Of a DNA stretch of 32,000 nt, positions 1-32,000 are shown piece by piece. The translations under genes were made by a program, and so were the position numbers. The stretch is from Nitrososphaerota archaeon (GTDB lineage: Archaea > Thermoproteota > Nitrososphaeria_A > Caldarchaeales > Calditenuaceae), in the NCBI GenBank assembly GCA_038741355.1, contig JAVYLC010000002.1, forward strand, positions 1 to 32,000. The letters are read 5' to 3'. Positions within the stretch are counted from its first letter, which is position 1. Every line of letters begins with the position of its first letter. The notes below the pieces were generated by a model. That model had not been told where the DNA came from. It made no database searches and worked only from the letters and a program-made list of their open reading frames with translations.

Positions 1-29
1 CAGCGGGATGGGGGCTTAGAATACCAAAC

Positions 30-293
30 ATGTATAAACAGCTGTTCCATCTAGAGGCTAACAACGGTAGAGAGGTCACAATATCCCTGTGGGTTGAGGA
101 TGGAATACCATGTTTCAGCTATGAGGATGGGGAGCCTATGTTTATTCCATCTGGCCGTCTGCCACAGTATGGTAGGGGGGAGTGTTATTGTAGTAGATGC
201 TGTCAGACCTTCTCCAACAGGGATAAATGCCCCAACTACAACAGAGTATTAAGGAAAAAACCAAGAAGAAAGAGAAATAAGAGCGTCCCATAG
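30..293 (+). CDS. hypothetical small Cys-rich protein with strongly basic C-terminal tail
   Basis: 87-aa ATG ORF with a Cys cluster (CYCSRCC...C) followed by KKPRRKRNK. No family recognised. It lies next to a gene fragment, so it may itself be a remnant. Confidence 0.3.
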   Translation: MYKQLFHLEANNGREVTISLWVEDGIPCFSYEDGEPMFIPSGRLPQYGRGECYCSRCCQTFSNRDKCPNYNRVLRKKPRRKRNKSVP

Positions 294-314
294 TTTCTGA
301 CAGTAGATGGTTGA

Positions 315-689
315 CTAAGATGTTCTACCCTCAGACAGGAAGGCTTCAGACCTATACATTTTAAGACGATTAGAGGAGAGGTTCTCAGAATCTCAAGACT
401 TGTCTTTACAGGTGAAACCATAGATGCGCGTGAAGCCCTATCAATAGGTCTGGTCGACTATGTGGTTCCCAAAGAGGCTGTGAGAGACAAAGTCCTCGAA
501 GTAGCTGGGAAAATATCCCTCAATGGGCCGGGGGCTGTAAAATTCATGAGGAGATGGCTTGCCAGGAGCAGGTCTCAGAACATCCGAGAAGCCTTAAAAG
601 AGCTCTCCACTATGGCCGTGTCCGACGAAGCAGTGGAAGGCATGGGGGCGTTTATGGAGAAAAGGAAGCCTTCATGGGCATTGCAATAA
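315..689 (+). pseudogene. 3' remnant of an enoyl-CoA hydratase/isomerase (crotonase-fold) gene
   Basis: The frame is open only from 315, with an in-frame TGA at 312-314. It reads ...RISRLVFTGETIDAREALSIGLVDYVVPKEAV...VEGMGAFMEKRKPSW*, which is the C-terminal part of a crotonase (normally ~250-260 aa). The N-terminal half is absent. Confidence 0.6.
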
Positions 690-878
690 CAAGCATGCCA
701 GTTATTATGGTTGAGTTGCCGATTATCGTGAATGTGTGGCGTAATAAGTATTAGTTTCTGTCAAGCTTAGCCCACGATTTTTACCATGCTCGAAGCAACT
801 TAAGATAAGAGGGTTAGCAAGCGGCATGAGTGTATTGGAGAAGGTTGTTGGGGATTTATCATAGATCTGTCATTTTGC

Positions 879-941
879 ATCTCGATAACCGTAGGTTTCA
901 CTGCGGGACACGTTCTAGCTCAAGTCTTCGCACTAATGCCA
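879..941. repeat. left copy of a perfect 63-bp direct repeat (att-like)
   Basis: atctcgataaccgtaggtttcactgcgggacacgttctagctcaagtcttcgcactaatgcca is identical base for base to 5575-5637. Identity stops abruptly on both sides. Confidence 0.95.
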
Positions 942-1238
942 GACATCCGCTGTGAACACTATGCTTCATATGTCTGATTCCGGTCTTCCTACGATGAGCC
1001 CCACGACTTTTCTATTACGCTTGCATTACATGATATAACTACTTACTCGGATCCTACAACCATTAGAGTTCGAGGTAATATAGTTGTATGACTGGGTGTT
1101 GGAGAGCTAGACCTAGTATGACATGAGTATCAGAGATTCGTAATAGTTTATAGGGGTGTGGAGGTGTTCCGCAATATACTCCAAAATAGGCGGCTGAACA
1201 TGCTTAATTCGGACACTATTCAAAGATCAATCCAACCC

Positions 1239-1245
1239 TTATAAA
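1239..1245 (+). promoter_or_regulatory. TATA-like box for the 1275 gene
   Basis: TTATAAA is centred ~33 nt upstream of the ATG at 1275, which fits an archaeal short-leader or leaderless promoter geometry. Confidence 0.4.
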
Positions 1246-1274
1246 CAAGTTCGTAGATTAACATATGGAAGTTA

Positions 1275-1979
1275 ATGGATTCCTTGAAGAAAGAGTTTCT
1301 AGAGCTACTCGATAAGGATATAGAGTTCAGATACGCGGTGGCGGGATACCTTGGTTTATCTGAGATTCTGAAGAGGCTTGATGGTCTAGCCGAAGAGCAG
1401 GCTGAGCTTAGGGAGGAGCAGGTTAAGCTTGGAAAGGAGCAGGTCAGACTCGCTGAAGAGCTGGTTAGGTTTAGGGAGGAGCAGGTTAAGCTTGGAAAGG
1501 AGCAGGTCAGACTCGCTGAAGAGCTGGTTAGGCTTAGGCAGGATTTCAACAAGGCATTCAACCTCTTAAGCTTGAGGCTAAACAGGGTTGAGAGGACTCT
1601 TGAGAAGCTCACTGTAGACATTGAGGATGAGGCCAGATCTATCATAAGGTATAGGGTTAGGCAGGAGCTGGGGATAGACATAGAGCTTGGCTCCCTCACA
1701 CTACCAGACATAGAGCTTAACATTTATGGGGCATCCGATAACATTTGCATAGTTGGTGAAGCAACAGTTAGGGCTGGAGTAAAAATCATAGAAGGGCTCT
1801 TGAGAAAGATAGAAGACCTGAGGATAAGATACCCAGACAAGGTTAAGGGTGAGGTCATACCGGTAATTTACGCAAGTCTTCCCCTACCAGAACTGGTAGA
1901 GGAGGCTAGGAGGAGGGACGTATGGCTGCTCAAAGCAACACAAGACTTCTACAAACCCAAAACCCTAATCAAAAGGTGA
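1275..1979 (+). CDS. coiled-coil protein with C-terminal PD-(D/E)XK-like nuclease-fold domain (DUF3782 / PDDEXK_10-like archaeal family)
   Basis: 234-aa ATG ORF. The N-terminus is a heptad-rich coiled coil. The C-terminal core follows an alpha-beta-beta-beta-alpha-beta pattern, with an Asp in PDIELNIYG and the strand IVGEATVR. It is a paralog of the 2179..2649 product (LEIDIFC / VVGEVTTR). The family name is from memory, not searched. Confidence 0.7.
   Translation: MDSLKKEFLELLDKDIEFRYAVAGYLGLSEILKRLDGLAEEQAELREEQVKLGKEQVRLAEELVRFREEQVKLGKEQVRLAEELVRLRQDFNKAFNLLSLRLNRVERTLEKLTVDIEDEARSIIRYRVRQELGIDIELGSLTLPDIELNIYGASDNICIVGEATVRAGVKIIEGLLRKIEDLRIRYPDKVKGEVIPVIYASLPLPELVEEARRRDVWLLKATQDFYKPKTLIKR
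1408..1533 (+). repeat. in-frame 63-bp tandem duplication (2 units, 62/63 identical)
   Basis: Unit 1408-1470 is repeated at 1471-1533. It encodes REEQVKLGKEQVRLAEELVR[F/L] twice, 21 aa or three heptads per unit. A third unit starts (ttagg) and then diverges. Confidence 0.95.
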
Positions 1980-2178
1980 GAACACAACAAGGCAGCTAAA
2001 AAGCAAGACCATCACAAAATCAATATTACCCTACGGCGGGGCTGTCGGGCCGTGTTACTCCTATAAGCTTAATGCCTCTTCTATCTCCCTCCCCATTATC
2101 AGTCTGATGCCGTTTTTTCTGCCTCCATTCTAAGCTTCTCCACAATGTTTTCAGGAGCCGCTCCGACCGATAATATCG

Positions 2179-2649
2179 TCATGAACTGCTTCTTACCGTA
2201 TTTAGCGGTATCGTCGAAATACGGTAAGACGACGATACAGCTTCAACCCTTTCTAACAGCTTGGCTATCTCCCTGTTCATCTCCTCTTCGTCCCCGAGCC
2301 TTGTTGTAACCTCGCCTACCACGAGAGGGTTTTCGCAGAAGATGTCAATCTCCAGGACTTGGCCGTTCTTCACCACATATCCCCTGCCGACCCTGACGTC
2401 TTGATATCCAAGCTCTTCAAGGAGTACCTGTATGTATGCAGCTGCACGGATCTCGTAGGTGACCCCTAGGAGGGAAGCGAACTCCTCGAAACCCTCTACA
2501 ATCCTCTTCTTCAACTTCTCCCAAGCTTCCCTCAGACTCCTAACCTCTTCCTGTATCTTTTCGGATCTTTCTCTAAGTTTCCTGACATCTTCCCACGGTT
2601 TGTCCTGATCTCCTCTCATACTCCTAGCCTCCTTCCACGGCCGTTCCAA
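2179..2649 (-). CDS. paralogous coiled-coil/PD-(D/E)XK-like protein with a 3' end frameshifted by a 26-nt insertion (restored ORF would end at 2099)
   Basis: TTG start at 2649 with the minus-strand TATA-like CTTTATAG at 2673-2680. The product shares the LEIDIFCENPLVVGEVTTR core with the 1275 gene. After ...ERVEAVSS the frame is lost. The homologous C-terminus (KYGKKQFMTILSVGAAPENIVEKL...) continues in another frame down to 2099. Confidence 0.7.
   Translation of the reverse strand: MERPWKEARSMRGDQDKPWEDVRKLRERSEKIQEEVRSLREAWEKLKKRIVEGFEEFASLLGVTYEIRAAAYIQVLLEELGYQDVRVGRGYVVKNGQVLEIDIFCENPLVVGEVTTRLGDEEEMNREIAKLLERVEAVSSSYRISTIPLNTVRSSS
2191..2242. repeat. interleaved inverted repeats (A-B-A'-B', 13 nt each) created by a 26-nt inverted duplication
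   Basis: 2191-2203 tcttaccgtattt is the exact reverse complement of 2217-2229. 2204-2216 agcggtatcgtcg is the reverse complement of 2230-2242 at 12/13 positions. Segment 2204-2229 therefore equals the reverse complement of its own flanks at 25/26. Confidence 0.95.
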
Positions 2650-3238
2650 CTCTCCACCTGCAGTGGACAGGCCCTATAAAGAAAATTGTCTGCAACCACG
2701 GTAAAAACATTGCATACGTCAAGGCGGACAGCATTATTCTGGGTTTTTGTCAATTATGAAAGGTTGTGAGCCCGACGACCAGTGCTAGGGTTGGGATGGG
2801 GTTGATAGAATGCCGATATGAACCCTCATGACAGTCTTAATCCATATAGACTCTCCATAGATGGATGAGAGGGGTGGTGTGGCCGCCGAGAAGGAGTAGA
2901 GCAGCGGCTGTGAGGCTAAAGCTGAGAAGGCCTAGGAGGGAAGGAAAGCCTATGGAGCCTGATCGATGCTAAAGATTTGCAAGACATTCCGACTCCTAAC
3001 ATGTGTGACAGAAAAGGTGCGGGGCTTAATAAATCGATATGCATCTGATGAAATGATTATACTGAAGGAGAGACTCGAGGCTCTTGGATGATCACTCATT
3101 GGATCTCTTGAATCCGACACAAGTATAGAAGGCTAGCAAGGTTTTATAAAGCTTGGACGCTGCACCGACGTGAATTCAAAAGATAATGTTTAATTTCTTT
3201 TTGGGCATTAGAGGTCCTGCTAACACTCAGCTAACAGC

Positions 3239-4081
3239 TTATCGGCTTCTTTTGATGTAGTCTCTGACCTGTGCCTCGAATTTCTGGACTATCTGCTTTA
3301 GCCTCTCCGCCTCCTCATAAAGCTTAGCGTAGTCTACTTCTAAGTATCTGTGAACTATTATATTCCTCAGCGTTATGGCCTTAGCGAGCTCGTTTCCGAG
3401 CTCCGGGCTTATGACGCCATGCTCAGTGCATAGCCTCATGTAGTCTGCGTAGCTAAGAGCAGGCCCCCATCCCTTCGCGGACGCTATGTGCCTACACACA
3501 TCAGTGAGTGCCTCGACTATGAGCTGGCACCCTCTCTCCAGAAGCCTTCTGAGGACGGGTGATCGGGATACCTCTACCAAACCCTTAGACAGTACGTGTT
3601 CATCAAGGAAGCCCACCTCATCTTTCGCGAACCCCATCCTAGACATGACGACTTCGATGTTCACTTCTGATGGATTTGGAAGTGACAACCATTCTTCGAC
3701 ATTAACTCTTACGATCTCCGCATAGTATGGATAGCGTTCACTCACCTCTTTAACCAACTTCTCCAACAGGTTCCCTCTATCCACCAAGACTATGCCCTTA
3801 GTGACCACTTCCTTCTTTATCCTAATGTCGGCCCTATCTAGGTCGACTATGTCTATCAGGTCCGCGGGAACTTTCAGCCTTGTGGATATCTCCTCGACGA
3901 GACTGCATAGCACATCGTACTTATCGCCCGAGACAGTTACGGCCAAGTCGATGTCATGAGGAGCCCTACCCTCTCGGAGAGCTGACCCAAACACGGCGGC
4001 GAAGACCACATCTCCGAAACCCTTAACGACCTCTCTGATCTTCTCGACGAACTCATTGGAGACGCGTATAAGGTCCGTCAT
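3239..4081 (-). CDS. fused minimal nucleotidyltransferase (MNT) - HEPN (DUF86-type) protein
   Basis: 280-aa ATG ORF. The N-terminal half has the NTase signature FGSALREGRAPHDIDLAV (GS...DxD). The C-terminal half has the HEPN Rx4-6H motif in LRNIIVHRY within an all-helical region. Confidence 0.85.
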   Translation of the reverse strand: MTDLIRVSNEFVEKIREVVKGFGDVVFAAVFGSALREGRAPHDIDLAVTVSGDKYDVLCSLVEEISTRLKVPADLIDIVDLDRADIRIKKEVVTKGIVLVDRGNLLEKLVKEVSERYPYYAEIVRVNVEEWLSLPNPSEVNIEVVMSRMGFAKDEVGFLDEHVLSKGLVEVSRSPVLRRLLERGCQLIVEALTDVCRHIASAKGWGPALSYADYMRLCTEHGVISPELGNELAKAITLRNIIVHRYLEVDYAKLYEEAERLKQIVQKFEAQVRDYIKRSR

Positions 4082-4096
4082 CTCACCAGTCCAGCC

Positions 4097-4115
4097 TTGT
4101 CACTGACCGTGACAA
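4097..4115. promoter_or_regulatory. perfect 7-bp inverted repeat (TTGTCAC-N5-GTGACAA) between TATA-like box and start of the MNT-HEPN gene; candidate operator
   Basis: The palindrome lies 16 nt upstream of the ATG (4081). It is downstream of the minus-strand CTTATATATTAT at 4131-4142. Confidence 0.4.
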
Positions 4116-4363
4116 AAAGTAGTGTGGTCCATAATATATAAGCCTACTGGACTTAGCTTTAGGAAGCCGGCAACCATCAATATTTGAGCTGCTGAGACGA
4201 TCCAATGCTGTGGATAAGCTCTCACGCAGGATCAACATTAAAGTAACAACAGTCAATATAAACGATATAATGAATTTTAGTAATTAGTTTAGACTAAGAG
4301 CACGTTTTTAATACGTTCTCTATAAAAAAGGCCGTATTAAAAAACAAGTAGGGCTATAGCTGT

Positions 4364-5358
4364 ATGCCTAGCCTTCTAGCTACTCTTACGAAGTCGTCTC
4401 CGGAGAGTCCAGGCGCGAACTCTTCGGGCACTTCAGGGAATTCCAAGTAGTCTCCCCCCTCGGGCTGGCCCTCCTGTACAATAAGAGGTTGGTTGTCCTG
4501 TGGATGTGTCCCTCGCCATATTAGCTCTACCTCTTTGTAGCCGTTTGGGCTGAACCGGGGGTAGGTGTGGTTGTAACACAGTCAGTAGTCGAGGTCAGCT
4601 ACGGTCAACTTGGGCTAGCCTTGATGCGTGGAGGACTGTCGGCGGAGCAGGCGCTTAAAGCGTTACTAAGCGTCGACCCATTCCCAGAGGTTAGACAAGT
4701 TGCGATGCGGATAAGAATGGAGTCGTCGCAGCTCATACTGGTAGCAAATGTATACCTGAGGCCGGCCACATAGTCGGAGAAGGATTTAGTGTTCAGGCAA
4801 ACCTGATGAGGAGTAGTAGAGTCTGGGTGGAGATGACGGAAGCGTTTAAGAATAGTCGTGGGGCTCTGCATGAAAGGCTTTTAACGGCCCTCGAAGCGGC
4901 AGAAGCCGCTGGAGGAGACATAAGAGGGAGATAATCAGCCAGCATACTAGTTGTTAAAACCAGCTCTTCCGGCTCCATCTGGAGAGACAAAGTAATTGAT
5001 CTACGGGTAGAAGATCATCCTGAACCCTTAAAAGAACTGAGGAGGCTAGTTATACTTCATGAAGCCTATGAGTATGTTAATAGAGCTGATAGTTTGGTGG
5101 CGGAGGGAAGGATTGATGAAGCATTAGAAGAATATAGGAAAGCCTCGGAGCTTGCGCCTGACAAGATAGAGCTGAGATTCTGGCAGGCCTTAACCATGTA
5201 TCTACACGGAAGAAGGGGCCGAGGCTGAAGGAATCTTTAAGAAAGTATTCTCCGAGAATAGTGATTGGAAGATCATATTGACATCTCTCGCTAGGATAGG
5301 TTTGTTCAATGTAAAAGAAGAAGACGTGGAAAGAATACTAAAACCATATGAAAACTAG
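4364..5358 (+). pseudogene. DUF1028-family (Ntn-hydrolase-like) pseudogene
   Basis: Pieces in different frames match the family pattern: VAVWAEPGVGVVVTQS..LMRGGLSAEQALKALLSVDP..RQVA / NGVVAAHTGSKCIPEAGHIVGEGFSVQANLM...LLTALEAAEAAGGDIRGR*SASILVV / ...KKVFSENSDWKIILTSLARIGL. There are at least two frameshifts (~4700 and ~5205) and in-frame stops at 4522-4524 and 4932-4934. The 5' boundary (4364 versus ~4440-4534) is uncertain. Confidence 0.65.
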
Positions 5359-5574
5359 AACTCATTAATTCAAAGAATGTTGCTGTGAATTGCGGCAGTA
5401 CCAAGTGTATGTTCACCCACCTCTCAGTGGTGTCCCAATGAGGTGTATCGTTACAGCCACCATCCAGAGCTCGAGTGGCCTCCCGCAACAGCCAGCGTGG
5501 TCATACACAACGCTTGACTTCACTGGCTGCACAAAAAAGACTACCGCCATGTACATAATCCTCACCGAGTTTCT

Positions 5575-5637
5575 ATCTCGATAACCGTAGGTTTCACTGC
5601 GGGACACGTTCTAGCTCAAGTCTTCGCACTAATGCCA
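5575..5637. repeat. right copy of the perfect 63-bp direct repeat (att-like)
   Basis: Identical to 879-941. It covers the stop codon and the last two codons (..WH*) of the AEP-like gene, plus 54 nt of its 3' flank. Confidence 0.95.
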
Positions 5638-6501
5638 TGACCTGATCCTCCTGAACGTGTCTAGGATCTCTTGATCTAGTGGCTTATGCTTGCGCTTTCT
5701 CTTAACACGCCCGGTAATGTATGGTCCTATCGCTGTATAGGCTCTTTCAGCGATATTATCTCCCTCTCCCTCCTCATACTTGCGCCAAGCATGTGGAAAA
5801 TGCTTGTACTCGTTGGGGTCTGTCCAGTCTATGTGAAAGCTCTCCAGCTCTTCCGGTGGGATACAGACGGCCACCCTATCGACAGACCTGTGCAGGCTGA
5901 GTGGCGCAGTGAAAACTCTCTGCATATCGATCTTGTTCTCAACAACCACTCCTTCCTGGGGTTCTATCCTGCACGCTATATACTGGGTCACTGAATAGGC
6001 TACGTCTAGTGGATTAATCTTGCGAAAAAGCTCTGAGCTAAAGGCTTTTGGATGAATGTGAATGTGGGCGCCTCTCCCACTCCACTTGAAGAAAACCGAT
6101 CTTGTGACACCATGCTTCTCGAGCATATGTATGATCTCAATGGCCTTCTTGACAACCTTTCTCCAATCACAATCCTTAGAGTCTATATCCCACGTCGGTG
6201 CAGCGCCTATGATGTTCCCGCGGTCAGCTAAGTCGTCAGCTGATTTCAATCTCTCGTAGATGTTTGTAGTGGCGTAGTAAGCCCTCGGCCTCAAAGAGGA
6301 GAACCTATCCAATACCTCGATCACATCATTTTCGCTCCCTATCGTTAAAGGCCTACCCCGACTCCAATACCTGATCATGGGTCTAGTGCCATCGGATTGC
6401 TCCTCGCAGTGTACAGCAACCCATCTCCCGACACAGTACTCTGCGATCTCCCTCTTCACCTCGGGCCTCATGTAATGCCCTCTGACGTGTTCCCAGATCA
6501 T
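5629..6501 (-). CDS. minimal archaeo-eukaryotic primase (AEP) superfamily protein, PriS-like/primase-polymerase-like
   Basis: 290 aa. The three AEP motifs occur in order: PTWDIDSKD (DxD), KWSGRGAHIHIH (sGxGxH) and ENKIDMQRVFTAPLSLH. PriS-like N-terminal landmarks are present (REIAEY, RAYYATTNIYE). There is no zinc knuckle. The tail is basic (GRVKRKRKHKP). Its ATG overlaps the stop of the upstream ORF (ATGA). Confidence 0.75.
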   Translation of the reverse strand: MIWEHVRGHYMRPEVKREIAEYCVGRWVAVHCEEQSDGTRPMIRYWSRGRPLTIGSENDVIEVLDRFSSLRPRAYYATTNIYERLKSADDLADRGNIIGAAPTWDIDSKDCDWRKVVKKAIEIIHMLEKHGVTRSVFFKWSGRGAHIHIHPKAFSSELFRKINPLDVAYSVTQYIACRIEPQEGVVVENKIDMQRVFTAPLSLHRSVDRVAVCIPPEELESFHIDWTDPNEYKHFPHAWRKYEEGEGDNIAERAYTAIGPYITGRVKRKRKHKPLDQEILDTFRRIRSWH

Positions 6502-7292
6502 AGGATCTCTCCCGACCTCCTCTTCGCATCCATTATCCTCCTCACGACCTCCGGCGGAAGCTTATAATCTTCAACCCTTCTCTCAACCCTCCCCAAGACC
6601 ACTAGGCCGACCCCGGGCCTAATATCGACCTCGTGCAGGTATCTGCTGTGATTCGTCTGCCTCATCTTCTCAATTATTACAAACCTTCTCAGCTCTCCAC
6701 CTCTGAGAACTCTTCTGAACCTGATTATGCCATCCGCTATGTGCTCTATTCCCCACCCGAAGCTCTCAGCCGTCGTTATCGCATACTGACTCACGGCTAG
6801 TATCGTGGAGTCCCACTTCGATAAGACCTTCTTGAGGTAATAGCTGTATCTCCTCGCCATCGCGGGTCTGTCTAGCCAGAAGGCGGATAGTGAATCTATA
6901 GCGATCCTAGCCCTACCATATCCCAGCTCCTTCTTAGCCTCGATAATCTTCTCGACGAGCGCCTCCATATCAAGCGACTTAAGGCTCCACTTATCCTCCC
7001 TCCCCATCAAGGCGTCGATTATTATCAGCTTCCTTTCATTCGCGGCCCTCTCGAAGCCCATTCCAAACTGCGAGGCCTGTTTCACGATTGACTCCCTGCT
7101 CTCCTCCGTCGTGATGTAAATGCATTTATCCCCATCCAGTATGCCCTGGTTGATGAAGTGTATCGAGAAAATAGTCTTGCCGCAGCCCGGCTCTCCCGTT
7201 ACAGCGACTAAGAAGCCTTCAGGTACCCCACCCTCGATGAGGTCATCAATCCCCCTCACGCCTGTTCTAAGCCTCTTCACCTCGGACTCCAA
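6498..7292 (-). CDS. single-domain KaiC/RadA-paralog (aRadC-like) RecA-fold ATPase
   Basis: 264 aa with RTGVRGIDDLIEGGVPEG, Walker A GEPGCGKT and a Walker B-like RIAIDSLS. The ORF starts at a TTG (7292). A GTG at 7280 fits the ATTAATCATATT TATA-like box better. Confidence 0.85.
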   Translation of the reverse strand: MESEVKRLRTGVRGIDDLIEGGVPEGFLVAVTGEPGCGKTIFSIHFINQGILDGDKCIYITTEESRESIVKQASQFGMGFERAANERKLIIIDALMGREDKWSLKSLDMEALVEKIIEAKKELGYGRARIAIDSLSAFWLDRPAMARRYSYYLKKVLSKWDSTILAVSQYAITTAESFGWGIEHIADGIIRFRRVLRGGELRRFVIIEKMRQTNHSRYLHEVDIRPGVGLVVLGRVERRVEDYKLPPEVVRRIMDAKRRSGEIL

Positions 7293-7576
7293 CCCAATAT
7301 GATTAATCCCTGCTCAGAGATAAGCTGTTCACCCCAGAGCTGACCCCGCTGAGAACGATTTAGCAGGGTCTTCAAGCTCTTTGGCCAGCGAGGAAAGCCA
7401 TGTAAACCTCGTCTGTCGAGTGTTGGTATACTCCCATTAACACCATGCCTATTTCTACCGAGTGGGTGAGAGTTTGGAAATGGCGGCCATATATCGCACT
7501 CCCCCGATAGTCGGATGAGTGTTGTAGGACAGAGAGTAATCTTTCTTACACTTTTAATAGCTGGTTTTCCTTCTGC

Positions 7577-7996
7577 CTATTTTGATCTTCTCCGCATTCC
7601 TGGGAGTTTTAGCGGGATGAACCTGAGCCCCAGGCTGTTGGCGAGGCTCTGGACCGCGTAGTCGTCTGTGACGACATATACTTCTTCAAACTTTTTTGAT
7701 AGCTCTAGGGCGGTGGCGAGTATCGACTCGTCTGTCTCTGATAACTTCGAGCCTCTCCTATGAGAGGCCTCTCTGACGGCTGTTAAAGCCTTGGTGGAGG
7801 GTTCTATCGTTTTGATGATGCCCGCGGCCAGCATAGCTTCTAGCCGGGCTACCTGTATCTCTCCATAAACCACCTCCCTAACCGCGAGATCCGTAGTATA
7901 GAGGTTTGCTCCCCCTCTGAAGCCCAGTAGAAGGGCGGCCGTGTCCAATACGTAGGCTCTCTTAGAGTCCGAGCCTCCTCCTGATCCTTTTCTCAA
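7577..7996 (-). CDS. PIN-domain endoribonuclease, Nob1-like, without zinc ribbon
   Basis: 139 aa with acidic PIN residues in YVLDTAA, AVREV, SETDESILA and VVTDDYAVQSLANSLGL; the last motif is typical of archaeal Nob1. No CxxC pairs follow. The ORF overlaps the nadK 3' end by 35 nt. Confidence 0.65.
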   Translation of the reverse strand: MRKGSGGGSDSKRAYVLDTAALLLGFRGGANLYTTDLAVREVVYGEIQVARLEAMLAAGIIKTIEPSTKALTAVREASHRRGSKLSETDESILATALELSKKFEEVYVVTDDYAVQSLANSLGLRFIPLKLPGMRRRSK

Positions 7997-8756
7997 GGAG
8001 CGTGACCCCTGAGGTTCTGACCAGCACGGTGCTGTGGCGAGACTTGGAGACTGTCAGCTCACCGCTTTCAAACTCGCGCCTGATTAATCCGTCAATCACC
8101 ACTGAGAAGGGCCCCCTTCTCCCCCTCATAAAAATCATCCTGTGCGCCGAGAATACCATTGGCCGGATATTCGTGATAGGGGCAACTGGCGTGGCTATGA
8201 TTAGCTCAAGCTCTTCGTCCACTAGCGGCCCACCTAGAGAGGTGTTGTAGCCTGTAGATCCGACGGGTGTTGAGAAGACCATGCCGTCCGCGACTACGTT
8301 TTGGAGCCTGAGCCTCTCCACCTCTAGGTCAAACTCGACGACCTTACCCGGCGAGGAGTTTGAGACATAGGCCTCGTTGACTGCGTCCGATATTGGCTCG
8401 CCGTCAACTGATATGTCGAGTCTCATGAACCTTTCCAGACTATAGTTTCCCAGGAGCAGGGATCTAACTGCGCGGTTTGCCTCATCGGGTGTAGCGTCCG
8501 AGAGGTATCCTCCTCGTCCATAGGAGATCGCTAGCACTGGGGTTTCAGGCTCCTCCAGTGAGTGTATTGAAGCAAGTATGGTGCCGTCGCCTCCGAGCAC
8601 TATTAGATAGTCGCAGCTCAGGGGCCCCTCCACTCCCCTCGCGCTCACTTCATAGAGATCATGTTCGCACCCATGCTCTTCCAAGATCTTCTTGAGCTCC
8701 GCCGCCTTACTCTCCGCCCCCATCTTGTCTTTTCTGTACACAACTATAACATACAA
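7962..8756 (-). CDS. nadK: NAD(+) kinase
   Basis: 264 aa with the VLGGDGTIL motif, NE..V, and the TPVGSTGYNTSLGGP signature. Confidence 0.9.
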   Translation of the reverse strand: MYVIVVYRKDKMGAESKAAELKKILEEHGCEHDLYEVSARGVEGPLSCDYLIVLGGDGTILASIHSLEEPETPVLAISYGRGGYLSDATPDEANRAVRSLLLGNYSLERFMRLDISVDGEPISDAVNEAYVSNSSPGKVVEFDLEVERLRLQNVVADGMVFSTPVGSTGYNTSLGGPLVDEELELIIATPVAPITNIRPMVFSAHRMIFMRGRRGPFSVVIDGLIRREFESGELTVSKSRHSTVLVRTSGVTLLEKRIRRRLGL

Positions 8757-8844
8757 CCCATTCTCGTTCTCGGTAATACTCAGCCAAGTGATAAAGCCAT
8801 CGCCCTGGGGAAGCTGGGCACCGGAACCCAGTCTGTCCCAATTT

Positions 8845-9978
8845 CTATGGCTCTGTAACCATTCCGGTCTTTTTGAGGAGACTATATGCTCCCGTGGGCG
8901 TGAGGGGGGCGTGGTGTAGTATGGTGTATCTCTCTGGGCGTAGGTTTTTACACTCTAGGAGGGCCTTTAGAGCCACCTCCGAAGAAACCTTGATGTCCGT
9001 AATGCTTGTAGGTGCTCCGGCCCGCCCTAAGTAGCTCCTCAGCTCCTGGAATGTCAGCTCGGACCCCTGCTCAGGTAGGGAATCAAAGTCCTCATACCTG
9101 GCAGCCATCAATATAGCGCCTATCCCCACCTGCTCGCCGTGCAGCCCACTCCCCTCACCCACCAAGTCGAGATAGTGTGAGAAGAGGTGTTCAGCCCCTG
9201 AGCACGGCCTCGAGGACTCCGCGAGGGTCATGGCTAGTCCACACTTCACGGCTGCAGAGGCGAGGAGTAGGACATTGCTACAACCCGCATCGATGAATCT
9301 CCTAATATCGAGGAGGGCGGATGCGGTGAGGTTGAACGTTGTTTTGCAGAAGTATTCGTCCTTGACGAGGTGGCCGAGCAGCCAGTCTCTCAAGGATGTT
9401 GTTTTGGCGAGTATGTCGGCGCATCCTGAGGAGATGAGCCGTCTGGGGGAGAGCTTAATCAGCGGCTCTGTTATCACTACTGTCTGGGGCGGTGTAGCCA
9501 TCAGACTAGTCCTCCTAGAGCCGAGCAGGATTGATGCGACCGGTGAGGATATGCCGTCGTGGGAGATGGTTGTGGGTATTGAGATGAAGGGTATGCCCAG
9601 CCTGTGAGCCGCGTATTTGCAGACATCTATAACCGTGCCCCCGCCAACTGCAACAGCGAGCGAGCAGTTTGAGGCGACCCTCTCAAGCTCTGAGACCGTC
9701 CCTATATCCGCCCTCTCAACCTCAAACACTACTGAGCCATAGCCATGCTTGGAGAAGTGTGCTTTAACGAGCTCGCCGGCAATTGATCGCGTTTTATGCC
9801 CTGTCACAACTGCTACGGGGCCCCGGGGATCTATCCCACTCGTCACAAGGTCCAGAAGCTCGCCCAGTGAGTCGCCGAAAAGGATCTGGCGGGTTGCCAC
9901 CTTATGCACCCTGCCGCAGCTGCAGTCGAACTTCTCTCCGAGCCTGATCTCTGGGACAGTCAGCAGGGAGGGTGGCAT
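8845..9978 (-). CDS. egsA: sn-glycerol-1-phosphate dehydrogenase (iron-ADH/DHQS-like fold)
   Basis: 377 aa with AVGGGTVIDVCKYAA, IPFISIPTTISHDGISSP and a downstream His pair (GAEHLFSH). This is the archaeal G1PDH pattern. Confidence 0.8.
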   Translation of the reverse strand: MPPSLLTVPEIRLGEKFDCSCGRVHKVATRQILFGDSLGELLDLVTSGIDPRGPVAVVTGHKTRSIAGELVKAHFSKHGYGSVVFEVERADIGTVSELERVASNCSLAVAVGGGTVIDVCKYAAHRLGIPFISIPTTISHDGISSPVASILLGSRRTSLMATPPQTVVITEPLIKLSPRRLISSGCADILAKTTSLRDWLLGHLVKDEYFCKTTFNLTASALLDIRRFIDAGCSNVLLLASAAVKCGLAMTLAESSRPCSGAEHLFSHYLDLVGEGSGLHGEQVGIGAILMAARYEDFDSLPEQGSELTFQELRSYLGRAGAPTSITDIKVSSEVALKALLECKNLRPERYTILHHAPLTPTGAYSLLKKTGMVTEP

Positions 9979-10052
9979 GGAGGAGCTAAAGCTTACTATT
10001 TATGCGGCTTAAAAATTATAGCTCTAAGACCACCATCCACAATACGGGCTTC

Positions 10053-10072
10053 ACGAGATATTACGAGATATT
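10053..10072. repeat. perfect tandem decamer ACGAGATATT x2 abutting the speB TATA-like box
   Basis: 10053-10062 equals 10063-10072. TTTATAT follows at 10078-10084, and the ATG at 10106 lies ~25 nt further downstream. Confidence 0.8.
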
Positions 10073-10105
10073 AATCATTTATATCCGTTGCGACAGTCTC
10101 AATAC

Positions 10106-11071
10106 ATGTCCAAGAACTCGGGCAAAGCTGGGCGGTTCTATCCGGTAGACTCCCTCAAATCTCCCCGCTTCACTGGCCCCTACACTTTTGCGAGGCTGCC
10201 ATACACACGGGACTTGGAGGGGGTTGATGCGCTCTTCATAGGGGTCCCCTTCGATGGGGGTGTTGTCTTTAGGCCTGGTGCGAGGTTCGGTCCAGCGGCA
10301 GTTAGGCAGGCATCGCTACTTCTACGCCTCTACAACCCATACCTCAAGGTCAAGCCCTTCGACGTTCTAAACGTGGCCGACTACGGCGACATAAGCACCG
10401 TGCCCAGCAGCATAGAGTCTACATATCAGAGCATATCGCGGGAGCTGAGCGCGATCCACGAGAGAAGAATAACGCCACTAGTATGTGGTGGGGACCACTC
10501 GATAACACTCCCACTTCTTAGAGAGGCATCAAAAGCCTATGGGAGGCTAGCGCTAATCCATGTTGACGCTCATCTAGACATGGTTGAACAGCACTTCTCC
10601 CAGAAATACACACACGGAACGGTTTTCAGGAGGGCCTTCGAGGAGGGCCTCGTAGACCCTCACAGGTCGGTTCATGTAGGGATTAGAGGGAGCCTCTTCT
10701 CGGAGGACGAGATAAGCGAGACAGAGTCCCTCGGCTTCAAAGTCATAACCATGGAGACCATCGAGGAGAGGGGGGTAGTGGGCGTCAGCAGCGAGATTAA
10801 GAGGAGGGTTGGCGGGGGAGCTGTGTACCTCTCATTCGATATAGACGCCTGCGACCCATCATGTGCACCTGGAACTGGGACGCCGGAGGTGGGTGGCCTC
10901 TCTTCCCGAGAAGCGTTAAGGCTCCTGTACGGCCTCGCCGGCCTGGAGTTTGTAGGCTTCGACTTGGTAGAGATCGCCCCACCTTACGATCACGGGGAGA
11001 TAACGGCATTCCTAGCCGCCAACATAATCTATGAATTCCTATCCCTCAAAGCCTTAAGAAAGACGCGATAA
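10106..11071 (+). CDS. speB: agmatinase / ureohydrolase family (possibly N1-aminopropylagmatine ureohydrolase)
   Basis: Arginase-fold motifs GGDHSIT, HVDAHLD and SFDIDACDP. The ORF is open from a TTG at 10088, but the ATG at 10106 matches the TATA spacing. Confidence 0.85.
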   Translation: MSKNSGKAGRFYPVDSLKSPRFTGPYTFARLPYTRDLEGVDALFIGVPFDGGVVFRPGARFGPAAVRQASLLLRLYNPYLKVKPFDVLNVADYGDISTVPSSIESTYQSISRELSAIHERRITPLVCGGDHSITLPLLREASKAYGRLALIHVDAHLDMVEQHFSQKYTHGTVFRRAFEEGLVDPHRSVHVGIRGSLFSEDEISETESLGFKVITMETIEERGVVGVSSEIKRRVGGGAVYLSFDIDACDPSCAPGTGTPEVGGLSSREALRLLYGLAGLEFVGFDLVEIAPPYDHGEITAFLAANIIYEFLSLKALRKTR

Positions 11072-11091
11072 AAAAATGGTTATGCTGGGTG

Positions 11092-12573
11092 CTAATAGCT
11101 AAGTTTAAGGATGCTCTTCCACTCCTTCGTTAGCTCTGTCGTCGCAGTTACCTCGTCAACATTTCCCGCGACATACTCGGTAATCCACTTGGCTATCGAG
11201 TCCTCTAGCATCGGGTTCTCAGGCACGTAGTTTCTGAACCCTGCCTTAAGCAGGGAATCTAGGAAGACCTCCTTGAATATTCCAGGATACTTCGGTGCTA
11301 GAGACTCTATCACGCTCTTCCTCCCTGGGAAGGAGGAAGCAACATTCCACTGCTTCACAGCGGACTCCGGCAGGACTAGGAACTGTGTGAACAGCCAAGC
11401 CTCGCGCGGATTCTTAGAGTATCTGCTAACACCTATCTGCCAAGTACCATCGATCGGGACTCCCGGTGGTGGGGAAACCCAGATTTTTCCAGCGGTCTCG
11501 GGATAGTTCTGCGCCCCCTTCTCTATGAAGTCTATGAAGGTTGAGGCCCATGAGCCAGCCCACATGGCAGCCTTTCCCCTGCCTAAGAGCTCCATGCACT
11601 CAGACCACTCCGTCTGTGTAGCGTTCGGAACATAGTTACAGAGCTCTTTGAATAATCTCGTTATCTTGATGCCCATGTCTGTTATCTCTGGGTCGAAGGC
11701 TATTCGGCCATCTTGGGTGAAGAGGTCACCCCATGGCTCAACCGGCTGACCCAGCTTAGAGACCCCCTCTGGCGACCTCCTCCACTGGGCAAAAAGCCAG
11801 GCGTACTCCCAGTGGATCGTGTGTGTCCTCATAGCCATTATGGTGTTTCCAGCCTCGACTGGCGAGTCGGGGTTGTATCTCTTGGTGAAGAAGCGCCCTA
11901 TGGCAAATACGTCTTCAAGAGTCTTGGGGACAACTAGGCTGGTGGGAATCTTCTTAGGGTCAAGCCCTAGGTCTGGAGCAATTGACTGAAGGTCGGAGAG
12001 GTTCCTGTCAATCCACTTGCTATACATGTCCTTTATCCTGGAGTCTTCCCAGAGGTCTCTCCTGTAAAACATGGCCATTACGTTGGCTGTGATTACATAC
12101 CCAATCCTCTTCCCCTCCCAGTGCATATATCGCCGATCAATGGTCTCGAGGAAGTCACCATACTCCTTGAATATCTCCGCATCAGGGTATCGCGATCTGA
12201 GCTCATCTATTGGGTAGCAGTGAGGGCCGAAGGCGCCAGTATAAATGCAGTCCCACATATAGACATCATACTCGCCCGCTCTTGTTGCGAAGTCGTGGAG
12301 CTGTCTATCCCTGCCCGTCTCCCAGTCGAAGAGAAGGAGCTCAACCTCAATGTTCGGATACTTGATCTTGAAGTCCTCCTCTGCGACGGCCTTCATCCCA
12401 GGGGCTGAGTGTGCGATAGCGACGACCCTAATCTTCTTCTGGGTCGGCTGGAGCGAGCTCCAAGCATATAGGCCCGCGCCAGCAGCCACAGCGGCGATTG
12501 CTACGCCTATCCCAACCTTAGCCGCGGTGGAGATGGCTTCTCGCCTGGTGATAAGGTCTTTCAGGTCGACCAT
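11092..12573 (-). CDS. ABC transporter substrate-binding protein (CUT1 sugar type), membrane-anchored
   Basis: 493 aa. The N-terminus has TRREAIS plus a hydrophobic anchor, and the body is a large periplasmic-binding-protein-like domain. It is divergent from two sugar permease genes. Confidence 0.8.
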   Translation of the reverse strand: MVDLKDLITRREAISTAAKVGIGVAIAAVAAGAGLYAWSSLQPTQKKIRVVAIAHSAPGMKAVAEEDFKIKYPNIEVELLLFDWETGRDRQLHDFATRAGEYDVYMWDCIYTGAFGPHCYPIDELRSRYPDAEIFKEYGDFLETIDRRYMHWEGKRIGYVITANVMAMFYRRDLWEDSRIKDMYSKWIDRNLSDLQSIAPDLGLDPKKIPTSLVVPKTLEDVFAIGRFFTKRYNPDSPVEAGNTIMAMRTHTIHWEYAWLFAQWRRSPEGVSKLGQPVEPWGDLFTQDGRIAFDPEITDMGIKITRLFKELCNYVPNATQTEWSECMELLGRGKAAMWAGSWASTFIDFIEKGAQNYPETAGKIWVSPPPGVPIDGTWQIGVSRYSKNPREAWLFTQFLVLPESAVKQWNVASSFPGRKSVIESLAPKYPGIFKEVFLDSLLKAGFRNYVPENPMLEDSIAKWITEYVAGNVDEVTATTELTKEWKSILKLSY

Positions 12574-12681
12574 AGCTTTTCATATGTATTCGGTTGATGT
12601 TTTGATATAAGCTTTTCCACGAGTCTTTTACACTGAGTGCAATTGATTTTTATATTCCACACCAAGTTTTAATGTGCGGAA

Positions 12682-13581
12682 TTGGGGAGCAGGAGTTCAG
12701 GTCTTCTATTCATAGCTCCGGCGACGGTTTACTTGGTGGCTTTAGTCATCTATCCGACAGTCTATCTCTACTACATGATCTTCCACTCCCTCAACCCTCT
12801 CTTCGACGTCACTCCCAGGTTTGTAGGCCTACAAAACTTCTATACACTGCTGCAAGACTTGGACGCATCATACGCCATTCTAGCCATGCTCCTGTTGACG
12901 GGGATCACCGTCCCTGTCCAACTTGCTCTCGGATCGCTCTTAGCGCTGCTGTTTACCTCGCCACACCTGAGGGGAAGGCTAGTCCTACGATCCATTATGC
13001 TGATACCGTTGAGCATACCTGCCGTGATAGTTGGTCTAAACTGGAAGATGATCTTCTTCACATACGGGCCGTTGAACACCTTCCTCAGCTCAGTCGGTCT
13101 CGAGCCGCAGCCATGGCTTAGCGCGCCCTTCGGCCACACTTTCAACACATTCTTCGTCCTAGCAGTTTTAGATATATGGCAGTGGACCCCCTTTGTGGCC
13201 CTAGCTGTTGCCGCCGGCATAGAGAGTATACCACCCTATATCCAAGAAGCTGCGGCCTTGGACGGCGCCACACGTCTCCAAATGATCCGGCATATAGTTT
13301 TTCCACTGAGCAAAACTGTCATAATCATCGTGTTATTGTTCAGGCTCATTGATTCTTTAAAGATCTTTGACATAATCTACATGCTGACTTTCGGCGGGCC
13401 TGGAAACCTAACAACCACTCTACCATTCTACATCTATAAGGTTGGCTTCACCCTGACTGCCGCTAGGGCGGATATCGGATATGCCTCTCTTCTAGCAGTA
13501 ATTCTACTCCTGATCGCTACTTTCCTCGTCCTGTTTGTGTTGACGCGTGTCCTCAACGTTAAACGAGTGGTGTGGGAGTGA
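12682..13581 (+). CDS. ABC sugar transporter permease (MalF/UgpA-like)
   Basis: 299 aa, multi-TM, with the EAA-type loop IQEAAALDGATRLQMIRHIVFP. Confidence 0.9.
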   Translation: MGSRSSGLLFIAPATVYLVALVIYPTVYLYYMIFHSLNPLFDVTPRFVGLQNFYTLLQDLDASYAILAMLLLTGITVPVQLALGSLLALLFTSPHLRGRLVLRSIMLIPLSIPAVIVGLNWKMIFFTYGPLNTFLSSVGLEPQPWLSAPFGHTFNTFFVLAVLDIWQWTPFVALAVAAGIESIPPYIQEAAALDGATRLQMIRHIVFPLSKTVIIIVLLFRLIDSLKIFDIIYMLTFGGPGNLTTTLPFYIYKVGFTLTAARADIGYASLLAVILLLIATFLVLFVLTRVLNVKRVVWE

Positions 13582-13584
13582 GGG

Positions 13585-14439
13585 GTGTTGGGTTTGGATA
13601 AGAGGATTTTAGGACTCGCCATCACGTTCAGCGCATGGGCCCTCGGAATCATATACTTGCTCCCCTTCATATGGATGATAGGAACGTCTTTTAAGCCAAT
13701 AGGCGAGTGGGGGCTACCTACACTCTTCCCCCAAAACCCCACAGGTACGAACTACTCGGAGATCCTAGTCACGGGCGGTGTCTATGGCGTCAGGGGACAC
13801 TTCCCTCCCATACTGAGATATCTCCTAAACAGTGTTGTGGTCTCGGTAACTGTTGCAATCTTGACAAGCCTCTTGGGCGCATTTACCGCCTACGGAATTC
13901 TTAGATACCGCGCAGGCGGTACATTCTTCGCCAACTGGATACTAAGCCTCAGAATGATACCGCCAGTCGTCATACTCTATCCGCTCGTAGTCTTAACGAA
14001 GGCAATCAACCTCTATAACACTCTTGGCGGCCTAATATTCGTCTACCCGGTGATAACTCTACCTATAGTTACTTGGTTCATGATAGGGGCTTTTAAGAGT
14101 GTTCCACGAGAGACTGAGGAGGCCGCGATGCTCGATGGTTGCACTCCATTCCAAGTCTTCACGAGAATCGCGCTCCCCCAGGCTTCTCTAGGGCTCGCCA
14201 CCTCGGCGATATTTGCTTTTCTCTTCAGCTGGTCCGAGTTCCTGATACCTCTCCTCCTAGCCCCCAGTGAGAGCGCCATGCCGCTCACGGCTTTTGCCGG
14301 ATACTTCTCAAACCAGTATGGAATATTGTGGGGGCCGCTCTCCGCAGCTGCCGTGATAATATCTCTACCAGTAATAGTGATAGCCATAATGATTCAGAAA
14401 TATCTGATTAGAGGTCTTACGCTAGGCTTCATACGCTGA
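13585..14439 (+). CDS. ABC sugar transporter permease (MalG/UgpE-like)
   Basis: 284 aa, multi-TM, with the EAA loop ETEEAAMLDGCTPFQVFTRIALP. It starts 3 nt after the previous permease gene. Confidence 0.9.
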   Translation: MLGLDKRILGLAITFSAWALGIIYLLPFIWMIGTSFKPIGEWGLPTLFPQNPTGTNYSEILVTGGVYGVRGHFPPILRYLLNSVVVSVTVAILTSLLGAFTAYGILRYRAGGTFFANWILSLRMIPPVVILYPLVVLTKAINLYNTLGGLIFVYPVITLPIVTWFMIGAFKSVPRETEEAAMLDGCTPFQVFTRIALPQASLGLATSAIFAFLFSWSEFLIPLLLAPSESAMPLTAFAGYFSNQYGILWGPLSAAAVIISLPVIVIAIMIQKYLIRGLTLGFIR

Positions 14440-14479
14440 GCGGTAAAGGTTAATAGCCGCAGCCGCCGTTTTTAACAAT

Positions 14480-14920
14480 ATGAGCGAGACAAGTATCCCT
14501 CGCGACGGCCTCACAGATGAAGAAATTAAAAACATTCTCATAAAATCGAAGAGGATCGCCGTCGTAGGGATGTCGAGGGACCCTCAGAAGCCCTCAAACT
14601 ATGTTCCGAGATATCTAATCTCTAAGGGATACATCGTCGTTCCAGTAAACCCGTCGGCTACTGAGATTCTGGGGTTGAAATCCTATAGAAGCTTGTTGGA
14701 GCTTGATACTGTTATTGACGTTGTAGATGTCTTTAGGCCGTCGGAGGAAGTGTTGGGGGTGGCGGAGCAGGCGCTTAAGATTAGGCCGCAGGTCTTCTGG
14801 ATGCAGGAGGGAATATACAACGAGGCAGCCGCCAGGCTCCTCTCGTCCAATGGGATCAAAGTTGTCTGGAACAGGTGTATGATGCGGGAACATATAAGGC
14901 TCCTCGGCTCAGGATTGTAG
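14480..14920 (+). CDS. CoA-binding domain protein (YccU/YneT family)
   Basis: 146 aa with IAVVGMSRDPQKPSNYVPRYL..GY.VVPVNP and the ..VDVFRP pattern of CoA_binding_2 proteins. Confidence 0.8.
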   Translation: MSETSIPRDGLTDEEIKNILIKSKRIAVVGMSRDPQKPSNYVPRYLISKGYIVVPVNPSATEILGLKSYRSLLELDTVIDVVDVFRPSEEVLGVAEQALKIRPQVFWMQEGIYNEAAARLLSSNGIKVVWNRCMMREHIRLLGSGL

Positions 14921-14932
14921 TCGCCACCCCCA

Positions 14933-16513
14933 CTATTTTTCCTTCACAATCGTCTGGGCCTGCTCTCTCAGGAAGTTCAGCAGATAGTGTGGCCCACCTA
15001 CGCCTCTACCCGTAGCGCCGCTTGCCTTCCACCCCACAAACGTCTGGGCTCCAGGCCATGCTCCCGTCGTTGCGCCGCCGCGCCTATTGGCATAGCAGAC
15101 GCCGAACTGGATCTCGTCAAAGAAGTACCTGACCTCCTCCGGGTCTTCAGAGAATATCCCAGCGGTCAAACCGTATTCTGTGTCGTTCGCCATCCTCAGT
15201 GCTTCTTGGAGGGTCTTGAAGGGGCAGACCAAGAGTATGGGGAGGAAGAGCTCGTCCCTCCATAGGTGATGCTCTGCGGGCAGGTCAGCGATTATGGTGG
15301 GCTGGACATAGTAGCCGCGGTCGAAGATTCCGCCGGCCAGTACCTCGCCGCCAAACAGTATCCTCCCAGCCCTCCGAGCCTCCTCGACGTATTTCTTGAA
15401 GTTCTCGAGGGCTCGCTTATTGATGACGGGTCCCATGAATGTATCTCTCTCGCGGGGGTCTCCCACCCTCAGCCTGCTTGTCTCAGCGACCAGCCTAACA
15501 AGGAACTTGTCCATTATAGACTCTTGGACGTAGAGCCTTGAGGTAGCGGAGCACTTCTGTCCTCCATAACCGAATGCCGCCCTGATAACCCCAGTCACAG
15601 CCTTCTCTATGTCCGCCTTCTCAGTTACAATTGTGGGGTTCTTGCTCCCCATCTCAAGCACGATGGGCTTTGGATATGGCTGGCTCGTGAGGAACCTCCT
15701 ATAGAGCCTCATACCTACATCCCTCGACCCTGTGAATGCTATGCCAGCCACCTTCGTGTTGGTGGTGACCTCCTCCTCAAACACATCGCCCGGCCCAGTG
15801 ACATAGTTGATAACCCCTGGAGGCACCCCAGCATCCCTGAAGACCCAGTAGAGTAGCAGGCCCGAAAGAGGCGCCTCACTAGTAGGCTTGAACACGACTG
15901 TATTTCCTGTCAAGAGTGCTCCGAGTATCATGCCATTCGCAAGCATGAATGGAAAGTTGAAGGGGGAGATCACAACCCATGCGCCGTATGGCTTGGCCGC
16001 CATCCTGCATTCCTCTCCCGGAGCACCCGGCCCCATCTCCCTCTCATATCCTTGGTTCTTCTCCATTATGTCCGCATAGTAGCGTAGAGCGTCTATGGCC
16101 TCCCAGCACTCGGCCAGCGCCTCAAACCTATTCTTACCGACCTCGAGGCATATGACGGCCGCGATCTCGAACTTTCTCTCATCGACAATCTCAGCCGCCC
16201 TCCGCATAATAGCTACACGCTCACGCCAACTCCTTCTAAACCATTGCGCAAAAGCCTTGTCAGCAACCTCAATGGCCCTTGCGACATGCTTCCGCTCAGC
16301 CTTCTGGAACTTGCCGATAAGAATTGAGGCGTCTATCGGGGACCTGTCCTCGAACTCACCCGCCTCTGACCACGCCTCCTCGCCCCCGATATACATTGGA
16401 TGGCTCTTGCCAAGTTTCTTGGCCGTGACTTCCCTGAGAGCCTCCTCGAAGGCTGGGTGTATGCTCGGATCACTCATCAGGGTTACATATGTTATTTTGG
16501 CTCCACTAGACAT
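14933..16513 (-). CDS. aldehyde dehydrogenase family, 1-pyrroline-5-carboxylate dehydrogenase-like
   Basis: 526 aa with the catalytic Glu context LEMGSKNP, the Cys context GQKCSATSR, and FTGS. Confidence 0.8.
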   Translation of the reverse strand: MSSGAKITYVTLMSDPSIHPAFEEALREVTAKKLGKSHPMYIGGEEAWSEAGEFEDRSPIDASILIGKFQKAERKHVARAIEVADKAFAQWFRRSWRERVAIMRRAAEIVDERKFEIAAVICLEVGKNRFEALAECWEAIDALRYYADIMEKNQGYEREMGPGAPGEECRMAAKPYGAWVVISPFNFPFMLANGMILGALLTGNTVVFKPTSEAPLSGLLLYWVFRDAGVPPGVINYVTGPGDVFEEEVTTNTKVAGIAFTGSRDVGMRLYRRFLTSQPYPKPIVLEMGSKNPTIVTEKADIEKAVTGVIRAAFGYGGQKCSATSRLYVQESIMDKFLVRLVAETSRLRVGDPRERDTFMGPVINKRALENFKKYVEEARRAGRILFGGEVLAGGIFDRGYYVQPTIIADLPAEHHLWRDELFLPILLVCPFKTLQEALRMANDTEYGLTAGIFSEDPEEVRYFFDEIQFGVCYANRRGGATTGAWPGAQTFVGWKASGATGRGVGGPHYLLNFLREQAQTIVKEK

Positions 16514-16613
16514 CGGATTTCAATGGGTTAGAGTCTCGTAAAAGGGTTACGGATATCCCCGAGCTACTCGCTATACCGCATCCTTATTAACCTGAAAGCC
16601 CCCAAAAAACTTG

Positions 16614-18002
16614 ATGGCTCCTATCAAGTTAGCAGTTATAGGTGCTGGAAGCGCCGTCTGGTCTATCAGACTGATAGGTGACTTATGCGTCACTAAGGAT
16701 CTCTGGGGGTCGACAATAGCTCTGATGGATATCGACAAGAGGAGGCTTAGCGTAGTCTACGAGCTCGCTAAGAGGTATGCAAAGGAGACAGGTGCAGACT
16801 ATAAGTTTATACATACAGACAATAGGGGTGAGGCGCTTAAGGATGCTGATTTCGTGATTAACGCAGCTCTTGCGGGAGGCCACCACAACTACGAGGTCCA
16901 GAGGAAAGTAGCTGAAGAGCAAGGTTACTACAGGGGCATCGATGCAGTAGATCATAACATGGTCTCGGACTACCACGTCTTCGGCGGGTACAACCAGTTC
17001 AAACTCTTCACCGACATTCTACTGGACATGGAGCGGCTCTGCTCGGACGCTTGGCTCATCAACATCGCCAACCCCCTATTCGAGCTATGCACACTCGGAA
17101 CACGAATTTCCAAGATAAAGATAGTGGGGCTGTGCCACGGCCACCTGGGGTATAGAGAGCTGGCCTCGGCCCTTGGGCTTGACTATAGGCGCGTCACATT
17201 CGAGGCGCCCGGCATCAACCACTGCATCTGGCTGACAGACTTTAGGTATGAGGGAGAAAACGCATACCCACTAATTGATGAGTGGATAGAGAAGTATGCG
17301 GAGGAGTATTGGCGTAACTGGAAGCCAGAGTTCTGGGAGACGCAGATGTCTCCAGCATCTGTTGACATGTACCGGAGATACGGGCTCTTCCCTATAGGCG
17401 ACACCACCCGGAGCGGGGGCTGGAAATACCACTACAACCTTGAGACAAAGAAGAGGTGGTATGGACATTTAGGAGGATTCGACTCTGAGCTAGGGTGGGA
17501 AGCCTACCTCTCATACCTTCGAAAACGACTGGAGAGGCTTGAGGAGATTGCCTCAGACCCGTCCAAATCAATCACAGAGGAAGTTCCGCCAGTGCTCAGC
17601 GACGAGTCTGTAGTCCCAGTAATAAACTCGATACATAGCGACAAGGAGGCGATTTACCAGGTGAACGTGCCTAACAATGGCGTCATCCCTGGGATCCCCC
17701 ATAACGTGGTGGTGGAGGCTCCAGCGGCAGTTTCTGCCAAGGGTGTTAGGCCGGTGCAGGTTACCCCTCTGCCTAAGAGGGTAGTGGAGATGGTGATCAA
17801 GCTGAGGATATTCAGGATGGAGCTTGGGGTTGAGGCCTTCCTAACCGGTGATAGAGATGTTCTGATTGAGGAGCTGCTCAGCGACCCGAGGACGAAAAGC
17901 CTAGAGCAGGCCGAGAGGGTGCTGGACGCCATAATGAGTCTTGAATTTAACAGGGAGATGGCTGAGCACTACAGGAGGAAAGGGAAGGAGCTCGCGGTTT
18001 AG
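16614..18002 (+). CDS. glycoside hydrolase family 4 (NAD/Mn-dependent alpha-glucosidase-like)
   Basis: N-terminal Rossmann KLAVIGAGSAVWS, then NIANP and the VGLCHG signature. The ATG at 16614 directly follows the TTG at 16611. Confidence 0.85.
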   Translation: MAPIKLAVIGAGSAVWSIRLIGDLCVTKDLWGSTIALMDIDKRRLSVVYELAKRYAKETGADYKFIHTDNRGEALKDADFVINAALAGGHHNYEVQRKVAEEQGYYRGIDAVDHNMVSDYHVFGGYNQFKLFTDILLDMERLCSDAWLINIANPLFELCTLGTRISKIKIVGLCHGHLGYRELASALGLDYRRVTFEAPGINHCIWLTDFRYEGENAYPLIDEWIEKYAEEYWRNWKPEFWETQMSPASVDMYRRYGLFPIGDTTRSGGWKYHYNLETKKRWYGHLGGFDSELGWEAYLSYLRKRLERLEEIASDPSKSITEEVPPVLSDESVVPVINSIHSDKEAIYQVNVPNNGVIPGIPHNVVVEAPAAVSAKGVRPVQVTPLPKRVVEMVIKLRIFRMELGVEAFLTGDRDVLIEELLSDPRTKSLEQAERVLDAIMSLEFNREMAEHYRRKGKELAV

Positions 18003-18006
18003 AGCA

Positions 18007-18600
18007 CTACCACTCCATAGGCCTCCTCGAAAGTATCTCAGCACCGATGTGGACATTGTCTATGTGTTTGGATAGCTCGTGCGTCGTTCTGAATCTGGCG
18101 CCGCAGTAGGGGCATGAGATAACTTCCTTCTCAACCTCCGGCAGGATTGATGTTCTAGTGGTTAGTCCTCCTACCAGGGCCATTAGGGTCAAAACGCCCA
18201 AGACCTTTTTCCTATCCACGACAACTAGCCGCCTAACCTGTCTAGAAGCCATGAGAGCAATTGCCTCGCTCAGCTTAGCCTTCGGGCTAATCGTTATGAG
18301 TGGTGAAGACATGATCTCCTTTATCTTCGTGTTATTTGGATCGCGCCCCTCGGCTACAACTCTGTAGAGGATGTCACGCTCAGTCACTATGCCGACGGGG
18401 TAGCCTTCTCGAGCGACTAGGACGCTTGTATGTCCATGCGATCTCATCTCTAATGCGACCTCCTTTACGGTGGCCTCCTCCTTAACGACGATAAAGTCAG
18501 TTGTCATATACTTCTCGACTGGCTCGTTTAGCGCTTCCCAGTCCCGCACATGTTGTTGTCCGATACGGTTTAATATCAGCATTACTTTTGCGGCTGCCAT
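18007..18600 (-). CDS. CBS-domain pair protein with C-terminal classical C2H2 zinc finger
   Basis: 197 aa. Two CBS motifs (..VGIVTERDIL.., ..LGVLTLMALV) are followed by CPYCGARFRTTHELSKHIDNVH, which reads C-X2-C-X3-F-X5-L-X2-H-X4-H. Confidence 0.8.
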   Translation of the reverse strand: MAAAKVMLILNRIGQQHVRDWEALNEPVEKYMTTDFIVVKEEATVKEVALEMRSHGHTSVLVAREGYPVGIVTERDILYRVVAEGRDPNNTKIKEIMSSPLITISPKAKLSEAIALMASRQVRRLVVVDRKKVLGVLTLMALVGGLTTRTSILPEVEKEVISCPYCGARFRTTHELSKHIDNVHIGAEILSRRPMEW

Positions 18601-19264
18601 GAGGAGGGTGGCCGTCAGCTGGAGTGGTGGAAAAGACTCTGCAATGGCATTTCACACACTGGCAAAACAGGTAAATCTACAGGCCGACACCCTACTTACC
18701 ACGTATAACGAGTCAAACAATAGGGCCAGCATGCATGGTGTCAGGCTGGAGCTCATAGAGAGGCAGGCTGAGAGTCTGGGGGCCAGGCTCTTAAAAGTCC
18801 CCCTACCCCCATATTGCAACAACGAGACGTATTCGGAGAGGATGAATGCGGCCCTTAAAGCCCTAGAAGCGGAGGGCGTGAAGGAGATAGTCTTCGGCGA
18901 CATCTTTTTAGAGGATGTACGCAGGTTCAGGGAGGAGAATCTTGCTAGGGTAAATTTCCGCGGCATCTTCCCGCTCTGGGGTAGAGATACCTGGGAGCTA
19001 GCGGGTGAATTTCTTAGACTCGGATTTAAGGCAATCATATGTTGCGTTGACACTCAGCAAGCCCCGGCGGACCTAATAGGCCTCGAGTATAGCTGGCAAC
19101 TCCTAGACAGGCTGCCAAGCGGTGTAGATCCCTGCGGAGAGAGGGGGGAGTTCCACACATTCGTATACGACGGGCCAATTTTCTCGGAGCCGATACGGGT
19201 TGAGAGGGGAGAGACCGTCCTGCGGGAAAACAGGTTTCTCTTTATAGACCTACTCCCCTACTAA
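18599..19264 (+). CDS. Dph6-related N-type ATP pyrophosphatase (MJ0570/COG2102-like)
   Basis: MRRVAVSWSGGKDSAMAF carries the SGGKDS PP-loop, and FGDIFLEDVRRFRE..FPLWG follows. The ORF track begins at 18470, but that extension is antisense to the CBS gene. The ATG at 18599 precedes the conserved N-terminus. Confidence 0.75.
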   Translation: MRRVAVSWSGGKDSAMAFHTLAKQVNLQADTLLTTYNESNNRASMHGVRLELIERQAESLGARLLKVPLPPYCNNETYSERMNAALKALEAEGVKEIVFGDIFLEDVRRFREENLARVNFRGIFPLWGRDTWELAGEFLRLGFKAIICCVDTQQAPADLIGLEYSWQLLDRLPSGVDPCGERGEFHTFVYDGPIFSEPIRVERGETVLRENRFLFIDLLPY

Positions 19265-19277
19265 GTGTGGATGTGTC

Positions 19278-19832
19278 TTGAGCGTTGAGAGAATAAACTC
19301 GGTTCTGAAGGAGATTGAGCGGCGTGTCAATAGTGGATACTGGTTTCCCATAATAGGGCCTGTGAAGGGAGAGCTACTCTATGCCTTTACCCTCCTGGCC
19401 CGGCCGCTTCGTGTCCTCGAGCTGGGAACGGGTATCGGATACTCCGGGCTACAGATTGCGCGGGCGCTGAGGCCGGGAGCGAGGATAGTGACAGTAGATG
19501 CGGACAAGGAGAACGCGGATGAGGCTCTAGCCAACTTTAGGAGGGCTGGGGTAGAGGATCTATTAACGGTGGTTGTGGGTGAGGCAGGTAGATTCCTTCA
19601 GGGTGACAACTCCCTCTATGATATGATTTTCGTGGACATCGAGAAGTCGCGCTACCTCGACCTGCTGGAAGACTGTATTTCAAGGCTCAGACCAAATGGG
19701 ATACTAGTCGCTGATAACGTGCTACGGCCAGAGCTCCGGAAATTTCGTCAGGCCATTGTGACACATCCACAACTAGCCTCTGCAATAATTCATATTGAGG
19801 ACGGCGTCTCACTGAGCGTTAAGAAGGCCTAA
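19278..19832 (+). CDS. class I SAM-dependent O-methyltransferase (family 3, YrrM/CCoAOMT-like)
   Basis: 184 aa with SAM motif I VLELGTGIGYSG, IVTVD and DMIFVD. TTG start 13 nt after the previous gene. Confidence 0.75.
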   Translation: MSVERINSVLKEIERRVNSGYWFPIIGPVKGELLYAFTLLARPLRVLELGTGIGYSGLQIARALRPGARIVTVDADKENADEALANFRRAGVEDLLTVVVGEAGRFLQGDNSLYDMIFVDIEKSRYLDLLEDCISRLRPNGILVADNVLRPELRKFRQAIVTHPQLASAIIHIEDGVSLSVKKA

Positions 19833-20711
19833 AACCGACTCGATCATAACTGCTAGAAAAAGGATGGCTAGGTAGGGGCTGGTGAACTTGAATAGAATCC
19901 AAGCGCTCCTTTGGCTCGGTTTCCGGAGAACCGTTATGGAGAGAGCTAAGAGAGAGGCTCCAATTATCGCCGCTGTGGCCAAGTAGGGCCCCCTGAGGAA
20001 TCTCCCGTCGAATACTGGCAAGAGGAGTGAGGAGATAAGCAACAATATGACCGTCCCCGCTATGCATCTGATAGCAATCCTCTCAGGGACGACTGTGGGT
20101 AGCATCGGTATCCCAGCCCTGATGTAGTCTTCCTTGTACTTTAGGGCAAGGCTCCAGACATGGCTTGGAATCCACAGAATCACCAGTAGGCCGAGAATTA
20201 ACGCGGAGATGTCTATGAAACCGCTTGCGCCGGCGTATCCAACTAGGACTGGGGCGGCGCCCGCGGGGCTTCCGAGTATGATGTTCCAGGCCGTCCTTCG
20301 CTTCGTCAGGACCACGTAGACTAGGATGTAGTCGAGTATTCCTAGAAGCATGGCGAGGAGGGCTGTGAGGTTGAGTAGGAGGGCTGAGATCGCTAGGGAA
20401 GCGGATATGAGCACGAGGCCGAGTATCAATGCTTTTTCAGGTGGTTGAATCAGTCCCCTCGGCAGGGGCCTTCTCCTTGTCCTCTCCATAAGCGCATCTA
20501 CATCCCTCTCAAGATAGTTTGCTACACTCTCGGCACCCGCCGATCCACACGCCAAACCCAGGGCCGAGGCCAATAGTGTCACAGGATTTATGGAATCTCT
20601 CAAACCTGCGAGATACCCTGCTAGGCCTACAAAGACTAGGAGCCACCACACATTAGGCTTTGTTAGGCTGAAATATGTGTGGATTGTCTCTGTGATCGTT
20701 AGAGTCCTCAA
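19809..20711 (-). CDS. ctaB: protoheme IX farnesyltransferase (heme O synthase), UbiA family
   Basis: 300 aa, polytopic, with the signature NYLERDVDALMERTRRRPLP. Confidence 0.85.
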   Translation of the reverse strand: MRTLTITETIHTYFSLTKPNVWWLLVFVGLAGYLAGLRDSINPVTLLASALGLACGSAGAESVANYLERDVDALMERTRRRPLPRGLIQPPEKALILGLVLISASLAISALLLNLTALLAMLLGILDYILVYVVLTKRRTAWNIILGSPAGAAPVLVGYAGASGFIDISALILGLLVILWIPSHVWSLALKYKEDYIRAGIPMLPTVVPERIAIRCIAGTVILLLISSLLLPVFDGRFLRGPYLATAAIIGASLLALSITVLRKPSQRSAWILFKFTSPYLAILFLAVMIESVLGLLNAQ

Positions 20712-20828
20712 TACTTGGGCACCATTGTGATTTAGTGCTAAGCCACTATTTATCTCGTCTCAATCAACATTTAGTGTAATGCGTCATCATCAAAGTTAAA
20801 TGCTGCGCGGGGGGCGGTTGTTTTAGAA

Positions 20829-21986
20829 GTGTCACGTAGTCAAGTCGTAGTTGGTCAAACAGCGAGGCTTTGGGCATCCTTTCTCTGCTATACCATATCC
20901 ACATCCATGACAGGTCCTCTAATAGGGCTCTATGCTTATAGGCTCGGCGCCTCGTCAAGCGAGATTGGAGTGATATATGGCATCGCCGCTCTTACAACCT
21001 TTCTCACTAGGCTGCCCTTAGCCTCTCTACAGCAGAGACTGGGTTCTAAATCACTAATTAGGGCCGGTGTGATTACCAATTCTACTTCCCTGCTGCTCTA
21101 TGCGTTCTCACCTTCGATACCTTACATGTATATCGCTAGTGGGCTCCGAGGAGTTGGCTTCGCAAGTTTTCACCCCCCAGCCCTTTCGGAGGCCGTTAGG
21201 CTGTCAGGCAACAACCAGCGGCTTGGATGGGTCATGACGGCTCCACCATTAGGGATGACCCTAGGTCCACTTCTATCCTCCACGCTACTGACACTTCTAG
21301 GCGCTCGCCTCGAATATAGCCTAACCTACAGCTCCGCATTCATGATTGCAACCGCTCTATCCGCGATCGCATTCTTCGCCCCCTCCGGTGGCGATGACAC
21401 ACACGTCGGTCACCCGGCGCGTATGGGCGAACTTTCTAAGCTCTTGAGCAGGGATATGGTACTGCTGGTCAGCTCGAGGTTCTTGCTCAGCTACGTGGTT
21501 GGCGCAGTCACAGCGATGCTTCCAATCTACTTGGTGGAGAAATCGATTATGTCCGAACCAGAGGTACCTCTGCTTTTTGCATGGGCCTCGATGTTCAATG
21601 TTCTTGGAAGGCCGCTCTCATCGCTCCTAAAGTCTCCAACCCGCGGGATGATGGCGAGCTCTATACTCATCACAGTGGTGGGCATTCTTTTCCTAAGCCC
21701 AGCCTTGCCGACACTATTTGCCGGTATGGCCCTCTATGGTCTCTCCCTCGGCCTCTTTATACCCTCAAGCCTCCTTGTTGTCCAATCGCTGATAGGGGAC
21801 TCTTCCCTAACCATGGGGATAGCCATCTTAACCTTAGCGATCGACATAGGCGCCAGCTCGGGTAGCTTTGGTACAGGCGTCTTGAAAGAGTGGGTCGAGA
21901 CAGAGTGGATTCTCAGCATCTCCGCGGTTTTAGCCGGTGTAGGTTCCCTCCTCCTCATGAGGCGATTTATGCCGGATAGGGATTGA
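20829..21986 (+). CDS. MFS transporter
   Basis: 385 aa with ~10-12 predicted TM segments and an MFS-like loop after TM2. The GTG start is uncertain. Confidence 0.7.
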   Translation: MSRSQVVVGQTARLWASFLCYTISTSMTGPLIGLYAYRLGASSSEIGVIYGIAALTTFLTRLPLASLQQRLGSKSLIRAGVITNSTSLLLYAFSPSIPYMYIASGLRGVGFASFHPPALSEAVRLSGNNQRLGWVMTAPPLGMTLGPLLSSTLLTLLGARLEYSLTYSSAFMIATALSAIAFFAPSGGDDTHVGHPARMGELSKLLSRDMVLLVSSRFLLSYVVGAVTAMLPIYLVEKSIMSEPEVPLLFAWASMFNVLGRPLSSLLKSPTRGMMASSILITVVGILFLSPALPTLFAGMALYGLSLGLFIPSSLLVVQSLIGDSSLTMGIAILTLAIDIGASSGSFGTGVLKEWVETEWILSISAVLAGVGSLLLMRRFMPDRD

Positions 21987-22046
21987 GGCTTAATTATACG
22001 CTAGACAAAGCTAAAAGCCAGTAACCACTTCGTCTAGCCTGAGCCC

Positions 22047-22310
22047 TTGGAGCCCGATGAGGTCATATACCTTATACGCATAGTGCTTGCCCTAGCTGTA
22101 GGACTCGTTTCAGGAACCTTGCCTATCTACTGGCTTTACTCTGTCCTGCTTGGAATCGGAGTTTACGCCCTGTCTATTCCGCTGGTTATAGCGCTATACA
22201 GCGGCTCCAGCTTTTTATCTAGGCGGTCTGCTGTGACATCGGGGATGGCTGCCTATGCATTTATCTGGCTTATGGTTTGGGTGCTCTTCTATAATCTCTC
22301 ATTATTTTAA
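22047..22310 (+). CDS. small integral membrane protein, uncharacterized
   Basis: 87 aa with 3 hydrophobic segments. TTG start. No family recognised. Confidence 0.45.
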   Translation: MEPDEVIYLIRIVLALAVGLVSGTLPIYWLYSVLLGIGVYALSIPLVIALYSGSSFLSRRSAVTSGMAAYAFIWLMVWVLFYNLSLF

Positions 22311-22693
22311 CTAGCCTCTTGCTGGTTCTCTGACTTCAGCCGATGTGGCGTCGGGAGATTTTTAATATTCTTCAATATGAATGACCAAACCTCAAAATAG
22401 TTGTCAGAACCTAGGTTCAGCAGTTTGAGATGCTGCTCCAAAGCCTCTAAAACTTCTTTAGCACTTCTCTTGGGGTCTGGATCCATAAAGACGCGATAAA
22501 TTAGTGAGTCCCGGTCATCAAGCTGGTAAGCGTTAAGCAGACCACGTAGGGCGTGTATGACGCGCTTTTCCTCAGGGGTCTTAAACTTCTTCTCCATCCT
22601 CTCCAAACTCCTCTCGGCCTCGGCGAACCTCCCAGCCAAGAGAGAGTTCATGAAGTTTAGTATCCCCTTTCCCATATGAGATGTGCTAGCCAT
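22307..22693 (-). CDS. uncharacterized all-helical protein co-transcribed with radA
   Basis: 128-aa ATG ORF starting 7 nt after the radA stop on the same strand. No motif recognised. Confidence 0.6.
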   Translation of the reverse strand: MASTSHMGKGILNFMNSLLAGRFAEAERSLERMEKKFKTPEEKRVIHALRGLLNAYQLDDRDSLIYRVFMDPDPKRSAKEVLEALEQHLKLLNLGSDNYFEVWSFILKNIKNLPTPHRLKSENQQEAS

Positions 22694-22700
22694 CTTCTAT

Positions 22701-23726
22701 CTACCTCGATTTAACCTCAGCCTCCTCGGCGTCCTCTATTCCATTCTCTGTGATTTTTATAATTACTTCACCCTCAGGCAGGTGTGGGCTGGAGACAAGC
22801 CGCACGATCCTCACATTCTTGCCTGCCGTTTTTCTTATGAAGATTCTCATGTGGCTTGTGTGGCCAACTATATGTCCACCGACGGGTGAGACAGCGTTAA
22901 ATGAGAAGAACTCGTCGGGCCGTGCCATGACCTGGTTAGTTACGACGGCTGCGAGGTTAAATGCGCGGGAGAGCCTGAGGAGCCGGTGCATGTGTTTGTT
23001 CAGCTTTTGCTGACGCTCCGCCAACATCTCTCTTCCGATATACTCGCTCCTGAAGTGGGCTGTGAGGGAGTCAATAATTACGAGCTTCACGTTATGCTCC
23101 TTGATTATCCTATCTGCCTTCTCGAGTAGCAGTATCTGGTGGTCGGAGTTGTATGCCTCGGCGTAGATGATCTTCTCAGCAACGCTGTCAAAATCAAGAC
23201 CCAAGTGTTTAGCCATCTGCTCTATCCGTTCTATCCTGAATGTGTTTTCGGTGTCGATGTAGAGTGCCGCCCCCTCTAGGCCGCCCCTCTCATAGGGGAG
23301 CTGGACATTAACAGCTAACTGATGGCAAATCTGGCTTTTACCTGAACCAAACTCTCCGAAGAACTCCGTGATGGCCTGGGTCTCAATCCCACCCCCCAGG
23401 AGACTATCAAGAGCCCTACTACCAGTTGTGAGGTGTCTTACGTTGCTTTTGAGAGATGCGAGCTCTTTCGCCGTCACCCAAGATATCTCGATAGACTTTC
23501 TGGCCAGGTCTATCAACTCTAAAGCCCTCTTCTCACCTATACCTGCCGCCTCTAGCTCAGCAACTGTAGCAGTCGCCAAGGCCTCAATAGTGGAGCAGCC
23601 TATCTCCCTCAGCCTCTCGACCGTCGCAGGCCCTACACCTGGAAGCTCCGAGATGTCACTATACCTCTTCTCCCCCTCCTTCCCCCTCTCCCTCTGAGGC
23701 ATCCCCAAGTCTAGGCTGGGCTCCAA
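22701..23726 (-). CDS. radA: DNA repair and recombination protein RadA
   Basis: N-terminal HhH ([12 protein letters not shown]), Walker [10 protein letters not shown], and [11 protein letters not shown]. Overall the archaeal RadA pattern. The ATG at 23702 fits the TATA-like box at ~23735-23748 better than the TTG at 23726. Confidence 0.95.
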
Positions 23727-23827
23727 CCCTTATAAAAATAAGTGCCCTGAAAATCCGGCTTAAAACTAGGGATGAAGGGGCAAAATTTTATACCTAAGCC
23801 TGTTTAGGAGTGTTTCAGCGCAGAAGG

Positions 23828-25054
23828 ATGTTCGGATATGCGTAGTTGGGAAGGTTTTCAAGCCTAACAATCTAAAGGTTCTTGCGTAAACAAAACCCTC
23901 AGCGAATTCTTCAGATTGGTTAAATGGTATCTGAGCTTTAACCCAAAGTCTAAGGGCTTTCTGCATGTGAACTGTTACAGAGATGCTAAGAAGCGGTTTA
24001 ACTTGAACACTGCGCTGATTCAGACGGCGAGGGATAAGGCTATCGAAATCCTGAAGAGCTTCGAGAAGAACAGGAAAGAAGGGGGTGTCCTACGCCTTGA
24101 AAGGATATCGATACGCTTCGACAAGAGATGCTACAGCTTCGCCAAAGCGACAAACGCTCTACCCCGTACTGGCTAACTCTAAGCCTAAACAGAGGGGAAA
24201 GGATAAGCCTGCCCATAGCCTTCGGAGAGAGGCAAATGCAAATGATTGAGGAAGCTTTCAGAGGAGTAGGAGGTTTTCAACGGTTGAAATGGTCAGATGG
24301 AAAGGCGAATGGTACGCCCACTTCACTTTAACAAAGACCGTTGAGCTCGTAGATGACTTTGAGACTACAGTGGCTCTAGATAGAGGAGAGGTTAATTTAG
24401 CCGTTGCTGTTGCGATCTCAAAGAATAACCTAAGTAAGCCGATGAGGGGGCAGTTTTGGCGGGGCGAAGAGATTAAGAGGCTTAGAGGTCTCTACGGTCA
24501 TATTAGAAGGAGGCTTCAAGAGAAGAAGATGATAGGAATGGTTAAAAAGCTCAGAGATGGGGAAAGACGCAAAGTCTTACAGCAACTAAACACCATAAGC
24601 TAATCAGATAGTAGCCTACGCTAAGCAGTTCCACAAGCCGGTAATCGTCATGGAAGACCTGAATGGAATATGCAGCAACTTTAAAAAGGGGTAAAAAGCT
24701 CAATAAGAGATTCCACAACACACCATTTAGAAGACTCCAAACTATAGTGGAGTATAAGGCAAACCTCGAAGGAATAGGAGTTGAATACCTGACGAGAAGA
24801 GAAACAAAGACACTTCTAAGACATGCCATAAATGCGGGCATGTTGCCCAAGTAAAGGGAAGAGAGATTAGATGCCCAAAATGGGGGCTTATCTATAATAG
24901 GGACTTAAACGCATGCGTGAACATAGCCCATGACTTAATGAGAGGTGTGGGATGGAGGAGCTGTGAGCCCCTCAAACCAACAGATGAGGGGATAGGCGTA
25001 AAGCCTGCCCCAAACGCTGGAATCTCCCGGCTTAGCCGAGGAGAAGCTCACTAA
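23828..25054 (+). pseudogene. tnpB: IS200/IS605-family TnpB (OrfB) pseudogene, at least 5 frame disruptions
   Basis: Pieces are spread over all three frames. RuvC-I is in VALDRGEVNLAVAV, RuvC-II in VIVMEDLNG, and there is FRRLQTIVEYKANLEGIGVEYL. The zinc finger reads TSKTCHKCGH...CPKWG, with its fourth Cys now Trp. RuvC-III is in NRDLNACVNIA. No tnpA lies nearby. Confidence 0.8.
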
Positions 25055-25083
25055 ACACTTAACACACTTCCTCTATCCTACAA

Positions 25084-25371
25084 TCACTCTCTAGTGGGTC
25101 TACTCCTACTTTCTGGGTCGACGAGTCGGAGACATTTGTCGAGTGCTATTATCCAGCGTAGGAAAGTGTTGAGCCCAGCCCTCAAGGCCACTAGGTCGTC
25201 AGCATCGAGGACTAAATCTAGGGCCCCGTCTTTGAGCTGGATAGAGGCTCTAATCCTCCTTGAGGGCAGAGAGGACAGCTCTGGCTCTACCGCCTTTAAA
25301 ATCGTATCCGCATGCGGTGTCTGGACTATTAGCCGAAGACTAGAGACATGTCCCATGAAAACTCTACCCAT
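25084..25371 (-). CDS. pcc1: KEOPS complex subunit Pcc1
   Basis: ...LDLVLDADDLVALRAGLNTFLRWIIALDKCL matches the Pcc1 hallmark (A.D..ALRa..NsyLRWi). The probable start is the ATG at 25371 or 25356, not the 131-aa ORF start. Confidence 0.65.
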   Translation of the reverse strand: MGRVFMGHVSSLRLIVQTPHADTILKAVEPELSSLPSRRIRASIQLKDGALDLVLDADDLVALRAGLNTFLRWIIALDKCLRLVDPESRSRPTRE

Positions 25372-25396
25372 CCACGGTGCCCTGATACTTCCGTTG

Positions 25397-25426
25397 AGAA
25401 TATATGTGTTAAAAGATATATATGAG
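25397..25426. promoter_or_regulatory. divergent promoter region with back-to-back TATA-like elements
   Basis: GAATATAT (read on the minus strand) lies ~32 nt upstream of 25371. GATATATAT lies ~32 nt upstream of the TTG at 25451. Confidence 0.4.
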
Positions 25427-25450
25427 AGATAGCTAAGATTACGTCTCGGA

Positions 25451-25687
25451 TTGCCGACCGCATACGTGTTAATCAACACAGAAATAGGAGCCGAGGAGGA
25501 GGTCTTAAAGCAGCTGAGGCAGATGCCGCCGGTTAAAGAGGCATACCTAGTCTACGGCGTCTACGACATCGTGGCCAAGGTAGAGGCAGAGTCGATGGAT
25601 AAACTCAAGGAGACCGTGTCTTGGAATATTAGACGGCTGGAGAAGGTCAGGTCAACCCTAACCATGCTCGTTATGTCGCCTGAATGA
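25451..25687 (+). CDS. stand-alone Lrp/AsnC-type ligand-binding (RAM) domain protein
   Basis: 78 aa. AYVLINTE.G..EEVLKQL..MP.VKEAYLVYGVYDIVAKVEAES...L matches the AsnC_trans_reg domain, and there is no HTH. Confidence 0.7.
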   Translation: MPTAYVLINTEIGAEEEVLKQLRQMPPVKEAYLVYGVYDIVAKVEAESMDKLKETVSWNIRRLEKVRSTLTMLVMSPE

Positions 25688-26953
25688 CTCAAGCTTCAGA
25701 GGCATAGTAAGGTGCCTCCGCGCTGAGACTCGAACCTCAAATACCCCCTCAGTTATCTTCCTCTCAGCCTCTACATAGAGTGGCTTTAGTCCAGGCCGCT
25801 TAATCCCGCACTTCTCACACCTGTAGCCCTTATCCCGCCCCATGCTCTTCATCCTACGGCCGCAGACGTTACAGGTGGGTGCGGCCTTCGATATTGCCCT
25901 AGCCAGCTTAATTATTGCGAGCTTCTCTAGGTTCATTGTTAAGCCGTAGGGCTTCGGCTTGAGTGCCCCATACGCCAGAACCTCGTCACCAACCACCAAT
26001 CCCTGGACAACCCTCCTGAAACTACCAGTAGGCTCATAGGCTGCAAGCGTCACCTCTCCAGTCCCGTCTCTAATCCTGATGAAAACATGCCCACCGGCTA
26101 TAACGGTGGGGGGTGAGGAGACTACTCCCCTCACAACATACGATGTATTCGGCTTCATGTCGCAAATTCTTGCTGGTGTGTAGTGCAAGTCGCTTGCTTG
26201 GTTTGTCTTGAAGACTATGTGGAAGTCGACCGGCTCGTAGAACCTTACCATACTCAAGCCCTGCTCCGCGTGCTGTGGGGTTATTGCGCGGACACCAGCC
26301 AAGACGGGGCAAGGTGTGTGCGGAGTGATCCTGACCTCTCCCTTCTCATAGTCGTAGTTATCGAAGGTGTATCGCGAGAGTGCCCTATCCATCTCGATTA
26401 CGCTCTGCTCGTCGACGAGCCTCTCGCGCCCCCACATCTCTGGGACGCGGTATGCGATAGCCTCGAAGGTCTTCAACGAATCTGGGTCTGCTCCCACGGC
26501 AGCGGCTGCCCCAACAATGCCCCTACCCTCCTTCAACCTAATGTAACGGACACCCAAGTCATCACATCTCTGCACAACCTCCTCGGGCTCGATAATCTCC
26601 CGAATAGCCCTCCAGTATAGTTCCCTCAACTTCTCAGCCTGCTCAGTCCACGCATACACGATACCTGGGTCTGTGCCCTCCGACTCGAGGTCCGCCCACC
26701 GCTCAACGGTCGAGACCACTATCTCATCGATCCGGGGTAGGTCGCTTGTGTTGGCTTGTATCGAGAGGCAGATTGCTGCGTTTCCCCGGGTCTTGTAGGG
26801 GCAGTTGGGGTTGAGCCTTACGAGCCAGGGGAGGTCTGCTGTCCTATACCCGTTCCTCTCCAACTCCTTCAGGGCCTGAACCGCGACGTAGGTTGTGCAC
26901 ATGGTGCGCTTCGAGTCCGTATCGTCGATCCCTATCCGCAGTTCCCTCCCCAA
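25658..26953 (-). CDS. tiaS: tRNA(Ile2) 2-agmatinylcytidine synthetase TiaS
   Basis: 431 aa with the N-terminus LRIGIDDTDSKRTMCTTY...LVRLNPNCPYKTRGN and a C-terminal zinc ribbon (CNVCGRRM...CEKCG). Confidence 0.9.
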   Translation of the reverse strand: MGRELRIGIDDTDSKRTMCTTYVAVQALKELERNGYRTADLPWLVRLNPNCPYKTRGNAAICLSIQANTSDLPRIDEIVVSTVERWADLESEGTDPGIVYAWTEQAEKLRELYWRAIREIIEPEEVVQRCDDLGVRYIRLKEGRGIVGAAAAVGADPDSLKTFEAIAYRVPEMWGRERLVDEQSVIEMDRALSRYTFDNYDYEKGEVRITPHTPCPVLAGVRAITPQHAEQGLSMVRFYEPVDFHIVFKTNQASDLHYTPARICDMKPNTSYVVRGVVSSPPTVIAGGHVFIRIRDGTGEVTLAAYEPTGSFRRVVQGLVVGDEVLAYGALKPKPYGLTMNLEKLAIIKLARAISKAAPTCNVCGRRMKSMGRDKGYRCEKCGIKRPGLKPLYVEAERKITEGVFEVRVSARRHLTMPLKLESFRRHNEHG

Positions 26954-27012
26954 CCTTCTCCCAAGGCAATCCTTAAGACATCGAGTCTATATGGGTATCT
27001 TCTCAGGAAGTC

Positions 27013-28110
27013 TTGAGGTACAGGGCTTTACTAGACGTTTTTGAGCCCTATGGCTGGGAGCCATCCACGGAGCAGATAGCCTCTAGCTTGGGAATCAAGC
27101 CTGGCAGGATTCTTCGGCTGGACCTCAACACCTCTCCCACACCACCCTCCGCCTCGCTCAAGGCTGCCTCGAAAAAACTCCCAGGAATCAAGATCAACCT
27201 CTACCCGAATACGAGTTACACATCCTTGAGGCAGGCCATCTCGGACTACACTTCGCACGACCCTGAAGCCATAATCCCGACCAATGGGGCTGACGAGGCA
27301 ATCGACATAGTGGCTAGGGTTTTTCTGGAGAATGACATGACAGCCTTGGCATCAGCGCCTACCTATAGCTACTTCAGAATAGCCTCTGAGCTCCAAGGGG
27401 CCAGGTTCATCGGGGTCCCACGCCTAGGGAATCTCCAAGACGACGTCGACGGTATTCTCTCACGCGTAGACGACAGTACCGGTGTGGTATTCCTCTGCAG
27501 CCCCAATAATCCGACCGGCAACATAACCCCGATACGAGATGTCGAGCGGCTGTGCGCTGAGACAGAGGCCTGCATAGTTGTGGATGAGGCCTACTACGAG
27601 TACTGTGGAGTCTCTGTACAGCCACTCCTCCAAAAGTACAGCAACCTCATAGCCATCAGGACGCTCTCAAAGGGGTTCGGCTTGGCTGGAGCAAGGATAG
27701 GATACATCCTCGCGTGCGAGGAGACTGTGAAGCTGGTCAATAAGGCAAGGCCGCCTAACAGCCTCGGCACAGTAAATATAGAGATCGCCCACCACGCCCT
27801 GACACATCGGAACTACATGTACCGCTCAGTCAAGAACGTAGTCAACGAGCGCGAGAGGATGCAAGCTGTCTTATCACGCATGGACGGATTGGAGGTCTAC
27901 CCCTCACACGCAAACTTCCTCCTCATCCGCTTCACAGAGTTAGACGCCAACCAAGTCTATGCCGAGCTGTTGAAGAGGGGAATAGTCGTAAGAAACCTCT
28001 CCCAGAACCCGCTCACAAAGAACTGTCTCAGAGTCACAGTCGGCCTGAGGGGTCAGAATAACAGATTTCTCAACGCCTTGAAATCTATTCTAACACTATT
28101 GAGGAGATAA
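27013..28110 (+). CDS. hisC: class II PLP aminotransferase, histidinol-phosphate aminotransferase-like (CobD-type decarboxylase not excluded)
   Basis: 365 aa with LDLNTSPTPP, CSPNNPTG and RTLSKGFGLAGARIGY (PLP lysine). Confidence 0.7.
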   Translation: MRYRALLDVFEPYGWEPSTEQIASSLGIKPGRILRLDLNTSPTPPSASLKAASKKLPGIKINLYPNTSYTSLRQAISDYTSHDPEAIIPTNGADEAIDIVARVFLENDMTALASAPTYSYFRIASELQGARFIGVPRLGNLQDDVDGILSRVDDSTGVVFLCSPNNPTGNITPIRDVERLCAETEACIVVDEAYYEYCGVSVQPLLQKYSNLIAIRTLSKGFGLAGARIGYILACEETVKLVNKARPPNSLGTVNIEIAHHALTHRNYMYRSVKNVVNERERMQAVLSRMDGLEVYPSHANFLLIRFTELDANQVYAELLKRGIVVRNLSQNPLTKNCLRVTVGLRGQNNRFLNALKSILTLLRR

Positions 28111-29574
28111 TCTATTATATGCGTCGCGGAGCTCGGCTTGGAAGCGGCGGTGCCATGCCTCAAAGCCGCTCGGATCCTCTGGATACTTCTCGTATAAGGC
28201 TATCAGGCGCCTACTCTTCTCCGCGGTAAGCCTAAGCCCCTTTGCGAGCGTGGGGTCCTCTTTTATTCTCCTTCTCAACTCTCCATCGAGGAGATAGCGT
28301 GTCAGACTGGTGAGGAGTGGGAACCGCGGATGCTCACGCCTCTTAATACTCTCAACATCCTCCTGCGAGAGGAAATACTTCATGCCAAAGCTGATCCTCT
28401 CGTTTGTGAGCCCTTGGAGATAGCGTCTAAGCACTTCAAAACTAGCCATCTGGTAACCGCGCCTCCTCACGTATTCAACATTATATTTCCATAGGCCCTT
28501 TTGGCTGACGTCTCCTGACTCGATGGCCTCTACGAGGCAACGCCCCAAAATAATACTCGCCTCGAGGGCAGGCCCAATCCCTCCTGCATCAATCGGTCTC
28601 GGCATCCACGCGGCGTCACCAACGATCGCAAAGCCGTTGGCTACGAGGCAGTCGTTTTGGCGTCGCACGGGAACCTGCCAGATGTTGAAGGTGTTGTTCT
28701 CGTCTAGGGGTGAGGTGGAGGGCCTCGGATTTTGCACGGCACGGTTCAGGCTTAGATACTTCTCTATCAGGTCTTGGAGGCCTTCGTTGACGCCGAGGGC
28801 TGTGTTTCTCTTGTTGAGTAGGCGTCTCAGCACGCCGAGGCCTATGTTGGCTTTATTCTCCCCTTTTGGGAAGACCCAGGAGTAGCCGCCCGGGGCTAGG
28901 ACTTGGTCTAGGTGTATGATGCAATAGCGGGGGTCAAACCATGTCTCGTCCTCCTCTCCATGCTCAAACTCCACGATGTATCTACCTGTACCTATGATGT
29001 CGTTTTCCTTATCTATCTCCCTCTCGATGAAGCTAGGTATAGAAAGGTTAGAGCGAAGCTTTGAAGCAGAACCAGACGCATCAACTACCACTTTGGCGTA
29101 GAAGCTCAACTCCGCACCAGAGGCTAAGTCTTTACATTTAACCCCCCGCACATACCCGTTATCGGCTATCAGTGTTTGGGCGTCTAGCCCGTGCCTCACC
29201 TCCACGCCGAATTTCTCGAGATACTCGAGCTGGCGTGCGGCCCAGACCCGCCTATTCAGAATGTAGCCCTCGCCGTCGAACAAGACCCTTGACTCGTGGT
29301 CGGGTGAGTAAACCAAGACGCCTTCAACCTTATGCTCGATCTCGGGGAAGCCATAAGAGATTCCGAGATTATTGCATGCGTAGTCCATGCTTTTCTTGCT
29401 GACCGCATCCCCACACGACCAGCCTGTCCGAGTCTTCTTACCAAACTCTTTTGAATCGTTTCTGTCGATCAGGAGTACTCTCAGCTGGCCTTTGGAGAAT
29501 CGCTCCACAGCCATAGCGGTGTGGGCGCCCGCGACGCCTCCCCCGACAACTATAACGTCGTAGTCTATGTCCAC
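28096..29574 (-). CDS. FAD-dependent geranylgeranyl reductase family oxidoreductase
   Basis: 492 aa with the N-terminal dinucleotide fold YDVIVVGGGVAGAHTA and GDAAW.P. Long for the family because of a C-terminal extension. Confidence 0.75.
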   Translation of the reverse strand: MDIDYDVIVVGGGVAGAHTAMAVERFSKGQLRVLLIDRNDSKEFGKKTRTGWSCGDAVSKKSMDYACNNLGISYGFPEIEHKVEGVLVYSPDHESRVLFDGEGYILNRRVWAARQLEYLEKFGVEVRHGLDAQTLIADNGYVRGVKCKDLASGAELSFYAKVVVDASGSASKLRSNLSIPSFIEREIDKENDIIGTGRYIVEFEHGEEDETWFDPRYCIIHLDQVLAPGGYSWVFPKGENKANIGLGVLRRLLNKRNTALGVNEGLQDLIEKYLSLNRAVQNPRPSTSPLDENNTFNIWQVPVRRQNDCLVANGFAIVGDAAWMPRPIDAGGIGPALEASIILGRCLVEAIESGDVSQKGLWKYNVEYVRRRGYQMASFEVLRRYLQGLTNERISFGMKYFLSQEDVESIKRREHPRFPLLTSLTRYLLDGELRRRIKEDPTLAKGLRLTAEKSRRLIALYEKYPEDPSGFEAWHRRFQAELRDAYNRLSPQ

Positions 29575-29640
29575 GCCTAATCCACTCTGGGAGCCCTTAT
29601 TTAAAACGCTCTCACCCCTACAAACGAATTGAGGTGGAAG

Positions 29641-30252
29641 CTACAGTCTTTTCATTCTACCCCTGATTATCCTCTCGGCTCGCTTGGCGTCAGAGCTGTT
29701 CGCAACCCTGAAGAGGATATTCATTTTCTGGTCAAAGACCTTTAGGGCTCCGATGTATATATACAGGACATTCTTTATGTGCTTAGTTATCTCGCCAATC
29801 TCCTCGCTCCCAGAGGCACTGCACGCCTCCAGAAAGGGCGTCTTTCTATAGGCTGAGAAGAGGTATTCAGCTCTCCCCTCAGCGTCCCTCAGAATTGCAG
29901 CCGAGAATTTCCTACAAGACTCAAGGATAAACGTCGTGAACTCTTGACTAACAAGGGGGGCGTCGCAGGGGAGTATCAAGAACCTGTCAGACTCTGAGAG
30001 GGGCATGTAAGATTTCAGCGCACTCCCCAGTCCCGCCTTGCTGACGTGTATCCTCGCCATATACTTCTCGGCAGTCTCAGAGTACGCCTCTTTCCCCGCC
30101 TCATCACCCACCCAGATCACCAGCTCATCCACCTCATCGGGCAGGGAATCCAAGACATACTCGATCAATGGCTTATCGAGAATCCGGTAAAGCCCCCTCT
30201 GAACTCGGCCTATCTCCGTAAAATCGGTCAAAACTATTGCAGTGGATGTCAA
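29641..30252 (-). CDS. MobA-like NTP-transferase-fold protein with degenerate N-terminal nucleotide-binding motif
   Basis: 203 aa with ...ILDKPLIEYVLDSL... and LILPCDAPLV, typical of the MobA/CofC-like fold. The usual LAGGxSxRMG is replaced by LTDFTEIGRVQRG. Confidence 0.5.
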   Translation of the reverse strand: MTSTAIVLTDFTEIGRVQRGLYRILDKPLIEYVLDSLPDEVDELVIWVGDEAGKEAYSETAEKYMARIHVSKAGLGSALKSYMPLSESDRFLILPCDAPLVSQEFTTFILESCRKFSAAILRDAEGRAEYLFSAYRKTPFLEACSASGSEEIGEITKHIKNVLYIYIGALKVFDQKMNILFRVANSSDAKRAERIIRGRMKRL

Positions 30253-30398
30253 GGTCTTGACATTGAACTTAATGGGTCTGCTCTAATTAAGATTATTTAG
30301 AGACTAGTATTGGAGTTTCAGAGTATTGCGCCTATAGTCTCCGAGCGGGGGGCCCTACGAAACCTAAATACCTTCCTGAGGGGTTTGCCACTTGATAC

Positions 30399-31016
30399 AT
30401 GTTGAAAAACCCCTTCAAGAGGGATGTTGGACACGGGAGAGGGATAGTCGGCTCTGATAGCAGGTACCTAGAGATAGTCACAGCCCTGAAGATTCAGTCT
30501 GAGAAGCTGAACAGGACGGCGCAGAGGCTCATGTCAAGGGGCAAAGAGCTATTCGAGCAGTGTGTTAGGGCGCAGCAGGAGGGAGACACAGGACGCGCGA
30601 CAATCTATGCCAACGAGATTGCACAGCTTAGGAAGATGTCCAGAGTGGTTGTCCGGAGCCAGCTTTCACTCGAAAAGGTCATCTTGAGGCTTGAGACCGT
30701 AAAGGAGTTTGGTGACGTTATGCACGTCCTCGGCCCCGCTACCGCCATTATAAAGCACGTCCAGTCAGACTTGGCAGGGGTTGTGCCCGAGGTTGCGGAG
30801 AATCTACGATATGTAGACGAGATGCTCGAGGGCTTGATCATCGAGGCCGGATCAGTCACCGGGTCCATAACAAGCGTCTCTGTAAGCGACGGTGAAGCCC
30901 AGAAGATACTCCAAGAAGCCTCGGAGATTGCGGCGCAGAGAATGAAGACAGCATTCCCAGAGATTCCTGAGTCACTCAAGGTAAGCGAGGCCGGTTCCGA
31001 GACGAAGACGATCTGA
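30399..31016 (+). CDS. cdvB: ESCRT-III (Snf7/CdvB-like) protein without winged-helix extension
   Basis: 205 aa, helical. GDTGRATIYANEIAQLRKM..., then VPEVAENL and an acidic C-terminus, resembles crenarchaeal CdvB as I remember it. Confidence 0.7.
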   Translation: MLKNPFKRDVGHGRGIVGSDSRYLEIVTALKIQSEKLNRTAQRLMSRGKELFEQCVRAQQEGDTGRATIYANEIAQLRKMSRVVVRSQLSLEKVILRLETVKEFGDVMHVLGPATAIIKHVQSDLAGVVPEVAENLRYVDEMLEGLIIEAGSVTGSITSVSVSDGEAQKILQEASEIAAQRMKTAFPEIPESLKVSEAGSETKTI

Positions 31017-31119
31017 TAAAGCTTCGACTCGAAGTCCATTACATACATAGCCTAATTTTTATCTATCCCGAAAACCTTACCTTCAGTCATAGAGTTAGCT
31101 GTAAGGGTGGTTAGAGGGA

Positions 31120-31539
31120 GTGTCTGAGGAGAGGCGGGCAATAGCTGCGGCCAGCGCGCTTGTCGAGAAAGAGGGGAAGGTGCTGCTAGTGAGGCGTGGA
31201 AGAATGCCAGCCCGCGGGAAATGGGCCCTACCAGGGGGTGCCGTCCGGTGGGGTGAGCCGATTAGAGACGCAGCTGTGAGGGAGGTCTTAGAGGAGACCA
31301 GCGTCCTGATAGAAGTGGGTCAGATCCTAGATGTCGTCGACGTCTTCTATAGAGAAGGTGGCGAGCTTCTATACCACTACGTGGTCGTCTGCTTTGCCGG
31401 CAGGTATCTTGGAGGAGATTTGAAGCCGGGAACAGATGCCGAGGATGCTAGATGGGTCCCGATAAATGAGCTGAGAAACTACGATATCACGCCTACCGCT
31501 TGGAAAGTAATTGCGCGGGTATTTGGCATCAAACAATGA
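31120..31539 (+). CDS. NUDIX hydrolase
   Basis: 139 aa with the Nudix box GKWALPGGAVRWGEPIRDAAVREVLEETS. GTG start. Confidence 0.85.
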   Translation: MSEERRAIAAASALVEKEGKVLLVRRGRMPARGKWALPGGAVRWGEPIRDAAVREVLEETSVLIEVGQILDVVDVFYREGGELLYHYVVVCFAGRYLGGDLKPGTDAEDARWVPINELRNYDITPTAWKVIARVFGIKQ

Positions 31540-32000
31540 AGAGCGGCTCTGAATCCCTTATGACGCGAGGCTCCACGCTCCTAAGTCCCACATAGTGCCT
31601 CGTCAATTCTCGAAGAGCCTCGTGCGTGGCCCCTCCATAGAACCTGAGACCTCTGACCCCCGCCCTTATAAGAATTCTATCGACCTCTACCCCTCCAAGC
31701 GACTCTAGGCCTCTCTTCTTAGAGCCGTAGAGGAAACCCCATACAGAAGAGAACGATATGATGAAGGTAGCCAGCTCGGAGACATTGGTAAAGGCTGTTT
31801 GCATCGTCTTTTTTATAGACTGGTATGCTAGCGGTGTGTGGGTGGGGGATGTGGCGTGGGTGGCTACAACGCCGTTCTCTGAGAGTTTTGAGTGCAGGAG
31901 TGAGTAAAACTCTGAGGTGTAGAGAAGGTAGGATGGGCCGTGCTCGAGGGGGTCGGTGACATCCACTATAAAGACATCTACGTTACCCGCTAGTTTCTCA
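31529..32000 (-). CDS. speE: polyamine aminopropyltransferase (spermidine synthase family), 5'-truncated by the window edge
   Basis: ...VDVFIVDVTDPLEHGPSYLLYTSEFY... matches the SpeE signature. The frame stays open to position 32000. Confidence 0.8.
   Translation of the reverse strand, partial: EKLAGNVDVFIVDVTDPLEHGPSYLLYTSEFYSLLHSKLSENGVVATHATSPTHTPLAYQSIKKTMQTAFTNVSELATFIISFSSVWGFLYGSKKRGLESLGGVEVDRILIRAGVRGLRFYGGATHEALRELTRHYVGLRSVEPRVIRDSEPLFIV

Follow-up and report, generated by a model that had tools for sequence, protein, structure and literature searches.

A perfect 63-bp direct repeat brackets a 4.6-kb islet near one end of the 32,000-nucleotide stretch of archaeal DNA analysed here (the window); among single-step explanations, the most economical is still one of att-like origin. 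Our leading reading, which we hold tentatively and with somewhat less than even confidence, is that the islet arrived as a non-autonomous circle of DNA, which a single recombination between two copies of the repeat unit, a 63-mer (S), inserted here. Sequence comparisons further show that S was brought in at one end of a ~1.8-kb KaiC/Prim-Pol fragment (5575-7406), acquired horizontally from a donor of the genus g12 type.

The two copies of S, at 879..941 and 5575..5637 (both read on the + strand), are identical at 63 of 63 positions, so that the abruptly bounded, perfect repeat pair described in the first-pass annotation is borne out; identity ends abruptly at the right edge, and the next five bases leftward match at three of five positions. 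S occurs at exactly two places in the whole assembly (1.65 Mb, 76 contigs), which disposes of the idea that it might belong to a dispersed family, and it is absent from the JGI metagenome contig collection. Other exact direct-repeat pairs (within a contig, at least 25 bp long and 0.3-40 kb apart) number only about 8 genome-wide. No tRNA or known RNA was found in or near the repeat, and an integron cassette (attC) was rejected as well, as the fold z-scores were -0.09 and -0.23 and PF00589 gave no match.

The repeat lies over the 3' end of a potential target gene: a minus-strand archaeo-eukaryotic-primase-like (AEP) gene at 5629-6501 has its two final codons (W, H) and its stop within the right copy. 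The initial view of S as the 3' end of this gene is correct to that extent; S is nonetheless not simply AEP 3' flank, since colinear nucleotide and protein homology identifies it as the C-terminal end of a peptidase A24 gene: it starts inside that gene and takes in its final 21 sense codons, stopping precisely at the last of them. Such a block, running from within a gene to its last sense codon, is the usual att anatomy at the 3' end of a protein gene. In genus g12 (another family, f3, of the same order; e.g. genome G061), the peptidase A24 gene overlaps the primase-like gene tail to tail, and four g12 genomes have the same peptidase-tail/AEP contiguity as the right copy. A high-scoring segment between 5601-6633 and G061, at 82.9% identity, extends without interruption out of the AEP gene and covers 37 bases of the right copy; the remainder of S aligns beyond a 12-base gap, and the tail ...ALMP-stop is common to both. 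A homologue of the peptidase in L057 has Pfam PF01478 and PF06847 on record. This contiguity indicates that the right copy, which is joined to the peptidase stop TGA (5638-5640) and the AEP gene as in the donor-type genomes, sits in the ancestral setting, and that the left copy is the displaced one. The left copy consists of 21 in-frame codons (ISITVGFTAGHVLAQVFALMP) of the peptidase tail, after which islet DNA replaces the stop codon.

Both copies share a left boundary, which is the base where the peptidase homology stops; this would suit a fixed crossover point, yet it fits rival routes too. We also looked for peptidase homology to the left of the left copy. Fixed-register matches of 15/30 and 26/60 (p ~0.005) were obtained, but nothing remained in a gapped test, the register of the conserved CW motif does not fit, and identity would have to fall from 82% to 45%; we therefore do not rely on a leftward extension.

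The AEP gene (5629..6501, minus strand, 290 aa) has no Pfam match above threshold and matches TIGR00335 at E = 0.014. The three AEP motifs are conserved, however, with D105/D107 (DxD), S141-G142-x-G144-x-H146 (sGxGxH) and D192/R195 (hD..R) invariant in 9 homologues, and the structures nearest to its AF2 model (pLDDT 85) are those of CAPP Prim-Pol, LigD-Pol, Prim-PolC and PriS (top Foldseek match 7nqe, E = 3.4e-7, followed by the last three). By motifs and predicted fold, we thus assign the gene to the AEP/Prim-Pol superfamily. Its start is overlapped by the stop of a single-domain KaiC-type ATPase gene (6498..7292, minus strand, 264 aa; TIGR03881, 1.9e-108). Peptidase tail, AEP gene, KaiC gene and 114 bases upstream together make up the minus-strand fragment at 5575..7406 (F), which is 82.7% identical at the nucleotide level to G061. 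The KaiC-AEP pair itself is closer to this other-family genome (82.7%) than to the sister species (78.6%), where it lies at another locus. The AEP gene, which had been supposed to be the insertion target, is thus itself foreign here; and because S is the peptidase tail that overlaps AEP in g12, the right copy is the end of the acquired fragment. Homology of F ends at different points in the sister species (G002) and in L057, no direct repeats surround the KaiC/AEP pair in either of these, and the cassette is found in at least three contexts among near relatives. Horizontal movement of the KaiC/Prim-Pol pair as a compact unit is a better-supported by-product of this work, and is relevant to assigning a cellular function to the pair.

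The window begins at a contig end; the left flank is only 878 bases long, and the left junction is known from one assembly. An assembly or binning artefact, in which two haplotypes, or a free circle, were joined to the chromosome, would suit this position of the left repeat, the more so since the contig end is itself a multicopy repeat. Contig ends of this assembly share overlaps of exactly 127 bases, however, meaning that the assembler word was longer than the 63-bp repeat, and the junction of islet, repeat and AEP gene recurs at 100% identity over 9457 bp in a second MAG (GCA_042137655.1). In addition, the Logan contigs (k=31) of SRR21619488 enter the repeat from either side and break off after exactly 30 bases, as expected for a true repeat with two contexts. 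An artefact is thus an unlikely source of the repeat pair, and we give this explanation very little weight.

The islet (942..5574, 4633 bp) is a mosaic of accessory genes and gene debris; the first-pass annotation had already recognised its genes as accessory or decaying. It is slightly AT-rich and gene-poor: GC is 47.3% vs 52.1% for the genome (5.5th percentile of 4.6-kb windows), and intact ORFs occupy ~44%. The composition shift is modest; the low GC supports the earlier remark on AT-richness; the tetranucleotide distance is unremarkable (15th percentile). An intact gene at 1275..1979 (plus strand, 234 aa) encodes a coiled-coil protein of a family that is multicopy in this genome (copies on C30, C51, C6, C1, C12), and contains a 63-bp tandem duplication. 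A second coiled-coil gene at 2179..2649 (minus strand, 156 aa) is 56% identical to the copy on C61, and is shortened at both ends compared to the 214-aa copy on C31. These two had been called paralogs; they do belong to the same loose family, but it takes intermediates to connect them (direct BLASTP E = 0.37). Among the paralogue loci of the family, only C31 has a repeat, and that one is made of insertion-sequence ends. The possibility that the islet genes are native to this locus was rejected, since a coiled-coil match in G004 lies at another locus, syntenic with C12.

Further along, 2757..2937 (minus strand) retains ~60 codons of a membrane hydrolase/glycosyltransferase gene; G002 has this 499-aa gene intact (76% nt), and G000 lacks an intact copy. 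An intact MNT-HEPN (MntA-HepT) fusion of 280 aa follows at 3239..4081 (minus strand); the closest relative, at 81% aa identity (83% nt over 3231-4211), is found behind a Rad50 operon in an ENA contig. Finally, a DUF1028 pseudogene occupies 4525..5358 (plus strand); it has a TPR-like tail and is disrupted by two frameshifts and by in-frame stops. Its identity to genes of families f3 and f4 is 85-86% (aa) and 79-81% (nt), and the gene was found in 0 of 18 other own-family genomes searched. The core G1P dehydrogenase of the matching families is only 34-36% identical, which argues that at least part of the islet is foreign. The islet is thus, on such comparisons, a patchwork of native-type and foreign-type fragments with separate histories, and pieces of such different origins do not form one coherent element.

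Based on this, we suggest how the islet may have come to lie between two copies of S. S would have arrived with F, and a single reciprocal recombination between this chromosomal S and the S of a circle would then have placed the islet and one S between the chromosomal S and the DNA leftward of it. Such a Campbell-type insertion could have been the work of the host's homologous recombination or of a recombinase that came from elsewhere. The islet would be a non-autonomous passenger whose DNA had decayed and been shuffled beforehand, not a self-sufficient element; recombination between the two copies of S could still excise a circle of 4696 bp. The copies of S have 0 differences, as against at least four disabling lesions in the DUF1028 pseudogene, which makes the duplication younger than the decay. 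Of the original proposal, a remnant of an integrated element or a recombination-mediated insertion, the att-like origin thus survives as the most economical account, but the picture of a decayed coherent element does not, given the mosaic. Against insertion of a circle speaks that it leaves unaccounted for why a circle of junk DNA should carry a 63-base peptidase tail; the missing integrase and hallmark genes, the lack of a junction-spanning ORF, the modest composition shift and the mixed origin of the pieces count against it as well, and neither an empty site nor a free circle has been observed.

The absence of an integrase or transposase, first judged by eye, was confirmed by profile searches. 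Tyrosine recombinase profiles PF00589 and PF16795 gave no match in six frames of the whole genome (89% complete), while the PF00589 search was positive in 14/14 control genomes. The islet ORFs have no Pfam, NCBIfam or PHROG match to a recombinase, and no hallmark mobile-element genes were found in the islet. There is thus neither an integrase in or beside the islet nor a coherent mobile gene set. A split SSV-type integrase was rejected, as joining the ends into the modelled circle restores no ORF across the junction, and so was a transposon or casposon with target-site duplication, there being no terminal inverted repeats at 942/5574 and no transposase domain. A related route would be a long target duplication, in which the islet was joined by illegitimate end-joining or gap-filling at nicks staggered by 63 bases, so that S was copied. 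This would require neither an earlier S in the incoming DNA nor a recombinase, and would leave a perfect, abruptly bounded repeat; yet no known transposon or casposon duplication approaches 63 bases, terminal inverted repeats and a transposase are lacking, and one of the nicks would have had to fall precisely where the peptidase homology ends. We regard this route as improbable.

The wider locus bears on two further explanations. Positions 1..388 belong to a multicopy element, of which they are the right end. The element measures at least 1.6 kb, has at least 15 copies, many at contig ends, and carries an 87-aa zinc-ribbon ORF (30-293); it truncates the next gene, an enoyl-CoA hydratase, to its C-terminal 100 codons (387..689, plus strand). 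This gene is native flank, with homology to G002 up to 768, and the left-flank genes have no identical proteins on record in other assemblies. Between this flank and the left repeat lies a 110-base spacer (769..878) without match in 120 relatives. On the right, F is followed by a 132-base spacer (7407..7538), after which native flank resumes at 7539 (by comparison with G006) or 7584 (G002) and includes a PIN gene at 7577-7996. In G002, the entire 769-7583 is replaced, not the islet alone. The expected single-copy empty site is thus not what the sister species has; none was found among the available genomes, in which the nearest AEP homologue is 74% identical, and the AEP 3' flank of G002 has no similarity to the modelled empty site. 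G1PDH-NADK-PIN synteny ends at PIN in all other genus members compared. The locus, between the 3' ends of the hydratase and PIN genes, looks like a rearrangement hotspot that was rebuilt independently in the sister species.

In such an unstable place, serial local rearrangement might produce the repeat without any circle: F would have been present twice, in tandem or through two landings, and a series of insertions and deletions would then have gutted and overwritten the left copy, sparing just its first 63 bases. Both copies of S start where donor homology ends, as left ends of F would; the replacement of 769-7583 relative to G002, the truncation of a gene by the multicopy element and the combination of native-type and foreign-type fragments in the islet would all agree with repeated rearrangement. 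But 942-5574 holds no trace of a second AEP gene, KaiC gene or upstream region, several independent events would be needed and yet the copies of S are 63/63 identical, and F has no demonstrated defined ends, given its differing limits in G002 and L057. We consider this explanation unlikely, if a serious competitor to the circle.

Doubtful, and to our minds less probable again, is a composite mobile unit spanning 879-7406. A peptidase-tail element of a g12-type donor would have excised imprecisely, captured the Prim-Pol/KaiC genes, and integrated here at a secondary site; this would imply transfer between families of Caldarchaeales-type archaea, and the left edge of S would be the crossover of a recombinase that is not recognisable as a tyrosine integrase. 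As a variant, the tightly bounded Prim-Pol/KaiC cassette might itself be mobile. Such a unit would account for the common left boundary, for the lack of a third S copy and for the absence of a peptidase body left of 879; f3-type sources are indicated for F as well as for the DUF1028 pseudogene (~80-83% nt), and the whole stretch is missing from this locus in G002. No recombinase was found, however; beyond KaiC there is no third, degenerate copy of S, and no core-like repeat marks the right end near 7406-7539, a short core copy being absent from 7400-7545. Parts of the islet are of own-family type, and the peptidase tails of the g12 genomes examined have no islet-like element.

If the repeat does mark a genuine integration, a little-studied lineage of hot-spring archaea would have an att-flanked islet that lacks an integrase, with an attachment sequence traceable to a foreign gene tail that came with a primase-ATPase cassette. 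It would then be a datable case of imported DNA creating new recombination sites, and would show debris and toxin-antitoxin genes gathering at hotspots. On present evidence, the repeat itself is an ordinary kind of scar.

Thaumarchaeota are documented to have cryptic integrated elements whose att direct repeats lie in the 3'-distal region of protein genes, and elements that integrate there bring a new stop with them; in Crenarchaeota, att sites measure 29-69 bp (PMC6563490). Like these elements and the crenarchaeal SSV/pNOB8-type integrations (PMC6563490), the islet is foreign-looking DNA bracketed by a direct repeat of tens of bp, which lies over the end of a coding sequence, and the insert changes the stop codon used. 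Unlike them, it has no integrase and no replication, capsid or conjugation genes between the repeats; it is a mosaic of debris with no known empty site, and its 'target' is an imported gene tail. Cis-mobilizable elements (CIMEs) of the Streptococcus thermophilus ICESt family are likewise integrase-less and att-flanked, and are not known to be mobilised without a recombinase acting in trans. The islet resembles these bacterial elements in having att-type repeats at its flanks without recombination genes; known CIMEs, however, can be traced to identified ICEs with the same att site, whereas for the archaeal islet no partner element or recombinase is known. In lambda gal/bio specialised transduction, imprecise excision captures neighbouring host genes. 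A similar event, purely inferential here, would explain a mobile unit with host genes (Prim-Pol/KaiC) beside an internal att copy, although in our case phage and integrase are absent and the far end lacks a second att. Of the islet's cargo, one gene is clearly intact; it contains both domains of type VII MntA-HepT (NF047752 / NF047751), but fused in one 280-aa polypeptide, unlike the type VII pair, and unconnected with the repeat mechanism. Variable 'dark matter' islands of archaeal genomes (PMC4158269), although not defined by a perfect long direct repeat, gather, like the islet, fast-evolving and narrowly spread genes, toxin-antitoxin modules and debris at a break in synteny.

The two copies of the 63-bp sequence S at 879-941 and 5575-5637 (spacing 4696 bp) are identical at 63 of 63 positions; outside the left edge three of the next five bases match, and at the right edge identity ends immediately, which confirms the perfect, abruptly ending direct repeats described in the first-pass annotation. 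A search of the 1.65-Mb, 76-contig assembly of this genome returned these two sites only, hence S is not a dispersed repeat, and it had no match in the JGI metagenome contig collection. Other exact direct repeats of at least 25 bp on a single contig, at spacings of 0.3-40 kb, are rare in the genome (about eight pairs). There are no tRNA genes within the window, no Rfam family matches in positions 1-8000, and no unusual folding of S (z = -0.09 and -0.23).

An assembly artefact is extremely improbable. Contigs of this assembly share exactly 127 bases at their ends (C60:1-127 is identical to window 1-127, and C76:1-127 to C12:127-1), and its 100-N scaffold gaps have 127-base duplicates on their sides; the assembler word was thus longer than S, so that both junctions must rest on sequence reads. 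In a second MAG (GCA_042137655.1), one contig matches window 3328-12784 at 100% and spans the junction of the islet (942-5574), S and the AEP gene, and Logan k=31 contigs of SRR21619488 that enter S from the AEP gene or from the islet end exactly 30 bases inside it, as expected of a repeat that has two contexts.

On the plus strand S is an in-frame run of 21 codons, ISITVGFTAGHVLAQVFALMP. In G061, a genome of genus g12 (family f3, same order), a 247-aa peptidase A24 gene with the C-terminus ...ISITAGFIFYVLVGDVLAIILALMP* converges on the AEP gene, and the 3' ends of the two overlap; the corresponding peptidase stop, TGA, lies here at 5638-5640, immediately beyond the right copy of S. The nucleotide match to G061 is unbroken over 5601-6633 (82.9%), starting within the AEP gene and taking in 37 bases of the right S, and the last 26 bases of S align past a 12-base gap. 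Within genus g12, where 11 of 14 genomes have the KaiC/AEP pair, the match extends to the same point within S in four genomes, and a peptidase tail ...CWITPGLPLLISIT... adjoins the AEP gene in all genomes examined for it. Three metagenome contigs (L057-L059) likewise have the two genes converging, and in these a carbohydrate kinase gene lies behind the peptidase. The AEP C-terminus ...SWH* is common to G061 and the present genome; other relatives end in ...F(K/R)KF(G/E)L*, and metagenome contig L061 in ...FRKFNLYY*. The junction between the right S and the AEP gene is therefore an ancestral, donor-type contiguity. S is what is left of a peptidase A24 gene that has lost its body, and the repeat of the islet can thus, newly, be tied to an imported gene tail. 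The earlier view, in which the repeat is the AEP gene's 3' terminus, holds insofar as S overlaps that end, but S is also a peptidase tail on the opposite, plus strand. The genome's own peptidase A24 (C27, 39% identical) and kinase (C37) both lie away from this locus, and no convincing peptidase similarity was found left of either copy. A continuation of peptidase homology left of the left S was considered, as a fixed-register count was suggestive, and rejected: it did not survive a gapped test, and the conserved CW motif falls in the wrong register.

The fragment 5575-7406 (S, the AEP gene at 5629-6501, the KaiC gene at 6498-7292, both on the minus strand, and 114 bases upstream) shows 82.7% nucleotide identity to G061, 78.6% to the sister species G002 and 77.5% to L057. 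For scale, syntenic flanks are 84-90% identical between this genome and G002, the genes beside the pair in G061 only 66-69% identical to those here, and the core G1P dehydrogenase 88% identical to that of G002 and 34-36% to those of G028, G037 and G038 (families f2, f3 and f4). These comparisons show that the pair is foreign. In G002 it occupies a different locus (G002:C1:780188-781842), whose two neighbour genes are found here on C76, flanking a separate HEPN+MNT pair, and two further contigs carry the AEP gene without KaiC. Near relatives show the pair in at least three different contexts (window 5629-7292, G002, L057 and the G061 contig L070), and a genome from another family is closer to it than G002 is; the pair therefore acts as a compact unit that moves horizontally. 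It is distinctly improbable that 879-7406 is a composite unit that arose in a donor through imprecise excision and then integrated here, the crossover falling at the left border of S.

The AEP assignment of 5629-6501 is sound: the motifs DxD, sGxGxH and hD..R are invariant across nine homologues, and an AlphaFold model (pLDDT 85) is nearest to CAPP Prim-Pol, LigD polymerase, Prim-PolC and PriS. The KaiC product matches TIGR03881 at 1.9e-108. In two g12 genomes KaiC is split by a 0.8-1.4 kb insert (L070 8046-8838, that is G061:C8, and G055:C12:29231-30591), which may be an intein or homing-endonuclease-type insertion; the G061 AEP gene also has a frameshift. The KaiC-less contigs L060 (JGI Ga0080004_1097828) and L061 (JGI Ga0105158_1001113) share a conserved 3' flank and carry divergent MNT-HEPN fusions 1-4 kb from the AEP gene.

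The islet was thought to differ in composition, and this is borne out for GC (47.3% vs 52.1% for the genome, the 5.5th percentile) but not for tetranucleotide usage, which is unremarkable. It carries an intact 234-aa coiled-coil gene and a 156-aa gene of the same loose multicopy family of this genome; described earlier as paralogs, the two are connected only via other copies, direct BLASTP giving E = 0.37. Within the 234-aa gene, 21-base periodic repeats at 1386-1532 include a near-perfect 63-bp tandem duplication, and Logan k=31 contigs break there. There follow a gene fragment of ~60 codons, matching a 499-aa gene intact in G002, and an intact MNT-HEPN fusion, whose nearest relative (83% nucleotide identity) lies behind a Rad50 operon in another organism. 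The DUF1028 pseudogene at 4525-5358, correctly recognised in the first-pass annotation, has two frameshifts plus in-frame stops; it has 85-86% protein identity to genes of families f3 and f4, and 79-81% nucleotide identity to intact genes in G037 (f3) and G038 (f4), with flanks not shared, and no homologue was found among the 18 other searched genomes of its own family. It is a clear case of horizontal import followed by decay, and the islet as a whole is a mosaic, foreign in part. Elsewhere in the genome, a 265-bp direct repeat (C31:16032-16296 and 19598-19862, 93% identical) encloses 3.6 kb with a transposase fragment, a coiled-coil family gene and a truncated flippase-like gene, and resembles a pair of insertion-sequence ends.

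The window covers the first 32 kb of contig C2, which leaves just 878 bases to the left of the left S. Homology to G002 has its left limit at 768, just beyond the enoyl-CoA hydratase gene, and restarts at 7584, at the PIN gene; in a comparison with G006 the native right flank reaches as far as 7539. Between the flanks G002 has 2.2 kb with three unrelated genes, and this genome has 110 unassigned bases, S, islet, S, AEP, KaiC and 132 further unassigned bases. G1PDH, NADK and PIN are kept in other members of the genus, where none of the locus genes of either genome was found beyond PIN. Positions 1-388 form one end of a multicopy element that measures at least 1.6 kb (at least 15 copies, many at contig ends; fullest at C12:42700-44320), which includes an 87-aa zinc-ribbon ORF (30-293), shows no evident long ORF in the copy examined, and has cost the hydratase gene its first 153 codons. 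The locus is a rearrangement hotspot. Serial local rearrangement, for example with the acquired fragment present twice and its left copy overwritten, we consider unlikely.

Six-frame searches of the whole genome with PF00589 and PF16795 gave no match; for PF00589 (tyrosine recombinase, including XerA-type) there was nothing at E <= 1 in this 89% complete assembly, and each of 14 control genomes gave a hit. Scans with Pfam, NCBIfam, PHROG and PADLOC found no integrase, transposase or element hallmark, in agreement with the earlier inspection by eye, and no ORF is rebuilt across the modelled circle junction. The feature is a repeat-flanked islet that lacks an integrase and lies at a hotspot. The earlier reading, a remnant of an integrated element or a recombination-mediated insertion, is partly supported: repeats do flank DNA that is in part foreign, but the content is a mosaic and no empty site occurs among available genomes.

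For the duplication of S we infer, tentatively, a single reciprocal exchange as the most economical route: one S would have lain at the tail of the acquired fragment, the other on a circular DNA carrying the islet. The inserted DNA would already have been junk, a passenger and not an active element, since the copies of S are identical and the DUF1028 pseudogene has gathered at least four lesions, which places insertion after decay. This route is weakened by the lack of a recombinase and of an empty site, and it gives no reason why such a circle should carry S. A long duplication by end-joining has, in our judgement, very little probability. Exchange at S is favoured by a perfect, abruptly bounded repeat, and by its run from an internal point to the exact last sense codon of the peptidase, the form that an att identity block usually takes at the 3' end of a gene. 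Its length, inside the archaeal att range, likewise favours exchange: crenarchaeal att sites measure 29-69 bp, 14 of 68 thaumarchaeal elements have integrated in the 3'-distal part of a protein gene, and an illustrated example supplies its own stop codon (PMC6563490).

Follow-up and report, generated by a model that had tools for sequence, protein, structure and literature searches.

The ATPase gene and the small primase-type (AEP) gene that stand side by side in this hot-spring archaeon form a native chromosomal two-gene operon, and their products on balance probably work as one machine for DNA synthesis associated with single-stranded DNA (ssDNA) or recombination, with the RadC-type ATPase as the accessory subunit. 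By its sequence, the ATPase is clearly the ortholog of S. solfataricus Sso2452 (variously named aRadC, RadC1, SsoRal1 or 'Rad55'), a single-domain KaiC-family member of the RecA superfamily, and the second protein has the predicted fold and the conserved active site of the AEPs. The pairing of the two genes is conserved among archaea and is exclusive to the short form of the AEP family. The two proteins may form a physical complex, and the presumed enzymatic activity, the substrate and a role in repair or restart are put forward below as proposals. Throughout, the window refers to the whole 32-kb stretch of DNA that was analysed.

The operon and its two products

Two minus-strand ORFs (6498-7292 and 5629-6501) share an ATGA overlap, at the coordinates given in an earlier sequence-only reading of this DNA (6498-6501), and this overlap indicates translational coupling. 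What that reading stated about the sequence itself holds throughout. The features of the operon, in the direction of its transcription, are as follows.

6498..7292, minus strand: gene 1, ATPase, 264 aa, TTG start at 7292
7173..7196, minus strand: Walker A motif (P-loop) GEPGCGKT, ATPase residues 33-40
6885..6908, minus strand: Walker B region RIAIDSLS, ATPase residues 129-136
6507..6520, minus strand: purine-rich, Shine-Dalgarno-like stretch within the end of gene 1 (GGAGG at 6520-6516, GGGAG(AG) from 6513)
6498..6501, minus strand: ATGA overlap, TGA of gene 1 (6500-6498) against ATG of gene 2 (6501-6499)
5629..6501, minus strand: gene 2, AEP short form, 290 aa, ATG start
6172..6198, minus strand: AEP motif I PTWDIDSKD, residues 102-110, with the invariant catalytic D105 and D107
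6052..6087, minus strand: AEP motif II KWSGRGAHIHIH, residues 139-150
5890..5940, minus strand: AEP motif III ENKIDMQRVFTAPLSLH, residues 188-204, with the catalytic D192
5632..5712, minus strand: family-specific C-terminal tail of the AEP, a disordered basic linker GRVKRKRKHKP followed by the amphipathic helix LDQEILDTFRRIRSWH

An alternative in-frame GTG of the ATPase gene lies at 7280, 4 codons past the TTG. The purine-rich stretch, read from the sequence, lies 5-14 nt upstream of the AEP start and is a putative Shine-Dalgarno element. The NCBI annotation starts the AEP at M11 (280 aa), which would abolish the ATGA overlap; since the alignment of 32 family members shows conservation of residues 1-10 and an invariant Y10, the 290-aa ORF with its overlap is the better call. 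The pair is flanked by genes for a PIN protein and an NAD kinase, and the search of the window neighbours found no helicase or PriL fused or adjacent to the AEP, in agreement with the earlier reading.

The ATPase scored 361.5 bits against TIGR03881 (KaiC_arch_4; cut-off 247.8), a model against which Sso2452 itself scored 392.5 bits, and it matched PF06745 at 1e-54 and PDB 2W0M at 329.8 bits over residues 5-237. The proposal of an aRadC-type RadA paralog with one KaiC-family domain, made from the motifs GEPGCGKT and RIAIDSLS (both found in the translation), can thus be sharpened to orthology with Sso2452/RadC1. Across 41 AEP-linked partner ATPases, GEPGCGKT is at least 95% conserved, iDSlSAFWLD forms the conserved Walker B core, and Walker A, Walker B and the catalytic core are near-invariant. 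A bona fide radA, which had also been claimed for the window, is encoded at 22701-23726 on the minus strand (Pfam Rad51 5.7e-88). Weak matches of the ATPase were to MEDS, GvpD, DnaB_C and phage DnaB models, with DnaB-family scores far under their cut-offs. Identity with the circadian KaiC was rejected; this requires two tandem KaiC domains, and the ATPase is one 264-aa domain that scored 100.9 bits against the circadian model TIGR02655 (cut-off 546).

The ATPase shares with Sso2452/RadC1 a single RecA/KaiC domain, a TIGR03881 score above cut-off, about two-thirds identity over 233 residues and a conserved acidic/basic C-terminal tail. In Sulfolobus and Acidilobaceae this gene stands alone, the downstream gene being unrelated or on the opposite strand, whereas in the window it is translationally coupled to the AEP gene, as in 46 other species. 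Only the Sulfolobus orthologs are known to bind ssDNA, to have an ATPase that DNA stimulates and to affect RadA (PMC4080772, PMC8708640). In Sulfolobus the protein is described as acting on RadA-mediated recombination and as necessary if resistance to damage is to be normal. The aRadC protein forms an ADP-bound hexameric ring with the nucleotide at the subunit interfaces; its ATPase is stimulated by DNA, it influences strand invasion by RadA, and repair phenotypes are described for it (PMC4080772). A Sulfolobus RadC1-type protein binds ssDNA tightly and inhibits D-loops (PMC8708640), and 'Rad55' was recovered in an SSB-ssDNA pull-down, with a delta-rad55 strain being slightly UV sensitive (PMC10003305).

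In the AEP, the motif order of the superfamily (DxD, sGxGxH, hD) appears as D105/D107, S141-G142-x-G144-x-H146 and D192 in 32 family members, and the three motifs named beforehand (PTWDIDSKD, KWSGRGAHIHIH and ENKIDMQRVFTAPLSLH) are all present in the translation in canonical order. Within motif II, the same 32 members all share S141, G142, G144 and H146, while conservation of H148 is at least 90%; this stretch is also the site of weak PriS and LigD profile matches. The invariant residues of motif III are E188, D192, R195, F197, T198, P200, L201, S202 and H204 (32 members), and the motif aligns with the PriS motif DLKRILRLPSTLH. Between motifs I and II, the family alignment shows no Cys/His cluster that is conserved; the only Cys, C111, is not conserved, and the reported lack of a zinc knuckle at this place is thereby upheld.

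The AlphaFold model of the AEP (pLDDT 93.7) gave LigD-Pol, Prim-PolC, CAPP and PriS as its best Foldseek matches (E 1e-6 to 1e-4), and the best 50 PDB matches by E-value are all AEPs (LigD-Pol, Prim-PolC, CAPP, PriS, Pri1) at a probability of 1.00. The model is nearest to the repair polymerases Prim-PolC and LigD-Pol (TM 0.55-0.61), with PriS next, a likeness to repair AEPs that is at the level of the general fold (TM ~0.6, ~13% identity); a viral structure library gave generic AEP matches only. Matches to sequence profiles are weak, with E=0.11 for PF21686 (12.5 bits, cut-off 27.4), E=0.014 for TIGR00335 (14.8 bits, cut-off 143.5) and E=0.04 for the family profile against PDB PriS, and PF01896 was not reported for the window AEP in the Pfam profile search. 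The protein is called an AEP because its catalytic motifs are conserved and its predicted fold is that of an AEP. The profile searches that had been suggested as a check gave a divided answer; motif conservation and fold stand, while PF21686 and TIGR00335 fall so far under their cut-offs that the motifs came close to failing. Judged from sequence and model, the 290-aa protein is a real, minimal AEP that is barely seen by sequence profiles, and it is predicted to be a catalytically intact primase-polymerase that lacks a zinc knuckle and an insertion domain like those of PriS, as well as any PriL-like helper.

The basic tail described earlier is present, but a predicted C-terminal helix comes after it. 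In the model, pLDDT is below 50 at residues 265-269 and the helix spans residues 275-289. The pattern R-x-R-K-H-K-P-L-D-x-E-I-L is conserved in short forms, and the tail is a candidate partner- or DNA-binding element. A reading of LDQEILDTF as a PIP box (PCNA binding) was rejected, its first position not being conserved and its second aromatic residue missing.

Spread of the AEP family and conservation of the pair

The family to which the AEP belongs is compact and carries no annotation; it is confined to TACK archaea and some of the Asgard archaea, with relatives in 349 species genomes. All of its homologs (n=262) are annotated 'hypothetical', and an exhaustive search of 1.84 billion proteins returned only 228 representatives. 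The 80 loci examined include 52 short forms (~290 aa) and 27 long forms (420-520 aa) which carry an extra C-terminal domain; this domain received no assignment from Pfam, from hhalign against PriL-CTD-containing relatives or from Foldseek of the full model. Four genomes have two family loci each, a short and a long form in CAZHGP01, JAWBZG01 and JAWBQF01, and two short-form copies (L051 and L056) in JAPDJI01. The presence of both forms in one genome implies distinct roles. Outside the family, the sequences closest to it in the exhaustive search are those of fused PriS-PriL primases and of AEP-helicase fusions, both of the DPANN/MGE type (E 1e-7 to 1e-15).

The ATPase gene lies at most 1 kb upstream on the same strand in 46 of the 52 short-form loci, compared to none of the 27 long-form loci (Fisher p = 3e-16). 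A 4-nt overlap is found in 31 of 47 paired loci of other genomes, and the coupling is therefore not a chance feature of the window genome. The flanking genes differ among the Caldarchaeales, Brockarchaeota and Bathyarchaeia loci, and no third gene was consistently linked to the pair among its recurrent neighbours; one lineage has MCM-GINS 4 kb away from the pair. Hence the description of an AEP hard-wired to a KaiC-like ATPase holds in several phyla with unrelated flanks, and the adjacency, which had been singled out for checking across archaeal genomes, is widespread rather than unique to the window genome. We found no published description of a RadC ATPase-AEP arrangement in the literature, which agrees with the earlier statement that the pairing could not be assigned to a described system. 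Dozens of archaeal species share the pairing, and this suggests a module for DNA repair or restart that has yet to be described.

Linkage is not obligatory for either partner. For at least four to five short forms (L013, L051, L057, L064 and L084), no ATPase gene lies closer than 5 kb, which shows that the AEP can occur unlinked; in Sulfolobales and Acidilobaceae the Sso2452 ortholog is retained with no AEP beside it, so the ATPase does not need the AEP.

The 63-bp repeat and the neighbouring insert

The 3' end of the AEP gene coincides with one copy of an exact direct repeat with sharp edges (879-941 = 5575-5637).

879..941, no strand assigned: 63-bp direct repeat copy A, the distal junction of the insert
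5575..5637, no strand assigned: 63-bp direct repeat copy B, exact, comprising the last two AEP codons, the stop codon and 54 nt downstream

The contact between gene end and repeat had been noticed from the letters and is confirmed, with the repeat covering the last two codons and the stop. The two copies bound an insert of 4.7 kb (942-5574) whose interior carries an MNT/HepT fusion, two paralogous coiled-coil ORFs and pieces of a DUF1028/TPR pseudogene. No integrase was detected in the insert and no helicase or MGE gene adjoining the pair. Copy B is an insert junction that uses the AEP 3' end and is not part of the operon's function. Searches of the repeat and operon region with Rfam (gathering threshold and E<=1) and ARAGORN gave nothing, so the att-like repeat is not a recognisable tRNA or ncRNA target. 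The repeat is not conserved downstream of orthologs, except in the closest relative, L033, where it is matched in part, over 37 nt. The GC content of the pair (0.50-0.52) is slightly under that of the downstream chromosome (0.53-0.57). The AEP gene also adjoins a variable low-GC region with a toxin-antitoxin-like gene.

Proposed function and rival readings

In the mechanism that we propose, the ATPase would bind exposed ssDNA at stalled-fork gaps, resected ends, RadA filaments or D-loops, and would recruit or activate the AEP there. The AEP would then make DNA or RNA, either starting from a primer of its own on the gap or elongating a 3' end that is invading or recessed, and a repriming or damage-tolerance role of the pair is plausible. 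The ATPase might fill the accessory-subunit role that is held by the extra C-terminal domain in the free-standing long forms. It is possible, though we put it forward tentatively, that TACK and some Asgard archaea possess in this way a widespread but hitherto unrecognised second primase-polymerase system, a minimal AEP with RadC1 as accessory subunit instead of PriL/PriX. In such a system the short form would have given up the helper domain that its long-form paralog has at the C-terminus and taken on the ATPase in exchange. The nearest sequence relatives of the AEP (fused PriS-PriL and AEP-helicase proteins) are replicative rather than repair enzymes, an observation that weighs against a repair role.

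Among known systems, LigD-Pol and Prim-PolC, the AEPs of bacterial NHEJ and BER (PDB 2FAO, 4MKY, 5OP0, 6SA1), are the best structural matches (E ~1e-6, TM 0.55-0.61) and share with the AEP a compact size and a short spacing between motifs II and III. The AEP differs from them in its PF21686 score and in sequence (~13% identity, as above), and no Ku, ligase or phosphoesterase partner of the AEP was found among the scanned ORFs of the window, nor any Ku or ligase among the recurrent neighbours of the pair. The fused PriS-PriL(CTD) primases of DPANN and MGEs and the AEP-helicase fusions (PolpTN2-like, AEP-DUF3987, AEP-MCM), its nearest relatives outside the family, carry PriL-CTD/PriCT and often a helicase in one polypeptide, whereas the short-form AEP carries neither; the C-terminal domain of the long forms in turn differs from PriL-CTD/PriCT. 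With PriS (PF01896, TIGR00335; PDB 1G71, 1V33, 1ZT2, 9F26) the AEP has in common the fold, the order of motifs I-III and a similar motif III (RVFTAPLSLH in the AEP against RILRLPSTLH in PriS). Motifs II and III are set apart in PriS by a large inserted domain and in the AEP by only ~44 residues, and the AEP also falls far under the PriS family cut-offs, lacks the zinc motif and has another partner and no nearby PriL gene.

Several other readings of the pair were weighed. A primosome-like helicase-primase, in which the ring ATPase is a translocase or helicase and the AEP its primase, (re)starting replication on ssDNA, would resemble the DnaB-DnaG and T7 gp4 couples, where a RecA-fold ring ATPase is likewise coupled to a primase; this is an analogy only, as the primase of those couples has a Toprim fold while that of the window has an AEP fold, and helicase activity of the ATPase is hypothetical. 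The hexameric rings and DNA-stimulated ATPase of aRadC (PMC4080772), the weak DnaB_C and phage DnaB matches, the fusion of the closest AEP sequence relatives to PriL-CTD, DUF3987 or MCM helicase modules and the one lineage with MCM-GINS at 4 kb are in its favour. We nevertheless consider it rather unlikely, given that no helicase activity of Sso2452/RadC1 was found in the literature consulted (the reported activities concern ssDNA binding and RadA), that the short-form AEP has no PriL-CTD or PriX-like initiation domain and that the DnaB-family scores are so low. Alternatively, the ATPase could serve as an autokinase or a signalling switch; it would not itself act on DNA but would gate the AEP when the cell receives a signal. 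Membership of the KaiC Pfam family and the weak MEDS and GvpD matches are consistent with such a regulatory pair, and Makarova and colleagues reportedly proposed single-domain KaiC homologs as archaeal signalling hubs in 2017. This reading is improbable, as ssDNA binding and recombination effects have been demonstrated in the ATPase's orthologous group and about two-thirds identity across phyla is more to be expected of a core enzyme of DNA handling than of a sensor confined to one lineage.

An anti-virus or conflict module acting on invading DNA, comparable to CRISPR-associated Prim-Pols and TOTE primases, is suggested by the CAPP Prim-Pol and the TOTE conflict system primase among the structural matches, and by the variable region with a toxin-antitoxin-like gene beside the AEP gene. 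We hold it to be very improbable: those structural matches are generic to the AEP fold, PADLOC gave no match for the AEP and only a weak mad8 match for the ATPase (29.6 bits), only one of the four two-locus genomes (JAPDJI01) has two short-form copies, and the pair is inherited vertically and kept among housekeeping genes across phyla. That the 290-aa protein is the divergent replicative PriS of its genome is more improbable still, despite PriS being its top, though weak, sequence-profile match, a PriS-like motif III and the finding of neither PriS nor PriL, nor any other primase gene, among the ORFs of the window. The TIGR00335 score, the missing zinc knuckle and insertion domain, and the two family loci in each of four genomes (three with short and long forms, one with two short forms) are at odds with this identity. 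The related Caldarchaeales genome of Ca. Pelearchaeum maunauluense 146_bin.21 encodes a canonical PriS (K02683, arCOG04110, Pfam DNA_primase_S) and PriL (K18882) on other contigs than its family member L057; the AEP is thus an extra paralog in 146_bin.21, so that its status as an additional enzyme is borne out for one related genome. No canonical PriS was found among the ORFs of 89 loci with a P. abyssi PriS fragment and the family HMM. Least probable of all is that an integrated plasmid or virus left its replication module behind, a possibility that the sequence-only reading had entertained as the module of a decayed integrated replicon. The exact repeat at the AEP 3' end, the slightly lower GC content of the pair and the MGE-type primase-helicase fusions among its distant relatives are in favour of this reading. 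The reading is disfavoured because the pair lies outside the repeat-bounded segment 942-5574; elsewhere, in many phyla, it is embedded in unrelated housekeeping genes, in ordinary stretches of chromosome that differ from locus to locus. Neither an integrase nor a helicase borders on the pair, nor does any other MGE gene, and its ATPase is the conserved cellular RadC1 ortholog.

Paralogs of RadA of the aRadC type occur in many archaea, and after more than 15 years of Sulfolobus biochemistry their role is debated (mediator or anti-recombinase). The coupling of an AEP to a RadC1 ortholog in dozens of species of several phyla yields a concrete hypothesis for the ATPase, namely that it recruits or controls DNA synthesis on ssDNA or recombination intermediates. 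If a second primase-polymerase system with RadC1 as accessory subunit exists, the long-enigmatic aRadC gains an enzymatic partner, and a new recombination- or gap-coupled synthesis pathway would stand beside canonical PriSL. With this family, the primase-polymerases gain a new and compact clade of AEPs that is split into short and long architectures. The family also indicates that these thermophilic lineages have at least one AEP besides the replicative PriSL, as seen in one related genome (146_bin.21).

Operon layout and adjoining insert

The operon, the adjoining island and the genes named below are located as follows:

462-689 (+), enoyl-CoA hydratase remnant, last ~75 residues only
879-941, 63-bp direct repeat, copy A, exact, sharp boundaries
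1275-1979 (+), coiled-coil ORF
2179-2649 (-), neighbouring ORF, paralog-like
3239-4081 (-), MNT/HepT (nucleotidyltransferase-HEPN) fusion, inside the insert
4567-5228 (+), DUF1028 gene broken across frames, then a TPR fragment
5575-5637, 63-bp direct repeat, copy B, exact, sharp boundaries
5629..6501 (-), gene 2, archaeo-eukaryotic primase (AEP), 290 aa, ATG start
6498..7292 (-), gene 1, ATPase, 264 aa, TTG start
7577-7996 (-), PIN-domain ORF, directly upstream of the operon
7962-8756 (-), NAD kinase gene
22701-23726 (-), RadA

The gene 2 start codon (6501-6499) lies over the gene 1 stop codon (6500-6498), in agreement with the ATGA overlap of two minus-strand ORFs described in the sequence-only reading. 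The motifs cited there were all found in the translations of both ORFs, and the separate RadA that it placed in the window was located. A purine-rich SD-like sequence lies 5' of the gene 2 start. NCBI annotates the identical AEP protein from M11 (P0001, 280 aa), a start that would hide the overlap; since the family conserves residues 1-10, with Y10 the same in all 32 aligned members, the 290-aa ORF is, as judged from the alignment, the better start call. The 284 intergenic nt upstream of gene 1 include an AT-rich TTAATCATA element just before its start and may hold the operon promoter. The PIN-domain ORF and the end of the NAD kinase gene share 35 nt. The remainder of the window is ordinary chromosome, with genes for NAD kinase, a G1P dehydrogenase-like protein, an agmatinase-family protein, an ABC transporter, TiaS, Pcc1, an ESCRT-III-like protein and others.

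Decay and variability mark the first 5.6 kb of the window. GC is 0.44-0.50 over 1-5600, 0.50-0.52 across the operon and 0.53-0.57 further on. The interval that separates the repeat copies (942-5574, 4.6 kb) is of low GC and holds the MNT/HepT fusion, two paralogous coiled-coil ORFs and the DUF1028/TPR pseudogene fragments; no integrase was detected within it, and the flank beyond carries the crotonase C-terminal remnant. As had been noted, the AEP gene ends at the repeat: copy B takes in its last two codons and stop. The target was the 3' end of a protein-coding gene and not a tRNA gene. The operon is located outside the repeats; the insert has its junction in the AEP 3' end and the sequence that follows, and does not include the operon. 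The ORFs at 1275-1979 and 2179-2649 look like paralogs with a C-terminal domain in common, and neither has a Pfam match. The former contains a 21-nt tandem periodicity (1386-1532, five in-register copies) that specifies a repeated heptad-like coiled coil (EEQVKLGKEQVRLAEELVRF...), and gave weak PADLOC matches to the 'diadenylate cyclase' model C3a181 and the DRT model RTasRmuC.

The two gene products

On NCBIfam TIGR03881 'KaiC_arch_4' (cut-off 247.8) the ATPase scored 361.5 bits, and its Pfam KaiC match reached 1e-54; it fell far under the cut-offs of the RadA, RadB, DnaB and clock-KaiC models. Its best PDB sequence match by far was the S. solfataricus RadA paralog Sso2452 (2W0M; 329.8 bits, residues 5-237, identity at about two-thirds of positions), and Sso2452 itself, like the AEP-adjoining ATPases of Brockarchaeota and Bathyarchaeia, scores 373-393 bits on TIGR03881. 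On these matches gene 1 is an ortholog of aRadC (RadC1, SsoRal1, Rad55), and its earlier placement among the KaiC/RadA paralogs of aRadC type holds. Published work describes aRadC proteins as DNA-stimulated ATPases that assemble into hexameric rings with ADP, modulate strand invasion by RadA and help cells resist DNA damage (PMC4080772). The binding of Sso2452 to ssDNA is tighter than that of RadA, and the protein inhibits the formation of D-loops (PMC8708640). It has also been recovered together with SSB-ssDNA complexes, and deletion of the Sso2452-type gene in S. acidocaldarius caused slight UV sensitivity (PMC10003305).

The AEP assignment of gene 2 is near-invisible to profile searches (PF21686 LigD_Prim-Pol, E=0.11; TIGR00335 PriS, E=0.014, both spanning the motif I-II stretch only) but is upheld by invariant motifs and by the fold of the model. 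Membership in the canonical PriS or LigD-Pol families was rejected, the scores being below those families' own thresholds. A profile of the AEP family itself matched P. abyssi PriS among PDB sequences (E=0.04). The catalytic DxD, SGxGxH and motif III D are invariant in 32 diverse members, as are the R/F/T/P/L/S/H around the motif III D. An AlphaFold model built on this alignment was very confident (pLDDT 93.7, pTM 0.85), and its best 50 PDB structure matches by E-value were all AEPs, led by M. smegmatis Prim-PolC and LigD polymerase domains (E about 1e-6, TM 0.55-0.61) and followed by CRISPR-associated Prim-Pol, archaeal PriS and human Pri1; viral AEPs were not closer. Alignment and model also bear out the basic tail and the absence of a zinc knuckle: motifs II and III are only about 44 residues apart, and the C-terminus is a disordered basic linker followed by a conserved amphipathic helix. 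Judged by the invariant motifs, the confident model and the AEP-only structure matches, the gene 2 product is a genuine minimal AEP, and it is probably active.

Spread of the family and conservation of the pairing

One genome per GTDB species was scanned, and 349 of these genomes had AEP relatives. The best 80 came, within Caldarchaeales, from Wolframiiraptor, Terraquivivens, Geocrenenecus, Benthortus and Pelearchaeum, and elsewhere from Brockarchaeota, Bathyarchaeia, Methanomethylicia, Culexarchaeia, Nezhaarchaeales, Korarchaeia, Thermofilaceae, Baldr- and Njordarchaeota. The family is compact: when 1.84 billion representatives were searched exhaustively with HMMER, just 228 proteins came up at E<=1e-3. 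AEP homologs fall into 262 clusters, essentially all labelled 'hypothetical'. The nearest outgroups are DPANN/MGE-type replicative primases, namely fused PriS-PriL(CTD) primases, AEP-PriL-CTD-DUF3987 proteins and AEP-MCM-wHTH proteins.

Two forms make up the family: a short one (~285-345 aa), to which gene 2 belongs, and a long one (419-516 aa) that has a further domain at the C-terminus. ORFs were called in the best 80 loci and searched with both window proteins.

Linkage of the two AEP forms to an ATPase gene (<=1 kb upstream, same strand)
Short form: 52 loci, linked in 46
Long form: 27 loci, linked in 0

The difference is significant (Fisher's exact test, p = 3e-16). The co-occurrence and adjacency of orthologs elsewhere, which the sequence-only reading had proposed to test, are borne out for the short form. 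As in the window, a 4-nt gene overlap was found in 31/47 paired loci. All catalytic elements are extremely conserved in 41 partner ATPases. The flanking genes differ completely from lineage to lineage, and lineage-level synteny blocks aside, no third gene is consistently linked to the pair. Near the pair, MCM-GINS(Sld5) genes lie ~4 kb away in Terraquivivens-like genomes (L003/L004 928-3506), and in the closest Nitrososphaerota relatives (L001/L002 9024-9575) the AEP is directly followed by a gene for a PF10107 Holliday-junction-resolvase-related endonuclease; neither linkage is general.

Six short forms were without an ATPase neighbour, one of them lacking upstream sequence in its locus; no RadC gene was present within 5 kb of the short-form genes of L057, L013, L051, L064 and L084. 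In L022 (Wolframiiraptor sinensis; 2846-3520 and 4822-5004) a ~1.3-kb insertion splits the RadC gene that precedes the AEP, and in L033 and L054 truncation or frameshift does so, with the AEP ORF of L033 truncated as well; these splits could be mobile-element insertions or assembly errors. The ATPase family is broader than the pairing, since S. islandicus and one Acidilobaceae MAG carry Sso2452 orthologs without an AEP neighbour. The stand-alone RadC1 gene of S. islandicus (L090, CP046616.1) is close to other repair genes, with endonuclease V ~0.5 kb upstream, the Y-family polymerase Dpo4 (PF00817) ~3 kb downstream and a TIP49-like AAA ATPase gene nearby.

Long forms (loci L046-L048, L053, L058, L059, L061, L062, L065-L068, L071-L081, L087-L089; proteins P0111, P0069) carry at least two different C-terminal extensions ('GRFQVMxLLQAARYYL...' and '...SHYAxGNI...WLLSHGPP'), to which Pfam, hhalign and Foldseek gave no assignment. 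Two long-form relatives from the representative search, P0315 and P0323, keep the C-terminal domain, have lost DxD and SGxGxH and are apparently inactivated AEP paralogs, possibly non-catalytic partners. Four genomes have two AEP-family loci each: CAZHGP01, JAWBZG01 and JAWBQF01 carry a short and a long form, JAPDJI01 two short forms.

Proposed role and alternatives

Both components are of known kinds. The sequence-only reading could not assign the arrangement to a described system, and searches of the available literature likewise found no description of KaiC/RadC with a primase, AEP or PrimPol, although subscription journals may mention it; the conserved coupling, the short/long split and the AEP family itself appear undescribed. 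The analysis supports a stoichiometrically co-produced pair, a minimal AEP with a RecA-family ATPase that forms rings and binds ssDNA. Because short forms are tied to the ATPase and long forms are free-standing, the ATPase is proposed to stand in for the long-form C-terminal domain as the accessory subunit of the AEP or the one that targets it. In this proposal the ATPase would bring the AEP to ssDNA gaps, to resected ends or to RadA intermediates for the priming or extension of DNA. On balance we lean towards the operon being such a repair/restart module, with physical interaction and activity predicted. A primosome-like variant with the ATPase as motor is rather unlikely, a purely regulatory KaiC is unlikely, and a defence system is very improbable.

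No more credence is due to an MGE remnant: the suggestion that the pair is the replication module of a decayed integrated replicon is rejected because the operon falls outside the 63-bp repeats and the insert is simply joined at the AEP 3' end. That the AEP is a divergent sole PriS is equally improbable. A separate PriS/PriL was found in a related Caldarchaeales genome, Ca. Pelearchaeum maunauluense 146_bin.21, and for the window's own genome we infer from it that the AEP is an extra paralog, a reading to which the genomes with both a short and a long form and the family's occurrence in Asgard archaea and Korarchaeia also point. In 146_bin.21 the family member is on contig NODE_455 (locus L057), and canonical priS (K02683, eggNOG arCOG04110, Pfam DNA_primase_S) and priL (K18882) are on NODE_49 and NODE_28 (PMC10547907 supplements), making it an extra paralog there. 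An arCOG01171 KaiC is on NODE_10 (PMC10547907 supplements), so the two genes can become unlinked with both retained. Several NODE_455 genes are without a KO, including gene _20 between eRF1 and TrpRS (PMC10547907 supplements), which is likely the position of the AEP family member.
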